This document shows, one piece after another, positions 1-64,000 of a stretch of DNA of 64,000 nucleotides. Made by a program: the position numbers and the translations under genes. The DNA lies in NCBI GenBank assembly GCA_050949565.1, contig JBMNFY010000017.1, positions 352,001 to 416,000 on the forward strand, given 5' to 3'. The stretch's first letter is position 1; each line of letters starts with the position of its first letter. Below the pieces are notes generated by a model. That model had not been told where the DNA came from. It ran no database searches and worked only from the letters and a program-made list of their open reading frames with translations. Origin of the DNA: Kiritimatiellia bacterium (lineage in GTDB: Bacteria > Verrucomicrobiota > Kiritimatiellia > RFP12 > UBA1067).

Positions 1-143
1 CGCCGCACCCTCCGGCCGTTCATCCGGGAAGAGCCCACGCCCTGCATGATTGGCCAAAAACGATACGCTTTTCCCCGCTGACCGTCAATCTAGAATTCGA
101 AAAATTGCGGGTCATTTCCAGTGAGAACAGCCTTTTATGCGGT

Positions 144-1124
144 TCATCCAAGCATCGTATAGGCTTTATACCAGTCAACAAATTTGGGGATACCTTCATT
201 AATTGAACATTTAGGCTCATAACCTGTTTTTGCCTTCAGTTTGTCGATATTGGCCCATGTGGCAGGAACATCCCCATCCTGCATGGGCAAAAACTCCAAT
301 TTTGGGGACACATCCAATTCGGCCGCAATAAGGTTAATCACATCCAGAAGGCGTTCCGAGCGATTGTTCCCAATGTTGAAGATTTCGAACGGACAGAAGC
401 CGTCACCCGTTACACAACGAACAACCCCCTCAACAATATCATCCACATACGTAAAGTCACGACGCATCTCGCCGTAATTAAAAACCTTCAAAGGACGCCC
501 ATGTGTCATAGCGTCAGCGAAGAGATACATCGCCATGTCAGGACGGTACCATGGCCCATATACCGTGAAGAATCGCAAGCCGATCGTCTGAATGCCATAC
601 AGATGGGTATAGACATGGGCCATTAACTCATTTGACCTTTTAGTTGCGGCATAGAGGCTGACAGGATGATCGACGGCTTGCTCTTCAGAAAAAGGCAGTT
701 GTCGGTTCCCCCCATACACAGAAGATGATGATGCATATACCAGACGAGGTGCTGCCGGAAGGTGGCGACAACACTCCAACACATTAAGAAATCCGTCAAC
801 ATTTGCTGTCTGGTAGGCAAACGGATTCACTATTGAGTAACGGACCCCCGGCTGTGCCGCCAAATGTATCACGCATTCCGGTTGAGTCTCGCGAAATATG
901 AGTTGCATGCTTGCGAGGTCACAAATATCCGTCTCGCTGAAATCGAAAACTCCGGCTTTTCCGTACTCCGCAATCAACAGGGCCACCCTCTTGCGCTTCA
1001 GGTTCACATCATAGTATGGGCTTAAATTGTCGAGCCCCCAAACCATGTGCCCGTCACTCAACAAGCGTCTCGCCAAGTGAAATCCGATAAAACCGGCCGC
1101 ACCCGTCAGTATAATCCGCATCAT
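144..1124 (-). CDS. NAD-dependent nucleotide-sugar epimerase (UDP-glucuronate 4-epimerase-like)
   Basis: TGAAGFIG Rossmann motif, HLAAQPGVRYS, YASSSSVYG, YAATK catalytic motif, LRFFTVYGPW.RPDMA. Confidence 0.92.
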   Translation of the reverse strand: MMRIILTGAAGFIGFHLARRLLSDGHMVWGLDNLSPYYDVNLKRKRVALLIAEYGKAGVFDFSETDICDLASMQLIFRETQPECVIHLAAQPGVRYSIVNPFAYQTANVDGFLNVLECCRHLPAAPRLVYASSSSVYGGNRQLPFSEEQAVDHPVSLYAATKRSNELMAHVYTHLYGIQTIGLRFFTVYGPWYRPDMAMYLFADAMTHGRPLKVFNYGEMRRDFTYVDDIVEGVVRCVTGDGFCPFEIFNIGNNRSERLLDVINLIAAELDVSPKLEFLPMQDGDVPATWANIDKLKAKTGYEPKCSINEGIPKFVDWYKAYTMLG

Positions 1125-1223
1125 GCCTCCACACCTCAGTTATTAACACCTGGGTACTTTATACTATCCAGCCTCAAAATCAACTTTGTTTTCCTAGCCC
1201 GGTTTGTAATAATTCAAGGCGCA

Positions 1224-2162
1224 ATGGTGCCAGTTTCAATCATTATCACGACCCGCAACCGGAAAGAAGCGCTCATACGTTGCACTCGTTCTATTATCAG
1301 GTCAAGCTACTCTTCGTTTGAACTGATTATCGTTGATGATGCGTCAACGGATGGAACCCAGTCGCTATCGCCAAAGGATTTTCTCTGGCCGCATACATCC
1401 ATCATCCATGTGCCTACTCAAATAATGATGACCCGCGCCAGGAACCTCGGTGCTCGTTCCGCAAAAGGTAACTATCTACTATTCATTGATGACGACAACG
1501 AAGTTCCCGCCGAAATGGTAGGACAACTTGTTGAAGCCGCCGAAAGTCATCCGGAATATGGGATCCTTGGCCCTGTCATGTATTACCTAACATCCCGAAC
1601 ACTGAAAATGTGTGGCCAGCGCATCAACCTCTACACCGGAAGAACACGGGAGCTTACGGAGCTGCCCCCGACTGGGATCATCGACAGCGACGGCGTGCCC
1701 AATGCATTCTTGATCCGCAGAGAAACGTTTTCAGCCGTAGGCGGGTTTGACGAGGCAATCTTTCAGACTTTCACTGAGCCCGACTTTGCATACCAAGCAC
1801 TGAAACACGGTTATCGCTGTGGCATTGTGGCGACAGCCGCGATTTATCACGATATCCCCGTCGATGGTCAACTCACGCCTAGATCGCTTGGCAGCACCTA
1901 TATCCAGAAAGCTTATTGCCTTATGAGAAACCGCACCGTGATCGTCGCACGGTACGGCACACGTCTGCAAAAAATTGTGTACGCTATCTTTTTCAGTTGG
2001 TTCTGGCCGTCCGTTTATTCGGCATTGATGCTGCGCTGGGGCATAACACGGGTTCTTCCTTTCTATTGGTCTGGTTTCATCGACGGTTGGCGTTACTTGT
2101 TGGGTGGGCATCTTGTTCCCGGCCTCCCCCCGCACCTGCAGAAACGGCTGAACAAAGACTGA
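1224..2162 (+). CDS. Glycosyltransferase family 2
   Basis: VSIIITTRN, IIVDDASTDGT, ARNLGA, LLFIDDD; start placed at ATG 1224 rather than the ORF-track start. Confidence 0.88.
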   Translation: MVPVSIIITTRNRKEALIRCTRSIIRSSYSSFELIIVDDASTDGTQSLSPKDFLWPHTSIIHVPTQIMMTRARNLGARSAKGNYLLFIDDDNEVPAEMVGQLVEAAESHPEYGILGPVMYYLTSRTLKMCGQRINLYTGRTRELTELPPTGIIDSDGVPNAFLIRRETFSAVGGFDEAIFQTFTEPDFAYQALKHGYRCGIVATAAIYHDIPVDGQLTPRSLGSTYIQKAYCLMRNRTVIVARYGTRLQKIVYAIFFSWFWPSVYSALMLRWGITRVLPFYWSGFIDGWRYLLGGHLVPGLPPHLQKRLNKD

Positions 2163-2165
2163 CCC

Positions 2166-4025
2166 ATGTGCGGTATCATCGGCATATTAGAACGCAACAG
2201 CGATCCTGATCGTGATGCTTTCCACACAGGTCTTCGAGCCTTGGGGCAACACGGCCGCCCGAATCGTGAAGGCGTCGTCACGTTCCCGCGCGTCCTGCTG
2301 GGCCAATGCCGACTGTCGCCCCGCGCCCCCGGCGATAACGGGTGCCAGCCCGCATTGTCCAGCGACACCTCCAGCGCTCTCGTTTGCAACGGGAAACTGT
2401 ACAACGACAGGGAACTGCGAGCCCTGCTGAGCCCAAGCACTGAATGGCGAAAGTGCTCTGACGCAGAAGTCTTGCTAAGCGCCTTCATCCGGTATGGCGC
2501 AGATATCTGCCCCCGTCTTAGCGGAATGTTCGCCTTCGCTGTTTATGAACCACAGCGCCGACGCCTGACCCTAGCCCGCGATTGTTTCGGGAAAAAATCG
2601 CTCTATTATTATCACGACTCGTCCTGTTTTGCCTTTGCGTCCGAGTTGAAAGGGTTGCTCCCGCTTTTACGCAACAAGGGCATTCCCCTATCGATCGATG
2701 CGGCTATTGTGCCTAAATACCTTGTGCATGGATATATCCCTGGCGAACAATCGCTCGTAACCGGAATCAAGCGATTACCGCCATCCACTGTCCTAATTTT
2801 CGACCTCAATCTCTGGCGTGTTGCCTCACAGCACTGCTTCTGGTCTCCGGAAACGATACCGCTTGACATGACGATCAGCCATGCAGAGGCCGTTGATCGT
2901 GCCGACAGTCTGATCAGTGCCTCAACTCGCAAACGCCTAGTAAGTGACGTGCCCGTCTGTATTTTCCTCAGCGGTGGAGTCGACAGCGGCATTGTGGCCG
3001 CCCATGCAGCACGCCACTCGAGCGACATCCAAGCACATTCGATTGTCTACCCAGAGTCTCCCGATGTGGACGAGAATCTTTTTGCGCAGAAGACCGCCGA
3101 TGCGCTCGGCATCCCTCTTCACGCCCACCCGTTCCGCGACAGCGACGTCAGCAACACGTTCACCAGCCTGCTCGATTATTTGGACGAGCCCATTGCCGAC
3201 GGCGCGCTTATTCCGCTCCACTTCCTCGCGCTCCAAGCCGTCGCCGACACGCCTGTTGCGCTTTCTGGTGACGGCGGCGACGAGTTGTTCGGCGGATATG
3301 TGAAGTATCGTGCCCAAGCGATAACCGAACCGCTACCGCTTCTCCTACGCAGACTCATGGCAGCAATCGGCCAGCGACTGCCTGTGAGCCAATATACTCG
3401 ACTGCTCACTACCCTGCCATATCCGTTTTTTGCGCGGCAATTCCTCTGGGGCAGCGGAAGCCCCCTGCCCTTCCAATTGAAAAGGTGGATGTCCGATGCC
3501 GATTGGTCGCCCGAAGCCATCTTCTCCGATGCCGCCGACCTCGACCGCCTCTGGCTCCAGAAGGACACCGTCAACCGGAGCCTGTTTCTCGACTGGCGAA
3601 TCCTGTTGCCCGACGGGTATCTCGTCAAAAGTGACAGAGCAACGAGAGCCGCAGGTCTTGAACAACGCGCACCATTACTCGATAAAGACCTTGCCGAATT
3701 TGCACTTTCGCTTCCCGGCAACTTGAAGATGGCCGGAGGTTTCAAAAGCATTCTCAAGAAAGCTGCTGCGCGCCATGTCCCGCCCGAATGCATCTACCGC
3801 CCCAAGCATGGATTCGGCGTCCCCATGGACAAGTGGCTGCGCAACGAACTGCGCCCACTGATCGAGCCTCTTCTGCTCGATATAACCGCTTCATTCTTTG
3901 ACAAAAAACAGGTCGCGCAAGCATGGAAAGACCACCTTACAGGTATAAAAGACAACCGCTTCATTCTTCTGCGCATTGCTCTCCTCCATGCTTTCTACGA
4001 CAAACTTAATCGACAGGTGCCTTAG
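2166..4025 (+). CDS. asnB: Asparagine synthase (glutamine-hydrolysing) family amidotransferase, probably glycan-modifying
   Basis: N-terminal MCGI, GMFAFAVY, FASELKGL, FLSGGVDS, LSGDGGDELFGGY, K.GFGVP; lies in a polysaccharide cluster. Confidence 0.88.
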   Translation: MCGIIGILERNSDPDRDAFHTGLRALGQHGRPNREGVVTFPRVLLGQCRLSPRAPGDNGCQPALSSDTSSALVCNGKLYNDRELRALLSPSTEWRKCSDAEVLLSAFIRYGADICPRLSGMFAFAVYEPQRRRLTLARDCFGKKSLYYYHDSSCFAFASELKGLLPLLRNKGIPLSIDAAIVPKYLVHGYIPGEQSLVTGIKRLPPSTVLIFDLNLWRVASQHCFWSPETIPLDMTISHAEAVDRADSLISASTRKRLVSDVPVCIFLSGGVDSGIVAAHAARHSSDIQAHSIVYPESPDVDENLFAQKTADALGIPLHAHPFRDSDVSNTFTSLLDYLDEPIADGALIPLHFLALQAVADTPVALSGDGGDELFGGYVKYRAQAITEPLPLLLRRLMAAIGQRLPVSQYTRLLTTLPYPFFARQFLWGSGSPLPFQLKRWMSDADWSPEAIFSDAADLDRLWLQKDTVNRSLFLDWRILLPDGYLVKSDRATRAAGLEQRAPLLDKDLAEFALSLPGNLKMAGGFKSILKKAAARHVPPECIYRPKHGFGVPMDKWLRNELRPLIEPLLLDITASFFDKKQVAQAWKDHLTGIKDNRFILLRIALLHAFYDKLNRQVP

Positions 4026-4714
4026 TGAAAACAGAGAACGATGTCTGGACCAAAATGACGCAACAGTTATACGCAAACGACAACTATCGGCGCATGCCTG
4101 AAGTTTATCGATTCATCATCTCGACTGTCCAAGCAAACAAAGGCCACCGTGTTCTCGATATTGGATGCGGAGACGGTTCTTTGCTAGAACAGATCAAGGG
4201 CAAATCTTTACATGGCATCGACATATCAAAAGAACAACTTGCCAAGGCGGTACAAAAAGGTATTACGGTCCATCAGGTCAATCTGGATAGCGAGCCGATT
4301 CCATACCCCGCTGAACACTTTGACATTATCATATCAAGTGAAGTTATTGAGCACGTTTTAGTGCCAGATCTTTTGCTGAGGGAGGCCAGGCGTGTTCTGA
4401 ACAAAGATGGTATATTCATTTTGACGACACCAAATCTTGCGAGTTTCGGTAAACGTCTTCTTCTGCTGTTCAATCGAAATCCTTTCATCGAGTGTAGCCC
4501 GCTAGAACCGTCTGCCGTTGGGCATGTCCGCTACTTCATTTTCTCCACTTTAAAAAGTATTGTGGAGCGGAATGGCTTTGCCCTCGATGAATTCACATCG
4601 GATGTCGTCAATTTCGACCGGTCGGGACGTCTTTGCAGTCGTTTTTTGGCACAAAAAGTACCCTCTTTAGGGAGAACCCTCATGGTCATTCTAAAAAAAG
4701 CGATGCCTGATTAA
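4025..4714 (+). CDS. Class I SAM-dependent methyltransferase
   Basis: VLDIGCGDG, SSEVIEHV, ILTTPN; start overlaps the asnB stop. Confidence 0.88.
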   Translation: MKTENDVWTKMTQQLYANDNYRRMPEVYRFIISTVQANKGHRVLDIGCGDGSLLEQIKGKSLHGIDISKEQLAKAVQKGITVHQVNLDSEPIPYPAEHFDIIISSEVIEHVLVPDLLLREARRVLNKDGIFILTTPNLASFGKRLLLLFNRNPFIECSPLEPSAVGHVRYFIFSTLKSIVERNGFALDEFTSDVVNFDRSGRLCSRFLAQKVPSLGRTLMVILKKAMPD

Positions 4715-4738
4715 AGGCCTGTCCCGGCTGGCCGGCTC

Positions 4739-5809
4739 TTACGTGCTCCGGTCAAGTCCGGACGCAACCAGTGCCTTTCGAAAATAGGCATCAAACTGCG
4801 AGGCGATTTCGAACCACGTATACACGGGGATGTCGGTTTTCGCATGCTCAACCAATTCACGTCTCAACTGAGGCTCGTTATATAGCCTCATGATCGCTGA
4901 AGGGTAATCGCGTGTCAGCAATGCGTTTCTCCCGTTTTTGAACAACAAATTCGCGCGTCCGTCATATCCGAGGATCGGCTTCTCCCACCGCAGATATTCG
5001 TGCAGTTTGGCGTTGCAGTCCTGGTCAGCCGTGCATACCAGCACATCGGCCTGACTCATCACGCCGAACTGATCATTCTTCGACACATAACCGAGGAAAA
5101 TACAGTTTTCAGAAGCATACTCATCCAAATACGCATAATGAGGTCCCGTTAAATATAGCTTTATTTCCTTAGGGACATGGCGCATCGCCTCGCATATCTC
5201 GGCCGTCCGTTTCCAGCGTGCCTGATCGCCGGTATAGACGAGATTCATCGCGCCCGTCAGCTTGATATTGCACGCAGAAGGATCAAACTGAGGGACATCT
5301 GCTCCGTTGGGAATATAGTGACACTCCACCCCCCACCGTCGGGCGCGTTGTTGATTGTAATAGCTCAAGGTTACAACGCCGTCGGATTTTTTAATGATCC
5401 TTTTTTCCATCCAGGCCATAAACCTTCCGGGGATCGCCCCGAACACATCTGCCCATATCTCGCCATAGACATCATCCCAACCGTGAACAACGAGGAAACA
5501 GCGATGCCGGCTTAGCCATTTTCGGCACAAGAGGGGGTGCAGAGCGACCGTCCCCCCATAGGTGTAAATGACGTCTGGGCGAAATTCGTCAATGAAACGG
5601 GCCAGCCCGAACGGGTTGCCCGACACAGCGACAGGCGCGTAACAGGTCGTCCAGCCCAAGCGCTCAAGATTGTAACGGATCGCACCAAGACTATACGGGC
5701 ATCGTGCAAAGTGCTCAGATGCAGAGGTCGTGACATCGACCTTTCCGCTACGATCGCTAGTAACTATGAGTAAACGCTTCATGTCCCGTAAAGACTTTTC
5801 AGTATCCAT
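4739..5809 (-). CDS. Glycosyltransferase, GT4-like (paralog of 15970..17004)
   Basis: YIPNGAD, LVYTG, IFLGYVS, ADVLV, KPILG GT-B pattern; start uncertain (5809 or 5782). Confidence 0.8.
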   Translation of the reverse strand: MDTEKSLRDMKRLLIVTSDRSGKVDVTTSASEHFARCPYSLGAIRYNLERLGWTTCYAPVAVSGNPFGLARFIDEFRPDVIYTYGGTVALHPLLCRKWLSRHRCFLVVHGWDDVYGEIWADVFGAIPGRFMAWMEKRIIKKSDGVVTLSYYNQQRARRWGVECHYIPNGADVPQFDPSACNIKLTGAMNLVYTGDQARWKRTAEICEAMRHVPKEIKLYLTGPHYAYLDEYASENCIFLGYVSKNDQFGVMSQADVLVCTADQDCNAKLHEYLRWEKPILGYDGRANLLFKNGRNALLTRDYPSAIMRLYNEPQLRRELVEHAKTDIPVYTWFEIASQFDAYFRKALVASGLDRST

Positions 5810-5948
5810 CTGGAACGCACCTCGCGGTAAAATTGATGTCCGATCCCGCACATCACGTTTGGCACGATAACATGAACCCAAGACAAGAACAACACGAAAG
5901 ACTGCTTTTTGAGTCGCATTTCGGGCAGATAATGCCTACACTCGTTTC

Positions 5949-6764
5949 ATGATTGTTGTACCCCTTCCCTATGGACGCCTCTGTAACCGGCTCGCTCTCA
6001 CCGCGTCTTTTATTGCTTTTTCCGAAGAGTTCGGCACGACCTTCGTCCACTTGGCTTTTGCGGATTACTGTCGCTTTTTCGAGAAAACCCGGTTCGCGCC
6101 ATTCCTCGTTTTTCGTCCGAAATGCCGGACAAAAAAAACGAAAAAAGGGGTTTCGGTTCTCTCCATTTTCAAGTCACACGATGCGGTCAACCAGTGTTTT
6201 ATGATGGATGATCCCTCGACCGGATTCATCCGTCTCGCAACCACCAAACGTGTGGTTTTCGCATTGGGCTGGCTATTCCGGACGGACACCCTCACACAAA
6301 AACATCACGCGGTTATACGACAGTTTTTTATGCCCCGCCGTTCACATCGGATGCGTGCCGAAAAGATCCTCGTAAATGCCAGGCAGAACGTTGACCATGT
6401 GGTTGGGATACACATGCGCCAGACCGATTACAAAACCTTTGCGCAGGGGAAATACTTTTTCTCACCTGAAACCTATCGAAAAATAATGGGAAAAATCGCG
6501 TCTCGGCTTCCCGGCAAGACGGCCTTTCTGGTCTGTTCGGACGCCCCTATACCGTTTGATCAGTTCCCCGGCCTTCTTGTCATCCCCGGTCCGGGCCACC
6601 CCATCGAGGACAACTATGCGTTGGCCTCTTGTGATTACATAGCGGGCCCCCCAAGCACTTTTTCTCACTGGGCCTCCTATTTTGGCAAGGTCCCTCTCTA
6701 TTTCATAGAAACCGAAAATGCCGAGCCTGAATTAGACGCCTTCACCATTCGCTTTTCCGTTTAA
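5949..6764 (+). CDS. Alpha-1,2-fucosyltransferase-like (GT11)
   Basis: GRLCNRL, GIHMRQTDY (HxRRxD-like), FLVCSD, STFSHWASY motifs. Confidence 0.78.
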   Translation: MIVVPLPYGRLCNRLALTASFIAFSEEFGTTFVHLAFADYCRFFEKTRFAPFLVFRPKCRTKKTKKGVSVLSIFKSHDAVNQCFMMDDPSTGFIRLATTKRVVFALGWLFRTDTLTQKHHAVIRQFFMPRRSHRMRAEKILVNARQNVDHVVGIHMRQTDYKTFAQGKYFFSPETYRKIMGKIASRLPGKTAFLVCSDAPIPFDQFPGLLVIPGPGHPIEDNYALASCDYIAGPPSTFSHWASYFGKVPLYFIETENAEPELDAFTIRFSV

Positions 6765-6912
6765 AAAATGAGGCAAGCCCACACAAGTCCACATTATTTT
6801 GGGGTGTGTGTCAGATTCGTGACGTGAAAATCAGATTGCGCTTGCGTGGCGCATGTGGACGCGTTATATTTTGTAGCGGTTTAACTACAAACAATCTAAC
6901 GAAAGGACACCT

Positions 6913-7236
6913 ATGGAACTTCCCCAGATATTCGCGGAAATCGCAGCCAGCATCCCGGCCAGGCGCGGCAGGCTCTTCGAGCAGTATTCGACCAGGACCG
7001 CCGCCGACGGGACGGTCCGGCGGACGGGGCCCTACTACGTGCTTACGCGGTCCGTCAACGGCAGGACCGTCTCGGAGCGGGTCAAGGCCGAGGACGCGCC
7101 CCGCGTGCGGGAGGAGATCGAGCGCGGGGCGAGGCTCGCGGCGCTCTTCGAGAGGATATGGGAGATGGCGGAGTGCGCGGCGCGGCAGGCCCGCGACCCT
7201 AAAAAAAAACAGGGCCGGACGGCACCCCGGCGCTAG
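6913..7236 (+). CDS. IS OrfA (small basic protein; probable N-terminal part of the transposase via -1 frameshift)
   Basis: AAGGA RBS; GPYYVLTRSVNGRTVSERV motif; ends just after an A9 run (7201-7209). Confidence 0.7.
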   Translation: MELPQIFAEIAASIPARRGRLFEQYSTRTAADGTVRRTGPYYVLTRSVNGRTVSERVKAEDAPRVREEIERGARLAALFERIWEMAECAARQARDPKKKQGRTAPRR

Positions 7237-8553
7237 GGCGCATTGAGGCGGCCGCCCTCGATCTCGTCGGCGCCGCCGTCAAGGCCGAGGCCGACGCGCG
7301 GAGCGGAGCGCGGGACCTGAGCGAGGTGGAGGGCGACCTGCGCTCGGCGGCGCTGTCCTTCGCGGCGAAGGCGCTCGGGGCGCTCATGTCCGGCCCGCTC
7401 CAGCAGGCCGCGGGCGTGGACGCCCCGGCCGGCCGGCGCGGAACCAGGACCGAGACGGTGCTCACCAGCGTGGGGGACGTGCCCTACACGCGGGCATACG
7501 TCCCCGGCGGCGACCGGCCGTTCCCGGCCGACGAGGAACTGGGGCTGGTCTGCCGGTGCACGCCGTCCGCAGCGAAGCTCCTCTGCCACGAGGCCGCCCG
7601 CAGCCAGTCCTACCTGCAGGCCTCGGAGAGCCTCGCGCTTTCCGCCGGCATCTCGGTCTCCGCCAGCAGCATCCACCGGCTCGTGCGCGCCGTCGGCCCG
7701 GACATGGAGGCGTGGGCGCTCTCCCGCACGCCGTCGCCCGCGGAGCCGGGGCGCGACGTCATCGTCTGCCTCCAGATGGACATGACCGGCGTGCGGATGC
7801 TGAAGCGGTATCTCAAGGGCGCCAGGGGCAGGGGCGGGGGGGATCCCAAGGGCCGCCAGATCAAGTGCGGGACGCTCTTCCTGATGGAGCGGGACGCCGA
7901 GGGCCGGTACCGGCGGATAAGCGGCAGCGCCGTGCACGTGATCTCCTTCTGCGACCCCGTGTCGTTCTCCGACGCGCTGGAAAAGGCGCGGCAGAAGCTC
8001 GCGGCCCCCCACGGGGCCACGCTGGTCGTCGTCGCGGACGGCGCGGAGTGGATCTGGAACATCGTCTCGGACCGCTTCAAGGAGGCGTTCAGCATCATCG
8101 ACTTCTGGCACGCCGCCGACCGGCTCCACGACCTCTGCGAGTTCGCCCTGGGGAAGGGGGACGCGGCGCAGGCGCTCTTCAAGGAGTGGCGGAAGAAGAT
8201 GAAGGTGTACGGGGGTGGACTGCGTGATCCGCCACTTCGAGGGAATGGAGGGCTCCCGGAGGAAGCTCAAGGGCGTCGCCAAGCGCCTGGCGTACTTCAA
8301 GAGGTACCGCGGGCAGATGCAGTACCGCAGGTTCCGCCGCGAGGGATGGCCGATCGGTTCCGGCGCGGTCGAAGGCGCCTGCAAGTCGCTGATCAAGCAG
8401 CGCACGAACCTCTCGGGGCAGCGCTGGTCGCCCGACGGCGCGCTGGACGTGCTCTGGGCGCGGGCGCTGATCACCGACGGGCTCCATGACGAGTACTGGA
8501 AGGAAAAACGGAGCCGCGAGGGGAAGCGCAGAGAGCCCGTGTTCGCGGCGTGA
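7203..8553 (+). pseudogene. DDE transposase, split by a +1 frameshift at the G5 run near 8211-8215 (mutation or assembly error)
   Basis: QMDMTG, VADGAEWIW, IIDFWHAADRL in one frame; GWPIGSGAVEGACK...R...SGQRWS in the next frame. Confidence 0.85.
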
Positions 8554-8708
8554 CAGCGGAAACAGCGGAAACGATGTTACGAATCTGACACACACCCATT
8601 ATTTTGGACACGTTATTTTGGACCTTGATTTACGTAGTAAATCATGATATTTAATCAGGTGGCACCGTTGGAGAGATGTTCTTTGCAACGGTTTGTGCGG
8701 GGGTCATC

Positions 8709-11700
8709 ATGAAAAAAATAAGTATTCTTGTCGCTCTATCGGTCGCGTGGATGGTAGGTCAAACGGCGAATGCCACCGGTTTCAGCAACAGTTCTGATAA
8801 AGGCGCGGGGGATCTCGGCACATCTACACCCGCCAATGGACTACTCCTCTGGAACCGGCTCGGCTCTGCGGACCAGATCGCCAACAGCGAGGTCGGCCCC
8901 AACGGCACCTACACGGCAGGCACCTTCGTGCCGGGCCCCTTCGGTGACGCGCTCGAATTGAACATGCAGCAACAATTCGGCTGTACGTTCCCCATCTCCT
9001 TGTTGGACACTGCCGAAGGTTGCTTGGAGTTCTGGGCCAAACTGAGCGACTTCCCCGTGCAGATGCCTTGGGACGGCTGTAACCCGGGGCTCATCGGTTA
9101 TCCGAGGCCTGTGGGCGACGACGGCTACCTGTTTTATTTCAATGCCAACAACGGCGTTGCCGATGGCGGACTTTGTGCAGACACACACCTGGGCCACATT
9201 GGAACCGGCTCCTTTGGCAACTGGACCTACTCGCAAGCCATCGGTGGAGGAGATGTCGCGGAATGGCACCATTACGCGCTCGTATGGAACGCCAAGGGGC
9301 TCCCCGGCATCGGCAACGGAACGCGTAAAGTCGCCATCTTCGTCGACGGCGTGCAGATTGCCAGTCACGGTGCCTATTATGATGAGGTGCGGTTGATTGG
9401 AGAGCCTGACGTCCATGTGTTCGGTCTGTTGAACCACCACGGCATCACAGGCGGGCGTGTTGCATTTGACAACCTCAAGGTCTGGAATTATGCCAAAACC
9501 GACTTCAGCGACCGCTTTGACGAAGACGAGGATGATCCCGGCACACCTACGCCCACCGACGGGTTGCTCCTCTGGAACCGGCTCGGCTCGGAGGACCAGA
9601 TCGCCAACAGCGAAGTCGGCCCCAACGGCACCTACACGGCAGGCACCTTCGTGCCGGGCCCCTTCGGTGACGCGCTCGAGCTGAACATGCGGCAACAATT
9701 TGGCTGCACGTTTCCCATCGCCCCGTTGAACACAGCCGAAGGTTGCTTGGAGTTCTGGGCCAAACTGAGCGATTTCCCCGTGCAGATGCCTTGGAGCGGT
9801 TGTAACCCGGGACTCATCGGCTATCCGAGGCCTGTGGGCGACGACGGCTACTTGTTTTATTTCAATGCCAACAACGGCGTTGCCGATGGCGGACTTTGTG
9901 CAGGCACATATCTGGGCCACATTGGGACCGGGCCATATGGATCTTGGACCTATTCGCAAGCCATCGGCGGAGGAGATGTCGCGGAATGGCACCATTACGC
10001 GCTCGTATGGAATGCCAAGGGGCTCCCCGGAATCAGCGACGGAACGCGCAAAGTCGCCATCTTTGTCGACGGTGTGCAGATTGCCAATCACGGTGCTTTT
10101 TACAACGAGGAGCGGTTGATTGAGGAGCCTGACATCCATGCGTTCGGCCTTTTGAACCACCAAGGGCTCTCTCAGGGCCGCGTTGCTTTCGACAACCTCA
10201 AGATTTGGAATTATGCTAAAACTGATTTCAGCGACCGTTTTGACGATGAAGAGGATGATCCCGGCACACCTACGCCCACCGACGGGTTGCTCCTCTGGAA
10301 CCGGCTCGGCTCTGAGGACCAGATCGCCAACAGTGAGGTCGGCCCCAACGGCACCTACACGGCAGGCTCCTTCGTGCCGGGCCCCTTTGGTGACGCGCTC
10401 GAGCTGAACATGCAGCAACAATTTGGCTGCACGTTCCCCATCTCCTTGTTGGACACTGCCGAAGGTTGCCTGGAGTTCTGGGCCAAACTGAGCGACTTCC
10501 CCGTGCAGATGCCTTGGGACGGCTGTAACCCGGGACTCGTCGGCTATCCAAAACCTGTAGGTAGCGACGGCTGCGTGTTCTATTTCAGTGCCAACAACGG
10601 GGTTGCCGATGGCGGACTTTGTGCAGGCACACATCTGGGCCACGTTGGGACTGGCTCCTCTGGCAACTGGACCTATTCGCAAGCCATCGGTGGAGGAGAT
10701 GTCACGGAATGGCACCATTACGCGCTCGTATGGAACGCCAAAGGTCTCCCCGGGATCGGCGACGGAATGCGCAAACTCGCCATCTTTGTCGACGGTGTGC
10801 AGACTGCCAATCAAGGTGTTTTTCACGACCGAGCGCAGTTGATTGGAGAGCCTGACGTCCATGTGTTTGGCCTGTTGAACCATCAAGGACTCTCTCAAGG
10901 CCGCGTTGCTTTCGACAACCTCAAGGTCTGGAATTATGCCAAGACCGACTTCAGCGACCGCTTTGACGAAGACGAGGATGATCCCGGCACACCTACGCCC
11001 ACCGACGGGTTGCTCCTCTGGAACCGGCTCGGCTCTGAGGACCAGATCGCCAACAGCGAAGTCGGCCCCAACGGCACCTACACGGCAGGCTCCTTCGTGC
11101 CGGGGCCCTTCGGTGATGCGCTCGAATTGAACATGCAGCAACAATTCGGCTGCACGTTTCCCATCGCCCCGTTGAACACAGGCGAAGGTTGCCTGGAGTT
11201 CTGGGCAAAACTGAGCGATTTCCCCGTGCAGATGCCCTGGAGCGGTTGTAACCCGGGACTCATCGGTTATCCGAGGCCTGTGGGCGACGACGGCTACTTG
11301 TTTTATTTCAATGCCAACAACGGCGTTGCCGATGGCGGACTTTGTGCGGGCACATATCTGGGCCACATTGGGACCGGCTCCTTTGGAAACTGGACCTATT
11401 CGCAAGCCATCGGCGGAGGAGATGTCGCGGAATGGCACCATTACGCGCTCGTATGGAATGCCAAGGGGCTCCCCGGAATCAGCGACGGAACGCGCAAAGT
11501 CGCCATCTTTGTCGACGGTGTGCAGACTGCCAATCACGGTGCTTTTTACAACAAGGAGCGGTTGATTGAGGAGCCTGACATCCATGCGTTCGGCCTGTTG
11601 AACCACCAAGGGCTCTCTCAAGGCCGCGTTGCTTTCGACAACCTCAAAATCTGGAATTATGCCAAGACTGATTTCAGCGACCGTTTTGACGATGAAGAGG

Positions 11701-14700
11701 ATGATCCCGGCACACCTACGCCCACCGATGGGTTGCTCCTCTGGAACCGGCTCGGCTCAGCCGACCAGATCGCCAACAGCGAGGTCGGCCCCAACGGCAC
11801 CTACACAGCCGGCACCTTCGTGCCGGGGCCCTTTGGTGACGCGCTCGAATTGAACATGCAGCAGCAATTTGGCTGCGCATTCCCCGGCACCCTCCTTAAC
11901 AGTAAAAAGGGATGTCTTGAATTCTGGGCGAAACTCAGTGACTTCCCAGTCCAAATGCCACTTTCCCAATGTATGCCAGGTCTGATTGGTAGCGGGACAC
12001 TTTCTAATCCCGAGCACTACGGTTTTTTCTTTAGTTCGAATGATGGCAACGCTAACGGCGGACTATGTGTTCGTTCCGGTTATGGCTTTGTGGGAACCGG
12101 GTCATACGGATCTTGGACCTATTCGCAAGCCATCGGCGGAGGAGATGTCGCGGAATGGCACCATTATGCCATGGTATGGGATGTCGACGGTATACCCTGT
12201 GATACCGCAGGAAACCGAAAAATTGGTGTCTTCCTTGACGGACAGTTGATTTCCACATCGGGCTTTTTCCGCGACGATCAGGAATATTTCGCCAACATGC
12301 CTGATTCCTACGTGTTCGGCCTCTTGAACCACCAAGGGCTCTCTCAAGGCCGCGTTGCTTTCGACAACCTCAAGATTTGGAATTATGCCAAAACCGATTT
12401 CAGCGACCGTTTTGACGAAGACGCGGGCGATCCCGGCACACCTACGCCCGCTAATGAGTTACTCCTCTGGAACCGGCTCGGCTCTGCGAACCAGATCGCC
12501 AACAGCGAAGTCGGCCCCAATGCCACGCTGGCGAATGGTACGTTTGTTCCCGGTCCATTCGGCAACGCCGTGGAACTTTCCGTTCCCAATCAACCGGCGG
12601 TTACACTACCTGTTGAACTCATGCGCCAAGAATCTGGCTGTATCGAGTTTTGGGCAAAGATAAACGTGACACCGTCATCTCTGGCATGGGGGTCCTCTGT
12701 CATCTTGGCTGCCTATCTTGAACCGTCAGCCAATGGTTTTTCAACCTCTCCCTTCATTCAGTTCAACGGTAACGACGGAGCTGCAAATGGAGGGTTGTGC
12801 GCCCGGCTTGTCGGGATCGGTTCTGCGGGCACGGCACCGTACTCGGCTGGCGGTTGGACCTACTCCTCCGCGTTAAAAGGTGCAGATCCCGCCGAATGGC
12901 ACCATTACGCCATGGTGTGGAGCACACAAGAGATTGCGTCGCTCGGCCCCCCGACGCGGCGTCTGGCCATCTTTGTTGACGGCGTGCTCAACACTGGTTC
13001 ATGGGGCGGGCCGGTCCTTCCACCCTATGTCGCCGATTACGCCGAGGGCGGACTCCTAGGGCTCCTCTACATGAGTTCAGGAACAACCGGACATATCGCC
13101 ATCGACAATGTGAAGATTTGGAATTACGCCAAGGCCGATTTCAGCGACCGCTTCACAGAAGGCGAGGTCGTCACCTATGACGTGACCGTCTCCAAAGGCT
13201 CCATTGACGGGACAACCAGCAACTCGTTCCCCGCAGCGATTCTTCTAAACGTCCGCGCCGACACGCCGCCTACCGGTTGGCATTTCGCCAGTTGGACGGT
13301 CGAGCCCGAAGACGCAGACCTCGGCAGTACATTTGATGCCCTGCAGGCTGAGACCTCCCTGATCATGCCGCCGCACGCCATTACCTTGACCGCCGTCTGG
13401 GTGCCTGACGTGACATCCTTAAACAGCGGGTTGCAACTTTACTATCCGTTCACATCCGCAACGGAAGGCGCAACGGATGCCAGCGGGAACGGACACGACG
13501 GCGTGTTGCACGGCACAACCTGGCAGGACAACGGGAGGCCCTCCGGCAGCCGCCGGCTCGGCTCAGGAAGTTACATCGACGTCGGCACAGAGGTGAATTT
13601 TGCTGCATGGGAACAGTACTCCATCAGCCTGTGGTTCAAACGCGACTTGACCCCGATTGACGCTACCGGATATGGCGACAAACTGCTGTGCAAGACCGAC
13701 TGGTATTCAGACCAGCACCTCCGCATGCTACCCGGCGGGTCTCTTCACTTCTCAGTGGCAACCGGCGGGGGACCCTATCCTTCTGTCGGATACTGGGTCC
13801 AGTGCTGGGAAAACTTCCAAGACAATATGTGGCACCACCTCGTCGTCGTGCGGAGCAACAACCTTGCGACGCTGTGGATCGACGGAGTACAAAAGAGTGT
13901 CACATCGAATGCGATTTCGATCACAAGCAACACGAAGCCCCTCTATCTCGGCTACTCGGCCTCCGGCGACGCTTATCAACGGCGCTACTGGCCTGGTAAC
14001 CTTGATGAACTCAGGATTTACAACCGCGCTTTGGTTCCACATGAGATCAACGAGCTTCTGCATGGAGAGACACGGCCGTTGACGGTTGCCTTTGACGCGA
14101 ACGGCGGCGATCCGGTGTCCGCAAATGCGGTCGTCATCATGGGCGCCCCGTACGGCGAACTGCCGCAGCCGTCACGCACGGGCTACACCTTCGGAGGCTG
14201 GTTCGCATCTACCGGCGGAGTCGCTTTCGCCATCACTGCGGATACGCTGGTCACTCTCGCGGAAGACCACACCCTGACCGCCGCCTGGACGCCCAACACC
14301 TACACCGTCGCCTTTGACGCTGACGGCGGCGTCGCTCCGGTCTCCAAGACGGTTACGTTCGATGCCGCCTACGGCGTACTGCCCACACCGGTCGCGCCGC
14401 CCGCGTCACGCCTGGCGTGGCTATTCGGCGGCTGGATGGCTGTAAACGGCCAGCTTGTGACGGACGCCACCCTTGTAGCGACCGCATCCGACCACACCCT
14501 GACCGCCGTCTGGACCAAACCCGCCCCTCTGCCCGATCCAGAGGCGTCACCGACCTTCACCAGCGAGGCACCATATTACGGCTACCTCTACCGCACCGGC
14601 GATGTCGGCGGGCAGGCGGCTTCCTCGGTCGAGGGCACCATCGAGTTCAACGTTTCCGCGGCTACCGGCAAACTCTCCGCCAAGGCCGTCACACGCAGAG

Positions 14701-15788
14701 GGCCACTAAACTTCAGAGCCCCGACGTGGGACGCAGGCGAAGCGGACGGAACGCATCTTGTCACCCTGAAACTGCGGAGCGGCGAGACTCTCGCCCTCTC
14801 CGTGCGCGGTAACCGCGCTTGGGGCATGCTCAGCGGCGGCTCGGTCGACGGTGAACTTTTGGTTGAGTGCGCACGCAACCGCTTCCGCGACCGCACCGAC
14901 GCCGAAGCGCAAGCCGTCCTGACCGACTTCAAGGGCCTCTACACGGCGGCTCTGCCGACGTGTGGCCCGGCCGACGACGACGTCGGCGCGGTACCGCAGG
15001 GTGCAGGCTACCTCTCACTCACCCTCAGTACGTACGGGCGGGTCAAGTTCGCCGGTGTGCTCGCCGACGGCACCAGCGTATCGATGGCCGCACAGGCGCT
15101 GCTCATCGACGGCTGCGGCGGATGGGTATGCGTGCCGCTCTTCTCCCCGCTCTATGGGCGCAAGGGTTGGATCGGCGGGCTCGTCTGGCTTGATCCCGAA
15201 ACCGGTGCGGCCATCACTGACCGCGAACTCGGCTGGACAATCCGCTGGGACCGCGTACGAGGCGATGCACAGGACTTTTCCCTCTTGCTGGACCTCTGCG
15301 GCGGCCGCTATGCCAAACCGCCCGCGCTCGCGCCCGCCTATCGATTCTCGGTGGATATTGAGCAGGTGCCCCTGTTCTATCCCGGCGGCAGCGTCCTCTT
15401 CGCAGAAGAAGCGTTGCCGATCAACCTGCCCGTAGCGGTCTCCGGCACCCGCATGACCATGGTCCGCGGACGCCAGCCCCAAAAGACGGACGGAGCCTAC
15501 AACTACGGCGGCGAGAATTGTGCACAGGCGAAACTCTCGTTCTCGGCGTCCACCGGCATCTACAAAGGTACGTTCAGCCTCTACTACGACTACATCTCGG
15601 GGAACCGTCCACGTCACAAGAAGGTCACGGTTCAATACGCGGGCATCCTCTGCCCCGTCAGAGGCGCTGCTTTCGCGGATGCCCCAGCCGGCATGGGCCA
15701 CTGTCTCGTGCCGGACAACTCGACCGGCCCCACACTCAAGCGCTCGTTCTTGAACATGCTACATGAAGGAGCCGTGCCGGCATTGTAG
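8709..15788 (+). CDS. Large secreted/surface protein: signal peptide, six tandem LamG-like domains, a further LamG domain, InlB-B/Listeria-Bacteroides-type repeats and a beta-rich C-terminal domain
   Basis: MKKISILVALSVAW...ANA signal; repeated LEFWAK / EWHHYALVW / IFVDG / DNLKVWNYA; FDANGG...YGELP.P.RTGYTFGGW repeats. Confidence 0.88.
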   Translation: MKKISILVALSVAWMVGQTANATGFSNSSDKGAGDLGTSTPANGLLLWNRLGSADQIANSEVGPNGTYTAGTFVPGPFGDALELNMQQQFGCTFPISLLDTAEGCLEFWAKLSDFPVQMPWDGCNPGLIGYPRPVGDDGYLFYFNANNGVADGGLCADTHLGHIGTGSFGNWTYSQAIGGGDVAEWHHYALVWNAKGLPGIGNGTRKVAIFVDGVQIASHGAYYDEVRLIGEPDVHVFGLLNHHGITGGRVAFDNLKVWNYAKTDFSDRFDEDEDDPGTPTPTDGLLLWNRLGSEDQIANSEVGPNGTYTAGTFVPGPFGDALELNMRQQFGCTFPIAPLNTAEGCLEFWAKLSDFPVQMPWSGCNPGLIGYPRPVGDDGYLFYFNANNGVADGGLCAGTYLGHIGTGPYGSWTYSQAIGGGDVAEWHHYALVWNAKGLPGISDGTRKVAIFVDGVQIANHGAFYNEERLIEEPDIHAFGLLNHQGLSQGRVAFDNLKIWNYAKTDFSDRFDDEEDDPGTPTPTDGLLLWNRLGSEDQIANSEVGPNGTYTAGSFVPGPFGDALELNMQQQFGCTFPISLLDTAEGCLEFWAKLSDFPVQMPWDGCNPGLVGYPKPVGSDGCVFYFSANNGVADGGLCAGTHLGHVGTGSSGNWTYSQAIGGGDVTEWHHYALVWNAKGLPGIGDGMRKLAIFVDGVQTANQGVFHDRAQLIGEPDVHVFGLLNHQGLSQGRVAFDNLKVWNYAKTDFSDRFDEDEDDPGTPTPTDGLLLWNRLGSEDQIANSEVGPNGTYTAGSFVPGPFGDALELNMQQQFGCTFPIAPLNTGEGCLEFWAKLSDFPVQMPWSGCNPGLIGYPRPVGDDGYLFYFNANNGVADGGLCAGTYLGHIGTGSFGNWTYSQAIGGGDVAEWHHYALVWNAKGLPGISDGTRKVAIFVDGVQTANHGAFYNKERLIEEPDIHAFGLLNHQGLSQGRVAFDNLKIWNYAKTDFSDRFDDEEDDPGTPTPTDGLLLWNRLGSADQIANSEVGPNGTYTAGTFVPGPFGDALELNMQQQFGCAFPGTLLNSKKGCLEFWAKLSDFPVQMPLSQCMPGLIGSGTLSNPEHYGFFFSSNDGNANGGLCVRSGYGFVGTGSYGSWTYSQAIGGGDVAEWHHYAMVWDVDGIPCDTAGNRKIGVFLDGQLISTSGFFRDDQEYFANMPDSYVFGLLNHQGLSQGRVAFDNLKIWNYAKTDFSDRFDEDAGDPGTPTPANELLLWNRLGSANQIANSEVGPNATLANGTFVPGPFGNAVELSVPNQPAVTLPVELMRQESGCIEFWAKINVTPSSLAWGSSVILAAYLEPSANGFSTSPFIQFNGNDGAANGGLCARLVGIGSAGTAPYSAGGWTYSSALKGADPAEWHHYAMVWSTQEIASLGPPTRRLAIFVDGVLNTGSWGGPVLPPYVADYAEGGLLGLLYMSSGTTGHIAIDNVKIWNYAKADFSDRFTEGEVVTYDVTVSKGSIDGTTSNSFPAAILLNVRADTPPTGWHFASWTVEPEDADLGSTFDALQAETSLIMPPHAITLTAVWVPDVTSLNSGLQLYYPFTSATEGATDASGNGHDGVLHGTTWQDNGRPSGSRRLGSGSYIDVGTEVNFAAWEQYSISLWFKRDLTPIDATGYGDKLLCKTDWYSDQHLRMLPGGSLHFSVATGGGPYPSVGYWVQCWENFQDNMWHHLVVVRSNNLATLWIDGVQKSVTSNAISITSNTKPLYLGYSASGDAYQRRYWPGNLDELRIYNRALVPHEINELLHGETRPLTVAFDANGGDPVSANAVVIMGAPYGELPQPSRTGYTFGGWFASTGGVAFAITADTLVTLAEDHTLTAAWTPNTYTVAFDADGGVAPVSKTVTFDAAYGVLPTPVAPPASRLAWLFGGWMAVNGQLVTDATLVATASDHTLTAVWTKPAPLPDPEASPTFTSEAPYYGYLYRTGDVGGQAASSVEGTIEFNVSAATGKLSAKAVTRRGPLNFRAPTWDAGEADGTHLVTLKLRSGETLALSVRGNRAWGMLSGGSVDGELLVECARNRFRDRTDAEAQAVLTDFKGLYTAALPTCGPADDDVGAVPQGAGYLSLTLSTYGRVKFAGVLADGTSVSMAAQALLIDGCGGWVCVPLFSPLYGRKGWIGGLVWLDPETGAAITDRELGWTIRWDRVRGDAQDFSLLLDLCGGRYAKPPALAPAYRFSVDIEQVPLFYPGGSVLFAEEALPINLPVAVSGTRMTMVRGRQPQKTDGAYNYGGENCAQAKLSFSASTGIYKGTFSLYYDYISGNRPRHKKVTVQYAGILCPVRGAAFADAPAGMGHCLVPDNSTGPTLKRSFLNMLHEGAVPAL
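8811..13160 (+). repeat. Six intragenic tandem repeats of 723-726 bp
   Basis: Units start at 8811, 9534, 10257, 10980, 11703 and 12429; units 1-4 are near-identical and units 5-6 are diverged. Confidence 0.95.
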
Positions 15789-15840
15789 GTGTTCGCCTCT
15801 ACGTTTGTGTTTGAGCGGCCGTATAAGCCAGTAAAACAAT

Positions 15841-15888
15841 GAAGGGGACTGTTGGGGGAACCCAACACGGATCCCCTTCTTTATTTTA
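15841..15888 (+). terminator. Probable intrinsic terminator
   Basis: GAAGGGGA..TGTTGGG / CCCAACA..TCCCCTTC hairpin followed by a T-rich tract, downstream of the large gene. Confidence 0.55.
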
Positions 15889-15969
15889 AGGTCAATTCTT
15901 TTTCCGGCAGGTCTTATCAACGTAACCGAAATCTGATATTAATGACACGTAACAAGGAGTAGGTGCCCC

Positions 15970-17004
15970 ATGCCCGAAAATAGGATTTTGCTTGTTTCAA
16001 GCGATCGCACGGAGTGGTTTGAAGAAGCCTCTGACAACGAGCAGTTTGAACGCTTCCCTTACAGTGTTTATGCCATCTTGTTTAACCTCAGTAAAAAAGG
16101 GTGGCAAACCTGTCGTGCCGGCTGGAAAACCAGTTCCAAACTGAAGGCCCTCGCACAACGAATTGATACATTTCAACCCTCGATCATCTACACATACGGA
16201 TCCACTGTTGCGCTTAATCCGTTGCTCTGCCGCCGGTTTTTCTGCAAGTGGAAATCGTTCAAGGTCATTCACGGATGGGACGATCTGTACGGCGACATCT
16301 GGCATGAGATCGCGGGCTATCCGGGACGGATCCTGATGAACATCATGGAAAAGCTGATCGTCACCCGCTCCGATCATGTGGTCACGCTCAGCCGCTTCTT
16401 GCAGCAGCGCGGAAAGGCTTGGGGTGTCGATTGCCACTACATCCCGAACGGTGCCGATATCCCAGTCTTTGACCACGCAGCATGTTCAATCCGATTGGAA
16501 GGCGATATGAATCTGGTATATACCGGCGATCAGGCGCGCTGGAAACGGACCGCCGACATCTGCGAAGCCATGCGCCATGTCCCCAAAAACATCAAGCTGT
16601 ACCTGACCGGACGCCGTTACCCCTATCTTGATAAATACGCCTCCGACAACTGTATCTTCCTCGGTTATGTCTCGCGGAACGACCAACTCTGCGTGATGGA
16701 TCAGGCCGACGTGTTGGTCTCCACCGCCGATCAAGACTGTAACGCCAAGCTTCAGGAGTACCTGCGGTTCAAAAAACCGATCTTGGGTTACGACGGTCGG
16801 ATGAACCTCTTCTTCAAGAATGGCGAGAACGCCCTGTTGACCCGTGACTATCCGAACGCCATCCTGACGTTGTACAATGCCCCGACGCTTCGCACCACGC
16901 TCGCGGAAAACGCGGCACGCGACATACCCGTCTTCAACTGGAGCGAAATCGCCGATCAGTTTGCCGCTTTTTTTGCGTCAGCGCACCAAGGGACAGGTGT
17001 TTAG
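15970..17004 (+). CDS. Glycosyltransferase, GT4-like (paralog of 4739..5809)
   Basis: AAGGAG RBS; YIPNGAD, MNLVYTGDQARWKRT, ADQDCNAKL.EY shared with the paralog. Confidence 0.82.
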   Translation: MPENRILLVSSDRTEWFEEASDNEQFERFPYSVYAILFNLSKKGWQTCRAGWKTSSKLKALAQRIDTFQPSIIYTYGSTVALNPLLCRRFFCKWKSFKVIHGWDDLYGDIWHEIAGYPGRILMNIMEKLIVTRSDHVVTLSRFLQQRGKAWGVDCHYIPNGADIPVFDHAACSIRLEGDMNLVYTGDQARWKRTADICEAMRHVPKNIKLYLTGRRYPYLDKYASDNCIFLGYVSRNDQLCVMDQADVLVSTADQDCNAKLQEYLRFKKPILGYDGRMNLFFKNGENALLTRDYPNAILTLYNAPTLRTTLAENAARDIPVFNWSEIADQFAAFFASAHQGTGV

Positions 17005-17345
17005 ACGCACCACCGGCCCAAAGGGCCCCTTCGGGGCTGTGACTCCGCGCACAGCGCGGAAGGATGGTCTCAGGTTCCCTCGCAGAGCGCCGGGGGACGA
17101 GCGTTGCTCGTCCGGGGGGCGTTTCACGCCGCCACACGGGCAAGATGCCCGTGCCACACAGCCCGGATCGTCTAAACGCCTCACGGGACGAGCGTCGCTC
17201 ATCCGCAGGCAAGCAGACGCTTGCCCCTCCCAACGCTTCGCAAGCTCGATGACAAGAGTTGGAGGACGGCATCCGGGTGGTGCGCAAAAATGGAAACCTT
17301 TGTGTCCTTTGTGCCTTTGTGTGAGGAAAGTGCAATGCTATTTGT
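16988..17345. repeat. Intergenic mosaic of REP-like palindromes and a 9-mer triplet
   Basis: AAGGGACAGGTGTTTAGACGC (cf. 55359), CCCCTTCGGGGCTGTG (cf. 53694), CACGGGCAAGATGCCCGTGCCAC (cf. 40694), GCAAGCAGACGCTTGCCCCTCCC (cf. 21911), CTTTGTG x3. Confidence 0.85.
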
Positions 17346-17352
17346 GGCCGGG

Positions 17353-18390
17353 TTAGTAACGCCGACCTCTGAACAGTCCGACCAACTTGCAGAGACCGGC
17401 CTGTAACCGTAATGCACAGCGTTGCAGGAACCACAGGACACATGAAAGAAAAACGCGATCGACCCAGTATCCGGTCGCGTAGCGATACCCGATGTTGCCC
17501 GGCTTATAGCGCTCCTGAGCCCCGGCGCGTAGCAACCCGTATTGTTCCGCAGTCTGTACCAAGCGCTTGACGTACGGGAAGTACAAGAAACGCAGGATGT
17601 CGGCAGGCATGACCTCGAAGTAATAGCCGAGATAAAAGTGCCTGCGGGAAAAAAGCCGAACCCCCTGGAAATGATAAACGATCAATGGATGACCGCCAAC
17701 ATACAGACAAGCGTCACGGACAGTCAACGGCGATTTGCGAAGACTCCAAGGCCCAGCGTTCAAGCCCGGCGGCCCGATCATCAGGCGATCGTCATACCGC
17801 TCGGGCCATTCGTCCAAGTACTTTTGGTCAGCAAATTTTCCGTCCTCAAGGCGGTCGAAACACCACGCCACACACTGGTCGCGCCAACGCCGCAAACAGT
17901 CTCGACCGATGCGGTTGTTCCGGAACGAAAGCCACCCCACATTGAAGCGTCCGTATTGCAGATTCGCAAAATCATCTGAAGCAAACTCGTGCTCCGTGAT
18001 GAGCACGTCCTTGTCCGTAAATGCTTCAAACACCGATTCGGGCGAACCAAAGAAACAAAGGTCCGCATCCAAATAGGTCAGCACATCCATATCCTTGTGA
18101 CGCTCAAGCACATCGTCAATCCAGGCGGAAGTGCAGGTGAAAAAATACTCGGCGCGTGATCGAGAGGATTTGACCGCCGCGACATCCGGTTGCCGCTCTT
18201 CAAAAGCCGACAGGCGTTGGCAGCGAACCTCCGGAAAAGGATGCTGGTCAAAAAAATCGTAGGCGGCCTCATCGAAGCATAACACTTCGAGTGTAAAGGA
18301 GTCCATGTGTCGGCGCATGGATTCGAGCAGCACGAGCGCACGGTCCAGATACCCCGAATTGAAATAGGTGCAAAAGTGCCTCGTCACCAT
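17353..18390 (-). CDS. Nucleotide-diphospho-sugar transferase (GT-A fold)
   Basis: FCTYFNSGYL, YLDADL, FNVGW, FADQKYLDEWP, YHFQG. Confidence 0.8.
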   Translation of the reverse strand: MVTRHFCTYFNSGYLDRALVLLESMRRHMDSFTLEVLCFDEAAYDFFDQHPFPEVRCQRLSAFEERQPDVAAVKSSRSRAEYFFTCTSAWIDDVLERHKDMDVLTYLDADLCFFGSPESVFEAFTDKDVLITEHEFASDDFANLQYGRFNVGWLSFRNNRIGRDCLRRWRDQCVAWCFDRLEDGKFADQKYLDEWPERYDDRLMIGPPGLNAGPWSLRKSPLTVRDACLYVGGHPLIVYHFQGVRLFSRRHFYLGYYFEVMPADILRFLYFPYVKRLVQTAEQYGLLRAGAQERYKPGNIGYRYATGYWVDRVFLSCVLWFLQRCALRLQAGLCKLVGLFRGRRY

Positions 18391-18396
18391 AACGGA

Positions 18397-19509
18397 TCAC
18401 TTTGCATAAAACCGATTGATAGCCTCGGCGACACTGTCCACCGCCTCGTCGGTTAGTTCCGGATAAATGGGCAAACACAAAATCGTACGCGCGAGTTTCT
18501 CGGTTACCGGTAACGACACACCGGCAAACCTTTCGGCATAAGCGGGCTGTTGGTGTATCGGTATCGGATAGAGTACCGCCGTGCCGATCTCGTGCTGACG
18601 CAGGTACCGCCCTAGTTCATCGCGCCGCCCGCCGCACTGCACCACGTACTGGTGATACACATGCTTGCCACCAGGGGGATCGCCGGGCAACACGACGGGC
18701 AACGCTTGCAGTTTAGCGCGATAACGCTCGGCAATGGTGCGCCGGCGCATGTTGTCTTCATCCAGAGCCTTCAATTTGACGGTAAGAATCGCGGCCTGTA
18801 TCTCGTCCAGACGCGAGTTGAGCCCAACAATATCGCTCACATACCGCTGCCGCCAGCCGTACTGACGTAACATGCGAACACGCTCCGCGAGCGCAGGGTC
18901 ATGCGTGACAACCGCACCTCCGTCGCCGAACGCCCCAAGGTTTTTTGTGGGATAGAAGCTGAATGCCCCCACAGCACCCCAACATCCCGCGCGCCGCCCC
19001 GACACCTCTGCGCCATGCGCCTGTGCACAATCCTCGACCACACGCACACCGTACCGTTCCGCCACTTCCAAAATTGACGGCATGTCGCACAGCGATCCAA
19101 ACAGATGAACGGCCACCACCGCCTTGACGCCGGCACTGTTCGTGCGCAAATAGTTTTGCAGGGCCTCCGGCGACAACGTCTGACTAAAGGGATCGACATC
19201 GACAAAAACGGGGCAGGCCCCTATGCGTTCGATCGCGGCCACCGTCGCCACCGCCGTATTGGCAACCGTCACGACCTTATCCCCATGCACGACACCTAGC
19301 GCCCGCAGCGCCAGTTCCACCGCGTCCGTGCCGTTTGCCACGCCGACGGCATACGCCACGCCGCAGTAGTCGGCGAACGCGCGCTCAAATTTTTCACACT
19401 CGGAGCCGAGTATATACCAGCCCCGTTTCAAAACGGACAGCACCGCCTCATCAATCTCCTCTGCAAAACGACGGTACGACGCGCCGGGATCGGCAATCGG
19501 AATGGTCAT
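18397..19509 (-). CDS. DegT/DnrJ/EryC1/StrS sugar aminotransferase (FdtB-like)
   Basis: VANGTDA, EDCAQAHGA, SFYPTKNLGAFGDGG, NSRLDEIQAA. Confidence 0.93.
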   Translation of the reverse strand: MTIPIADPGASYRRFAEEIDEAVLSVLKRGWYILGSECEKFERAFADYCGVAYAVGVANGTDAVELALRALGVVHGDKVVTVANTAVATVAAIERIGACPVFVDVDPFSQTLSPEALQNYLRTNSAGVKAVVAVHLFGSLCDMPSILEVAERYGVRVVEDCAQAHGAEVSGRRAGCWGAVGAFSFYPTKNLGAFGDGGAVVTHDPALAERVRMLRQYGWRQRYVSDIVGLNSRLDEIQAAILTVKLKALDEDNMRRRTIAERYRAKLQALPVVLPGDPPGGKHVYHQYVVQCGGRRDELGRYLRQHEIGTAVLYPIPIHQQPAYAERFAGVSLPVTEKLARTILCLPIYPELTDEAVDSVAEAINRFYAK

Positions 19510-19955
19510 GCTTGTTCCCCTCTTACGAAATCCAGAAACTCTTGGTAGTCGCGGATATAGTCCGCCTCATTGTAGTAGTCGGACGCCACCACCAAGAAGA
19601 CGCACCCGGACGAGAAACTGTGCATGGTGTGCCAGAGGCCGGGCCCCAGAAGAACCCCCACATGCGTCTGCCACATCAGTACTTCCTGGCGATTCACCCC
19701 GTCGTCCAATCCCAGCATAAAACTGCCGTTCACACAGAAGATCGCCTGCCACAACGCACGGTGGGCATGTTTCCCCCGAATGCTATGATTGTTCTCCAAA
19801 TGCGTGACATAGTAGACACGCTTGATGTCAAACGGCACATCGCGCCCGCCCTCGGCGATGCACAACACGCCGTCGCGGTCATCTACGACTTTTTTCAAGG
19901 TTACATATCCGCTGTTACGGACAAAAATTTCTGTCTGCGTCTTACTGTTTGCCAC
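19506..19955 (-). CDS. fdtA: dTDP-sugar 3,4-ketoisomerase (FdtA/QdtA cupin)
   Basis: PFDIKRVYY, RGKHAH, WHTM, ASDYYNEADYIRDY; GTG start with GGAGG. Confidence 0.88.
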   Translation of the reverse strand: MANSKTQTEIFVRNSGYVTLKKVVDDRDGVLCIAEGGRDVPFDIKRVYYVTHLENNHSIRGKHAHRALWQAIFCVNGSFMLGLDDGVNRQEVLMWQTHVGVLLGPGLWHTMHSFSSGCVFLVVASDYYNEADYIRDYQEFLDFVRGEQA

Positions 19956-20763
19956 GTTTGGCCCTCCAAAAATAACTCTTACTGTAAGCAACCTGCCAGG
20001 GATTGAGCAAGACCAGAGGCGGGAATGGATCGGTCATTTCAACCTCCAGATCGTACATAGATTCGAAGGTGGCACGAATTGATGCCTCCGAAAAAAGGCG
20101 CAGAGGATAAGAAGCTGGATAGATCGACGGTGGCACATGCTGCACGACAATCCGATCTTTCACGGCCTTGTTCAAAACAACGGTTCGCTCGACGATGACA
20201 GAATCGCATCCGTAAGCCAGAATCATCCGCAACAGTTCCTGAGCATCCGGTATATAGTTGAGGACGCTTCCGAGAAACACCAAGTCAATCTTCTCATGCG
20301 CAAAACACTCATCGACTGATTCATAAAAAACGAGCTGTTCGTTTTGGAACTCCTTTTGACCGCACGCCACTGTTTTCGGCTGCTCGACGACGCTCCATCG
20401 TAACCGGCCTATACCCTCGAACATCTTTCGGTTCTGCCAATATGTGCTCCCCAGCGCACCGCCAAAATCAAGGACACCGATCCTATTATGGCACTGAGCC
20501 CGCAACCGCCACAACACGGTCAACAACGGCCAGTTGTACTCCGCATGATAGAAAAGCACAGAATCCCGCTCAAACGCAGCGCGTCCCGCAACAACCTCGC
20601 GAGTCGCCGCCCTCACTCTGTCCAAAATGACGTCATCGCCATATCCCTGCTGGCAACACCGGCAGGCATCTTCCCATGACTCGAAATCACCGACATACCG
20701 ATTGTTTCGAGAAGGCATCAACCGGTCGCGCATCGCAATAACGATTAACTTAAGTTTTTCCAT
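19942..20763 (-). CDS. Putative methyltransferase (TIGR04325-like)
   Basis: AFERDSVLF, VLDFGGALGSTY, WSVVEQ, VQHVPPSIYPASYP. Confidence 0.75.
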   Translation of the reverse strand: MEKLKLIVIAMRDRLMPSRNNRYVGDFESWEDACRCCQQGYGDDVILDRVRAATREVVAGRAAFERDSVLFYHAEYNWPLLTVLWRLRAQCHNRIGVLDFGGALGSTYWQNRKMFEGIGRLRWSVVEQPKTVACGQKEFQNEQLVFYESVDECFAHEKIDLVFLGSVLNYIPDAQELLRMILAYGCDSVIVERTVVLNKAVKDRIVVQHVPPSIYPASYPLRLFSEASIRATFESMYDLEVEMTDPFPPLVLLNPWQVAYSKSYFWRAKRGKQ

Positions 20764-20768
20764 TGCCG

Positions 20769-21689
20769 TTACTCCCTTGACGCTCCACGGTAGGAGAGCT
20801 TGGCCTGCAACAGGCGAACTAGTGCAACCAATCGAGGGAAACGATCACTCCAAGGCCTCGGACACATTTTCCGATGCAGCCGCGCACACTGCGGATGTTC
20901 CACGGGCGCAGGCCACTCGTGTGGAATGGGCGGGCAAGGGGCCAGCACGCCGTTCGCCAGCCAATTCTTCCCGACGGCATTGGTGGCGCCTTCGCCAAAG
21001 CCGATGTGCTCCACCATGCTCCAAGGCGGACGCACACACAATCCGCCGTGCAGCATGTGGTGATACAGCCAGCGAACCGCCCAGATGTTTTTCTCCTGTT
21101 CTTGCTTCGCCATAAACGGCAGGTCGCCGCCATATCGAGCCGGGTCTCCGCCCTTTTCAACAAGCCGCTCTATCTTTTCCAAAGCCGTCTCATCCATCAT
21201 GCCCTGCCAAGCTCTGCGCCAGGTGCCCCACACCCAGCACTCTGCGCGTCCATCGAAGTAGGGATGGTCCGCCACGTTCGACGGAATCAGGTGCCGATTG
21301 GTCCAGCCCGTCACGCTCATAACCCGCGATGCGTTTCGATAAGCCCGCAGGGCAGAACAGAGATAGTTGTATGTTCCGGGCACGCAGATTAAATCATCCT
21401 CCCAGACAAGCACCGATTCGAAACGTTCTAAGGCCTCCGAAACACCCGCCAACACATTCCTACCCAGTCCCCAGTTCTCCGTGCGGTCATGCCGCTCAAC
21501 CTCGCACCAGTCTATTCCCGAAAGCAGATCGCGTACAGACGCGACCCCCTGCTGATCCCTCTCGTTTTTACTCGCGTCCGAACACGCGATAATCAAGGGG
21601 ACATGATTCTCATGCAAACAGGCCAACGTCCGTTCGAGAACATCGCGCCGTTTGTATGTGAACAACACAACTGGAATGCAGTCAGTCAT
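20769..21689 (-). CDS. Glycosyltransferase (GT-A fold)
   Basis: PVVLFTYKR, NWGL, VWEDDL, CWVWGTWRRAW, HIGFGEGATN. Confidence 0.8.
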   Translation of the reverse strand: MTDCIPVVLFTYKRRDVLERTLACLHENHVPLIIACSDASKNERDQQGVASVRDLLSGIDWCEVERHDRTENWGLGRNVLAGVSEALERFESVLVWEDDLICVPGTYNYLCSALRAYRNASRVMSVTGWTNRHLIPSNVADHPYFDGRAECWVWGTWRRAWQGMMDETALEKIERLVEKGGDPARYGGDLPFMAKQEQEKNIWAVRWLYHHMLHGGLCVRPPWSMVEHIGFGEGATNAVGKNWLANGVLAPCPPIPHEWPAPVEHPQCARLHRKMCPRPWSDRFPRLVALVRLLQAKLSYRGASRE

Positions 21690-22074
21690 GTTGCGAGTGT
21701 AACAAAACCGTATTCTTTATGGCAACACCGGCGGTAATCGGTGGTAATCGGTTAGTGACAGGGGCTTGCGAAGATCATGCGTTTCTGGTGAAAAGGAGAG
21801 CAGAGAGTCGGGAGCGCGGGCGTCCTCGCCCGCAACAACGTGTCTTGCGGTTGCTCAGATTTTTTGTTTTGCCCGCAGGATGGGAGGGACGAGCGTCTGC
21901 TCGTCCGCGGGCAAGCAGACGCTTGCCCCTCCCGGCGCTCCGCGAGCTCGGATGCCGCGCATCGGAATCTCGATCGGCCTTTCACAAAGCGGGCGGGGAC
22001 GCCCGCGCTCCCGACTGCGCACACACAAACCACGCACTAAACTCGCATGATCCCTGTCACTAGCCGATTACCAA

Positions 22075-22160
22075 TCACACCGGCGACTCAACCCGCAACT
22101 CTGGAAAAACGGCTATAGCGCGACGTCCAGCAGAACACAACTGTCCACGACCCACGCCAT
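22075..22160 (-). pseudogene. vapC: Internally deleted PIN-domain toxin (vapC) remnant
   Basis: TGATG overlap with the antitoxin; MAWVVDSCVLLDVAL* (PIN N-terminus) directly followed, out of frame, by FPELRVESPV* (C-terminus-like). Confidence 0.65.
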
Positions 22161-22426
22161 CAGGTCTCCCCTTCCCGCAGAATTTTCATTGCTTTGTCAG
22201 TTTCCAAAGGGAGGCCGTGCTGGTTGAACTGTTTGGCATATCCGACCATTTCCAACGCAGACACTCTTTTCTGCGGTTGTTTTACGACAGTTACAGAAAA
22301 AACGCCATCCCCCGTCTGACGCCAAGACAACCGCTGTCCGGCGGCAAGCCGAGCCTTTTTACGCAAGTGAGCCGGCATGGATATCTGTCCGCGCGCAGTC
22401 AGAACCGTTATGTTTCGCCTGTTCAT
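22160..22426 (-). CDS. AbrB/MazE/SpoVT-family antitoxin
   Basis: LTARGQISMPAHLRKKARL..GQRL swapped-hairpin motif, 88 aa. Confidence 0.85.
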   Translation of the reverse strand: MNRRNITVLTARGQISMPAHLRKKARLAAGQRLSWRQTGDGVFSVTVVKQPQKRVSALEMVGYAKQFNQHGLPLETDKAMKILREGET

Positions 22427-22432
22427 GCCCTT

Positions 22433-22461
22433 AGATTAGCATGATGCTTTTATCATGTCAA
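22433..22461 (-). promoter_or_regulatory. Sigma70 promoter with palindromic operator for the antitoxin
   Basis: TTGACA-17 bp-TAATCT; CATGAT...ATCATG palindrome across the spacer; ATG 6 nt downstream. Confidence 0.7.
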
Positions 22462-23207
22462 ACGCTGAAGGGTAATCGGTCAGGGGGGCGGTTTTTTATC
22501 ACACGAAGGCACAAAGGGCACGAAGGTTTTTTGGGGGGCATTGCTCGGGTTTATTTAACCACGGAATACACTGAACACACGGAAAGGCGCAGCTCTGCTG
22601 TTTCGCGCGAAGGCGCGAAGGCGCGAAGATTGGAGGGCGAGTGTCCCCACGAGCCGCCTTCCACTGTGCGGAAGGATGGTTTCAGGGTTTGTTGCGGAGC
22701 ACTGGGAGGGGCAAGCGTCTGCTTGCCCGCGGACGAGCAGACGCTCGTCCCTCCCCAGCGGCGGTCACGCCGCCACCCCGTAAAAAAATCTCTATCCCTC
22801 TGCGTCTCTGCGTTAAAAAACTTTCAACGCTCAACTCTCATTTCGGCACTCACAAGTAAGGCGAAAGATTTGGAGTGCGGCGGCAAGCGGTATTCCGCGC
22901 GACGCCGCTTTTTGAGCAGTGTTTTTCCGTGCGTGGCGCGAAGGGAAAGCGGTGCCGCGACCCGCGCACAGCGCGGCTCTTGTCACCGCACTCCAAATTT
23001 TCCGCCGCGCCATGCGCGGCACAACCTTTATGCGCCCGCGTGTCAATCCTGTCGTTTATGCGCCCGCGTAGCGGGAAATCCTGTCAAAAAAACACCCTGC
23101 TTTTCACCAGAAACGCATGATCCTCGCCCCCCCTGTCACTAACGCGCTAACCGATTACCGAACCGTGTATGATGGACAAAGCAGCCCGTTTCTGACATAA
23201 TTCAATC

Positions 23208-23861
23208 GTGAATTCAACACATACAGCTCCTGATACGGTTCCGGATTATTTCGGTTCCCGCTATGTTTTCGATGCGGGCAGAGCGAGGGTCTGGCGGGCG
23301 ATCTGTGAATATCTACAACGGTATATTCCTGAAACAGCAACTGTTCTAGATGTGGGAGCTGGCTACTGCGATTTTATCAATCAGATCAAGGCTGGCAAAA
23401 AATATGCCGTCGATATTGACCGCGAGGCGCACAAGCATTGCGCTGAAGAGGTCCAGTTTGTACATGCCAACCTCGCCGACATCGATTTGCCAGCGGAGTC
23501 ATTTGACACCATATTTGCCAGTAACTTACTGGAACATCTGCACGATAATGAACTGAACGTTTTTTTTAGTCAGGCGGATAAGCTGTTAGTGACCGGCGGC
23601 ACACTCATTTTGATCCAGCCGAACATCCGTTATTGCTATCGTGAGTATTGGGACGATTTCACCCACGTTAGAGCCTTCAGCAACGTCAGCCTAAGCGACC
23701 TGTTGGTTAGTCGGGGTTACAAGGTGGTGAAAGTTGAACCGCGCTTTCTCCCTTTCTCCTTCAAATCAATCCTGCCCAAAACCTATTGGCTAACGAAACT
23801 TTATCTGCTGTTGCCATTCCGTCCGTGTGCCAAGCAGATGCTTATTGTCGGTGAGAAGTAA
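23208..23861 (+). CDS. Class I SAM-dependent methyltransferase
   Basis: VLDVGAGYC, FASNLLEHL, YWDDFTH. Confidence 0.85.
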   Translation: MNSTHTAPDTVPDYFGSRYVFDAGRARVWRAICEYLQRYIPETATVLDVGAGYCDFINQIKAGKKYAVDIDREAHKHCAEEVQFVHANLADIDLPAESFDTIFASNLLEHLHDNELNVFFSQADKLLVTGGTLILIQPNIRYCYREYWDDFTHVRAFSNVSLSDLLVSRGYKVVKVEPRFLPFSFKSILPKTYWLTKLYLLLPFRPCAKQMLIVGEK

Positions 23862-23862
23862 A

Positions 23863-24594
23863 ATGAAGAAGTACGACATCACGTTTTTTTTCCCCGTATA
23901 TAACGATGAAAGAACTGTCCGGACTGTTGCGGAAAAAGCAGAGACATTTTTGAAAGATGTCGCTGGCGAGTATCAGATTATCATCATCGACGATGGATCT
24001 CCCGACAACAGTGGAAAGATTGCCGATCAGTTGGCAAAGGAAAACGACCGTATTAGGGTCATCCATCACGAGGTGAACAAAGGCTACGGCGCCGCGCTTA
24101 AAACCGGGTTCGAGGCCTCTGGACATGAGATCATCTGCTTTACAGATGGAGATGACGAATACGACACTTTCGACTTCTATAAGTTGATCAAGCTAATCGA
24201 CTTCTACGACCTGATTATTACCTTTAGATATCGAAGGATGTACTCCTATTACCGAATCATTGTTTCGAGAGTGTATAATGCAGTCTTGAGGGTATTGTTT
24301 AATATACCGTATCGCGATATCAGCACAGGGTTAAGAATGGTTCGGAAGAGCGCCCTGCAGGAAGTCACTCTCCTGTCCGACAGCCCCTTTATCGGCGCCG
24401 AATTGACCATTAAACTGATGCTAAAGGGATACCGGATCGGCCAAGTTGGGATACAAACCTTCCCTCGCAAGTTTAACAAGGGATCTGCAGCAACGGTGAA
24501 AAACATCATTGCGACCATCAAGGACATCATACGCATTTACAGATCCATTTTCTCTAAAAACTACGACCTTTCGTGCCACCAGTCGCAGAGGTAA
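23863..24594 (+). CDS. GT2, polyprenol-phosphate glycosyltransferase-like
   Basis: FPVYNDE, IIDDGSPD, NKGYGAALKTG, FTDGD. Confidence 0.88.
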   Translation: MKKYDITFFFPVYNDERTVRTVAEKAETFLKDVAGEYQIIIIDDGSPDNSGKIADQLAKENDRIRVIHHEVNKGYGAALKTGFEASGHEIICFTDGDDEYDTFDFYKLIKLIDFYDLIITFRYRRMYSYYRIIVSRVYNAVLRVLFNIPYRDISTGLRMVRKSALQEVTLLSDSPFIGAELTIKLMLKGYRIGQVGIQTFPRKFNKGSAATVKNIIATIKDIIRIYRSIFSKNYDLSCHQSQR

Positions 24595-24636
24595 TCAATC
24601 GACCTTTTTTATTCTAATCGAAATGGAGAAATAACG

Positions 24637-25890
24637 ATGAAGAATAACCACATTCTTTGGTTGGGTTTAATTTTGAGCGTTCTCCTCAAAGGTTTCTTTT
24701 TATCTCTGGACGGCAACGCCGATATGTTGCAATACCGGATGTGGGGAGATGCCGTACTTGATAAAGGTCTTGCAGACGCATACCGCGGGATATACTTCCC
24801 CTTACAATGGCAACTTTTCGCAATTTGTTCCTGGTTAGCGCGAAATTTTAATTTCCTTCACTGGACGCTTCCCTTCAAAGCGATGAACCTGATATTCGAT
24901 ATTGGTTGTTTTTGGGTGCTGGTGTTGTTGCTGAAAAGACATAAGCTCAACCCGCTATATGCTTTGTTGTACTGCCTCCATCCCTGGTTCATTGTGAACT
25001 TTTCGCAAGGTTTCGTTGACAGCCAATCCATGTTCTTTGTACTGTTGCCGCTACTCATCCTACGCGAGAATGGAAACACGTTCAAACGGTACTTTGCGGC
25101 AGGAATTCCGCTTGCCTGCGCTTTTTTAATGAAGCCGCAAATCATGCTGATCATTGCAGCCATCGGGTTTTATCTGGTCTGGGCATGGTACAAAACGCGT
25201 TGCTGGCGACAGTTCGCGATTATTATCCCGGTGATCGTACTTTATGCCGCCTACATGATTTATTTTTCATTTTCTGTTCGAGAATACACAGCCGCACAAA
25301 ACATCACCATTCCCGGATTTCTCCTTCTCCCATTTACCTATGTCGTGATTGGCATGACTTTCCCCTGTCTGACGGCATCGATGTCCAACATGTGGTATCC
25401 TATCGCGTACTGCTTGAAACAGCCCGGCGCCCCCGTTTATAGCGTAAACTATCCAGGTGTAACTTTGATCGTGTCGATGCTTACGGTCTGCGCCATTATC
25501 GTTTTTTCGGTCTATCTTGCCAGAAAATATCAGAACGCACTAACCTCTGAGGCTCTGTTTTTCATTGTTACTTTTGTTTCCCTGCTTGTTCCATTCTTCA
25601 TGACATCCGCACACTGCAACCATCCTTTCGTTGCAACGGTCGCGCTGATTGTCATGCTGGCCAAACACCACAGGAATAAAGTTTTTAGTTATGCCTTTCA
25701 CAGCATGTTGATTCTTCTGTTTTGTGCCACCTTTGCGAGATACGGCTGGGGACCGTCGTTACCGCAAAACATTCTCCCCCACAATGGCTTTGTCTCAAAC
25801 ATGATCGCGATTCTTATCGCGATCATTTTCCCCGTACTGTTTTACTGTTTTGTCAAGATAGCCTTGTCAAAGGAGAATGGAGATGAATAA
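24637..25890 (+). CDS. Multi-pass membrane protein, probable GT-C-type glycosyltransferase
   Basis: Many TM segments, early D...Y..WG, YFP, KPQ motifs; follows a polyprenol-P GT2. Confidence 0.6.
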   Translation: MKNNHILWLGLILSVLLKGFFLSLDGNADMLQYRMWGDAVLDKGLADAYRGIYFPLQWQLFAICSWLARNFNFLHWTLPFKAMNLIFDIGCFWVLVLLLKRHKLNPLYALLYCLHPWFIVNFSQGFVDSQSMFFVLLPLLILRENGNTFKRYFAAGIPLACAFLMKPQIMLIIAAIGFYLVWAWYKTRCWRQFAIIIPVIVLYAAYMIYFSFSVREYTAAQNITIPGFLLLPFTYVVIGMTFPCLTASMSNMWYPIAYCLKQPGAPVYSVNYPGVTLIVSMLTVCAIIVFSVYLARKYQNALTSEALFFIVTFVSLLVPFFMTSAHCNHPFVATVALIVMLAKHHRNKVFSYAFHSMLILLFCATFARYGWGPSLPQNILPHNGFVSNMIAILIAIIFPVLFYCFVKIALSKENGDE

Positions 25891-27634
25891 CGTTATCGGA
25901 TTTTTCGCAACAGCATCGCGACCAAGCGAAGCATCTCATCGAGCGGTGCGCAATACATTGGAACGGCTGGCCCGCTTCTCTCGGATGCCGCTCGGTGAAG
26001 GGTGTATCGGGGATATCACGCTCTATCTCATTGGAAACGAAATTCCGGTTGTTCCGAGTCAAGCAGATGCGCCGTTTGATTTCATGCTATGCCCCAACGA
26101 CGCAATCAATCCGGAGTGGGACAGGTATCTCAAGGTGCGTGTTTCCCCGGATGGTGTTCATGTCGAAAACGATTATGCCGCCACCATCCCCGTCTACTAC
26201 TCGACGGAGAAGCATCTGTCTGTCTCCAATCTGGCATCCTGTGTAGAACAGGATCTTGCCGTAAAAATGGACGACATATCTCCTGACGCGATGTTTGGAT
26301 TTCTTCGGTTCTCCCATTTTATATGGGACGAGACCGCATTTTCGACTGTTCGCCAGTTGATCCCAGATGCGAAAGCTGATTTCTTTCTCACGCTCGAGAA
26401 TTCGATCGTCCCCAAGCACAGCGTGAAGGCGTCTTCGTCCAGATGTAACAGAACTGACAATCAAGTGGCTGACGAACTCTATGAGCTAAACCGTGAGTTG
26501 GTCATGCGCACCCTGGGAGATGCCGAGACTGTGATTCTCCCGTTGTCGGCTGGGTATGACTCGCGCATGATCTTTTCGGTTCTTGCGAGTGACAAACAGA
26601 CAAAGAAGCGCCTGCATTGCTTCACGTACGGCGACCCAGGATGCGTGGAAGTCGAAGCTGCACGCATGCTTTGCGAGCGAGAGGGCGTCGCTTGGCAGCG
26701 CATATCGTTGCCTTGCCATTTCCTTTCGCGACCCTATCTTGATGTCATTCATGACATTTTCGGCGCGTCGCTTCACATGCATGGCATGTATCAACTTGAA
26801 TTTTTTGAGCAACTTGAACGAGTAATGCCGAAAATGGAAGGAGCGGTGCTGACATCTGGATTTATGACAGGCGTTCCTGCGGGACAGCACAATCGATTAC
26901 TGGGAATTAGCGCTCCAACAGATAGCCTTTATCAGGCGATGGAGAACTTTTCGCAAAGCCGAGTATGGCCCAATGAAATGCTCAAGGAACTTCCGCTGTT
27001 TAGAGGGAATGACTACAGCGAGTGTGCAGAGGCTCGGTTCCGCAGCGCATTTGATTCTGCTCCCGGCGAAATTTTCCATAAATCGATCGTTTTCGATATA
27101 TGGACGCGACAGAGGAATTTCATATCATATTACCCGCGTACACTCGAATGGCGTATTCCGACGATCAGCCCGCACATGAATACTGACTATGTGAATTTCT
27201 TCCTTTCCCTTGAAAAGCCTCACCTTGATGATCGGAAGGCCGTTGAGTTGATGTTCACCAAACACTATCCAGAACACGCGGCGATCGTTTCCAATAGCAA
27301 TGGGATTAAAACCCTGTCTCGGGGTTTTGATGCTTTCCTATACGCTGTCGCGGCTAAGCTTCAGCGACTTAGATTGACCCGTCTGCTCCCCAAAAAATAT
27401 TGGATAACGGATCTCTGGCTTGACATCCCTGCGTTGCAGAATTCTGGCCCTGACGGATTATACCCACTCTTGTCGGAAGACGCCGGAATGGGCGAAATCA
27501 TCGACGGCATTTGCGGACGCTCGGTCGCAAATGAGCAGGGACGGCGCGCACTTCGCGGAGATGTGGCGGCGTATGAGCGGTTGATCCCAATACAATCTGT
27601 CCTGCTGAGCCTCATGAAAACACAAAAGCTGTAA
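25877..27634 (+). CDS. Asparagine synthase-related protein (ATP-pyrophosphatase domain; no N-terminal Cys GATase)
   Basis: LPLSAGYDSR PP-loop, FTYG. Confidence 0.7.
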   Translation: MEMNNVIGFFATASRPSEASHRAVRNTLERLARFSRMPLGEGCIGDITLYLIGNEIPVVPSQADAPFDFMLCPNDAINPEWDRYLKVRVSPDGVHVENDYAATIPVYYSTEKHLSVSNLASCVEQDLAVKMDDISPDAMFGFLRFSHFIWDETAFSTVRQLIPDAKADFFLTLENSIVPKHSVKASSSRCNRTDNQVADELYELNRELVMRTLGDAETVILPLSAGYDSRMIFSVLASDKQTKKRLHCFTYGDPGCVEVEAARMLCEREGVAWQRISLPCHFLSRPYLDVIHDIFGASLHMHGMYQLEFFEQLERVMPKMEGAVLTSGFMTGVPAGQHNRLLGISAPTDSLYQAMENFSQSRVWPNEMLKELPLFRGNDYSECAEARFRSAFDSAPGEIFHKSIVFDIWTRQRNFISYYPRTLEWRIPTISPHMNTDYVNFFLSLEKPHLDDRKAVELMFTKHYPEHAAIVSNSNGIKTLSRGFDAFLYAVAAKLQRLRLTRLLPKKYWITDLWLDIPALQNSGPDGLYPLLSEDAGMGEIIDGICGRSVANEQGRRALRGDVAAYERLIPIQSVLLSLMKTQKL

Positions 27635-27666
27635 GCACGACTATTAACTGCGGTCTAACTTCGCGC

Positions 27667-28863
27667 TCATGAACGACCGCAGGACCAAGGTAGCATTTTA
27701 TCAGCCAACAAACGAGATTCATCTGTACGAAGATCCCTGATTTCACCGCACAAGACACCCAATGCGGTTGCTAACATCTGACGGTGACTTTCGCAGGCAA
27801 CCATATGATACCACAGTAGATAATCGGAACGAACAGGATCGATGGGGTTAGCACCGCTGGAAACCATGTTTTTGATCGTCAGCAGATATTTTCTTACACA
27901 CGCCCGCAACCTCATCAGAAAAGGCACATGGAACCCCATGTACGCCGCTCCGTAGTGATCATATGATCGTAAGGCTACTTCCTGCCACAACGCCTCAAGC
28001 AAATCTGGATTGCTAAAAGGCCGGTTGCACAACTCCAAATAGCGCACCATCGTTGTATGTTCTTCGGGAGTGCTTTCTTCGATCGTAACGGTGTCTAAAT
28101 CCGTTCGTTGCCGGATCACAAAGGTCAAAGGTCGCCAACGTAGAGGCTTGGCAGCGAAATCAATTTCAGCACCTAATGACCATAGACCGTTGGGGGCGTC
28201 GCGCCACTTGTCCGGATCAACCGCAAAGTTGCCCATGCCGTAAAAAATCACGCCCTCATCATAGGTTTCATAACCCTGGGGAACATGCGAATGATGGCCA
28301 TGCACAACGGTGGCACCAGCATCAATAAAGGAGTGATACAGTTCTCGAATATAGGGTGAAGGCCAAGGAGAGTCTTCAATCGCAGCATGAACAGACACAA
28401 TCACGGTATCGACTTTTGTGCGCAACTGCCGGATCACGCGATAAACCCACGGGCCAAACTCGGCAACGCCTGCAGTATCGCGTCGCGAAACACCAAACTG
28501 AGCCTCGCAACAGGAGATGATCCCAACATCAACCCCTCTGTCACGAACAACTATCGGTTGCCTTGCCTCACCGATGTCTTTACCGGCACCGCATGACTGT
28601 ATGCCCCTAGCATTGAGAGCCTTTAAAGTTTCCTCAAGTCCTCGAACACCGAAATCCATGAGATGATTGTTAGCCAGTGCGAAAACAAATCTCGTGCAGT
28701 CTGGAAATTCACAAGAACACAGAGCGGGGCCAGCTTTGGGAATCGGCAAACAAGTATGGCCTGATGGCAAAATCGGCCCTTCCAAATTTGCCAAACAAAC
28801 ATGATCGCCTATCTTCAATTGGCATCTTTTGCTCCCTAAAGCCCAATCTCCAAGCAGAACCAT
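27667..28863 (-). CDS. CapA-family metallophosphoesterase
   Basis: LLGD, ANLEGP, LANNHLMDFG, GHHSHVPQG, YGMGNF. Confidence 0.88.
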   Translation of the reverse strand: MVLLGDWALGSKRCQLKIGDHVCLANLEGPILPSGHTCLPIPKAGPALCSCEFPDCTRFVFALANNHLMDFGVRGLEETLKALNARGIQSCGAGKDIGEARQPIVVRDRGVDVGIISCCEAQFGVSRRDTAGVAEFGPWVYRVIRQLRTKVDTVIVSVHAAIEDSPWPSPYIRELYHSFIDAGATVVHGHHSHVPQGYETYDEGVIFYGMGNFAVDPDKWRDAPNGLWSLGAEIDFAAKPLRWRPLTFVIRQRTDLDTVTIEESTPEEHTTMVRYLELCNRPFSNPDLLEALWQEVALRSYDHYGAAYMGFHVPFLMRLRACVRKYLLTIKNMVSSGANPIDPVRSDYLLWYHMVACESHRQMLATALGVLCGEIRDLRTDESRLLADKMLPWSCGRS

Positions 28864-28921
28864 TTGTCAATTATCCCTTCCCGCTTAACATGACCACGCC
28901 ACATTGAAGGAGCACTGTACA

Positions 28922-29659
28922 CTAAAGCTCAGGATTAGTAAACTGAGTGCCCTTTTCTTTTTTTCGATATAAGTAATCAAGCGGAGAGAATTGCTCCACT
29001 CTGTCATACAATGGAGAAAGTAACTTATCAACCTTTTCGATATGTTCGGTCTCGACTAGTATAATGGTCGGCGAAAACAACTTGAAATCAAGTCCATTTA
29101 AAACATGTAGTTCATATCCTTCTACATCCAATGAAAAAAAATCAATGTGCTTGAATTCAGTATCGGAAATCACAGAGGTCAGAGTCCGTCCAACAGCCTC
29201 GATTGTTTGCCCAAGAGGGTCAACGTCCATAGACCCATCAGACTTTTGCACCATCTGGGACATTAATCCACCCTGTTCATGCACCGAAATGACAAATTGC
29301 CTTCCCTCGTCGTCAGGTGCAACCAATGCACAGTTAACAACAGTATCCAAAGGGCGATTTTTTTTACACTTCAGATAAATGGGATAAACCGGCTCAATTA
29401 AAATTCCTCTCCACGCTAATGCCTTACTTAAATAATACGTATTACTCTGCGTAATACCGTCATTCGCTCCAGCTTCAATGTACACGCCCTTTTCAAAATT
29501 GAGATACCGAGAGAGTTTCTTGTCCATCTCGTATAACCCCATTCGAGACCATCTATAAACACCAAAAGCCTCGGCAACACGACGCCTGCCTCTCAGAAAG
29601 GTATCTGCTAGCCAGTAGTAACACCTAACGCCAAGAGCTGCTTTAATCAAACCCAACAT
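28922..29659 (-). CDS. FkbM-family methyltransferase
   Basis: IEAGANDGITQSNT, GILIEP, SLDVEGYEL.VL.G. Confidence 0.9.
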   Translation of the reverse strand: MLGLIKAALGVRCYYWLADTFLRGRRRVAEAFGVYRWSRMGLYEMDKKLSRYLNFEKGVYIEAGANDGITQSNTYYLSKALAWRGILIEPVYPIYLKCKKNRPLDTVVNCALVAPDDEGRQFVISVHEQGGLMSQMVQKSDGSMDVDPLGQTIEAVGRTLTSVISDTEFKHIDFFSLDVEGYELHVLNGLDFKLFSPTIILVETEHIEKVDKLLSPLYDRVEQFSPLDYLYRKKEKGTQFTNPEL

Positions 29660-29712
29660 AGGCCTAATCCCCCTTTAGAGTCTGAACTCAGTCCAAATCC
29701 AAAAATTCATTT

Positions 29713-31080
29713 CTATTCCCTTCTCGTCTCTTTGTCAGAAATCGCTTCCGTACTTTCCCCACTGCGTGACGGCAAAAATGCGGGCAACGCAACAATCAGT
29801 GCAAAAAAGAAAATATACCACGTAATGACACCAATCCTCATAAAATTTCTGTCCAATACCCACTGGATGAGCGCATCAGGAAGCACGCCTCTGAAAAAAT
29901 TGATCCCACCGATTGAATAAAGCAAACACGCTTCCAGCACGTACAAAAAACTGGCAAAAAACACAAGTCGAAATCTGCGGCATGCTAACTCATACGCTAT
30001 GTAGCAGGCAATCGCTGCGCGCAAAAGGTTAATACCACATACAACTCCAACCAAATGCGCATATGGCCGGTAAATATTCCACGAAGGGACCAGCGAAAAA
30101 ATCCAGGGGCACAGCAGATGGATGACCAGTGCAATGATTCCCCCGAATCCAAAAATCGATGCCATTGCTTGTCGATACAATGGCCGCACAGCACGGCCGG
30201 TTTCATGTCTTTCTGATACCAAAGAAAGGAAAACAACGCTAACTGCTCCCCACAGAGATGTCGGAATTTCAGCAAATCGTGAAATAAAATAATAGGCCGC
30301 CGATTCGACATCAGGGAGTCGGTGGCGGATTACGAAAACTTCGGACGCCCCTTGCAAACTTCCACTTGCCACGAGTATGGCCACCGGAATTGTAAAAAGA
30401 ACGATCTCACGCCAATTTTGCCAATACTTAACAGCAACCACTGCCCGCCCCAAGTGCTTCCTTAATGCAAAAAAAGCGTATCCTATTTTAAAGGTCTCCG
30501 ACACCAACTGCCCCGAGAAATAACCTGCAATCCCTTGTACGGGCAACATCACCAACATGACTAGCAGGCGAACAGGCGCGGTCACTGCATTAATGACAGC
30601 AACCGAAGAAAAATGCTTGAGGCCCTGCAACGCCTGAACGAACAACGGGGCAACTGTTGCACTTAATCCTGCGCACAAAACGAGCCACGTTAAATATCCT
30701 GACCCTACGCGTAAACGCAGAAAGACAGCGGGCATTAAATAATGCGCACACACGGCTGTCAGCACAGCAACAATGCCCGCCAACAAAAAAACATCATACA
30801 AAAGACGTTTAATTTTCCCCAACTCGCCACGTGTCGCAAACACATTAAGGAATTTACCAAAAGGAATGAGAATGATCGCCAGCGGCAAGCCCAGCAAACC
30901 ACCGATTTGTGACAGAGGTAGCACCGCGCCCAACTCGTCTCCCGGAATATATTTCGGTACTAGCCAAAGACCTATAAAAATGTTGATCAGGTCGCCGACC
31001 CTCTGTACAACGAACAAAATGGCCGAATACCACCAGAGTGGCCCCAACCACGCCTTGGCCTGCTTCAAAAGACGGGTCAT
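29713..31080 (-). CDS. Polysaccharide flippase (Wzx/MATE-like)
   Basis: About 12 hydrophobic segments, 455 aa, in a glycan cluster. Confidence 0.7.
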   Translation of the reverse strand: MTRLLKQAKAWLGPLWWYSAILFVVQRVGDLINIFIGLWLVPKYIPGDELGAVLPLSQIGGLLGLPLAIILIPFGKFLNVFATRGELGKIKRLLYDVFLLAGIVAVLTAVCAHYLMPAVFLRLRVGSGYLTWLVLCAGLSATVAPLFVQALQGLKHFSSVAVINAVTAPVRLLVMLVMLPVQGIAGYFSGQLVSETFKIGYAFFALRKHLGRAVVAVKYWQNWREIVLFTIPVAILVASGSLQGASEVFVIRHRLPDVESAAYYFISRFAEIPTSLWGAVSVVFLSLVSERHETGRAVRPLYRQAMASIFGFGGIIALVIHLLCPWIFSLVPSWNIYRPYAHLVGVVCGINLLRAAIACYIAYELACRRFRLVFFASFLYVLEACLLYSIGGINFFRGVLPDALIQWVLDRNFMRIGVITWYIFFFALIVALPAFLPSRSGESTEAISDKETRRE

Positions 31081-31234
31081 GCGAAGACTCCCACCCCAAA
31101 AACAAGCCCCACGTGTTTAGGCACCCTTATGAAACAGGCTTTCAGTGTGCCAATTGCGAGATCAGAAAGGCAAAACAAGATGCCGCACATTTTTCGATCG
31201 TAACCGGACATATCCCGTAACTCGCTGATCGGCA

Positions 31235-32266
31235 TCACTCTTTCTGCCATGTATCCCGCAAAACAGGGGACTGTTTGAATCCGAAAAGTTTGCCCAGCGT
31301 TGCCCAGCCGTACATCCAGAGCGTGATCCAGCATACGGGGATGTGATAGAGCCAGGCACGATCTGGCTTGCGCGCGAAGCCGCGCGCCATTTGAATGAGC
31401 AGCGGCACAATCAATACTGTCGATAGGCAGAAGAGCACGATGCCTGACCGCTTCTGGCGATCCCACGGGTAGGTGCGCTGCTTCTCTTGCGCGAAGTAGA
31501 GGAAGTCGCGGATGCGCCGCTGCTGCTTGCGCTTGAAGTCCGACAGGCGCGCACAGTAGAGATGCACGATGCCGGTCTTGACCTTGGCCACCTGCGTAAA
31601 GCCGGCGCGCACGGCTTGATGCACCACGTCGATGTCAAAAAAGTAGGGCGACCACACCACGTGCTCCAATAGCGAACGCCGAAAAACAAAACCGTTCGCG
31701 CCGATGGTCGGCAAGGCTTCTTCAGAAAGCGTCAGTTCAAGATAGTCGCCACGGTCCGTCTGTGGAACCTTCAGTCCAGTCCACGTGCCGGTGATAGCGC
31801 ATAGGCGGTCGTAATTGCGCGTGAACAGGCAGAGCGGGTCGTTCATGCCGAGCAGAGCGAAGTAGCGGGTCAGCGCCGGATCTTCCGGCCGGACTGTGTA
31901 GGCGATCGGCTCGCTCGCCACGATCTGCGGATTGTCGAACGGTGCCACCATCCGCTGCAGCCACTCTGCATCGGGCAGGATGTTATCACTGTCCACCAGT
32001 GCGATGATGTCGCCGGATGCCGCTTGGATGCCAGCAGCCTTGCCGGCCTCGCCAGTCTTGAGCGGGTTCTCGACGATCTTGTCCACACCGCAGGCGCGCG
32101 CGATCTCCAGCGTATCGTCTGTCGAGCCGGCATCCGCTATCACGATCTCGCAGCGGCCCTGCGGAAACTTCTGCGCAGTAATCGCTTGAAGGCACGCCTG
32201 CAGGGTCTTCCCGGAGTTCAGGGTCGGGATAACCACACTCACATACGGAACGGCGTCCTGCTGCAT
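31235..32266 (-). CDS. Glycosyltransferase family 2
   Basis: VSVVIPTLNS, IADAGSTDDT, LVDSDN; start chosen at the ATG with an AAGGA RBS. Confidence 0.88.
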   Translation of the reverse strand: MQQDAVPYVSVVIPTLNSGKTLQACLQAITAQKFPQGRCEIVIADAGSTDDTLEIARACGVDKIVENPLKTGEAGKAAGIQAASGDIIALVDSDNILPDAEWLQRMVAPFDNPQIVASEPIAYTVRPEDPALTRYFALLGMNDPLCLFTRNYDRLCAITGTWTGLKVPQTDRGDYLELTLSEEALPTIGANGFVFRRSLLEHVVWSPYFFDIDVVHQAVRAGFTQVAKVKTGIVHLYCARLSDFKRKQQRRIRDFLYFAQEKQRTYPWDRQKRSGIVLFCLSTVLIVPLLIQMARGFARKPDRAWLYHIPVCWITLWMYGWATLGKLFGFKQSPVLRDTWQKE

Positions 32267-32528
32267 ATCCTTTTCTCGCATCCGGGAATCACTCCAACAA
32301 CCACAAAAAAACGGCCGAGACCTTTTCGAAACGTTCCGGCCATTCAAATGACCCAAACAAGGTACCATTCTGTTGGCCTTTTGACCACAAGATCCTTAGT
32401 TCAGGTGAAAATCAATCATACCCGAGAATTGACCCGTCTCCCGAATCCCGCTATATTTGTGGGTCTTTACAGGGCGGCGCATGCCCGCAGCGTGTGGCGC
32501 AGAAGTTTCGCCAAGGAGTTCATCATCA

Positions 32529-33911
32529 ATGAAGGCAGTAGGTTCCGAATTCCCATTTTTTGACGACGCTCTCGTCAAGCGCTATGCGGACAAGATTCGT
32601 GCGACAGGCAAGATTGATCTGAGCCTGTATGAAAAATACAATGTCAAACGCGGCCTGCGTAATGCAGACAGCACCGGCGTACTCGTCGGCTTGACCGCCA
32701 TTGGCAGTGTTCACGGCTACATGATCTCGGAGAGCGAAAAGATCTCTGTTCCGGGAAAACTCTTCTACCGCGGCATCGACGTGAACGACTTGGTGAAAGG
32801 TTTCCAAGAAGAACAGCGACCTGGTTTCGAGGAGACCGCCTACCTGTTGCTCTTCGGTGACCTGCCCAACACACAGGAACTCCAGGTTTGGAACGACTTG
32901 TTGGATACCTGCCGGCGTCTGCCGGACGGTTTTAAAGAGAGCGTAATCATCCGTTCGCCGGGCAAGGACATCATGAACAGCATCGCGCGCACGGTGCTGA
33001 TGGCCTATCTCTATGACCCGACACCGGATCAACTGGATATCGAGACAACGCTGCGCCAAAGCATCTCGCTAATTGCTAAATTCCCGGTGATCGCTGCCTA
33101 CGCCTACCAAGCCAAAGCCCACTACCACATGGGACACAGCTTGTTGATGCGTTACCCGGAAGTCGGGAAAAGCACCGCTGAAAACCTCCTGCTGCTAATC
33201 CGCGAAGACGGTATCTATACACCGCTGGAGGCCGAACTGCTCGACCTCTGCCTGGTGTTGCACGCCGAACACGGCGGCGGCAACAACTCCGCCTTTACCA
33301 CGCACGTCGTATCGTCGTCGTTCACCGACACCTACGCTGCTGTGACTGCCGCCACACTTTCACTGAAGGGCCTGCGCCACGGCGGCGCCAACCTGCGTGT
33401 GATGGAGCAGATGCGCGAAATCAAAGAGCACGTCAGGCGATGGGACGATGACGACGAGGTCGCCGCCTACCTCACCCGTATCCTCAACAAGGAGGCAGGC
33501 GACGGCACGGGGCTGATCTACGGCCTCGGACATGCGGTCTACACACTCTCTGACCCACGCACTGAAATCCTGCGCGAAAAGGCGCGCGCGCTGGCCCACG
33601 CCAAGGGCCGCGATGAGGAGATGGCGCTCTATGAGACCATCGAGCGCCTCGGCCCCGAACTCTTCAACAAGAATCGCGCCAAGCCGCGTGACCTCTGCGC
33701 CAACGTGGACTTTTTCTCGGGCTTCGTCTACGACATGCTCAACATCCCAGTTGACCTTTATACGCCGATCTTTGCGGTCTCACGTGTGGTCGGCTGGTGC
33801 GCACACCGCATCGAGGAGCTGCTCAACAGCGGACCAATCATCCGGCCGGCCTACAAGGCGGTTTTCGAGCAACGCCCATACACGCCTATGGCCGAGCGAA
33901 GCGAAGACTGA
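32529..33911 (+). CDS. gltA: Citrate synthase
   Basis: GKLFYRG, LHAEHGGGNNS, GLRHGGAN, GLGHAVY..SDPR, ANVDFFSG, SRVVGWCAH. Confidence 0.93.
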   Translation: MKAVGSEFPFFDDALVKRYADKIRATGKIDLSLYEKYNVKRGLRNADSTGVLVGLTAIGSVHGYMISESEKISVPGKLFYRGIDVNDLVKGFQEEQRPGFEETAYLLLFGDLPNTQELQVWNDLLDTCRRLPDGFKESVIIRSPGKDIMNSIARTVLMAYLYDPTPDQLDIETTLRQSISLIAKFPVIAAYAYQAKAHYHMGHSLLMRYPEVGKSTAENLLLLIREDGIYTPLEAELLDLCLVLHAEHGGGNNSAFTTHVVSSSFTDTYAAVTAATLSLKGLRHGGANLRVMEQMREIKEHVRRWDDDDEVAAYLTRILNKEAGDGTGLIYGLGHAVYTLSDPRTEILREKARALAHAKGRDEEMALYETIERLGPELFNKNRAKPRDLCANVDFFSGFVYDMLNIPVDLYTPIFAVSRVVGWCAHRIEELLNSGPIIRPAYKAVFEQRPYTPMAERSED

Positions 33912-33913
33912 AC

Positions 33914-35086
33914 ATGGAGATCCGGAATTACAAACCTACAATGCGCTACCGCCCCTTCGGCGCCCGGACTAACGTACTTGTGTCGATGCTGGGCATCGGT
34001 GCCATGCGCCTGCCGCTGACGCCGGAGGGTGCGATTGACGAGACGCGTGCCAATGAACTGATTGAGACAGGTCTGGAAGGCGGTATCAACTACATTGACA
34101 CTGCCTATGTCTACAACGACGGCGCAAGTGAAATGATCGTGGGCGATACGTTGCAACGTGGCTGGCGCGACAAGATATACGTCGCCACCAAGATGCCGGT
34201 CTGGGAGTTGGAGAAGCCCGGCGATCAGGAGCCGTTCCTCCGCACGCAACTCGAACGCTTGCGCATGGACCAGATCGACTTCTATCTGTTGCATTCGCTT
34301 AACGCGCGCTATTGGCAGAATGTCCTGCGCTCTGACTCGCTGGCTTGGCTGGACGAGGAGAAACGGCGCGGCCGCATCCGGTTCGCTGGCTTTTCGTTTC
34401 ATGACGATTTCGACGTATTCAAAACAATCATCGACGCTTACGACTGGGATTTCTGCCAGATCCAGTACAACTACGCGCAACACGATATTCAGGCCGGTAC
34501 GCGCGGCCTGCAGTACGCGCACAGCAAAGGGATCGGCGTTTCGATCATGGAGCCCCTCTTCGGCGGCTTCCTGACCGGACCGCAAATGCCGCCCGGCGCG
34601 AACCAATTGTTTGAAGAGAATGGTGTAAACCCCGTGGCAAGCGCGTTGCGCTGGGTCTGGAACCAGCCCGAGCCGGCGGTCGTGCTGAGCGGCATGAATG
34701 AGAAATATCAGGTGAAGGAAAACCTGCGCATCGTTGAGACAGCCGATGTCGGAGTGCTGACCGAACGTGAGCGGCAGGTGCTGGAACAGGTCTGTAGCTA
34801 CATGCGCGAGAATGTGCCGATCCCCTGCAGTAAGTGCGGTTACTGCCTGAAGAGCTGTCCGGTGGGTGTCAAGATCCCGGTCGTCTTTGACCTCTTCAAC
34901 AAGCATTTGCTGGTCGACCGCAAACACACGTTGCAACCGGCGCTCTATCGCGGCATGCTCCCTTCGGAAAAAGCATCCGCCTGCGTACAGTGTGGCGCCT
35001 GTAAGAAACATTGTCCGCAGTCGATCGATATTCCCTCCTGGCTGGGGAAGGTAGCTGCCGAATTCGAAGGAGAAAAGACCTCATGA
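33914..35086 (+). CDS. Aldo/keto reductase with C-terminal 4Fe-4S domain
   Basis: GAMRLP, YIDTAYVY, IDFYLLH, CSKCGYCL..CP and CVQCGACKKHCPQ. Confidence 0.92.
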   Translation: MEIRNYKPTMRYRPFGARTNVLVSMLGIGAMRLPLTPEGAIDETRANELIETGLEGGINYIDTAYVYNDGASEMIVGDTLQRGWRDKIYVATKMPVWELEKPGDQEPFLRTQLERLRMDQIDFYLLHSLNARYWQNVLRSDSLAWLDEEKRRGRIRFAGFSFHDDFDVFKTIIDAYDWDFCQIQYNYAQHDIQAGTRGLQYAHSKGIGVSIMEPLFGGFLTGPQMPPGANQLFEENGVNPVASALRWVWNQPEPAVVLSGMNEKYQVKENLRIVETADVGVLTERERQVLEQVCSYMRENVPIPCSKCGYCLKSCPVGVKIPVVFDLFNKHLLVDRKHTLQPALYRGMLPSEKASACVQCGACKKHCPQSIDIPSWLGKVAAEFEGEKTS

Positions 35087-36024
35087 CCAACGAAGCCCAG
35101 CAAGCCGCCTCCGAACTGATCCCAAAGCCCATCGCCGAGGTTCAGCAGGTGCTGGCCGACGAAGTCTCGCAAGGACGCGAGTTCGTCGACATTGCGCTAC
35201 GCTGGCTGGCCGAGAACGGCATCAGTTTCGTGGTCAACGTACTGGTCGCGCTGTTGCTGCTCGCGATTGGCATGGTGGTGATCCGCGTCTTGACGCGTAC
35301 GACCCAAAAAGCGTTAGGGAGATCCGGTCGCGTGAACGCGCTGCTCCAAAATTTCCTTTGCAGCGTGGTGAACAAAACCGCGTGGGTGCTGTTGTTGATG
35401 ATCGTGATACAGCGCCTCGGCGTCAACATCGCGCCGCTGATCGCCGGTCTGGGCGTCACCGGCTTCATCCTCGGCTTTGCCTTTCAGGAGTCGCTCGGTA
35501 ACCTCGCCGCAGGCATGATGATCGCCATCAACCAACCGTTCCAGATCGGCGACTATGTGACGGTCGGCACGATCAGCGGCACGGTCAGAGAACTCAACAT
35601 GATGGCCGCCACGCTCTTCACGGCAGACAACATCAAGGTGCTGGTGCCGAACAAGGTCATCTGGGGAGCGCCGATCACCAACTACACCGCCACCGACAAG
35701 CGCCGCATTCAAATCGCGGTCAACATCGCCTACGGCGCGGACATCTCTAAAGCCAAGCGCGTCGCCCTTGATGTGCTGCGCGCCGATCCGCGCGTGCTGG
35801 ACGATCCCGCGCCAATCGCCGAGGTCATCGCCATGGGCGACTCCGCAGTCAATCTGGTGTTGCGCCCCTGGACCACGCCTTCAGACTACTGGGCGACCTT
35901 CTTCGCGCTCAACCAAGCGGTCAAAGAAGCGTTCGACCGTGAGGGCGTCAAGATCCCCCTCCCGCAGATGGACATCCGCGTCAAAAGCAGCATCCCGAGC
36001 GGCGAGCCGCCCAGTAAGGGCTGA
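35083..36024 (+). CDS. mscS: Small-conductance mechanosensitive channel
   Basis: GFAFQESLGNLAAG, PFQIGDYV, VPN, ITNYT, IPLPQ. Confidence 0.92.
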   Translation: MTNEAQQAASELIPKPIAEVQQVLADEVSQGREFVDIALRWLAENGISFVVNVLVALLLLAIGMVVIRVLTRTTQKALGRSGRVNALLQNFLCSVVNKTAWVLLLMIVIQRLGVNIAPLIAGLGVTGFILGFAFQESLGNLAAGMMIAINQPFQIGDYVTVGTISGTVRELNMMAATLFTADNIKVLVPNKVIWGAPITNYTATDKRRIQIAVNIAYGADISKAKRVALDVLRADPRVLDDPAPIAEVIAMGDSAVNLVLRPWTTPSDYWATFFALNQAVKEAFDREGVKIPLPQMDIRVKSSIPSGEPPSKG

Positions 36025-36037
36025 AAAGAGCGCAACG

Positions 36038-37780
36038 CTACGGCGTTGCGTCACCTTCGAGGGTGGCGGCGGGGAGCCAGCCGCGGCGGCCTGCGGCGTC
36101 GATGCGCACCCAAGGGCCCGCCTGTTCGAGCGGCACAACCGTACTGCCGGGATTGAGCGTGAAGAGCAACGCGCTTTGCTGCGAAGGCGCAAAGCGCACC
36201 TCCGCGCGTCGTGTGAGGTGGCGCGTGGAGAGCGCTGTCTTGCTATGCAGCCGGTATCCTGTCGCCAGGCTGCCCACTAAAATCAGCAGCCCGACACCCG
36301 CCGCAAGCACTTTGTGCGTCCCGACCAACAGGAAGAACACGAAAAACGCCACCAGCACGCCGCCGCCTGCCACCAGTAGCGGCACGCTGTGACGCAGCGT
36401 CTGATCCACCTGTTCGCGCGTGATGATCTGCGCGTGGGTAACGGAAGTTTTCGGATATGCGGTGTCGATCACACGCACCTCTTCGGTCACGGCCGCGTCT
36501 TGGGTCACGCCGAAGGTCAAGCGGAAAGGCCCTGCCACGCTCTCTTCATACTTTCCGGTCGCGGGATTGAAGAAGCTGAAACGCGTTGCCGCAATCTCGG
36601 TGGCGTTGGTACTCTGCGGAATGAAGACCTGTTCGCTCTTCAGATGTGTCGCTTCGCGCAACAGCTCTTTCGGCGGATAACGCTTGAAGTACGGTGAATC
36701 GGGCGGCGCAGGCATAGCCGCCTGATCGCCGAGCCATCCCTCGCCGCTCAGTTCAAGCGAAAGCGTGATGATGTCGCCGGGCTGCACGGTGTTCTGCGAG
36801 AGTTTTCCTTCGAGGTTGAAGTTGCCGATCGCGCCGGAGAAGTTGTCGGGACGCCCGGCTTCGGGCAACGGCCTCACGCGCAGCGTGAACGGCTCAAGCT
36901 GCTTTTGCTTGGGGAACGACTGCCAATGCGAGAAGAAGCCGGCGGAACGCCGTTCGACCAGCATGCAGTGTACCTGCGGCCTGAAAACACGGTCGATCGG
37001 CTGGTGGCAGCGCGCCTTAGCGATGAAACGGTGCATCGTGAAGGTCTGCGTACCGCGTGTGACGCGGCTGCCTTCGGCGTTCTCAAGCCGTCCGACGGTG
37101 ATCAAATCGGGATTGTTCGGAAAACCGGTGACCCGCACATCCTCCACCTCGCTGCCGAACGTGACCTCAAGTTCAAAGTGAATCTCGAACGCCTGATTCA
37201 CATAGAGCGTCTCGGGCACCGTCTTGAAGCGTCCGCCCAGAATCTCACCCGCATGCACCGGTAGCGCGAGCAGCAGAAGCAGGCTCAACCAGCGGGCAGA
37301 ACAACGCATCGAAAGTTTGATAACGCAGAGACGCAGAGGCGCAGAGGTTTTTACGGGATGGCGTCGTGACCGCAGAAAGTTGAAAGTTGAGCGTTGAAAG
37401 TTGAGCGTTGAAAGTTTTTTTAACGCAGAGACGCGGAGACGCAGAGATCTTTTACGGGGTGGCGGCGTGACCGCCGCTGGGAGGGGCAAGCGTCTGCTTG
37501 CCCGCGGACGAGCAGACGCTCGTCCCTCCCGGTGCTCCGCAATGGAACCTGAAGTCATCCTTCCGCACAGCGGAAGGCGGCTCGTGGGGACACTCGCCCT
37601 CCATTGCTCGTCCCGGCGGCTCGTGGGGACACTCGCCCTCCATTGCTCGTCCCGGCGGCTCGTGAGGACACTCGCCCTCCATTGCTCGCCTCGGCGTCTC
37701 GTGAGGACACTCGCCCTCCAAATCATGTCAATCATGTCAATCATGTCAAAAAAACCTGAAACCAAGGGACGTGTACGCAT
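36038..37780 (-). CDS. BatD-like protein with C-terminal SH3-like domain; first 157 codons are repeat-derived (alternative start 37309)
   Basis: LPEAGRPDNFSGAIG, F.FFNPATGKYE, TM segments, W.RI..GRRGW SH3-like tail. Confidence 0.75.
   Translation of the reverse strand: MRTRPLVSGFFDMIDMIDMIWRASVLTRRRGEQWRASVLTSRRDEQWRASVPTSRRDEQWRASVPTSRLPLCGRMTSGSIAEHREGRASARPRASRRLPLPAAVTPPPRKRSLRLRVSALKKLSTLNFQRSTFNFLRSRRHPVKTSAPLRLCVIKLSMRCSARWLSLLLLLALPVHAGEILGGRFKTVPETLYVNQAFEIHFELEVTFGSEVEDVRVTGFPNNPDLITVGRLENAEGSRVTRGTQTFTMHRFIAKARCHQPIDRVFRPQVHCMLVERRSAGFFSHWQSFPKQKQLEPFTLRVRPLPEAGRPDNFSGAIGNFNLEGKLSQNTVQPGDIITLSLELSGEGWLGDQAAMPAPPDSPYFKRYPPKELLREATHLKSEQVFIPQSTNATEIAATRFSFFNPATGKYEESVAGPFRLTFGVTQDAAVTEEVRVIDTAYPKTSVTHAQIITREQVDQTLRHSVPLLVAGGGVLVAFFVFFLLVGTHKVLAAGVGLLILVGSLATGYRLHSKTALSTRHLTRRAEVRFAPSQQSALLFTLNPGSTVVPLEQAGPWVRIDAAGRRGWLPAATLEGDATP
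37310..37770. repeat. Repeat mosaic including a 39-bp tandem (37576-37720, about 3.7 copies), (ATCATGTCA)x3, heptamers and AACGCAGAGACGC units
   Basis: Directly visible; modules recur at ~22630-22840, ~53375-53430 and ~55200-55350. Confidence 0.9.
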
Positions 37781-37796
37781 CAGCCGTCTTTACCCC

Positions 37797-38678
37797 TCAT
37801 CGCCCGACCTCCGTTTCGATGGCCGAGGCGGTGAAGATGCGCGCCCCCCACGTCGCTTCATCGTGCCGTTCATTCGCGAGCGTCATCAGAACGGAGGCAC
37901 TGAAGACCACAGTCAATAGCCCGCCGGTGAGCAGACATGTTTCCGAGAGACTGCGCAGAAAGACGCGACCGATACCGCGACGTCGCAGGAGCCGAAAGAA
38001 CACGCCCAACCAGAAGAGGCTCCATCCGGCCAGGGCAGTGGCCGCGCGCACGGAACAGGGAAAAGCGTAGTGCCAGAAAAAGGCGGTGCGCGACCAAGGC
38101 AATTCGGCCTGTGCTCGTCCGGTCTGGAGCGCGAGCGCAGCGGCAAGCCCCTGACGCGTTTCCGGCGTGACACCGAGATAGCGCTCGGCGCGTTCAAAGG
38201 CGGCGGCCGCATTGACACCGTCACCGGCCATGACCAACACGCCGCCGAGGTTCTGGAAGAGCGGCCCGTTGCACACGCCGTCGGCGACCAGCCGGTTATA
38301 GGTGGCGGCGGCCTGAAGATAGGCGTCAGGCGTCGTAGCGGCTGCGGCCTGCGCACCGGCCTGTTCCCAGAGAAAGGCGCGGGCGGAATCGTCAGGGGAA
38401 GCAGCGGACGCACAGGATACCGCGAGCAGAAAGACGCCGACCGCCATTTTCAAAACAGACGCGCAGTGACGAAACGGCGCACAAATGGCGATGCCGTTTT
38501 TGATAACGCAGAGACGCAGAGACGCAGAGGTTTTTCGACGAAGTGTGGGGATTAAGTGTATCTTCGCGCACAGCGCGAAGAGAAAGCGGTGCCGCGACCC
38601 GCGTACAGCGCGGCTCTTGTCACCGCACTCCAAATTTTGCGCACTCACCTGTTTTTCATGAAGTTTCATGTGTTTCAT
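37797..38678 (-). CDS. BatE-like TPR membrane protein; N-terminal ~60 codons repeat-derived (alternative start 38447)
   Basis: Y..AA..Y, LFQNLG, A...FERA TPR-like pattern; TM segments; ATGA overlap with batD. Confidence 0.7.
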   Translation of the reverse strand: MKHMKLHEKQVSAQNLECGDKSRAVRGSRHRFLFALCAKIHLIPTLRRKTSASLRLCVIKNGIAICAPFRHCASVLKMAVGVFLLAVSCASAASPDDSARAFLWEQAGAQAAAATTPDAYLQAAATYNRLVADGVCNGPLFQNLGGVLVMAGDGVNAAAAFERAERYLGVTPETRQGLAAALALQTGRAQAELPWSRTAFFWHYAFPCSVRAATALAGWSLFWLGVFFRLLRRRGIGRVFLRSLSETCLLTGGLLTVVFSASVLMTLANERHDEATWGARIFTASAIETEVGR

Positions 38679-38682
38679 GGTT
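38503..38682. repeat. Stacked repeats: AACGCAGAGACGCAGAG, GTCACCGCACTCCAA REP-like unit, (TTTCATG)x3
   Basis: Same modules at ~22945-22998, ~54801-54835 and ~37322. Confidence 0.85.
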
Positions 38683-40774
38683 GTTCACCCTCGTCATTCA
38701 CGCTTGGCTGCTCGGCGAGTGCTGCATCGATGGCGGGCAGGAGCGCGAGCAGGTCGCTGACGACAGCGGCGGTGGGGACGGCGGTGTCGGGCCGGTAAAG
38801 GGCTTCGTCAAGGCGCGCCAGCAAGGTGCGGCATGCGTACGCCGGTTCATCTGAAACACCGCGCCCGCACAACAGTTCGGCCACATCGCCGGGTGTCAAC
38901 GCACCGCCGGTCACATCGCAGCGTTCAGCCAGATAGGTACGCACGGCTTGCGCGGCACGCGCGGGATCGTCTGTGCGCCGCAGCACAGCGAGCGCACGGC
39001 GCAACGCCCCGCCATGGCGACGGCGGGTACGCAAATTTACCGTGAGCGCCGCGAGAGGCGTTGCCAACGCGGTCAACAGCGCGAGCAGCGGACCGGCGAT
39101 CAGCAGCGGCAGCACCATACGGTGACGCGGCAGCAGCGAATCGGGACGCGCACCACGCGCATCGAGCGTGATGCCGGTCGGCAGCGGGCGCGTACGGCTG
39201 TCGAGTACACCGGTCAAAACATCGGCGCCATCCACGGGATCGGCTGTGGCGATCTGCGTGGTGGCACGCGCTTGGATCGGAACCGGCGCGGTGGTGATAG
39301 TGCGATAAGCGCGTTCGGCGGTATCGTAGTAGGACAGGCGGATCGGCGGAAACTCCAACGTACCCTCGCGCGTCGGACGCACACGGTATTTGAAACGCTT
39401 GCCGTTGGGCAGGGTATCGGTGCTTACGCTGTCATCATAGATGCGGAAATCGCGGGTAAGATCGGACTGGAGGCTCAACAGCGGCGTACGCAGGTTGGAG
39501 ACGCTGATCGCGCCGGTAATCTCCAGTGTGAGCGTGAGGGGGTCGCCGACTTTGCAGACAGTGGTGTCGAAAGCCGCCGTGGCCTGCATCTCCTTGCCGA
39601 CCGAACCGATGAACGTTTCGGGGCGCCCTTCATCCGGCGGTGGCACGACACGTACGGTGACAGCCGGGCCGATGGTGTAAACGTCGCGGGTCACAGCTTG
39701 ACGGTCGGCGGTAACATCGCTGATAACGGTACCTTTGAAAGTGAGCGGGCCGAAAGTGAACTCCCCCTCGTTGGCGGGCGTGTAGTCGAGATCAAGCGTA
39801 TAGGCGCGGTACTTCTTGCCGTTGATGGTGACGCGCGTAGGCGGCAGACGGAAGCGGATGGGGCGCGGGCGGAACGGGTCGTCATCGCCGAAGAGGCGTC
39901 CGAAGCCGCTGCTCATGTCGCGCGTCTTGTAGTCGTTGATCGCAAAGCTCGGCTGGCGTCCGCTCTGATCGATCAGGTTGTTGAGGATTTGATTCAAGTC
40001 GGGCCCCTTAAGGCCAGGCGTATCGTGACGGATCTCCAAGAAATCGGCGGCGAGATGAGGCAGCAGATTGGGATGGATCGGCTCATTGTTTTCGGCGTAG
40101 GAGTCGGGCAGTTCAGCGACCGCGACGGAAAGGGTCACCGTGAAGGGCTCCTCGACCAGCACCGTGGTGGACGAGGCACTCAGCGAAACGATCACATGGT
40201 CTTGCCGCTCAATACCTTTGACCTGCACCGAGGGGCCGGACTCGGTATAGCTTTTACCATCGACGGTCACGCGCACCGGCCCGGCGCGGTAAACACCCTC
40301 TACACCGGGTTTGATCTGATAGGCGAAGACGCGGCCTTCATAGACTTCGCGCGTCATGCGGCCATTGATGATCGAGATGCTGGAGCGGCTGTTGCTGTGC
40401 TGCCCGAGGAACTGGATATCGGCTGGCGGCAAGCCGGAGAGATCGGGCATATCCAGCCCGCGGTCGGCGCCCGCGACCTCAATCGTGAGGTTGAAGCTCT
40501 CGCCCAGATAGATGCTGGGGCGTGAGGATGTAACCTTGAGCGAGACGTCGGCAAGGGCAGGAAATGCGCAAAGGAAAAGGAGCGAGAGGATCGAGTGAAT
40601 CGAAAGAATCGACCGATTCGATTTTCTCGATTCCATCGACCCCATCGAGGCTCTTGCAAAATCCCTCGTGGCATGGGCGTCCCGCCCATGAAACACGGGC
40701 AAGATGCCCGTGCCACACCTGTAAGCAAGGGGTTTTGCAAGACCCTTTATCGCTTTTGTCTTTCGCCCGAACAT
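38675..40774 (-). CDS. batD: BatD-family protein
   Basis: SISIING, GRPETFIGSVG, KVGDPLTL, LSYYD; signal h-region LLFLCAFPALA; bat operon context. Confidence 0.8.
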   Translation of the reverse strand: MFGRKTKAIKGLAKPLAYRCGTGILPVFHGRDAHATRDFARASMGSMESRKSNRSILSIHSILSLLFLCAFPALADVSLKVTSSRPSIYLGESFNLTIEVAGADRGLDMPDLSGLPPADIQFLGQHSNSRSSISIINGRMTREVYEGRVFAYQIKPGVEGVYRAGPVRVTVDGKSYTESGPSVQVKGIERQDHVIVSLSASSTTVLVEEPFTVTLSVAVAELPDSYAENNEPIHPNLLPHLAADFLEIRHDTPGLKGPDLNQILNNLIDQSGRQPSFAINDYKTRDMSSGFGRLFGDDDPFRPRPIRFRLPPTRVTINGKKYRAYTLDLDYTPANEGEFTFGPLTFKGTVISDVTADRQAVTRDVYTIGPAVTVRVVPPPDEGRPETFIGSVGKEMQATAAFDTTVCKVGDPLTLTLEITGAISVSNLRTPLLSLQSDLTRDFRIYDDSVSTDTLPNGKRFKYRVRPTREGTLEFPPIRLSYYDTAERAYRTITTAPVPIQARATTQIATADPVDGADVLTGVLDSRTRPLPTGITLDARGARPDSLLPRHRMVLPLLIAGPLLALLTALATPLAALTVNLRTRRRHGGALRRALAVLRRTDDPARAAQAVRTYLAERCDVTGGALTPGDVAELLCGRGVSDEPAYACRTLLARLDEALYRPDTAVPTAAVVSDLLALLPAIDAALAEQPSVNDEGEQP
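40648..40746. mobile_element. 99-bp MITE-like element enclosing a REP pair, in frame inside the batD 5' end
   Basis: Inverted ends AGGCTCTTGCAAAATCCCT and AGGGGTTTTGCAAGACCCT (17/19); internal GTGGCATGGGCGTCCCGCCCATG / CACGGGCAAGATGCCCGTGCCAC. Confidence 0.65.
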
Positions 40775-40780
40775 CTACGT

Positions 40781-43346
40781 TTACCAGTCCCTCTCACCCG
40801 GCACCATCGGCATCTTGCGCATGCGCTCTTTCTTTTCCTCTTCGTGCTCTTTTTCACGTTCGAGCGCCTTGCGCAGCAGCTCCTGCACGTCTTGCGGCGG
40901 CTCGGGCTTCTGCTCCTGCGGCTCAGGCTGCTGCTCCTGCTCTTGCTGCTCCTGCTGTTGCTCTTGCTCTTGTTGCTGCTGCTCTTGGTTTTGTTGTTGC
41001 TGATCCTGCTGCTGTTGTTGCTGCTGCTGTGCTGTTGGTTCGGCTGTTTGGGCAGCAGTTCGCGAATCTCCAGCAAATCCTTAAGCGCCTGCTCTTGCAA
41101 CACGCGGCGTTCGGTCTCGGGCGGTTTTTTCTCGACGACTTCGCTTTGAAGTCTCTCGACGTGCTCGGCGATCTTCTCGATCTTGGCTTTGTCCTCAGCG
41201 GTGAAGAGGCGGCATGTTGGTGTCGGTCTGCGCCTGCTGTATGTACTGATCGGCCCACGCAGGGAAGCGTTCACGGAAGAGGCGGGTGAGTTGCAGGGCT
41301 TCGGCCTGTGAGTCGCGCGTTTCCAAATACTTGAGCTTCAAGTTGTGAAGCGCGTTGCTCTGGCAGAGGATGTCTTCGTCGATCGCGGCGTTAGGCGGCG
41401 CGACGGCCTTCCAGAAGTTGTACACGAGTGGCTCGATCTGAGCGGTTTCATTTGCGGCTTCAGGCAGCAGATCCTCAAGCGCCACAGCCGCACCCTTCAT
41501 GCTGTCGCGCGCCAGCTCAATCTGCTGCGCGACCATCGCCTGTTGCTGCGCGTTGGTGACCGCCTGAAGCATCTGTTGCTTGAGCGGAATCCAGAGGTCG
41601 GCTTGCTGTTGCTGACGCTCGGCCAACGCCTCGGCCTTGGCAATCAGCGTCGGGGCGTCATTGGTGTGGAGGGTAGCCGATTCCTCAAGCAACGCGCGCT
41701 GTTCTGCAAGCAGGGTTCCCAGCAGTTGGTCTGGCGGAGTCTGGCCGTGTTTTTCCAGCACCTCCGCAATATGAGCGTTCTCGCGCGCCTCGGCCAGCGG
41801 CGCGACCGCGCGCGTCAGATTGCGGTCACGACGCTCGTCCTGCGGCGTGTCGCGCAACGCACGTTGAAAGGCGACAGCGGCCTCTTCCAATGCTTTAGCC
41901 TTGGCTTGCGGATCTTCTCCCGCACCTTCGGCACTCGCCTGTTCCATCAGAATCAGGCCGAGCAACTCGCCCGCGCGCGCACCGCTCTTGCGCGAGGCGA
42001 GCAACGGGCGCAGGGTCTGCACCGCGTTGGTCATGTCCTGCGCGGTATAATAGGCGTACGCCGCGTTGTAGCGGTACTCCTCGGCCTCTTGCAAGTCTGC
42101 GCCGCGCGCGGCGGAAAGAAAGGCTTCCGCCGCCTCTGTGTGGCGTCCTTTGCGCAATAGTGCCTGGGCTTCGCGCGCACCGGCGCGACCGGGGGCAACC
42201 ACGACCGGCGGACGATTGGTGGCAGAGGACTCGGGGGATGGATCGGACGTTGCATCCGTTTGCGCACGGCCAGCCGAAATGACCAACAAAACAATGATTG
42301 CGGCGGCTGTTGTTGCAGAAGCGGGGGCGGTGCGCGTACGGCTGCCCTTAAACCGTCCGCGACTGAAAGCAAGCGGCGGCCAGCAGGCAGAGCAACGCGG
42401 GAATGAGGAAGAGCTGATAACGCTCCTGATAGCGATTTTCGATCTGCTCTTGCTGATCTTTAGCGGCGATGTGCGGCAGCAGATAACGGCGATAGATCGC
42501 ACCGAGCGTGGTGTGCGCCGTGCCGGCCGTGCCGAGCGGGACGTAGCGGCCACCGGAAGCGTCGGCAATCGCGGTAAGCGTTTCGCTCATCAGGCGCGTC
42601 TTGACGGCACTGCCCTTGAATTGCTGAACCCCCTGCCCACCCTCGCCGGGAATGGTGGCACCGGTTTCATCGCCGATGCCGACCGTGAAAATGGGGATAT
42701 TGCGGCGGGCGGATTCGGCGGCGGCTTCCAACGCATCGCCTTTGAGATCCTCGCCGTCTGAAATGAGCAGGATGGCGTTGTACTCGTCGAACGCAGGATC
42801 GAGCGCCTCCAGCGATTTACGGATGGCATCGCCGAGATTGGTCTCGCCGCGCGGGGCTGACTCCGGCGAGACGCCGTCGAGTGCCTGGCGCAGGAAAGCG
42901 TAATCGGTGGTGAGTGGACAGAGCAAGCTACCTTTACTGCGGAAGGCAAGCAGCGCGGCGCGGTCGCCCTTCAGATCATCGATCAGATCCATGATATCGG
43001 CCTTGGCGCGCTCCAGCCGGTTGGGGTGAACATCGGTAGCGAGCATTGAGCGCGAGACATCAAGCGCGATCATCAGATTTCGGCCGCGCGTGAAGACCTT
43101 CTCATCCTTGCGCCCCCATTGCGGCCGGGCGGCGGCGAACACCAGCAAGGTCAGACCGATCATCACCAGCGAGAACTGCGCATAGAAGGCACTCGTCGAG
43201 TGCGCGGGCACCAGCTTTGGCTGCAACGTCGGCGCGATCAGCATCGCCAGCCGTCGCTGCGCACGCCGGTACAGCCAGAGCCACAACATTCCGATCAGCG
43301 GGACGAGCGAAAGCAGAAGCAGTAAAAATGGATAAACAAAACGCAT
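40781..43346 (-). CDS. batB: BatB/BatC-like fusion (VWA + TPR + Q-rich tail) with three apparent single-base frameshifts (~42367, ~41206, ~41030)
   Basis: DVSRSM, NRLERAK, PLTTD, ISDGED; TPR-like YNAA; C-terminal Q-rich segment ending ...PGERDW* after re-framing. Confidence 0.75.
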
Positions 43347-43370
43347 CGTGGAACAGTTAGGAGTTAGGAG

Positions 43371-43784
43371 TTAGGAGTTAGGAGTTGTGTAAAGGGATTC
43401 GGGGTCGAAGTCTGGGGATTCACACACGGAATTGTCTTTCTCATGAAGGGTCTTGGTTGTGGCCGAGAGAATGCGCACAAGCTCATCACAATCGTTGAAC
43501 AAGGGACCAAAGGTAGCGGTCGGGATGTAATCGGTATCATGCAAAAGACGTAGCCAATACCGGGTCTCCAAGGATTCCTTGAAGGCGATTTGAATCTTCG
43601 CCGCAAAGTCCTTTCTGGAGTATGCGCCGCTGGCCTCTTCGATATTGGCACCAATCGAAGTACCGCAACGCAGGATCTGCTTTGACAAAACGTACTCACT
43701 CCGTTCCTTGCACAGCCACTGGAAGAGCCTGACAATCCGAATGGCGAACGCATAGCTCTTCGTCTTTATCGGCGTGTCTCTCAT
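43371..43784 (-). CDS. Four helix bundle protein (TIGR02436 / 23S rRNA IVP / Avd-like)
   Basis: KSYAFAIRIV, LSKQILRCGTSIGANIEEA, SRKDF..K..IA.KE..ET.YWL.LL; AAGGAG RBS; stop codon supplied by the heptamer array. Confidence 0.92.
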   Translation of the reverse strand: MRDTPIKTKSYAFAIRIVRLFQWLCKERSEYVLSKQILRCGTSIGANIEEASGAYSRKDFAAKIQIAFKESLETRYWLRLLHDTDYIPTATFGPLFNDCDELVRILSATTKTLHEKDNSVCESPDFDPESLYTTPNS

Positions 43785-43828
43785 GTCAACTCCTTGTTCC
43801 TTCTGTTTCCAACTTCTAACTAACTCCT

Positions 43829-43929
43829 AACTCCTTGCCTATAACTTGAGCGTTAAAAGTTGAACGTTGAGCGTTAAAAGTTTTTTAACTCTGAACGCTG
43901 AACGTCGAACGCTGAACGCTGAAGTCGAA
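43829..43929. repeat. ~100-bp heptamer-hairpin element (copy 1 of 3)
   Basis: AACTCCTTGCCTATAACTTGAGCGTTAAAAGTTGAACGTTGAGCG...AACGCTGAACGTCGAACGCTG; also at 53927 and 56135. Confidence 0.9.
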
Positions 43930-43967
43930 AACTCCTAAATCCTAAATCCTAACTCCTAACTCCCCCC

Positions 43968-45005
43968 TCAGAGGAGCCTCCTCGTGAGGCTCATATTGAG
44001 GGTAAGTGCAATAGCCACGAGGGCGGCACCCCAGAGGAGGTAACGGACAAAGTGTTCGTCGAACCGCTGGTAGATTTCGCGGTCGATGCGGGTGGTTTCG
44101 AGAGAGTTGATCTCATCAAGCGCGGCCTCGAGCCCATCGTGATCGCGCACGCTGAAGTAGCGACCGGAGGTTTTGGATGCGATGGACTTAAGTTGCGTCT
44201 CGTCGAAGGTGGCGTTGGCGTAGGCGATGGTCTCGCGACCAAAGAGGTCGCGCGTCTTGAAAGGAGTGCGGGCGTTCGAGCCGACGCCGATGGTGTAGAC
44301 GCGGATACCGAGCTTGGCGGCTGCGTCGGCGGCCTGTTCGGGCGTGATGATGCCGGTGTTCGATTCGCCATCGGAAAGCAGGATGATGATGCGCGTTTCA
44401 GGCTCGGCATCAACCAGACGCGCGACACCCGTGGCGAGTCCGTCGCCGATCGCGGTGAGCGTCTCTTCTTGATCGATCGGCCGTCCTTGGGCATCGGTCT
44501 GCGCACGCGGAATCTCCACGCCCTTCAAGACATGCACAAGCGCACGGTGGTCGGCCGTGAGCGGTGCGCGCGTTGAGGCGTACCCGCCGAAGGTGACCAG
44601 TCCGATCAGATCATCGGGACGCGCTTCGACAAATTTTGCGAATGTCTCTTTCACCACTTCGAGACGTGTCTTCCACTCGTTTTGAGACGGCGAAAGATCC
44701 AACGCCTCCATGGAACCTGAAACGTCGACCACCATGCCGATGGCAATGGCATTGACTGAACGACGCGCGCGGGAAAGCGCGGTGCGTGGACGCGCGGCGG
44801 CAATAATCAACAGTAGCGTACCCACCAAAAAGAGCGGGGGCACAAGCGCAGCGGCGGTGGCGCGCCAACCGGCGGTTCGGGCGGGCAACCGGTGCGTCGC
44901 AGCAAAAAGCACACCTGTGCGCCGTCCGGTACGGTACAGGAACCAGACGGCAGCAGCCCAAGGCAGCAGCAGTAGGAAGGCTAAAGGTGTGGCGAAGGAC
45001 AACAT
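43968..45005 (-). CDS. batA: BatA VWA-domain protein
   Basis: N-terminal BatA TM, AAARP, DVSGSM MIDAS, TAIGDGL, LLSDGESNTG, YTIGVG. Confidence 0.9.
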   Translation of the reverse strand: MLSFATPLAFLLLLPWAAAVWFLYRTGRRTGVLFAATHRLPARTAGWRATAAALVPPLFLVGTLLLIIAAARPRTALSRARRSVNAIAIGMVVDVSGSMEALDLSPSQNEWKTRLEVVKETFAKFVEARPDDLIGLVTFGGYASTRAPLTADHRALVHVLKGVEIPRAQTDAQGRPIDQEETLTAIGDGLATGVARLVDAEPETRIIILLSDGESNTGIITPEQAADAAAKLGIRVYTIGVGSNARTPFKTRDLFGRETIAYANATFDETQLKSIASKTSGRYFSVRDHDGLEAALDEINSLETTRIDREIYQRFDEHFVRYLLWGAALVAIALTLNMSLTRRLL

Positions 45006-45014
45006 GAGTGATTG

Positions 45015-45190
45015 AGGATTTAGGAGTTAGGATTTAGGAGTTAGGATTTAGGAGTTGGAGTTGGGGCTTGGAGACAGAAGTGAGAGTTGGGGTGCGAAAA
45101 AAGAGGCGAGAGGTGAAAAGAGTAAAAGGTGTTGCGTACATGATTCATTCCTTAAAATTCCTAAATCCTAAATCCTAACTTCTAACTCCC
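45015..45190. repeat. Empty type-A cassette: inverted TTAGGAG/TTAGGAT arrays with no four-helix gene
   Basis: GGATTTAGGAGTTAGG... (45015-45064) faces CCTAAATCCTAAATCCTAACTTCTAACTCCC (45160-45190). Confidence 0.85.
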
Positions 45191-46164
45191 TCTTGGGTGC
45201 GCTCTGAGTCCTCACGGATGTAGGTGCGGGCGCGGTCAGTGGCGGCGTCGGTCATCTCGGTCGTGGCCTTTTGGCCGGCGAACTTTACAAGGTCGGCGGA
45301 TTCGAGGAACGTTTTGAGCTTGGCTACAACTTCGGGCGTGAAAGAGGGATGATCGACGGCGACGGCGAGAAATTCCTGTGTGGTCTGCCCGGGGGCGCGG
45401 ATGCCGCGCGTGCGTTCAATGTAACGGCGCACCACCATGGTCAGCTCAATGTAAAACTCTTTGAAGAGCCCGCGGGTCGGCAGGTTGCGTCCCAACAGGC
45501 GTTGCAGTTCGAGCATGGCGCGGTCAGCAGGCGGCATACGGAATTCGCGCACACGCCGGTTGAGCCGGGTGAGGCCGAAGAGTGCGGCCGCGAGCGCGGC
45601 AACTCCGGCCAGCACCGCGACGATCCAGAGCGCGACCGTACGCGCGGTGGGCGGAACGTAAACCGGTTCGGGATTAACCTCCGGATCGCCGGTCACCGGC
45701 GGACGCGCGCCCTCGTCCGGGAAAATCACTGGCCGCGTGGCAAAGGTCGAGGAGTGAGAGGCGTCGGTCACAGTGACCGCGAAGGGTGCCAAGCGGTAAC
45801 GCTTGGCGGCCGGCTCGGGCACCAGCCGCCAGCGGTAGGTTTGACGCTTGCGCCCGTTGGCAGCGACGGGCTGGGCGGCGAAATCCTCAGCCATGCTGAA
45901 TCCGGCGAAGCGGTCGCGCAGATCCGGCAGCGTGACCTCAAGATGCTCCGGCGCCTCGACCGTGACGGTCAGCATGAAATCCCGGGCGGGGGAAACGCGC
46001 TCGGGCGCGGACTCAAGCTTGATCGCGACCTCGCCATGCGAAAGGTCGGCGGTAAAAGCGAAGAGAGAATGAATAGTTAAGAGATAATAACTAATAACTG
46101 CTAAAGCAAGCCATGTGGTTCGTGGCTGGCGTCTAAAAGATCGAAAATGTCGGATCCCAATCAT
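45175..46164 (-). CDS. Bat-operon membrane protein (position of the DUF4381-like gene)
   Basis: Signal/TM segments; FYIELT..VRRYIE, QTTQEFL, ADLVKFA conserved tail. Confidence 0.75.
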   Translation of the reverse strand: MIGIRHFRSFRRQPRTTWLALAVISYYLLTIHSLFAFTADLSHGEVAIKLESAPERVSPARDFMLTVTVEAPEHLEVTLPDLRDRFAGFSMAEDFAAQPVAANGRKRQTYRWRLVPEPAAKRYRLAPFAVTVTDASHSSTFATRPVIFPDEGARPPVTGDPEVNPEPVYVPPTARTVALWIVAVLAGVAALAAALFGLTRLNRRVREFRMPPADRAMLELQRLLGRNLPTRGLFKEFYIELTMVVRRYIERTRGIRAPGQTTQEFLAVAVDHPSFTPEVVAKLKTFLESADLVKFAGQKATTEMTDAATDRARTYIREDSERTQEGVRS

Positions 46165-46206
46165 CGCTATTAGTTATTAGTTATTCATTATTCGTTATTC
46201 ACTATC
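46067..46206. repeat. Empty type-B cassette: inverted AATAACT-type arrays
   Basis: GAATAGTTAAGAGATAATAACTAATAACTG (46071-46100) faces CTATTAGTTATTAGTTATTCATTATTCGTTATTCACTATC (46167-46206). Confidence 0.8.
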
Positions 46207-46208
46207 CC

Positions 46209-47087
46209 CTATCTTTTCCGTGCGCGGCGGCGGAAGAGCGCGCGCACATCATCGATGTACGGGGCATCGGTGGAGAGTCGGATGAAATCAATGCCGGTGC
46301 GCCGCAGAAAACGCAGAAGCTGATCGTTTTCGGTAGCGGCCTGTGTGCGAAACGCCTCGCGCACCATGGCGGATGAGGTGTCGACCAGCAACAACTCGCC
46401 GGTCTCGGGGTCTTGCAACTCAATGAGGCCAACATCCGGCAGCGCGGCTTCGCACGGGTCTGAGATCGGGCAGGCGATGACGTCGTGGCGACGCGCGGTG
46501 ACGCGCAGTTCGCGTTCGTAGCCTGTGTCTTGGAAGTCTGAGACGAGGAACACCACGGCCTTGCGCTTCTGCACGTTGTTGAGGAAGCGCAGCGCAGCGG
46601 TGATGTCGGTGCGTTCACGGGTTTCGTCCGCCGCTAACACTTCACGCACGAGGCGCATGACCGCCGTGCGGCCTTTGCGCGGCGGGATGGATTTGAGGAT
46701 ACGGTCGCTGAACAGGATCAGCCCGATCTTATCCTGATTGCGAATTGCGGTCATGGCCAGCAGGCAGGTAATCTCGGCGGCAAGCTCTGATTTGGAGCGT
46801 GTACCGGAACCGAAAATCTGCGAGCCCGAGACGTCGACCAGAAAAACGACGGTGAGTTCGCGCTCTTCCGAATAGCGCTTCACATGCGGCAGGCCGGTAC
46901 GCGCCGTGACGTTCCAGTCGATCGACCGCACGTCGTCGCCGGGCACGTAGGCACGCACCTCGTCGAACTCGACGCCCTGCCCTTTGAAGACCGAGTGGTA
47001 GTCGCCGGAGAGGCGGTCGTCGATGAGATGCGTCGTGAGGATCTTGATCCTCCCGACCTGCTTCATCAATTCTGTCGTATCAATCAT
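46209..47087 (-). CDS. DUF58 domain protein (MoxR-associated)
   Basis: FKGQGVEFDEVRAYVPGDDVRSIDWNVTAR, EEREL, DVSGS, VSDF. Confidence 0.92.
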   Translation of the reverse strand: MIDTTELMKQVGRIKILTTHLIDDRLSGDYHSVFKGQGVEFDEVRAYVPGDDVRSIDWNVTARTGLPHVKRYSEERELTVVFLVDVSGSQIFGSGTRSKSELAAEITCLLAMTAIRNQDKIGLILFSDRILKSIPPRKGRTAVMRLVREVLAADETRERTDITAALRFLNNVQKRKAVVFLVSDFQDTGYERELRVTARRHDVIACPISDPCEAALPDVGLIELQDPETGELLLVDTSSAMVREAFRTQAATENDQLLRFLRRTGIDFIRLSTDAPYIDDVRALFRRRARKR

Positions 47088-47093
47088 GATAGA

Positions 47094-47609
47094 GTGAATA
47101 ACTAATAACTAATAGTGAATAACTAATAGTGAATAACTAATAGTGAATAACTAATGGTGAATAACTAATGGTGAATAACTAATAACTGTGAGATTACGGA
47201 GAGTTAAGCGGGCGATTGTTTCTTGAGAGTAAGAAGGCTACTGGTCAACAAGCGAAGCATCTCTTCGCAATCTGCGTAAATACCCGAAAAATCGCGGTGT
47301 GCGAGATAGTCGGTTTCATGGAGTAGTTCAAGCCAAAAAGCGGTTTCCGATGCTTCTTTCAAGGCGATCTGGAGCTTCAAAATAAAATCCTTCCTGCTAA
47401 TGGCATATTTAGACTCAGCGATGTTTGCGCCGATACTTGTACCACTGCGCAGAACCTGTTTGGACAAGACGAACTCTCTCTTCTTTTCGGTTAAGAATTG
47501 AAAAAGTCGGACGATTCTAATCGCAAACGCTTTACTTTTTGTCTGAAGTACGCCATCGGTTTTCATGCAAAATCTCTCCCAACTATTAGTTATTCATTAT
47601 TCACTATTC
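47094..47609 (-). mobile_element. Cassette B: four-helix-bundle gene between inverted (AATAGTG AATAACT)n arrays
   Basis: 14-mer tandem 47094-47187 and complementary arm 47581-47609; the cassette fills the moxR-DUF58 junction. Confidence 0.7.
47204..47566 (-). CDS. Four helix bundle protein (TIGR02436 / Avd-like)
   Basis: KSKAFAIRIV, LSKQVLRSGTSIGANIAE, SRKDF, IALKEASET.FWLELL. Confidence 0.92.
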   Translation of the reverse strand: MKTDGVLQTKSKAFAIRIVRLFQFLTEKKREFVLSKQVLRSGTSIGANIAESKYAISRKDFILKLQIALKEASETAFWLELLHETDYLAHRDFSGIYADCEEMLRLLTSSLLTLKKQSPA

Positions 47610-47613
47610 GTTT

Positions 47614-48597
47614 TTAGGGTACGGGGAGGGTGTTCAGGATGTCGGTGATGATTTTGTCGGTGGTGACCTCTTCGGCTTCGGCTTCGTAGGTGAGCATGAT
47701 GCGGTGGCGCAGCACATCGTGGGCGATCTCCTTGACGTCCTGCGGCGTGGCGTAAGCACGACCGTGCATCATCGCGTTGGCGCGCGCGGCCAGATTAAGG
47801 CAGAGCGTCGCGCGCGGCGAAGCGCCCATCTGAATCTGGTGCGTGAGCTTATCGAGTTTATGCGTTGCGGGGTCGCGTGTGGCGAGGACGATGTCGAGGA
47901 TGTAGTCGCCCACCTTTTCGTCGCAGTACACCTGATCGAGCGTGTCACGCAACGTTTGGACATCGGTTGCGGTGACGACAGCCTTGACCGACGCAGACTG
48001 CTTTTGAGTGAAGCGGTTCATGATGCGCCGCTCGTCATCGCGCGACGGGTGCGTGATGATACATTTGAGCATGAAGCGGTCGACCTGAGCCTCGGGCAAC
48101 GGATAGGTACCCTCCTGCTCGATCGGGTTTTGCGTGGCCATAACCAAGAAGGGCGCGGGCAGCGGATAGGTGTTTTCGCCGATCGTGACCTGATGCTCCT
48201 GCATCGCCTCAAGCAGCGCGCTCTGCACCTTGGCCGGGGCGCGGTTGATCTCGTCCGCCAACAGCAGGTTTGTGAAGACCGGCCCCTTCTTGGGCGTGAA
48301 GGTCGCATCCTTGGGGTTGTAGATCATCGTGCCGATCACGTCGGCAGGCAGCAGATCCGGCGTGAAGGAGATGCGCTGGAATTGCAGGCCGAGAGCCTGC
48401 GCCAGCGTTTTGACCGAAAGGGTTTTGGCAAGCCCCGGCACACCCTCAAGGAGGATGTGCCCACCGGTAATCAGAGCGATGAGAAGACGGTCAATCAGCT
48501 TCTCCTGCCCCACGATTACCTTGTTGACTTCTTGGCGGATCGCCGTCAACGTCTCGGCCTGCGCCGCGACTAGGTTAGTGGTTTTTTCTAAGTTCAT
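47614..48597 (-). CDS. moxR: MoxR-family AAA+ ATPase
   Basis: LEGVPGLAKT, FTPDLLPAD, LADEINRAPAKVQSALLEAM, ATQNPIEQEGTYPLPEAQ.DRF, GASPR. Confidence 0.95.
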   Translation of the reverse strand: MNLEKTTNLVAAQAETLTAIRQEVNKVIVGQEKLIDRLLIALITGGHILLEGVPGLAKTLSVKTLAQALGLQFQRISFTPDLLPADVIGTMIYNPKDATFTPKKGPVFTNLLLADEINRAPAKVQSALLEAMQEHQVTIGENTYPLPAPFLVMATQNPIEQEGTYPLPEAQVDRFMLKCIITHPSRDDERRIMNRFTQKQSASVKAVVTATDVQTLRDTLDQVYCDEKVGDYILDIVLATRDPATHKLDKLTHQIQMGASPRATLCLNLAARANAMMHGRAYATPQDVKEIAHDVLRHRIMLTYEAEAEEVTTDKIITDILNTLPVP

Positions 48598-48598
48598 T

Positions 48599-49771
48599 TT
48601 AATTAACTTGGGGCGCGGGCTTTGCCCCCGCATCGGGTTCTGCTTTAGGTTTCTCTTCTTTCTTAGGCGCTTCTTCTTTCTTCACCTCGGCCTTGGGCGC
48701 CTCCTCGTCCTTCGCCTCGTCCTTCGCCTCGTCCTTGGGCTCCTCCTTAGGTTTGACGAAATCGGCGCGGCTCTTGGTCATGTTCTCCGCGTTGTAGGAG
48801 GAGATCGCGTAGGCCCACTTGCCGGACTTGGCGTTGAAGTCGTCCACCTTCTTGGTGAGTGCGGCGTTTTCGGTCTCGTTCGTGCCGACCGGCGTGAAGG
48901 CGGCGTTCAGGCGGATGTAACGGTCGGTGCCGCCTTCAGCGACACCGCCGATCTTGGCGGTGTAGCGTTCGCCGTTCTTGAGGGCGACGGTAAAGACCGC
49001 GCCGGTGGTCAGGCCGAGTTGCTCGTCGGTGAGGGCGGGATCGACAACGGCGTTGAAATTCAGATAGCTGAGCGCCGACTCGACGCTGTAGGTCTTGGAT
49101 GTATCGAGTTCTTCCTTGTCGCCGAGGCCTTCCAGTGTCCAGGTGCCGTCCTTTTTGGCGAGCTTGACGGTTTTGCCATCGCGCGTCATTTCGGCGGCCG
49201 TCACGTCGGCCGAAGGCACCGAGGCAATCCGCGTATCGGTCCAGCTTTTGACATCGCCGTCAAAGGCATCGAGCGAATCCTTGACAAGCACCACGGTGTC
49301 GCTGCCGTCAGCCGCGACATAGCGCCCGTCCGGATAACCGCCGCCGCCGAACTGCGCCATTTCGCCTGTGGGCTGGCGCATGTGCTTGTCGCCGAGGCGT
49401 AGCGTAGCGAGCGATTTGCCGTCGGCGTTCTGCAGGTCGATCAAAATGGGGTCGTCCAGTTTCTTGCCGGAGGCCACATGGCCGGCCTTGAGATCGACGA
49501 GCTTGAGCAGGTTTTCCCGGATCTTGGTGATGTCGGCGGGATAGCCGTACAGCGATTCGATCACCCAGCCCGCATCGGTACTGGCGAGCACCAGCTTCTT
49601 GGCGGCGGGGCCGGCCTCGATCCGCGCGACCGCGCTGATGTCGAATTTCTTAACTACGGGCTTGCCGACAATCGAGGGGGCTTTCATTTTCCTGCTAGAG
49701 CTGCTGAGGTAGGCGAGCGCGACCAGTACGGCCGCAACAGCGGTAAGTATGATCAGTTTCTTGTTGGTCAT
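48599..49771 (-). CDS. DUF4340-like protein
   Basis: N-terminal TM, GYPAD, follows the GldG-like gene; charged low-complexity tail. Confidence 0.72.
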   Translation of the reverse strand: MTNKKLIILTAVAAVLVALAYLSSSSRKMKAPSIVGKPVVKKFDISAVARIEAGPAAKKLVLASTDAGWVIESLYGYPADITKIRENLLKLVDLKAGHVASGKKLDDPILIDLQNADGKSLATLRLGDKHMRQPTGEMAQFGGGGYPDGRYVAADGSDTVVLVKDSLDAFDGDVKSWTDTRIASVPSADVTAAEMTRDGKTVKLAKKDGTWTLEGLGDKEELDTSKTYSVESALSYLNFNAVVDPALTDEQLGLTTGAVFTVALKNGERYTAKIGGVAEGGTDRYIRLNAAFTPVGTNETENAALTKKVDDFNAKSGKWAYAISSYNAENMTKSRADFVKPKEEPKDEAKDEAKDEEAPKAEVKKEEAPKKEEKPKAEPDAGAKPAPQVN

Positions 49772-49803
49772 GGAACAATCCTTTTAAACGGTGAAAGTGA
49801 GTT

Positions 49804-49837
49804 CCGGCGGCGGGCACGGCAACGCGCCTGCCGCCGG
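49804..49837. other. GC-rich intergenic hairpin
   Basis: CCGGCGGCGGGC ... GCCTGCCGCCGG (11/12) just after the gldG-like stop. Confidence 0.5.
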
Positions 49838-49843
49838 TGCATG

Positions 49844-51742
49844 TCAATGTCGTTTCTTGCGCTGTACGCCGCGGAAGATGCCGAAGCCGATCACCAGCAA
49901 CGGAACCAGCGCGATGTTCACGACTTTAAGGGTGAGGCCGAGGCGCTCGATATCCTTGTTCAGGTTCTTGCGGACCTCCTTGAGCTGTTTGCGCGTCTCC
50001 GCCTGCGTCTTGCGGAACTGCTCCAACTCGGCCTGCTGCTCCTTGGAGAGGATCAGGCGCTCGTTGCCGCTCTTCTTCTGCTGGAGATCGGCGAGGCGCT
50101 GCTGGGTCTCCTGCAGGGCGGCCTCGAGGCGCTCTTCTTCGGCCTGCCACTGCTTCATGGCCTTGACCTCGAGCTGGTCGACCTTGACGAACGGGCGGTT
50201 GAACTGGCCGCGCGAGCGCACCCCGATCAGCTCTTCGCGGCCGGCTAACTGCTCAACCGTGTTGCCGAAGAGCGTCAGGTTGTCGTTGATCGGCTGCGCG
50301 ACCTGGCCGAAGAGCGAGTTCATGACCTGCACGCAGAAGCGGTCGTGAAGGAAGTCGGCGTCGCCGAAGACCATGACCGTGCTGGTGCCCGAAGACAGGT
50401 GAGTGGGCACGGCGTTGGTGGCGGTCTCGGTCCCGTTGGTCGAGAGACCGTTCGGGAAGGCGGTTTTGAAGGTGCCCTGCAGGCGCGCGGCGAGAATGCG
50501 CTGAGCGCCGTCAGGCTTGAGCTGGGCGCGCATGGCACTCATGCCGAACTGCGCGTTCATCTGATCCACCAGACAGGCGTTGTCCGTGGAGGTGGTGATG
50601 AGCGGCGTGAAGGTGATCTCCTTGGGCGTGTTGGCCGAGAGCGCACCGGCGAAAGGCAACATCACCTGCGAAAGCTGCGCGGTGATCAAGTCGTCCTTCG
50701 ACATGTTGGCGGTACCCAGCGAAAGGAAGGCGGGATTGTCTTCCACACGGCCATTACCGGCGTTGAGCTTGGTGGCCGCGCTAAGATCGGCAACGACCTT
50801 AGTGGTATCGAAGGTCACGCCCCACGCCTCGAACAGCTTGCCGAGGGTAGAGGGACCCGCCTGTCCGCCGCCCATCTGCATCATCATCGGATTCTGCTGC
50901 TGGTTGGCCTCGAAGTCCGCGATGTTGAAAGGATCCACGCAGACGATCAGGCGACCGCCGCGCAGCACGAACTGGTCGATCGCAAAGAGCGCCTTGTCCT
51001 CAAGGTTCTTCGGGTGTACCACGATCAGCGTCGTGACATCCGCGTCGATCGCTTCGGTATCAGGCTGGATCTCGCGCACGGTGTAATCCTTGCGCAACTC
51101 ACGGAAAACAATCCAGCCCTGATCCTGCTGCTGGCGGCGCATCATCATGGGATTCGGCGGCGTACCGAGCACACTCAGACTGCTGAGCACGCCGACGACC
51201 GGCTTCTCGGGCCAGGCCACGCGCGTGATCAAGCGGGTGATGTCGTACTCCAGAGTCGCCTCAGTACGCGGATTGAAGCCGGGAATGACCGCCTCGGTCT
51301 CGCCGCAAACCGCGACCAGGCCGAAGTAGACCGGTTTGCCGAACGGGTTGGTCTGCTGCGGCTCGATGCCGTAGCGCTGCGCCCACTCTTCAGCATCCGA
51401 GTCGGGTTTCGGGTCGTAGGCTTCGAGCACGATGTGCCCCTTACCAGCCAGTTCGTACTCTTTGAGCAGATCCTGCACTTGGTTGGCGTAGGTCTTGAGG
51501 TACATCGGCATCTCATCCGCCGACGCACTGAAGTAGAACTTGAGCGTCACGTCGTTTTCGAGTTTGCCGAGCACCTGCTTCGAGCCGTTCGAGAGCGTAT
51601 AGAGCTGCTCGGCGGTCAGGTCGACGCGCAGGCGCAGGTTGGAGATAATCAGATTGACGGCACCGATGATGACCAGCAGGATCAACAGTCCCGCAAGGCC
51701 GGAGCCGAAGCGTGAGAGAAATTTCGATTTATTTGCAGACAT
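49844..51742 (-). CDS. GldG-like ABC transporter auxiliary component
   Basis: RVDLT..LYTLS, YFGLV, LEYDITR, IDQFVLRGG, GDADF, LIGVRSR. Confidence 0.88.
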   Translation of the reverse strand: MSANKSKFLSRFGSGLAGLLILLVIIGAVNLIISNLRLRVDLTAEQLYTLSNGSKQVLGKLENDVTLKFYFSASADEMPMYLKTYANQVQDLLKEYELAGKGHIVLEAYDPKPDSDAEEWAQRYGIEPQQTNPFGKPVYFGLVAVCGETEAVIPGFNPRTEATLEYDITRLITRVAWPEKPVVGVLSSLSVLGTPPNPMMMRRQQQDQGWIVFRELRKDYTVREIQPDTEAIDADVTTLIVVHPKNLEDKALFAIDQFVLRGGRLIVCVDPFNIADFEANQQQNPMMMQMGGGQAGPSTLGKLFEAWGVTFDTTKVVADLSAATKLNAGNGRVEDNPAFLSLGTANMSKDDLITAQLSQVMLPFAGALSANTPKEITFTPLITTSTDNACLVDQMNAQFGMSAMRAQLKPDGAQRILAARLQGTFKTAFPNGLSTNGTETATNAVPTHLSSGTSTVMVFGDADFLHDRFCVQVMNSLFGQVAQPINDNLTLFGNTVEQLAGREELIGVRSRGQFNRPFVKVDQLEVKAMKQWQAEEERLEAALQETQQRLADLQQKKSGNERLILSKEQQAELEQFRKTQAETRKQLKEVRKNLNKDIERLGLTLKVVNIALVPLLVIGFGIFRGVQRKKRH

Positions 51743-51766
51743 AACAGACTCCAAAAGATTTCAATG

Positions 51767-52510
51767 TCAGGAGGCCTTACGGTTGTCGGTGACCACATGC
51801 GCAGCGGCCAGCATGAAGACCATGACGCCGATGTAATAGCCGATGTCGTAAAAGTCGATCACACCGCGGCGCATGGCGTCGAAGTGCTGCATCAGACTGC
51901 ACGACGCGACCGCGTTGACGATGCCAGCCGGCACGCCCCACCCCGAGACGGCATTGATCACGGGGTCGAACCCGATGATCAGCAGGAGGAGGCAGATCGC
52001 AAGGGCGATCACAAAGCCAATCACCTGACTGCGCGAGAGCGCCGAGGCGAACACCCCGATCGCCACGCAGGCACCGGCGAGCAGGAACGAGCCCAGATAG
52101 CCGCAGAAGATCGCGCCCATGTCGGGGTCGCCCAGCCAGACCGTGGTCAGCACGATCGGGAAGGTCAGCGCCAGCGCGATGCCGATAAAGGCCCACGCGG
52201 CAAGGAACTTACCCACGAGCGCCTCGGCCAGCGTAATTGGGAGGGTGAGCAACAACTCGATGGTGCCGGTGCGCCGCTCCTCGGCCCAGAGGCCCATCGT
52301 CGCCGCCGGAACCAGCAGCAGGTAGACCCACGGATGCCAGAAGAAGAACGGCGTCAGGTTGGCCTGGCGACGCTCGTAGAACATGGTCACGCCGAACGTG
52401 AGGAAGCCGACGAGTACCAAGAAGGCGACGAGAAAGACATACGCCACGGGCGAATCAAAGTAAGCTCTGAATTCGCGTTGGAAAATGGCCTTAACATTTT
52501 TTAGGTTCAT
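51767..52510 (-). CDS. ABC-2 permease (GldF-like)
   Basis: RE..AYF.SPVAY, MGLWAEERRTGTIELLLTLP, GKFLA. Confidence 0.92.
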   Translation of the reverse strand: MNLKNVKAIFQREFRAYFDSPVAYVFLVAFLVLVGFLTFGVTMFYERRQANLTPFFFWHPWVYLLLVPAATMGLWAEERRTGTIELLLTLPITLAEALVGKFLAAWAFIGIALALTFPIVLTTVWLGDPDMGAIFCGYLGSFLLAGACVAIGVFASALSRSQVIGFVIALAICLLLLIIGFDPVINAVSGWGVPAGIVNAVASCSLMQHFDAMRRGVIDFYDIGYYIGVMVFMLAAAHVVTDNRKAS

Positions 52511-53238
52511 TATTTGGAGGTCTCCTCGGTCATGGTTAGGTTACGGAACACCACATCCAGGCGGCCCTGGGGACCCTTGGCGCGCAGTTCGTCCGGCGTA
52601 CCGTTGGCCACCACCCTCCCGTCTGAGATGATGATCGCGCGCGTACAGACTGCATCTACCTCTTCAAGAATGTGCGTGGAAATAATGATCGCCTTGTCGG
52701 CCGCCATCTCCTTGATCATCTGGCGCACCACGAACTTCTGGTTCGGATCCAGACCGTCCGTCGGCTCGTCCATGATCAGCACTTGGGGATCGTGGAGGAT
52801 CGCCTGCGCGAAACAGGTGCGCTGGCGGTAACCTTTGGAAAGCGTCTCGATCGTCTGGTTGCGCACGCTCTCGAGCCGGCTTTTGACGATCGCATTTTCG
52901 ACCTTATCGCGCAGCTCTTTTCCCATGTAGCCGCGCACCTTGGCGATGAAGGTGAGAAAATCTGTCACGGTCATGGTGTGATAACTTGGCGCATTCTCCG
53001 GCAGATAGCCCATGCAGCGCTTGGCGGCCACGGGGGCAGTTATGATGTCATGGCCGCAGATCGTGGCTGTTCCCGACGTGGGCGGGATAAACCCAGTAAT
53101 CATGCGCATCGTCGTTGATTTTCCCGCGCCGTTCGGCCCGAGAAAGCCTAGGACTTCACCCTTCTCCACGGTAAAGGAGACATCCTTAACCGCTTGGAGC
53201 GAGCCGAAGTCTTTTCTGAGGTTACTTACGGTCAGCAT
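52510..53238 (-). CDS. ABC ATP-binding protein (GldA-like)
   Basis: GPNGAGKST, LSKGYRQR, MDEPTDGLDPNQ, STHIL. Confidence 0.94.
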   Translation of the reverse strand: MLTVSNLRKDFGSLQAVKDVSFTVEKGEVLGFLGPNGAGKSTTMRMITGFIPPTSGTATICGHDIITAPVAAKRCMGYLPENAPSYHTMTVTDFLTFIAKVRGYMGKELRDKVENAIVKSRLESVRNQTIETLSKGYRQRTCFAQAILHDPQVLIMDEPTDGLDPNQKFVVRQMIKEMAADKAIIISTHILEEVDAVCTRAIIISDGRVVANGTPDELRAKGPQGRLDVVFRNLTMTEETSK

Positions 53239-53349
53239 CTGGTTCCTCTATTTGTTGGTTGACGCAACACCCGGCCTATACAGTCCAGGTAACAAAAAGT
53301 CATGCAAAAGAAGGTAGCAGATGGTGTGCCACAATGTCTACCACGCATT

Positions 53350-54052
53350 ACGCGGGCGTCCCCGCCAGCAGGAAGTTGAGCGTTGAAAGTTGAGCGTTTT
53401 TTTAACGCAGAGACGCGGAGACGCAGAGATTTTTGCAGGGCACCGGCATCGCTATCGCCGCAGGTCGCATGTCGCGAGTCGCGATTGCGACCACCCAGTG
53501 GTCGCAATGATGAGTGTGAAAGCCCTGCTCTGCCTTGGCCGAATCCGATCCCGATCCCGATAGCGATCCCAACGGCGGCGTGAAACGCCGCCCGGACGAG
53601 CAGACGCTCGTCCCTCCCGGCGCTCCGCGAGTCCGGTCATAGGCTGGAGGGCGAGCGTCTTCGCGAGACGCCTTCCGCGCCGTGCGCGGAATCACAGCCC
53701 CGAAGGGGCGGCATCACCTTAGCCCAGGGCAAGCGCAGCGCAGCCCTGAGTCATGGAGTGCAAGGCATGGTGGCCTGAAAGGTCACTTCAAACTTGCAGA
53801 GCATCGCTATCGGTATCGCTATCGGTATCGCGCGAGTCGCAGGTCGCCAGTCGCAAGCCGCGAGTCAACCTGATGAGTGTAAAAACGGGCGGAAGACGGG
53901 CGCCGAGCGTACGCGGGACATGCGCTAACTCCTTGCCTATAACTTGAGCGTTAAAAGTTGAACGTTGAGCGTTAAACGTTTTTAACTCAGAACTCAGAAC
54001 GCTGAACGTCGAACGCTGAACTCTGAAGGTGAAAACTCCTTGCCTATCACTT
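53350..54052. repeat. Repeat mosaic (heptamers, hexamers, REP-like palindromes, 25-bp palindrome, ~100-bp element)
   Basis: Long blocks shared with 54740-55380 and 59900-60316. Confidence 0.9.
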
Positions 54053-54173
54053 ACACCGGCCAGAGTTATCCTCATTTACATTCCCGTGCGAAGCGCGGGC
54101 GGCGAGTTAACCAATCACGAAAACACTAAAACACGGCTTGTCCCGCGTATCACAAGTGTGTTACAGTGGCGAC

Positions 54174-54431
54174 ATGAAAACAGCCGTACTACACACGCGA
54201 ATTGATCCGAAATTAAAAACCCAGGCGGAAACTGTTTTTGAAAAGATCGGCCTTTCGTCATCGGACGCGATACGCATTTTCTACAAGCAGGTCGTTCTCC
54301 GTAAAGGGCTCCCTTTTGACGTCTCGATCCCCAACAAGGAAACGGCGGAGACTCTTGCCAAGAGTCGCCGAGGTGAGGACGTAGAAACGTTCGACTCCCT
54401 TGACGAACTTTTCGAGAGTTGGGAGAAGTGA
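54174..54431 (+). CDS. dinJ: RelB/DinJ-family antitoxin
   Basis: RID..LK.QAE.VF..IGLS.SDAIR.F..Q.....GLPFD..IPN.ET. Confidence 0.92.
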   Translation: MKTAVLHTRIDPKLKTQAETVFEKIGLSSSDAIRIFYKQVVLRKGLPFDVSIPNKETAETLAKSRRGEDVETFDSLDELFESWEK

Positions 54432-54700
54432 AAAAGGTTTCGCAAACCAAGCAATTTCGCCGTGATGTGAAACGCATGCAGAAACGTGGCAAGGACTTGT
54501 CCAAACTCCAGGCTCTCGTCCGCTTGTTGGCGTACGGCCACCCGCTATCCCCCCAACACCGCGATCATCCACTGCTTGGAGATTGGGCTCCATCCAGAGA
54601 CTGCCATATCGAACCGGACTGGGTTCTTATCTACACGCCGGGCCCCGATACCCTCTTGCTTGAACGAACAGGGACACACGCCGATTTGTTTGGGAAGTGA
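54428..54700 (+). CDS. yafQ: YafQ-family mRNA interferase toxin
   Basis: FRRDVKR..KRG, RDHPL.GDW..RDCHIEPDWVLIY, RTGTHADLF; GTGA overlap. Confidence 0.93.
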   Translation: MKKVSQTKQFRRDVKRMQKRGKDLSKLQALVRLLAYGHPLSPQHRDHPLLGDWAPSRDCHIEPDWVLIYTPGPDTLLLERTGTHADLFGK

Positions 54701-54739
54701 AACCGGCTTCTACCGAATTAGGAACGGAAACGAGCCTTG

Positions 54740-55515
54740 AGAGGCGGTAAGGCGGTAAGGCAGTAAGGGGCAGCAGGCAATAAGCTTTGGTGCGCAAAAT
54801 TTGGAATGCGGTGATAAGAGCCGCGCTGTGCGCGGAAGCACAGCCCCGAAGGGGCGGCATCACCTTAGCCCAGGGCAAGCGCAGCGCAGCCCTGGGTCGT
54901 GGAACGAAAGGCATGGTGGCCTGAAAGGTCACTTCAAACTTACAGAGCATTGCTATCGGTATCGCTATCGGAATCGCTATCGCTATCGGTATCGGTATCG
55001 CCGCAGGTCGCATGTCGCGCGTCGTGAGTCAACCTCTCTTATTGCGACCACCCAGTGGTCGCAATGATGAGTGTAAAAGCCCTGCTCTGCTTTTGCCGAA
55101 TCCGATTCCGATCCCGATAGCGATCCCGATCCCGATCTGGATGAGGCTTTAAACCAGAAACAAAGGACAGAAAAACACCGCAGAGACGCAGGGATTTTTT
55201 ACGGGGTGGCGGCGTGACCGCCGCCGGGGAGGGACGAGCGTCTGCTTGCCCGCGGACAAGTGACACTTGTCCCTCCCGGTGCTCCGCAATGAAACCCGAA
55301 ACCATCCTTCCGCACAGCGGAAGGCGGCTCGTGGGGACACTCGCCCTCCATCGTAACTAAGGGACAGGTATTTAGACGCTCTTAAATGGTCGGATGCTCA
55401 AGGAACAGGGGCACGGACATTCCTGTCCGTGGCACGGGTTGGAAAACCCGTGCTCCTTTCGCCGCGCATAACGCGGCGTGGTCAAGCGGACGCTTGACCC
55501 TCCCGGTGCTTCGCA
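54740..55515. repeat. Repeat mosaic between the two convergent TA modules
   Basis: GGCGGTAA octamers, TTGGAATGCGG, CAGCCCCGAAGGGGCG..., (GCTATC/GGTATC)n, 25-bp palindrome, CACGGACATTCCTGTCCGTG. Confidence 0.9.
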
Positions 55516-55553
55516 AGTCCGGCAAATTGTCGTCCCACTCATCCGTGGATGTG

Positions 55554-55811
55554 TCAGCGGTACACTTCACGGCGGTGTCCGATGCGGATGACGACAACGA
55601 CAAGCTCACAGTCACGAATCGCGTAAACAATTCGCCAGTCACCTACGCGGACGCGGTAGAGGCCTTCCACGCCGACCAACTTAACAGCATCAGGTGGTCG
55701 AGGATCGTCCTCAAGAGACTCGAATTTGAGGACAACGCGATGCCGCACGTCGCTGGGCATGTGGTCGAGTACCTTGCACGTCCGTTTATCTAAGCGGACG
55801 GAGAACTTCAC
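55554..55811 (-). CDS. relE: RelE/ParE-family toxin
   Basis: L..DPRP....KL.G....YRVRVGDWRIVY.I.D..LVV.VIRIGHRREVYR. Confidence 0.93.
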   Translation of the reverse strand: MKFSVRLDKRTCKVLDHMPSDVRHRVVLKFESLEDDPRPPDAVKLVGVEGLYRVRVGDWRIVYAIRDCELVVVVIRIGHRREVYR

Positions 55812-56074
55812 GTCTCGGCCACCCGTCCCGCCAGATATTCGTCAAGGGTGTTAAAGGCGGCGGGATTGCGGTCGTACTCCTTGAGCACTTTCGTGGCGGC
55901 TCGAACATCCTTTGCGTCTTCAAGCTTCTGGAGCAGGGCGAGGTCTTCAGTTGAAATTAATGCGGCGACCGGCTTCCCGCGCCGGGCGAGGACAACCCGC
56001 TCGCCTCCGTAAGAAACGCGGTTGATCGCCTCCGCCAGTCTGTTGCGCGCCTCGACAATGCTGAGCGTGGTCAT
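55808..56074 (-). CDS. Phd/YefM-family antitoxin
   Basis: SIVEARNRLAEAINRV.YGGERVVL.RRGKPVAALIS.EDL; AAGGAG RBS. Confidence 0.92.
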   Translation of the reverse strand: MTTLSIVEARNRLAEAINRVSYGGERVVLARRGKPVAALISTEDLALLQKLEDAKDVRAATKVLKEYDRNPAAFNTLDEYLAGRVAET

Positions 56075-56104
56075 GGTGTTTTGTCTCCTTCCTTTCATGT
56101 CCAT

Positions 56105-56133
56105 AATGTACACAACCGCGCGTTGCGGGTCAA
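56105..56133 (-). promoter_or_regulatory. Sigma70 promoter of the phd-relE operon
   Basis: TTGACC-17 bp-TACATT. Confidence 0.65.
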
Positions 56134-56134
56134 T

Positions 56135-56632
56135 AACTCCTTGCCCATAACTTGAGCGTTAAAAGTTGAACGTTGAGCGTTAAACGTTTTTAACTCAGAA
56201 CGCTGAACGTCGAACGCTGAACTCAGGTACAAAGGGATCGGTATTGACTCGCGACCCGCGACGTGCGACTTGCAGCCAACCCTGCCCCCAAAAATCTGCG
56301 TTAAAAATCTAAACCACGAACCACACGAACAACACGAAAGCAGTGCTGTGCCTTTTCGTGTATTCCGTGTATTTCGTGGTTAAACAAACCCGAGCAATGC
56401 CCCTCCAAAATCTGCGTCATCTGTGTAATCTGTGGATAGAAAAAACCGAGCCATGCCCTTCCAAAAACCTTGGCGTTCTTGGCGCCTTGGCGGTTCCAAA
56501 AACCCGAGCAATGCCCCTCCAAAATCTGCGTCATCTGTGTAATCTGTGGATAGAAAACCAAGCAACGCCCCTCAAAAAACCTTCGTGCCCTTCGTGTCTC
56601 CGTGGTTAAAACAACCGAGCCCTGCCCCTGTC
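56135..56632. repeat. ~100-bp element (copy 3) followed by a ~57-bp-period linker/unit array
   Basis: Linker CCGAGCAATGCCCCTCCAAAA variants at 56390, 56446, 56504, 56558 and 56615 (degenerate copy at 56276). Confidence 0.9.
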
Positions 56633-56742
56633 ACCGCGCGGACTACCCCAGCCTGAAAAAACGCTTCACTTCCCCCCGTTGGATGGTATACACTTGAACC
56701 GTTGATTTTGGATTGTCTCAATCAATAAACAAGGATCACGCC

Positions 56743-59700
56743 ATGAACATTAAAACACGCATCCTTCCCGCACTACTCCTTGCCGCCGTGCTGTTACCCT
56801 TCTCAGTGTACGCCTACACCTACGGTGATTACACCTACACCGTCTATGACGGCAAAGCCACCATCACCGACTTTAATTCATCCTACTCCGGATCCTTGAC
56901 CATTCCCTCCACCCTCGGCGGCTATCCCGTCACATCCATCAGCTACAGAGCCTTCTACAACTGCTATCGCCTCACCTCCGTCACCATCCCTGACAGCGCC
57001 ACAAGAATCGGCGACGAAGCCTTCTCATCCTGCACCTCCCTCACAGCGATCAACGTATCGAAAAACAACCCGGCCTACACAAGTACCAACGGCGTCCTCT
57101 TCAACAAAAACTTGACCACTCTGATCCAGTGCCCCGGTGGCTTCTCTGGATCCTACACCATCCCCGACAGCGTCACATCCATCGGCGACAGCGCCTTCCG
57201 CTCCTGCGACATCCCTCACGGCAATCAACGTATCGGAAAACAATCCGGCCTACACAAGTGCCAACGGTATCCTTTTCAACAAAAGCTTGACCGCTCTAAT
57301 CCAGTGCCCCGGTAGCTTCTCCGGATCCTACACCATTCCAGACAGCGTCACATCCATCGGCGACAGCGCCTTCTACGACTGCACCAAACTCACCTCCGTC
57401 AACATCCCTGACAGCGTCAAAAGCGTCGGCGACTGGGCCTTCGGCTGGTGCGCGTCCCTCGCCTCCGTCACCATCGGGAACAGCGTCACCGACATCGGCG
57501 GCTACGCCTTCTGCTACTGCTCCTCCCTCGCCTCCGTCGTCATCGGAAACAACGTCATCGCCATCGGCGACAGAGCCTTCTACAACTGCGACTCCCTCAC
57601 CTCCGTCAACATTCCCGACAGCGTAACAAACATCGGCGGCTGGGCCTTCGGGAACTGCTATCGCCTCACCTCCGTCACCATCCCTGACAGCGTAACAACC
57701 ATCGGCTACTGGGCCTTCCGCTCATGCACCAACATCACCTCCGTCACCATCGGAAACAGCGTCACAAACATCGGCGACTACGCCTTCGGAGACTGCTCCG
57801 CTTTGCAGTGCGCATATTTTAAAGGCAATGCTCCCTCTAGAGGTTACGATGTTTTTTTAAGATCCACTCAAACGACCGTCTACCGGCTACCTTATGCCAT
57901 AGGCTGGCCGACTGTGCCCAACTCTTGGTGTGGTCGACCGACTGCGTATTGGACTTGGCCGGTTACTGTGATGTTTGACCCGCTGGGGGGAGCAGTAGAT
58001 CCGTCAAACGCAACCATGAGCTACGGTTTCGCCTACGGTGTCTTGCCTGTACCGATGCTGGCCGGACATTTCTTCGGGGGCTGGTGGACCGAAGCCGGCG
58101 GCACGGGAACGCAGGTGACAGACACGACTTTAGTGACAACAGCGTCAGACCACACCCTCTATGCCAAATGGATCAACCCATACGCTGTCGGGAACGGCGA
58201 AAACGCCGTGCCGGTCGGCAAGGTCACGGCGGCTTGTCCATCCAGCTTGGCGGGGTCGGTTTGTTGGACGACGGCGACATGGCGGGGCTCGAATGGAGCG
58301 TGACCGGACGGGGCGTGCTGTCCTTTGACTGGAAGGTGTCGAGCGAGGCGGATTGGGATGTGCTGCGGTTCTACGAGGTCGGAACCGGAGAAACGAATGT
58401 GATCTCCGGCACGGGCGCGGAGTGGACGCGGATCACGCGGGTCGTGGAAGCGGACTCGCCGCACACGTTCCGCTGGGAATATGAGAAAGATCCGCATGGC
58501 GACTATGTCGGTGATGACTGCGGCTGGATCGATGCGTTCGACTGGGCGCCTTTCTTTGATCTGACCGTTAACGGCGGCACGGGCGGCGGCACTTACACCA
58601 ACGGCACAATCGTGACCGTCTCGGCGGACACACCCCCCGCTCACTACCTGTTTGATGTGTGGACAGGAGACACCGGCGCCGTAGCGAACGTACACGCGGC
58701 GACCACCACCCTGACCATGCCGGCGACGAACGCCGTGATAACGGCGACGTACAAGCCGATCCTCTATCCGGTCGAAGTCGTTGGCGGCCAGGGCAGCGGC
58801 GGCTACGCCTACGGCTCCACGGTGACGCTGAGCGCGGATATACCGGAAGGCAAGCGCTTCTACCGCTGGGCGGGCGACACGGCAAACATTGCCGACCTCA
58901 ACGCGCCGACGACCACGGTGTATTTCGCAGGTGAGTCGCTGGCGGTGACCTCGACCTATTGCGTACCGCTGACCGTGACGCAGGGCACGGGCAGCGGATG
59001 GTACCCCGAGGGAGCGACCGCCGTTGTGAAGGCCGACCCCAATCCGATGTGGATGGAGTTCGCAGGATGGATCGGCGACGGCGCAGGCCAAGTGGAAAAC
59101 GTCTTTCTGGCGGACACGACAATGGTGATCCCGACGCGGCCTTCCGCATTGACCGCCACCTACACCGACTCGGTGGCGCGCGTGGCGGGCTGTTACGGGC
59201 GCGCGTTCACGCGCTCGGGCGTGGAAGGCGGCATTTCGACGGACTTTGCGGCAGGCTCTCCCTCCGGCACGCCAGCAGTCAAGCTGGGCGGGGCGGGTGT
59301 GGTTCCGGACAACGGGTTTGCGGCCTTTGAAACCTCGGTTTTCGGCAGCGGAACCGTCACGTTCTGGTGGCGGGTTTCGAGCGAACGCGATGCCGACTAC
59401 TTGAAGTTTCTCGTGGACGGCACGCAGGTCGCCGCCCTTTCTGGAACGAAAGGTCCATGGACGCAGGTTTCGCAACGGATCGAGGGCGCGGGCGCATCCC
59501 ATGTTTTGCGCTGGGAATACGCGAAAAACGATTCCTTCGCCAGCAGTACCGATGCGGGCTGGGTGGACGACATCGTTTGGACGGGAGACATTCCCGAACC
59601 GGTGCTCTCGCCCGACATTCAAGAGACGGCCTTCACCAACGGGGTGTTCGGCATCCGTTTCCTGGGCGAACGCGGCATTCCCTACGCGGTCTACAGCAAC

Positions 59701-59847
59701 GCCACGCTCAACGCGGACGGCTGGGCGTTCATGCAGACCGTGACGCAGGAAGAGGGAGAAACCAACGGCGTGTTCCGTTTCGGCACGGTTATTCTCCCGC
59801 CCGTCGGCCAGCGCTCCGGCTTCTACCGCATCAAGAGCGGGCCTTGA
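56743..59847 (+). CDS. BspA-type leucine-rich-repeat surface protein with InlB-B-type repeats; two apparent frameshifts (~57208, ~58228)
   Basis: Signal peptide; LTSVTIPDSVTSIGDSAF repeats; FDWKVSSE...D.L.F...W.Y.KD modules; C-terminal FYRIK; three ORF fragments join in series. Confidence 0.8.
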
Positions 59848-59854
59848 GATGCAG

Positions 59855-60316
59855 TGGAATCCTCCGCGCAAAGCGCGGAGGCTCCATTTAGGATTTAGGA
59901 GTTAGGAGTTTTTTTTTAACGCAGAGGCGCAGAGACGCAGAGGTTATTGCGACCACCCAGTGGTCGCAATGATGAGTGTAAAAACGGGCGGGAAGACGGG
60001 CACCGGGTGCGCACGGGACATGCAATGGGGCTCGCGCGGGAGACAGCCCCAAAATGCGCCCATCATGCTGTAAATGGTCACGGGCGGGGCGCGGCTGCGC
60101 GGTACAAGGTTTTAACCTCATCTTTGTGACCACTGAGTGGTCACAAAAAGTGGTCGCAATGATGAGTGTAAAAGCCCTGCTCTGCTTTTGCCGATTCCGA
60201 TTTCGATAGCGATCCCGATCCCGGCGGCGGCGTGAAACGCCGCCCGGACGAGCAGACGCTCGTCCCTCCCGGTGCTCCGAGAGTCCGGTCATAGGCTTGG
60301 AGGGCGAGCGTCCCCG
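59855..60316. repeat. Hairpin (59855-59886) plus repeat mosaic between convergent genes
   Basis: TGGAATCCTCCGCGC-AAA-GCGCGGAGGCTCCA; TTAGGAG heptamers; 25-bp palindrome; block nearly identical to 53499-53660. Confidence 0.88.
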
Positions 60317-60317
60317 T

Positions 60318-61157
60318 TCACAGCATATCGCGTATACGGTTGGCTTCGCGGATGTATGCGTCGAGACGCTCCCAGTCCCGCTCCTCCAAGCAACGCGTGA
60401 AGACGGTTAGGCGATCGGAGAAGGCCGCAATAGCGTCAAGGATCGCATCGCGGTTCTGCTCGAAGATCGGCACCCACATCTCGGGTGAACTTTTCGCGAG
60501 GCGCACAGTGGAAGCGAATCCGCCGCCCGCTAGACGCGGCACGGCGTACCCGGCCTTCTCCTCGCTCTGGACGGCGAGCGAGAGGGCATAGGCGGCCACA
60601 TGCGAAAGATGCGAAACGTATGCGGCGTGGCGGTCATGCTGTTCGGCGGTCATGAACTCGAACTTGAGGCCGACCGCGTGGAAAAGCTCGAGCGCGGTCT
60701 TGCAGGCGTCCGGTGCGCTCCACTCGAGATCGCACAACAGCACGGTTTTGTTCCGGAAAAGTCCTTCCAGCGCGGCGTCGGGACCGGCGTGCTCCGTGCC
60801 CGCCATGGGGTGCGCCGCGACGTACCGTTCGCGATTCGGATGCTCGCGCACCGCGTCGGCAATACGTAGCTTGGTCGAACCGAGATCGATCACGGTCTGT
60901 CCGTCACGCGCGGTGTCGAGCAATCGCGGCAGAAGCGTTTCGATGGCGTTGACCGGTACCGCCAGCAACAGCACGTCGGCCTCGCTGGCGGCTTCGTCCA
61001 AGGCGACGACGCGGTCGACAAGACCGAGTTCGAGTGCGCGCGCCGCATGTGCCGGATCGGTGTCCACGCCGAGCAGCTCTTCGGCCAGATCTGACTTACG
61101 CAAGTCGCGGGCGAACGAACCGCCGATCAAGCCGAGTCCGATGAAAGCGAGTGTCAT
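60318..61157 (-). CDS. tyrA: Prephenate dehydrogenase
   Basis: IGLGLIGGS, DLGSTK, HPMAGTE..G, HD...AYVSHLSH, RLAKSSPEMW. Confidence 0.93.
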   Translation of the reverse strand: MTLAFIGLGLIGGSFARDLRKSDLAEELLGVDTDPAHAARALELGLVDRVVALDEAASEADVLLLAVPVNAIETLLPRLLDTARDGQTVIDLGSTKLRIADAVREHPNRERYVAAHPMAGTEHAGPDAALEGLFRNKTVLLCDLEWSAPDACKTALELFHAVGLKFEFMTAEQHDRHAAYVSHLSHVAAYALSLAVQSEEKAGYAVPRLAGGGFASTVRLAKSSPEMWVPIFEQNRDAILDAIAAFSDRLTVFTRCLEERDWERLDAYIREANRIRDML

Positions 61158-62032
61158 GTCGAAGCCTGAGGTTGGAGGTTGGTGGACGCGCCGCCGCACG
61201 TCCCGATGGGTTCCGTCAGACCGAACAGGCCAGCAGCGTTGTCCCAGAGAATCTGCCGCTGTTGGTGCTCCGTGAACGGCAACGCGAGGAAGGCGCGTAG
61301 CACGGCCCGCGGCGACTGCCACGGGGCGTCTGTACCAAACAGGATGCGCGACGTACCGTGCCGTTGCACCATGCGCACGATTTGCTCGTCAGGCATCCAG
61401 AAGAGCGTGTGTGACAGATCAAGGTAGATCGGGCGGCCAATGAGCTCCGCCTCCGCCTCGTCCCACATCTGGAAGCCACCTAAGTGCGCAGCCACAACCG
61501 TCAAGCGCGGGTACGCCGCCAGCAACGCCGCCAGCGTGCGGGGCGTCGTGTGAAAGGGTGACGAAAAGACACGCTCACCGCCGGCATGCAGGAAGACCAA
61601 GAGGCCGCGCTCGACGCAGCCGCTCCAGACCGGTTGCACGCGCGGATCATCCAAGGTGAAGGTCTGGTACTCGGGATGCAGCTTGACACCGCGGAAGCCA
61701 GCCGCCTGAATGGAATCGAGCGTGGCCGGGATGTCGGACGTGTCGGGGTGGATGGTCGCGAGGCTGCGCACCGGGCCGCAGTTGATCTTGGCGGCCCAGG
61801 CGTTGATCGACGCCACCTGATCGGGGCGGGTCGCGACGGGTAGATTGAGCGCACCGCAGATGCCGGAGCGGGCGAGGTCTGCCGTCAGCCCGGCCACAGT
61901 GCCGTCGAATGCCGGCGGATTGCCAAAGCGTTGCGCGAGCGCGTCCACCGCCTTGGGGGCCAGTTCGTCTGGATACAGGTGGACGTGGCAGTCAAAAACC
62001 AACGGTTGTTTTTCTGGATGAGTCGTTTGCAT
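61154..62032 (-). CDS. Amidohydrolase family 2 (TIM-barrel metallohydrolase)
   Basis: DCHVH, GVKLHPEYQ, FLHAG, AAHLGG, LFGTD.PW, ILWDNA. Confidence 0.9.
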   Translation of the reverse strand: MQTTHPEKQPLVFDCHVHLYPDELAPKAVDALAQRFGNPPAFDGTVAGLTADLARSGICGALNLPVATRPDQVASINAWAAKINCGPVRSLATIHPDTSDIPATLDSIQAAGFRGVKLHPEYQTFTLDDPRVQPVWSGCVERGLLVFLHAGGERVFSSPFHTTPRTLAALLAAYPRLTVVAAHLGGFQMWDEAEAELIGRPIYLDLSHTLFWMPDEQIVRMVQRHGTSRILFGTDAPWQSPRAVLRAFLALPFTEHQQRQILWDNAAGLFGLTEPIGTCGGASTNLQPQAST

Positions 62033-62097
62033 TTGGAATGCGCGACATTGTATGCTTCCCCCACGAACCACGCAAGCGAACTCTGACCTGCTTCCGG

Positions 62098-62126
62098 TTG
62101 CCGGATTGGATTGAAAATCGTATAAT
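62098..62126 (+). promoter_or_regulatory. Sigma70 promoter
   Basis: TTGCCG-17 bp-TATAAT, 7 nt before ATG 62134. Confidence 0.6.
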
Positions 62127-62133
62127 GCGGGCC

Positions 62134-62667
62134 ATGAAACAAGGATGGATAGTATGCGCGGTTCTCTTGGCCGCAAGCGTTGTGGCGCAGGCCCGAGGCA
62201 TCAAAATCTGTTTCGAGGCGGAATCCGCTACGGCTGTGGAGGCCCCGATGGTCGTGGTCTCGAATGGCGTTGAGGGGGCTTCCGGTGCTTACCTTGAGAT
62301 TCCCGAAGGTGCCGGCAACCCGCCTAAGGTCGAGGCCGGCAAGGCGGTGTTTACCGTTGACGTGCCGGAGGACGGCGCGTTCACGCTCTGGTGCCGTGTC
62401 TGGTGGGAGGATGAGTGCGGCAACTCCTTCACGGTCAAAATCGACGACCAACCCGCCTTTCTGTTCGGCGAGGACGCCACCTACAAGACCTGGCACTGGG
62501 TCAAATACCCGGTGGCGCGCACCACACCGCCGATCAAGCTCGCCAAAGGTTCGCACACGCTGACCTTCCACAACCGTGAGGACGGCGTGCGGCTTGATCA
62601 GGTGCTGCTCAGTGCGGACAAGCGCTTCGTGCCGGTCGAAATCGAGACCCCGGGAATTCGTCCATGA
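62134..62667 (+). CDS. Secreted protein with a carbohydrate-binding-module-like beta-sandwich
   Basis: Signal peptide; FEAE, GASG.YL, W.RV, NSF.V.ID, WHW, G.HTL...REDG..LD. Confidence 0.7.
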   Translation: MKQGWIVCAVLLAASVVAQARGIKICFEAESATAVEAPMVVVSNGVEGASGAYLEIPEGAGNPPKVEAGKAVFTVDVPEDGAFTLWCRVWWEDECGNSFTVKIDDQPAFLFGEDATYKTWHWVKYPVARTTPPIKLAKGSHTLTFHNREDGVRLDQVLLSADKRFVPVEIETPGIRP

Positions 62668-63968
62668 AGACTGGGCGCCTCCATGGCTGGTTGCAGGTGA
62701 CCTTCCGCTGGGGAGCACTGCTGACCCTCTGCACGGCGCCCACCCAGTGGACCCTGATCACCAACCCGCGTTTGGGCCTGGCCGACTTGCTGCTGGCGGC
62801 GACGGCCGGCGTGTGGGGGCTCGACATCCTGCTGACGCGCGGCTGGCGTCGGCTTTGGGCGGCACGACCGCACTGGACGCATCTGCTTTTCACACTCTGC
62901 GCCGCTACGGCGGTCTGCACGGCGGTCGACCGTGGCGAGGCGCTCAAAGAGCTGGTACAGATTTTCGAATACTTTATCGTGGGAGCCATGGTCTTCGCCG
63001 CTTTCCTGCGCGAGCGTGATGACACCGCGTTGGTCGGCGCGCGCCTCGTCAGTCATCCGCCGCTCTTTCCGACGCTGGGCGTGGTCACGGCAGTGGTGCT
63101 GGCGCTGGCGCTGGTGCAATACTTTTCGCCGGCGGGGCACCGTTCGATTGCTTGCTTTGCTGAACCGAAAACACTGGACATCATCGTGAACGTTCTGGGT
63201 GGCCGGGAGAGCCCGCTGCTGGTCGGCGGGACCTTCGGCAACCGCAACGTGCTGGGCGGTTTCATGACGTTGGCGTTACCGCTGGCGGCCGCCGGTGCGC
63301 TGGGTGCCGTGCGCGGGATCGTCGCGCGTATCGGCTGCGCACTGCTGTTGCTGGCCGGGCTGACAGTGATCCTGTCAGGCGCCGCCTACTGGGCGGTGAT
63401 CATCGCGGTGGTTGCACTGGCTGCGACGCGCGGCGTGAAAGTCTTCATCCCCGTCGCGCTGGTGCTCGTCCTGTGGCAGGCGTGCGTCCTGCCGAACCTG
63501 CCGCGCGAGAATGATCTGTGCCACTTCGAGTCGGTCGCGCTCTACGACGATGCGGGACAGCCCACCCGACGTTATCCCGAGTGGCAAGCAGCCGCCAGTA
63601 TGATTCTCACGCATCCTTGGTTGGGCGTAGGCCCCGGCAACTATCAGCGGCAGGTGGGGCCCTTTTACGGACAGGTGCCGAACGCCACCGGACCGGCGGA
63701 GCCCGACATTCAGAATCTCTATCTCGTGCTGGGCGCGACCTGCGGCCTTCCGGCGTTACTGGCCTTTGGAGCGCTACTGACCACCGCCATCGGCTCCGCG
63801 CAAAAGGCCGGGCGGGCGGGCGTAGCCGCAGCGCTGGCGGCTTTTTCGCTGGCGTGCGTATGGCATCCTTTGTTAGTGCGCGGGCTCGGCCTGCCGCTTG
63901 TCTTTGTTCTCGCGCTAGCGCGCCACCCGCAACAGGAGAAGGCTCCCGATGGACCCATCCCCCTCTGA
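62664..63968 (+). CDS. O-antigen ligase-like membrane protein
   Basis: GTFGNRNVLGG, HPWLGVGPGNY, NLYL..GA..GL; many TM segments. Confidence 0.78.
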   Translation: MKTGRLHGWLQVTFRWGALLTLCTAPTQWTLITNPRLGLADLLLAATAGVWGLDILLTRGWRRLWAARPHWTHLLFTLCAATAVCTAVDRGEALKELVQIFEYFIVGAMVFAAFLRERDDTALVGARLVSHPPLFPTLGVVTAVVLALALVQYFSPAGHRSIACFAEPKTLDIIVNVLGGRESPLLVGGTFGNRNVLGGFMTLALPLAAAGALGAVRGIVARIGCALLLLAGLTVILSGAAYWAVIIAVVALAATRGVKVFIPVALVLVLWQACVLPNLPRENDLCHFESVALYDDAGQPTRRYPEWQAAASMILTHPWLGVGPGNYQRQVGPFYGQVPNATGPAEPDIQNLYLVLGATCGLPALLAFGALLTTAIGSAQKAGRAGVAAALAAFSLACVWHPLLVRGLGLPLVFVLALARHPQQEKAPDGPIPL

Positions 63969-64000
63969 GGCCCCGAGAATTTTTGAACTGCCCGCACACA

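Follow-up and report, generated by a model that had tools for sequence, protein, structure and literature searches.

The 64,000-nt window analysed here, from a Kiritimatiellia bacterium, contains a moxR operon in which two paralogous genes for four-helix-bundle proteins are each bracketed by short tandem repeats, and the repeats of one gene differ in sequence from those of the other. This raises the question of why each gene should have a repeat of its own. The initial annotation of the locus proposed that each paralog has a cognate heptamer, and that protein and repeat are thus matched by a specificity code with a fixed 7-nt register; shared descent of a gene and the DNA around it is another possible answer.

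All of the features discussed lie on the minus strand, and their order is given in gene direction. The operon is a standard moxR-DUF58-batA-batB operon. Its moxR gene (47614-48633; AAA_3 ATPase, Pfam AAA_3, E 2.2e-65), with orthologs in 31 of the 31 genomes searched, own genome counted, ends in a TAA codon at 47614-47616, and 4 nt further on a run of heptamers begins. This run is the 5′ arm of what we refer to as cassette B, 29 nt long (47581-47609) and composed of about four heptamers of the GAATAGT/GAATAAT/GAATAAC type, as delimited from the sequence, the inverted repeats and a TRF row at 47590-47609. A 14-nt leader with the word GGGAGAG (47567-47580) follows, and then the open reading frame of paralog B (47204-47566, ATG at 47566), which encodes a 120-aa four-helix-bundle protein of the PF05635/TIGR02436 family. 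Sixteen nucleotides behind its stop begins the 3′ arm, a 94-nt array of alternating AATAGTG and AATAACT heptamers (47093-47187; TRF and repeat search), which stops 5-6 nt short of the ATG (47085-47087) of the downstream DUF58 gene (46209-47087; Pfam DUF58, E 7.1e-76). The cassette spans 517 nt in total (47093-47609). In the 3′ array, TRF counts 5.8 copies of a 14-nt unit, corresponding to the two alternating heptamers, with 97% matches at 47104-47184. The two arms are inverted repeats of one another (24 nt at 92% and 36 nt at 81% complementarity), and the GGGAGAG of the leader is complementary to CTCTCC right behind the stop of the reading frame, the inverted repeat carrying the stem into the leader.

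Cassette A, located between batA and batB, is composed of an AGTTAGG-type 5′ arm (43811-43835; TRF and inverted repeats), paralog A (43371-43784; 137 aa, assigned to PF05635/TIGR02436 by profile matches), and a 3′ arm that reads (AGTTAGG)x4.6 on the plus strand (43355-43386; TRF and repeat search) and into which the C-terminal tail of paralog A extends. The description in the initial annotation is borne out by these coordinates: a repeat 4 nt after the moxR stop and then a 120-aa paralog, a complementary array of about 94 bp ending 6 nt before the DUF58 ATG, and an architecture like that of cassette A with another repeat sequence (AATAGTG/AATAACT in B versus AGTTAGG-type in A). The same operon also carries arrays with no cassette gene. 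A B-type heptamer array directly behind the DUF58 stop (46166-46205; TRF and repeat search) has partner words at 46085-46099, within the next reading frame, and public RNA-library contigs differ from it by 7-nt indels at 46168 and 46188; between a 329-aa reading frame and batA sits a gene-less A-type hairpin (45010-45189; TRF and repeat search), in which GATTTAG/GGAGTTA faces TCCTAAA across a loop of about 100 nt.

Several properties set cassette B apart from its surroundings. The GC content inside the region falls to 0.365-0.455 (47000-47699), compared with about 0.6 on either side. Cassette B has an inverted-flank score of 17 and cassette A one of 27, above the shuffle maxima of 9.5 and 11, respectively, which excludes chance. 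One may postulate that the likeness is nonetheless accidental, or that low-complexity DNA was misassembled; the source is a metagenome-assembled genome (4.66 Mb in 21 contigs, GC 0.60), and the long array is a frequent break point in contigs, both of relatives and of RNA libraries. Yet the arm scores lie far above those of shuffled sequence, a cassette B encoding a 99% identical protein was independently assembled in a relative, and several public runs, belonging to different studies, have contigs that cover the cassette, and we regard this explanation as highly improbable. Simple scans of 46900-47800 returned no promoter-like or terminator-like sites, no Rfam match was found in 42000-49000 at E ≤ 1, and neither paralog A nor paralog B had a PADLOC defence-system match.

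The cassette proteins themselves are functional members of a family that was originally recognised in the intervening sequences (IVS) of ribosomal RNA. Paralog B matches Pfam PF05635 with E 9.9e-26 and 90.5 bits (cut-off 33.8) and NCBIfam TIGR02436 with E 3.1e-30 and 104.6 bits (cut-off 24); paralog A, which is 55-56% identical to it, passes both family cut-offs with 97.6 and 103.8 bits. The structure 2rld_A of the PDB matches paralog B over residues 4-115 (E 4.1e-33), and a cassette-protein profile also matches 2gsc_A (XCC0516; E 5.7e-29). Between paralog B and its ortholog in G004 the dN/dS ratio is 0.036, and in 12 of 13 cassette-gene pairs, with dS up to 1.7, it lies between 0.036 and 0.129; the remaining pair has no synonymous and six non-synonymous differences. 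Judged from these ratios, the cassette proteins are under strong purifying selection and represent working genes and not debris, whether they serve the cell or the element.

The moxR/DUF58 junction in relatives provides a record of how such a cassette comes and goes. The orthologous junction is readable in 24 related genomes (30 loci, less five at contig ends and one in a paralogous operon), and in 14 of these it is a short spacer of 0-68 nt without arrays. Cassette B is present in two, this genome and its closest relative (L002), where the protein is 99% identical and the junction is 41 nt shorter, with fewer units in the downstream array. Two congeners have a GxxExxY cassette with CACAGATG-type arms at the same place, one of them internally deleted, and one genome from another genus has a different PF05635 cassette with GAAGTAA-type arms. 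A 295-nt PF05635 remnant occupies the junction in one further genome, gene-less tandem-unit hairpins in three, and another insert of 536 nt in one. The remaining junctions of the operon show like turnover: that of the gene-less hairpin at 45010-45189 is occupied in G006 and G003 by a complete PF05635 cassette, cassette A is retained between batA and batB in two congeners, and in one of these two (G001) the orthologous cassette A has both arms altered to AGGAGGG/CCTCCCT-type tracts. Deleted and degraded cassettes (L004 and L011) imply that at least some of the bare hairpins are the remains of cassettes. No transposase was seen within or beside the cassettes, and a comparison of filled with empty junctions revealed no direct repeat of flanking host sequence of the kind left by target-site duplication. 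As read from these aligned junctions, the pattern is that of an inserted unit that has been gained, replaced, eroded, and lost.

We estimate a probability of roughly 0.6 that cassette B is an inserted, heritable, IVS-like hairpin cassette and one of a widespread class. Members of this putative class would consist of a PF05635/TIGR02436 gene between two inverted short-unit arrays, placed in an operon spacer, co-oriented with its neighbours, and lacking a promoter-like site.

The rest of the genome is consistent with such a class. By eye, nine of nine PF05635 genes lie between a G-rich tandem array on the 5′ side and its complement on the 3′ side, and the arm units of the nine cassettes, which are of 7-8 nt or composite, all differ. 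A flank score of at least 13 is reached by eight of the nine, compared with 103 of 3061 other crude genes; among crude genes under 200 aa, 19 of 599 reach a score of 13. Genes of the GxxExxY family (TIGR04256) turned up in the loops of other inverted arrays, and all six GxxExxY nuclease-like loci here have inverted tandem arms of 8-9-nt units (by eye). The genes adjoining cassettes are co-oriented with the cassette gene in 29 of 30 cases.

We then considered a wider sample of PF05635 loci. Eighty loci were chosen from the matches in 31 related genomes as being near-full-length, free of internal stops, and away from contig starts; added to these were the nine genes of this genome, four further loci, and 13 Planctomycetota and Bacteroidota loci retrieved in a search with paralog B. 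The sample comprises 107 genes, 106 of them scorable, and arms were called where the score lay above all 30 shuffles and was at least 13. Inverted arms were found in 83 of the 106 genes; the median inverted score was 20.5, compared with 8.1 in shuffles and 8.5 in direct orientation, and 18 genes of the sample also score at least 13 in the direct orientation. The arms have a marked strand polarity, with G exceeding C in the 5′ arm of 74 cassettes and C exceeding G in 8 (pooled 5′ arm composition A 0.32, G 0.325, T 0.227, C 0.127). Clostridia relatives of B were excluded from the 106-gene sample because 2 of their 65 scored loci have a flank score with z ≥ 5; 14 of 14 loci from Kiritimatiellia, Planctomycetota, and Bacteroidota reach this level. 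The arm-gene-arm layout is therefore not a property of the whole protein family. In Prevotella-type genomes a cassette is found inside AAGAAAAT-type arms directly 5′ of a reading frame that we take, by eye, to be gcvH. A role of the 5′ arms as a three-frame stop device was considered and rejected, as there is no general rule: all three frames are closed by 30 of 83, where shuffles would predict about 14, and no frame is closed by 21 of 83. Shine-Dalgarno-like words occur in 27 of 83 5′ arms versus 5 of 83 3′ arms, which is a tendency only.

Copies of a single cassette at different sites indicate what is transmitted. The pairs L162/L170 and OWN_C20/L122 are 87-89% identical copies with common arms in unrelated flanks, and G009 has three copies, 93-96% identical, on three contigs. 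At dS 0.65-1.2, the arms of L128/L130 (share 0.54) and L039/L044 (share 0.72) are still partly or largely alike, indicating that the arms are constrained as well; pairing alone slows their change, since each substitution has to be matched by a second one. The gene is inherited along with its arms, and these retain both their complementarity and their unit sequence over long times.

The arrays are far more numerous than the cassettes. TRF returned 4481 rows genome-wide, with peaks at periods 7 (902), 8 (690), and 9 (1075), and 67-69% of the period-7/8 rows lie outside crude genes although these make up 87% of the genome. Merged, the period-7/8 rows form 1604 arrays versus 15 cassette genes, an excess which requires that arrays also spread or persist independently of the genes. 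No heptamer of the genome is commoner than the A-type unit (125 + 75 TRF rows). Twelve-mers common to both arms of cassette A recur in 64 other 400-nt bins and those of cassette B in 15, and 12-mers from the arms of three GxxExxY cassettes recur in 127-204; elsewhere, B-type units form short arrays at the borders of genes, away from any PF05635 gene. In co-oriented spacers, whether or not a cassette gene is present, G-rich arrays favour the first half over the second (229 versus 98), and C-rich arrays the second over the first (148 versus 109).

This abundance raises the alternative that the arrays are a host intercistronic device, acting in mRNA processing, insulation, or translation start, and that the gene is a selfish passenger in the loop. 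The 1604 arrays with their largely intergenic location, and the placement of G-rich arrays early and C-rich arrays later in spacers with or without a cassette gene, would fit a host function, as would the C-rich CTCCTAA arrays just 5′ of the batA start, which are retained across several genera; intergenic heptamers with a proposed translational role have been described elsewhere (PMC4679880). At the moxR/DUF58 junction, however, a change of gene brings a change of arms (B has B arms, GxxExxY has CACAGATG-type arms), and the 14 of 24 relatives without an array there argue that arrays are not a fixed host feature of the spacer. Where a gene is present at unrelated sites, its copies have their arms in common, and the decayed cassettes L004 and L011 account for at least some of the bare hairpins in terms of insertion. 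On balance we consider a host device rather unlikely.

If gene and arms are inherited as a unit, as the cassette reading has it, repeat type should follow protein clade, and the initial annotation had called for this comparison as a check of its proposed code. Among pairs of cassettes, at least 30% of arm 7-mers are in common in 23 of 25 pairs with a protein identity of at least 90%, in 15 of 20 at 80-90%, 4 of 6 at 70-80%, 4 of 31 at 60-70%, and 5 of 3321 below 60%. A second measure was restricted to pairs from different genomes, with three or more common repeated flank 8-mers counted as a match, and array sets were shuffled within genomes 300 times, a procedure that removes any genome-wide array fashion. 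At identities of at least 75%, 49 of 53 pairs match (shuffle mean 16.1), and at 65-75%, 17 of 28 match (shuffle mean 1.0), neither number being reached in any of the 300 shuffles; at 55-65% the count is 2 of 71, below the shuffle mean of 6.5. Repeat type thus tracks protein clade down to about 65% identity. This tracking is accounted for by co-inheritance of gene and arms, and on these comparisons common ancestry explains the private repeat sequence of each lineage better than a protein-DNA code does. Accordingly, what stands of the proposal of a cognate heptamer per paralog is that each paralog lineage has its own arm unit; the code itself is unsupported, given that the same units are common without the gene. 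Nor does a fixed 7-nt register hold, as the period among the 83 cassettes is 7 in 35, 8 in 14, 6 in 2, 9 in 1, 12 in 1, and mixed or unclear in 30.

The distribution of the A- and B-type units makes the point about gene-less occurrence more concretely. With a B-type word defined as at most three mismatches to a 21-mer (a reversed-pattern control gives 0-1 per genome), such words are found in 11 of 31 genomes, and a protein at least 99% identical to B in two. A-type words occur in 14 genomes, in six of which A-clade proteins (at least 67% identity) were found. This genome (G000) has 161 A-type and 18 B-type word matches and one gene per type; G014, which is 92% complete, has 19 A-type and 6 B-type matches and no A- or B-clade protein at E ≤ 1e-25. 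A- or B-type matches were likewise seen in G005, G002, and others in which no A- or B-clade protein was found, although these other array-only genomes are 56-88% complete and the absence of the gene from them is unproven.

A recognition model nevertheless deserves consideration. It would have a pentameric ring protein bind the units of its own arms, with about one unit per subunit in the manner of TRAP, such that each clade reads its own heptamer for autoregulation, RNase protection, or targeting to matching arrays. The solved relatives 2rld and 2gsc have five chains per entry, and a Xanthomonas family member is described as a toroidal homopentamer (PMC4990558), as such a ring would require. 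Units track clade beyond the within-genome shuffles to about 65% identity and are unchanged at dS ~1, and arm units look like a conserved core plus 2-3 variable nucleotides, as repeated binding sites typically do. Outside its genus, the four closest relatives of B (61, 61, 59, and 57% identity; three genomes of other families) likewise adjoin AATAG-type heptamers, a likeness that was defined post hoc and involves units common in two of those genomes (7 and 14 matches); the geometry differs in all four, with the hairpin wholly upstream of the gene. A Flammeovirga gene 57-59% identical to B has AGTTAGC arms and, close by, AACTAAT units. Against recognition, the units are common in genomes without the gene, including G014, and outnumber it greatly in G000; unrelated GxxExxY genes have the same layout; the period varies; matches at 55-65% identity fall below those in shuffles; and the invariant residues in an alignment of 31 cassette proteins, Q37, E51, and E74 (S44 nearly so), are not basic. 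Co-inheritance together with constraint on the stem moreover predicts tracking to an equal extent. We therefore view cognate recognition as possible but unlikely. More doubtful still, and less probable than a host device, is a version in which the heptamer of a clade would be an address to gene-less arrays, these being landing pads or a regulon; if it were true, it would amount to a natural and evolvable protein-repeat recognition code with a step of 7-8 nt.

In the cassette reading, by comparison, the heptamers of A and B would differ because these are two separate cassette lineages, 55-56% identical in protein and each with its own arms, which selection on the stem would have kept. Separately, we observe that the constancy of units at saturated synonymous divergence may exceed the demands of pairing, which leaves room for sequence-specific reading.

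How a cassette could persist inside a housekeeping operon is suggested by the predicted structure of its RNA. In the minimum-energy fold of a 541-nt unit the two arms form the outermost stem (−135.9 kcal/mol, z −2.76). Mismatches in the 83 arm pairs comprise 90 of the G-U type and 96 of the A-C type, and counts this similar give no sign that selection acts on an RNA stem rather than on a DNA hairpin. In the operon transcript, the arms would be expected to pair into a stem of about 30-40 bp with the reading frame looped out, and this stem, by analogy with the S23p-bearing IVS of 23S rRNA, may be a target for a double-strand RNase; the genome encodes an RNase III gene. Cutting would free the cassette RNA and leave the neighbouring cistrons usable. 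On this analogy, the cassette is probably excised from the polycistronic RNA without harm to its neighbours, and harmless excision would allow a semi-selfish element to live inside housekeeping operons. Three RNA libraries, from different studies, yielded contigs that span the border between moxR and the cassette gene, although these may include DNA, and the public RNA runs take the form of contigs, without molecule ends, strand, or level. The breaks of RNA-library contigs at 47037-47140 fall together with the long array and probably stem from assembly; in one RNA run, A-type arrays are joined to one another twice, which is read as repeat-mediated mis-joins or as other loci.

The closest known counterparts are the IVS elements of 23S rRNA. 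The Coxiella IVS is described as an element of 428-444 nt with a 28-bp terminal stem, an S23p reading frame, cutting by RNase III, and a GC content below that of the genome, and IVS with reading frames are also cited for Leptospira, Xanthomonas, and Brucella (PMC4990558). Like these, cassette B has an S23p/PF05635 reading frame inside terminal inverted repeats that form a long stem, a GC content lower than that of its host, and a sporadic distribution among relatives, and at 517 nt it falls in the same size class. Unlike them, it lies between the protein genes of an operon; both 23S rRNA genes of this genome (C17:1170522-1173427 and 1727677-1730582) match the full model uninterrupted and contain none of the nine PF05635 genes. 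Its arms are moreover 7-nt tandem arrays of variable copy number in place of a unique 28-bp stem, and RNase III cutting, a feature of the Coxiella IVS, is for cassette B a prediction. As it does not lie in rRNA, we refer to it as IVS-like and not as an IVS.

Other comparisons are less close. Heptamer repeats are familiar from the STRR of cyanobacteria. Intergenic TAACTGA repeats, for which a translational role was proposed, occur in Beggiatoaceae, Cyanobacteria, and Bacteroidetes (PMC4679880), and resemble the arrays here in being tandem 7-nt units that are mostly intergenic, near start codons, oriented to the downstream gene, and patchy across phyla; the arrays here differ in having many different units per genome and inverted pairs that bracket genes, and in the unit sequences seen. 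The terms 'intervening sequence' and 'four helix' do not occur in the main text of that paper (0 occurrences each), and the paper draws no link to these genes. GxxExxY (TIGR04256) cassettes share the arm-gene-arm layout, the co-orientation in operons, and, in two congeners, the very moxR/DUF58 junction, but their protein is unrelated and not a four-helix bundle, and their arms are mostly three units of 8-9 nt. MITEs and REPINs likewise have terminal inverted repeats, many gene-less copies, and decay to bare hairpins; in contrast to them, the cassettes showed no transposase or RAYT gene in or beside them and, at filled versus empty junctions, no target-site duplication, and their arms are tandem arrays that differ in sequence between cassettes. 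Avd, the accessory protein of DGRs, is also a small four-helix-bundle pentamer and linked to PF05635. We considered a DGR Avd locus and rejected it: the sole RVT_1 match in the genome (C8:45678-45992) lies outside the window, on another contig than cassette B, with 16 kb between it and the nearest PF05635 gene. No Avd chain was matched at E ≤ 0.01 by a profile built from 31 cassette proteins.

A literature search covering main papers returned no description of tandem-armed PF05635 cassettes outside rRNA. New here are a quantified answer on co-phylogeny, a replacement series at one junction, and the strand polarity of the arms. If cassette B is indeed an inserted IVS-like element, one object, a hairpin-armed cassette resident in operons, would unite the S23p reading frames of rRNA IVS, the TIGR02436 and GxxExxY mini-proteins, and the excess of intergenic 7-8-nt repeats. 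Its function would become testable through RNase III cutting of the arms, protein binding to them, and movement of the cassette; for annotators, such arrays would mark inserted DNA and be a cause of assembly breaks.

The spacer between batA and batB carries more than the gene of cassette A, which encodes a PF05635 protein (window 43371-43784, minus strand) and is flanked by inverted arrays, or arms, of AGTTAGG-type units. A hairpin built of TTGAACG/GCTGAACG units and distinct from these arms adjoins the cassette, and is followed by a further A-type array (TCCTAAA x4.4; together window 43846-43963); the spacer therefore holds at least two repeat modules, nested or adjacent, in addition to the gene. 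Before batA lies a hairpin of similar arrays that encloses no gene. Its loop (window 45057-45158) opens with ATG-YAC/CAC-...-ACACCTTT, a short stretch conserved in two other genomes (loci L112 and L113); we regard this stretch as old spacer sequence or else as a short leader ORF.

Repeat units were also found in or near coding sequence. The first 30 codons of a 329-aa ORF (window 45175-46164) contain two units of the AATAGTG/AATAACT type that forms the arms of cassette B, at 46085-46099, and these fall within a hydrophobic N-terminal stretch. Alignment with the homologues of relatives begins only at residues 5-36, and the B-type words may therefore be coding, or the true start of the ORF may lie further in. 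In one congener (G001, locus L112), the coding sequence of the gene that follows the batB stop includes CTCCTAA/TTCCTCA heptamer units, as if a low-complexity linker had absorbed an array.

The B-type array that follows DUF58 differs from public RNA-library contigs by exactly one 7-nt unit at both 46168 and 46188, which is natural-population polymorphism in unit number. Across the source genome, G-rich period-7/8 arrays of co-oriented spacers are placed mainly directly after the upstream stop (229 versus 98) and C-rich ones later in the spacer (148 versus 109), counts that rest on crude gene calls; this G-rich-early, C-rich-late placement is a genome-wide grammar that is independent of the cassette genes.

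Other elements were observed at comparable positions and elsewhere. The moxR|DUF58 junction of a related genome (G022, locus L016) is occupied by a 536-nt insert of a different type, which contains small ORFs of its own and has short GTGTTC/GAACAC ends. In the source genome, a loop between ACGCAGAG-type arrays (contig C21, 31673-32286) contains an ORF that, when judged by eye, resembled HigB/RelE in its C-terminal half and for which no NCBIfam match was found. The window also includes longer tandem repeats: a 39-nt unit x3.7 (37576-37720), a 58-nt unit x3.4 (56386-56578), and coding-looking repeats of 69/138/175 nt (56982-57799).

Weak PF05635 matches were recovered in six further proteins of the source genome, 287-342 aa in length (C17:1312084, C17:1369236, C10:181688, C4:48752, C8:395223, and C1:105071), which appear to represent a branch of the family with longer, fused proteins. 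A TIGR04258 "four helix bundle suffix" domain occurs in the protein at C17:1312084, the sole one of the six scanned; the cysteine-rich C-terminal end of this protein could, on reading the sequence by eye, be a zinc-ribbon-like tail. An alignment of 31 PF05635 cassette proteins shows Q37, E51, and E74 as the sole invariant residues (numbering of the cassette B protein, encoded at window 47204-47566, minus strand), with S44 nearly invariant. Such an acidic signature, enzyme-like or metal-site-like, is unexpected in a plain nucleic-acid binder.

What the first reader, a model, noticed from the sequence alone, without database searches (positions are those of the whole stretch)
56276..56632. CRISPR-like periodic array: constant ~21-bp linker alternating with interchangeable 9-mer-triplet units
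Seen: linker CCGAGCAATGCCCCTCCAAAA (variants) at 56390, 56446, 56504, 56558 and 56615 (spacing 56, 58, 54, 57), with a degenerate copy 114 bp earlier. The units between are not random spacers but triplets with one shared grammar: TTTCGTG x3, ATCTG(C/T)G x3 (twice), CTTGGCG x3 and CTTCGTG x3, each ending GGTT or GGAT. No cas genes are present. Inference: a cassette array that collects variant binding/target sites. From recollection, unverified here, such triplets often flank GxxExxY (PD-(D/E)XK-like) genes, and none is in this window.
Basis: partly seen in the sequence, partly recalled or inferred. Interest (0 to 1): 0.78.

Follow-up and report, generated by a model that had tools for sequence, protein, structure and literature searches.

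The report
Orphan end-repeats of nuclease gene cassettes
The periodic array is real, but it is not CRISPR-like: it is a gene-less cluster of the three-fold end repeats that bracket small GxxExxY nuclease gene cassettes, one of hundreds of such clusters in this genome.

Summary
Observation confirmed. Five linker copies (core CCGAGCNNTGCC plus a C/A run) alternate with five triplets of 8-9-nt repeats at 56353-56635.

It is one of about 550 triplet loci in this genome: 1043 triplets and about 270-300 linkers. The same triplet grammar forms the inverted ends of all 6 GxxExxY (TIGR04256/PF13366) genes here, and of 48 of 59 such loci tested in four phyla. The protein model has a Cas4/RecB-like nuclease fold.

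Close strains show these cassettes present, absent or exchanged at the same intergenic slot. Their arrays differ by whole modules. The linker is limited to G000 and two close relatives.

Best reading (0.6): a gene-less GxxExxY cassette (S-triplet, loop, AS-triplet) with reiterated end modules. This resembles a BIME/REPIN cluster, with a PD-(D/E)XK nuclease in the place of the RAYT transposase. Recognition of the triplets by the nuclease and mobilisation in trans are inferred, not shown.

CRISPR, integron attC, plain duplication-and-decay and structured-RNA readings are poorly supported. I found nothing on this in six searches of the paper library.

The parts
56250..56269 (+). Three-fold CGCGAC-type repeat (CGCGACC CGCGACG TGCGAC) next to the degenerate linker. 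The same 'GCGACTTGC(A/G)GCC' lead-in precedes arrays at other loci.
56275..56301 (+). Degenerate linker (GCCAACCCTGCC + CCCAAAAA) followed by a single TCTGCG repeat: a decayed or partial module.
56312..56339 (+). Sense-form triplet (AACCACGAA CCACACGAA CAACACGAAA): the 5' arm of the gene-less cassette.
   Evidence: pairs with 56353-56381 in the minimum-energy and centroid folds
56340..56352 (+). 13-nt loop GCAGTGCTGTGCC between the two arms. It is linker-like and sits where the gene lies in occupied cassettes.
   Evidence: linker-like loops such as AGGCATGGCTCGGCT recur in the genome
56353..56381 (-). Triplet 1 (+ strand TTTTCGTG TATTCCGTG TATTTCGTGGTT; sense form CACGAAA/CACGGAA on the - strand): the 3' arm of the gene-less cassette.
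56390..56410 (+). Linker 1, CCGAGCAATGCCCCTCCAAAA.
56410..56437 (-). Triplet 2, ATCTGCG TCATCTGTG TAATCTGTGGAT (class CACAGAT).
   Evidence: This class brackets a GxxExxY gene in same-genus genome G006.
56446..56466 (+). Linker 2, CCGAGCCATGCCCTTCCAAAA.
56468..56495 (-). Triplet 3, CCTTGGCG TTCTTGGCG CCTTGGCGGTT (class CGCCAAG).
56504..56524 (+). Linker 3, identical to linker 1.
56524..56551 (-). Triplet 4, identical to triplet 2.
56558..56578 (+). Linker 4, CCAAGCAACGCCCCTCAAAAA.
56580..56607 (-). Triplet 5, CCTTCGTG CCCTTCGTG TCTCCGTGGTT (class CACGAAG).
56615..56635 (+). Terminal linker core CCGAGCCCTGCC followed by CCTGTCACC. A similar CCCTGTCAC(T/C)AACCGATTAC motif follows terminal linkers at other loci.
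56152..56222 (.). Block of about 10 heptamers (TTGAACG type) between the array and the toxin-antitoxin promoter. It belongs to the heptamer repeat family that flanks four-helix-bundle and toxin-antitoxin cassettes.
55554..56133 (-). Context: Phd-family antitoxin (55808-56113) and RelE/StbE-family toxin (55554-55811), with their own promoter-like site at 56133-56105.

Best explanation
The array is a gene-less GxxExxY cassette with reiterated end modules.

Anatomy. GxxExxY genes encode proteins of about 125 aa (PF13366, PD-(D/E)XK, Cas4/RecB-like fold). They sit in discrete cassettes whose two ends are inverted copies of a 'triplet': three direct 8-10-nt repeats of a CRYNNRR core, beginning ACC and ending GGT. 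At 56312-56381 the two ends face each other across a 13-nt loop where the gene would be. To the right follow four more end modules, each joined by a lineage-specific linker (CCGAGCNNTGCC plus a C/A run). The same linker lies between triplets beside GxxExxY genes in this lineage.

Shown:
- the shared grammar;
- the gene association;
- cassette presence, absence and exchange at fixed intergenic slots in close strains;
- whole-module differences between strains;
- the restriction of the linker to a subclade.

Inferred:
- The nuclease binds the three direct repeats as a head-to-tail oligomer.
- It drives, or once drove, spread of cassette ends in trans. Orphan triplets would then be to GxxExxY what REP/REPIN/BIME repeats are to RAYT transposases.
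- Arrays grow, shrink and become mosaic by recombination at linkers and between like triplets.

I expect the array itself to have no dedicated cellular function.
For: 1. Family size. I counted 1307 CRYNNRD triplets, against 42 in a shuffled genome. Of these, 1043 have a period above 7 and fall in 553 clusters. 303 linker cores lie next to a triplet, and linker polarity relative to the triplet is 349 versus 66.

2. Gene link in this genome. All 6 GxxExxY genes have triplet clusters within 150 bp of both ends, against 41 of 3058 ORF calls. None of 5 Y1_Tnp hits has a cluster within 400 bp, and the integron integrase has none within 1500 bp.

3. Gene link elsewhere. Inverted flanks exceed 20 shuffles by more than 6 score units in 30 of 36 loci (6 in G000, 30 from other genomes of the phylum). 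The same holds in 9 of 12 loci from Planctomycetota, Bacteroidota and Binatia and in 9 of 11 same-genus loci.

4. Across 201 genomes of the phylum, triplet excess over the reversed-pattern control has median 18 with the gene and 1 without. After subtracting 2 per gene the medians are 10 and 1 (Mann-Whitney p = 3e-6, not corrected for kinship). Of 22 genomes with excess of 50 or more, 19 carry the gene.

5. Cassette mobility. The metK-ahcY spacer is empty in G000. It holds one GxxExxY cassette in G002 and G007, a second in G004, and a relative of the second with three reiterated 3' modules in G003. The DUF58-MoxR spacer holds a four-helix-bundle cassette in G000 and a CACAGAT-flanked GxxExxY cassette in G006.

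6. Reiterated ends beside genes. There are 15 and 22 triplets next to two G000 genes, and linker-bearing modules run up to the gene in G004. Same-strand runs are closed by an opposite triplet at the 3' side only 38 times, against 8 times at the 5' side only.

7. Module-level differences between G000 and G004, whose flanks are 93-99% identical: +1 module between linkers, +2 modules (115 bp), +297 bp and +165 bp.

8. Linker distribution: 106 hits in G000, 44 in G004, 12 in G002, 2 in G006, 0 in G001, G003 and G005, and 0-3 in 150 other genomes of the class.

9. Protein. AF2 model with pLDDT 94.6. The best Foldseek matches are Cas4 SSO0001, lambda exonuclease, RecE and the AddAB nuclease domain. 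D, E-x-K and the GxxExxY motif are invariant or nearly so in 29 sequences.

10. Self-association. In a 3-copy job the model supports binding but does not show it. The score is 0.49 and the best of 3 controls is 0.00. That mark was reached by 20 of 30 proteins solved as pairs of one chain and by 1 of 23 solved as single chains. The runs agree in at least 78% of contacts, and the partner's pLDDT is at least 81. The calibration used two copies and its own alignments, so these counts hold only roughly. The interface is head-to-tail: residues 59-70 and 93-101 of one copy against 26-42 of the next, a stretch that includes the GxxExxY motif.

11. Mismatches between the two arms show no G-U bias: 41 G-U against 46 A-C. 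That fits DNA-level ends better than an RNA stem.
Against: - No GxxExxY gene lies in the window.
- Of the array's classes, only the first (CACGAAA/CACGGAA) resembles the ends of a resident gene, in roughly 22 of 26 positions by my reading. CACAGAT, CGCCAAG and CACGAAG have no cognate gene in this 92%-complete assembly.
- Three genomes (G100, G026, G206) have a triplet excess of 50 or more without a gene match at E <= 1e-10.
- No transposition event was caught. Every module difference has homologous or micro-homologous ends, for example TCTTCGCG, so recombination alone explains them.
- Within-class homogeneity is only slightly higher for classes with a gene: 0.91-0.93, against 0.82-0.97 without.
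- Orientation relative to neighbouring genes is not random: 111 sense against 67 antisense, on rough ORF calls. Some transcript-level selection is therefore possible.
- DNA binding by the protein is untested.
- Kinship inflates the cross-genome statistics.
Confidence: 0.6

Rival explanations
1. Host-serving protein-binding array. The triplets are arrays of binding sites for GxxExxY proteins or another factor, kept for a cellular role such as nucleoid organisation, a decoy or sponge for the nucleases, or insulation between divergent genes.
For: The three-fold direct repeats with a constant CRY core and variable NN positions look like a recognition code. The array lies between divergent transcription units. 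Head-to-tail self-association of the protein is supported by the model: score 0.49 against 0.00 for the best of 3 controls, with the counts given under the best explanation.
Against: The whole 53350-56740 island is missing at the orthologous site in G004. Arrays differ by whole modules, or are replaced outright, between strains 93-99% identical in their flanks. Array polarity and composition are mixed: of 75 clusters with 3 or more triplets, 41 are mixed in polarity. The linker is absent from three of six congeners. None of this fits a conserved function at this place.
Confidence: 0.15
2. RNA-level element. The array is transcribed into small RNAs or processing sites, for example antisense to the purine-rich sense triplets that sit at or just upstream of GxxExxY start codons, or RNase III stems like those of 23S rRNA intervening sequences.
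For: Sense triplets lie next to the start codon and are Shine-Dalgarno-like (GGAG/GAGG/GAAG) in many cassettes. Clusters are more often co-oriented with their neighbours, 111 against 67. One contig of an RNA library covers 56194-56396 at depth about 4.
Against: Apart from the one hairpin, the array folds no better than shuffles: z = -0.92 on the + strand and -2.16 on the - strand. No Rfam family matches the array. No promoter-like or terminator-like site lies in it. Arm mismatches show no G-U excess, 41 against 46. Most classes in the array have no cognate mRNA in this genome. The RNA contig cannot show strand, ends or true transcription.
Confidence: 0.08
3. Integron-like attC cluster (CALIN). 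The triplet hairpins are attC-type sites and the small genes (GxxExxY, four-helix-bundle, toxin-antitoxin pairs) are integron cassettes.
For: An integron-type integrase exists at C17:750483-751412, scoring 358.6 bits against a cut-off of 265. Many antisense triplets end in GTTAAAC and many sense triplets are preceded by GTTTAAC, which fit the attC core consensus GTTRRRY / RYYYAAC as I recall it (sequence). Toxin-antitoxin cassettes sit in the same island.
Against: No triplet cluster lies within 1500 bp of the integrase, and its upstream 4 kb shows no triplets. The empty metK-ahcY site in G000 has no attC- or attI-like sequence, yet it is the insertion point in relatives. Several classes end in GGAT, GGTTCC or GTGTGAG, not GTTRRRY. 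Genes are bracketed by inverted ends, not followed by a single palindromic site. No attC model could be run here.
Confidence: 0.05
4. Local tandem duplication followed by point decay, with no relation to anything elsewhere.
For: Two units are identical over 54 nt, and TRF sees a 58-bp period. Long perfect tandem arrays of multi-module blocks exist elsewhere, for example 143 bp x about 21 and 120 bp x 17. So local duplication does happen.
Against: The linker and every triplet class recur at tens to hundreds of other loci. Units differ by concerted changes: at the same two core positions in two of the three repeats, and at one of them in the third.
Confidence: 0.04
5. A CRISPR-like adaptive array that stores foreign sequence between repeats.
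For: Regular alternation with a period of about 57 bp. The associated protein family has a Cas4-like fold.
Against: Only 12 nt of the 'repeat' are conserved. The 'spacers' are triple internal repeats, one is used twice, and all belong to genome-wide families. cas1 lies only on contigs C8 and C6.
Confidence: 0.01

Closest known systems
REP / REPIN - RAYT systems and BIME clusters of Proteobacteria (search listing and abstracts only: PMC3116915, PMC3337134, 10.1101/2022.05.22.493013; BIME details are recalled)
   Same: Short intergenic repeats occur in hundreds of copies. The associated enzyme gene is bracketed by inverted copies of the same repeat. Orphan copies form mosaic clusters with conserved linker motifs. 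Several sequence classes coexist in a genome. Inheritance is largely vertical with lineage-specific expansions.
   Different: The enzyme is a PD-(D/E)XK (Cas4/RecB-like) nuclease of about 125 aa, not an HUH tyrosine transposase. None of the 5 Y1_Tnp hits in this genome has triplets nearby. The repeat is three direct 8-10-mers, not a palindromic hairpin. There are several paralogous genes, each with its own class, and the gene cassettes themselves move between or out of slots.
Four-helix-bundle gene cassettes (TIGR02436; '23S rRNA intervening sequence protein' family)
   Same: A small gene of about 110-130 aa is bracketed by inverted arrays of short tandem repeats and inserted between genes of operons. 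It occupies the very same intergenic slot as a GxxExxY cassette in a congener.
   Different: The repeats are heptamers in 3 to more than 20 copies without the CRY core. The protein is a helical bundle, not a nuclease fold.
CRISPR arrays
   Same: Regular alternation of a constant and a variable segment.
   Different: See the membership test: repeat length and conservation, the nature of the spacers and cas linkage are all not met.
Integron cassette arrays / CALINs
   Same: Small promoterless genes and toxin-antitoxin pairs behave as exchangeable cassettes at fixed slots. Arrays of recombination-site-like repeats occur without genes.
   Different: There is no linkage to the resident IntI. Insertion occurs at a site without attC or attI. 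Cassettes have inverted three-fold ends rather than a single attC.
MITEs and other non-autonomous derivatives of transposons with sub-terminal multi-site ends (comparison recalled, not tested)
   Same: The gene-less S-loop-AS unit at 56312-56381 is formally a cassette with its interior deleted. Multiple binding-site repeats sit at each end.
   Different: No target-site duplication could be established: only a possible TTAT at one junction, n = 1. No known transposase family is involved.

Membership tests
CRISPR array | Near-identical direct repeats of about 23-50 bp | tested here: not met
   Only a 12-nt core (CCGAGCNNTGCC) and flanking A/C runs are conserved in 171 distinct linker contexts. 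The array's five copies differ at up to 3 of 21 positions, or keep only the core.
CRISPR array | Unique spacers of foreign origin | tested here: not met
   The units are triple internal repeats. One occurs twice in the array, and all belong to classes found at 12-46 other loci.
CRISPR array | Linked cas genes | tested here: not met
   cas1 matches lie only at C8:396814-397794 and C6:210022-210684. The window is on C17.
GxxExxY (TIGR04256 / PF13366) cassette | Ends made of inverted triplets with ACC...CRYNNRR grammar | tested here: met
   56312-56339 and 56353-56381 form such a pair. The grammar matches the gene flanks.
GxxExxY (TIGR04256 / PF13366) cassette | A GxxExxY gene between the ends | tested here: not met
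   The six-frame family search of the whole genome finds 7 matches (6 genes, one of them split), none in the window. Only a 13-nt loop separates the arms. Hence 'gene-less derivative', not a member.
REP/BIME-RAYT system | HUH Y1 transposase (RAYT) flanked by the repeats | tested here: not met
   None of the 5 Y1_Tnp (PF01797) hits checked, of 7 found, has a triplet cluster within 400 bp.
REP/BIME-RAYT system | Palindromic REP unit | tested here: not met
   The units are direct three-fold repeats. Only S/AS pairs form palindromes.
Integron / CALIN | attC sites recognised by an attC model; linkage or homology to an IntI-associated array | tested here: inconclusive
   IntI is present, but no triplets lie within 1500 bp of it. 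An attC covariance model was not available. GTTAAAC ends fit the recalled R' consensus only in some classes.
Rfam RNA families | Match at the gathering threshold | tested here: not met
   The only hit in the window is Acido-Lenti-1 at 54842-54896(-), outside the array.

The most novel reading that the evidence does not exclude
The arrays are ordered relics of cassette turnover. GxxExxY nucleases, bound head-to-tail on the three direct repeats, would catalyse exchange of small gene cassettes (GxxExxY, four-helix-bundle, toxin-antitoxin) at fixed intergenic slots. The linker would be the crossover site. Each replacement would leave the previous cassette's end module behind. A mixed array such as 56353-56635 would then be a historical record of the cassettes that passed through the slot. 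This would be an integron-like cassette system run by a Cas4-like nuclease instead of an integrase, present in at least four phyla.
Probability: 0.12. Interest if true: 0.85.

Novelty: new variant of a known kind. Interest (0 to 1): 0.63.

Why it matters
PF13366/TIGR04256 is a widespread protein family. It is present in 103 of 201 sampled genomes of this phylum, and also in Planctomycetota, Bacteroidota and Binatia. A 2012 survey lists its function as 'Unknown' (PMC3424549, one passage read). No solved structure was found by sequence.

This analysis ties the family to a defined DNA element: inverted three-fold ends. It shows that the cassettes come and go at fixed slots between near-identical strains. 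It also shows that orphan ends can expand to about 1000 copies in a genome.

That makes a concrete, testable case for a second, mechanistically different REPIN-RAYT-like partnership. It also gives a handle on the equally obscure four-helix-bundle ('23S IVS protein') cassettes.

On the practical side, these repeats explain much of the intergenic variability among these anaerobic-digester MAGs.

Tried and rejected
- The search for related loci with the 5-sequence alignment failed because no stretch was conserved enough. I used the genome search with the family model instead.
- The orthologous locus of the array could not be compared. In G004 the sequence diverges right after the ABC-transporter promoter (window about 53349) and the island is absent. 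G002 and G006 gave no orthologous island either. Unit order at this very locus therefore remains uncompared.
- Read laying used Logan contigs only. They break at the repeats, cannot show strand, ends or expression level, and sum depth from other loci. One RNA-library contig covers 56194-56396. I draw no conclusion about transcription from covered or uncovered parts.
- A-tract phasing was looked at by eye only (spacings of about 20-35 bp, not about 10.5) and dropped.
- I tested whether classes with a resident gene are younger or more homogeneous. The trend was weak and I do not rely on it. The three most widespread classes all have a cognate gene. The chance of that is about 0.02 by a crude count, which is suggestive only.
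- The ORFs across the array (88 aa on +, 86 aa on -) have no Pfam match and are taken as spurious.
- Supplementary files of papers were not consulted.
- Searches of the paper library for GxxExxY; PF13366/PDDEXK_3; TIGR04256/TIGR02436/IPR026350; Acido-Lenti-1; REPINs/RAYT; and four-helix-bundle plus tandem repeats found nothing on the gene-triplet association.
Full report
**1. Observation**

- The linker sits at 56390, 56446, 56504 and 56558 with 0, 2, 0 and 3 mismatches. One search found 5 hits in the window including 22528(-), where 0.00 were expected.
- A core-only copy lies at 56615 and a degenerate one at 56275-56286.
- Between the linkers are five triplets of 8-9-nt repeats ending in GGTT or GGAT. 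Two of these units are identical over 54 nt.
- TRF reports period 58, 3.4 copies, 68% matches.
- New: 56312-56339 is the reverse-complement form of the first triplet. So 56312-56381 is an inverted repeat around a 13-nt loop.
- Contigs of two independent DNA metagenome runs cover both array ends with 0-1 differences.

**2. It is one locus of a very large family**

- The 21-mer has 74 hits within 4 mismatches in the 4.66-Mb assembly.
- The 12-nt core, allowing 1 mismatch, has 871 hits. Of these, 303 lie within 50 nt of a triplet (126 on both sides, 101 downstream only, 76 upstream only). Of the 568 without a triplet, 495 lie inside ORF calls and are taken as chance.
- A scan for three repeats of a CRYNNRD core at period 7-10 gives 1307 triplets, against 42 in a shuffled genome.
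- Of these, 1043 have a period above 7. They fall in 553 clusters, 75 of which hold 3 or more triplets.
- The linker has a fixed polarity relative to the triplet, 349 against 66.
- In 171 distinct contexts only CCGAGC..TGCC and the flanking A and C/A runs are conserved. The two middle positions vary freely.
- Main classes by number of loci: CGCAGAG 144, CATGAAA 109, CACGGAA 65, CACAGAG 49, CACGAAG 46, CACAAAG 39, CACAGAT 34, CGCCAAG 30.

The linker is not local. The units differ by concerted changes, in two or three of the repeats at once, between classes that each exist elsewhere.

**3. The triplets are the ends of GxxExxY gene cassettes**

- The genome has 6 GxxExxY genes, one of them frameshifted.
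- Each has the sense form of a triplet just upstream of, or overlapping, its start, and the reverse complement just downstream.
- All 6 have triplet clusters within 150 bp of both ends, against 41 of 3058 ORF calls.
- The family occurs in 103 of 201 sampled genomes of the phylum.
- Of the 36 loci scored (6 in G000 plus 30 fetched), 30 have inverted flanks scoring more than 6 units above the best of 20 shuffles.
- The same holds for 9 of 12 loci from Planctomycetota, Bacteroidota and Binatia genomes and for 9 of 11 from congeners.
- The ends begin ACC(A/G)C and end G(C/T)GGT across phyla.
- Arm mismatches are 41 G-U-compatible against 46 A-C. There is no sign of selection for an RNA stem on either strand.

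**4. The cassettes and the arrays are dynamic**

G002 and G004 share 93-99% identity with G000 in flanking genes.

Cassette differences:
- The metK-ahcY spacer is 7 nt long and empty in G000.
- The same spacer holds a 636-bp GxxExxY cassette in G002. That cassette is also there in G007, which belongs to another genus.
- G004 has a different cassette at this site, bounded by CTCACAC...GTGTGAG triplets.
- G003 has a relative of the G004 cassette, followed by three reiterated 3' modules joined by a linker-like AAACC-TCAGAGCAC-A..C..CTAAACCC.
- The DUF58-MoxR spacer (window 47087-47614) holds a four-helix-bundle cassette with heptamer ends in G000. In G006 it holds a GxxExxY cassette with CACAGAT triplets, the class used twice in the array.

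Array differences, G004 relative to G000:
- one CTTCGTG module more, between two linkers;
- two modules (115 bp) more at an array end;
- 297 bp more, bounded by TCTTCGCG;
- 165 bp more.

Elsewhere the whole intergenic repeat content is replaced. The island 53350-56740, which holds the array, is absent at the orthologous place in G004.

**5. Reiterated ends are typical next to the genes**

- Two G000 genes carry 15 and 22 further triplets on one side.
- In G004, [sense triplet + TTTTTTGGGGCATTGCT..GG] modules run right up to the gene. The 'linker' therefore occurs between triplets, and between the last triplet and the gene, beside GxxExxY genes in this lineage.
- Same-strand runs of triplets are closed by an opposite triplet at the 3' side only 38 times, and at the 5' side only 8 times.
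- The array reads on the + strand as S-loop-AS followed by four [linker-AS] modules. That is the G003 architecture with the gene missing.

**6. Distribution**

- The linker pattern gives 106 hits in G000, 44 in G004, 12 in G002, 2 in G006 and 0 in G001, G003 and G005. In 150 other genomes of the class it gives 0-3. It is a young, subclade-specific motif.
- Orphan triplets are older and track the gene. Excess over the reversed pattern has median 18 with the gene and 1 without (10 and 1 after removing 2 per gene; p = 3e-6, kin not corrected).
- 19 of the 22 genomes with the largest excess carry the gene.
- G000 (excess 518) and G037 (565) are the two extremes of the 201 genomes.

**7. The protein**

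- It matches Pfam PF13366.
- G, E, Y, D, K and Q..Y positions are invariant in 29 sequences.
- No PDB relative was found by sequence.
- The AF2 model has pLDDT 94.6. Its nearest folds are Cas4 SSO0001, lambda exonuclease, RecE and the AddAB nuclease domain, at TM 0.45-0.56.
- A three-copy complex job supports self-association but does not show it. The score is 0.49 and the best of 3 controls is 0.00.
  - That mark was reached by 20 of 30 proteins solved as pairs of one chain and by 1 of 23 solved as single chains.
  - The runs agree in at least 78% of contacts, and the partner's pLDDT is at least 81.
  - The calibration was unlike this job.
- The contacts are head-to-tail: residues 59-70 and 93-101 against 26-42, forming an open chain. 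A head-to-tail oligomer is the geometry expected for reading direct rather than palindromic repeats. This link is my inference.

**8. What it is not**

- CRISPR: see the membership test. cas1 lies on other contigs.
- Structured RNA: only the hairpin folds, with z = -0.92 and -2.16. There is no Rfam hit in the array and no promoter-like or terminator-like site in it.
- RAYT-driven REPs: none of the 5 Y1_Tnp hits checked lies near triplets.
- Integron: an IntI exists but has no triplets near it, and the empty insertion site has no attC- or attI-like sequence. This is not fully excluded, because no attC model was available.
- Coding: the two ORFs across the array have no Pfam match.

**9. Mechanism, with marks**

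Shown:
- the anatomy;
- the gene association;
- cassette presence, absence and exchange;
- module-level variation;
- the lineage restriction of the linker.

Inferred:
- GxxExxY oligomers recognise the triplets.
- Orphan ends arise from cassettes by loss of the gene and by reiteration of ends. They may be propagated in trans, as REPINs are.
- Arrays become mosaic by recombination at linkers and between like triplets.

Open questions:
- Why there are three repeats.
- What chemistry inserts a cassette between a stop codon and the next start codon.
- Whether the arrays do anything for the cell.

**10. Context and literature**

- The organism is an uncultured member of the Lentisphaerae/Kiritimatiellae branch of Verrucomicrobiota, judged by the names of its relatives. 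It is found in anaerobic-digester and biogas metagenomes.
- Paper searches found nothing on the gene-triplet link.
- PF13366 is listed with function 'Unknown' in PMC3424549 (one passage read).
- A GxxExxY domain is mentioned once, as a mis-recognised cas4, in PMC8934634 (one passage read).
- The REPIN-RAYT comparison rests on abstracts in the listing and on recalled knowledge of BIMEs.

**Verdict**

The CRISPR analogy is wrong. The recalled GxxExxY link is right, and it is the key to the array. The array itself is an ordinary member of an unusual repeat system that, as far as I could find, has not been described in print.

Noticed in passing
window 43371-43784(-) and 47225-47545(-), with flanks 43355-43386, 43811-43963, 47093-47184 and 47590-47609: Two four-helix-bundle (TIGR02436) genes sit between genes of a MoxR/DUF58/Bat-like operon. 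Each is bracketed by inverted arrays of heptamer repeats (AGTTAGG, AATAACT and others). One heptamer block is itself interrupted by a copy of the TTGAACG block that also lies at 56152-56222. In G006 the second slot holds a GxxExxY cassette instead.
   Followed up: partly
window 55554-56113(-); L002 and L003 (G005, G003): The Phd/RelE pair has relatives, about 73% identical, in G005, G003 and G007. In the two I inspected, G005 and G003, it lies in a different neighbourhood (after a glmM-like gene in G005). There too it is bracketed by inverted heptamers of the AACGCTCAACGTTCAA type. So toxin-antitoxin pairs seem to travel as the same kind of cassette.
   Followed up: partly
window 54175-54700(+): By my reading of the sequence, a second toxin-antitoxin pair (DinJ/RelB-like antitoxin, YafQ-like toxin) lies in the same 3.4-kb island. 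It was not scanned against a library because my first coordinates were off.
   Followed up: no
window 54842-54896(-) and about 53690-53750: Rfam Acido-Lenti-1 matches at 40.6 bits against a gathering score of 37. A near-copy of the same 120-nt stretch lies about 1.1 kb upstream but did not reach the threshold. Both are embedded in GCTATC/CCGATC hexamer repeats.
   Followed up: no
window 37576-37720 and many other loci: A 39-bp tandem repeat (3.7 copies) contains GGCGGCTCGTG(A/G)GGACACTCGCCCTCC. This motif recurs next to triplet modules across the genome and in G004.
   Followed up: no
G000 C17:778369-781536, C17:453470-455390, C17:731891-733142, C5 and C18: Long, almost perfect tandem arrays of multi-module blocks: 143 bp x about 21, 120 bp x 17, 216 bp x 6, and 300-bp units. 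These point to recent amplification of composite units.
   Followed up: partly
G000 C17:750483-751412: An integron-type integrase (358.6 bits, cut-off 265) has a lower-GC 4-kb region upstream. No triplet modules lie near it.
   Followed up: partly
G000 C15:22593-22596 versus L180 (G002), L186 (G004), L188 (G007), L191 (G003): The metK-ahcY spacer is a hot spot with four states: empty, cassette A, cassette B, and a relative of cassette B (B') with reiterated ends. Both junctions of cassette A read TT|AT.
   Followed up: yes
after terminal linkers, e.g. window 56627-56640; G000 C4:85096, C7:71986; G004 L057: A motif CCCTGTCAC(T/C)AACCGATTAC often follows the last linker of an array.
   Followed up: no
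G037 (another family of the phylum): A second genome has an equally extreme triplet load: 844 matches against 279 in the control, with CGCAGAG and CGCCAAG classes. This looks like an independent expansion.
   Followed up: no
window 56744-58300(+): A leucine-rich-repeat surface-protein gene with 69/138/175-bp internal tandem repeats lies directly right of the array.
   Followed up: no
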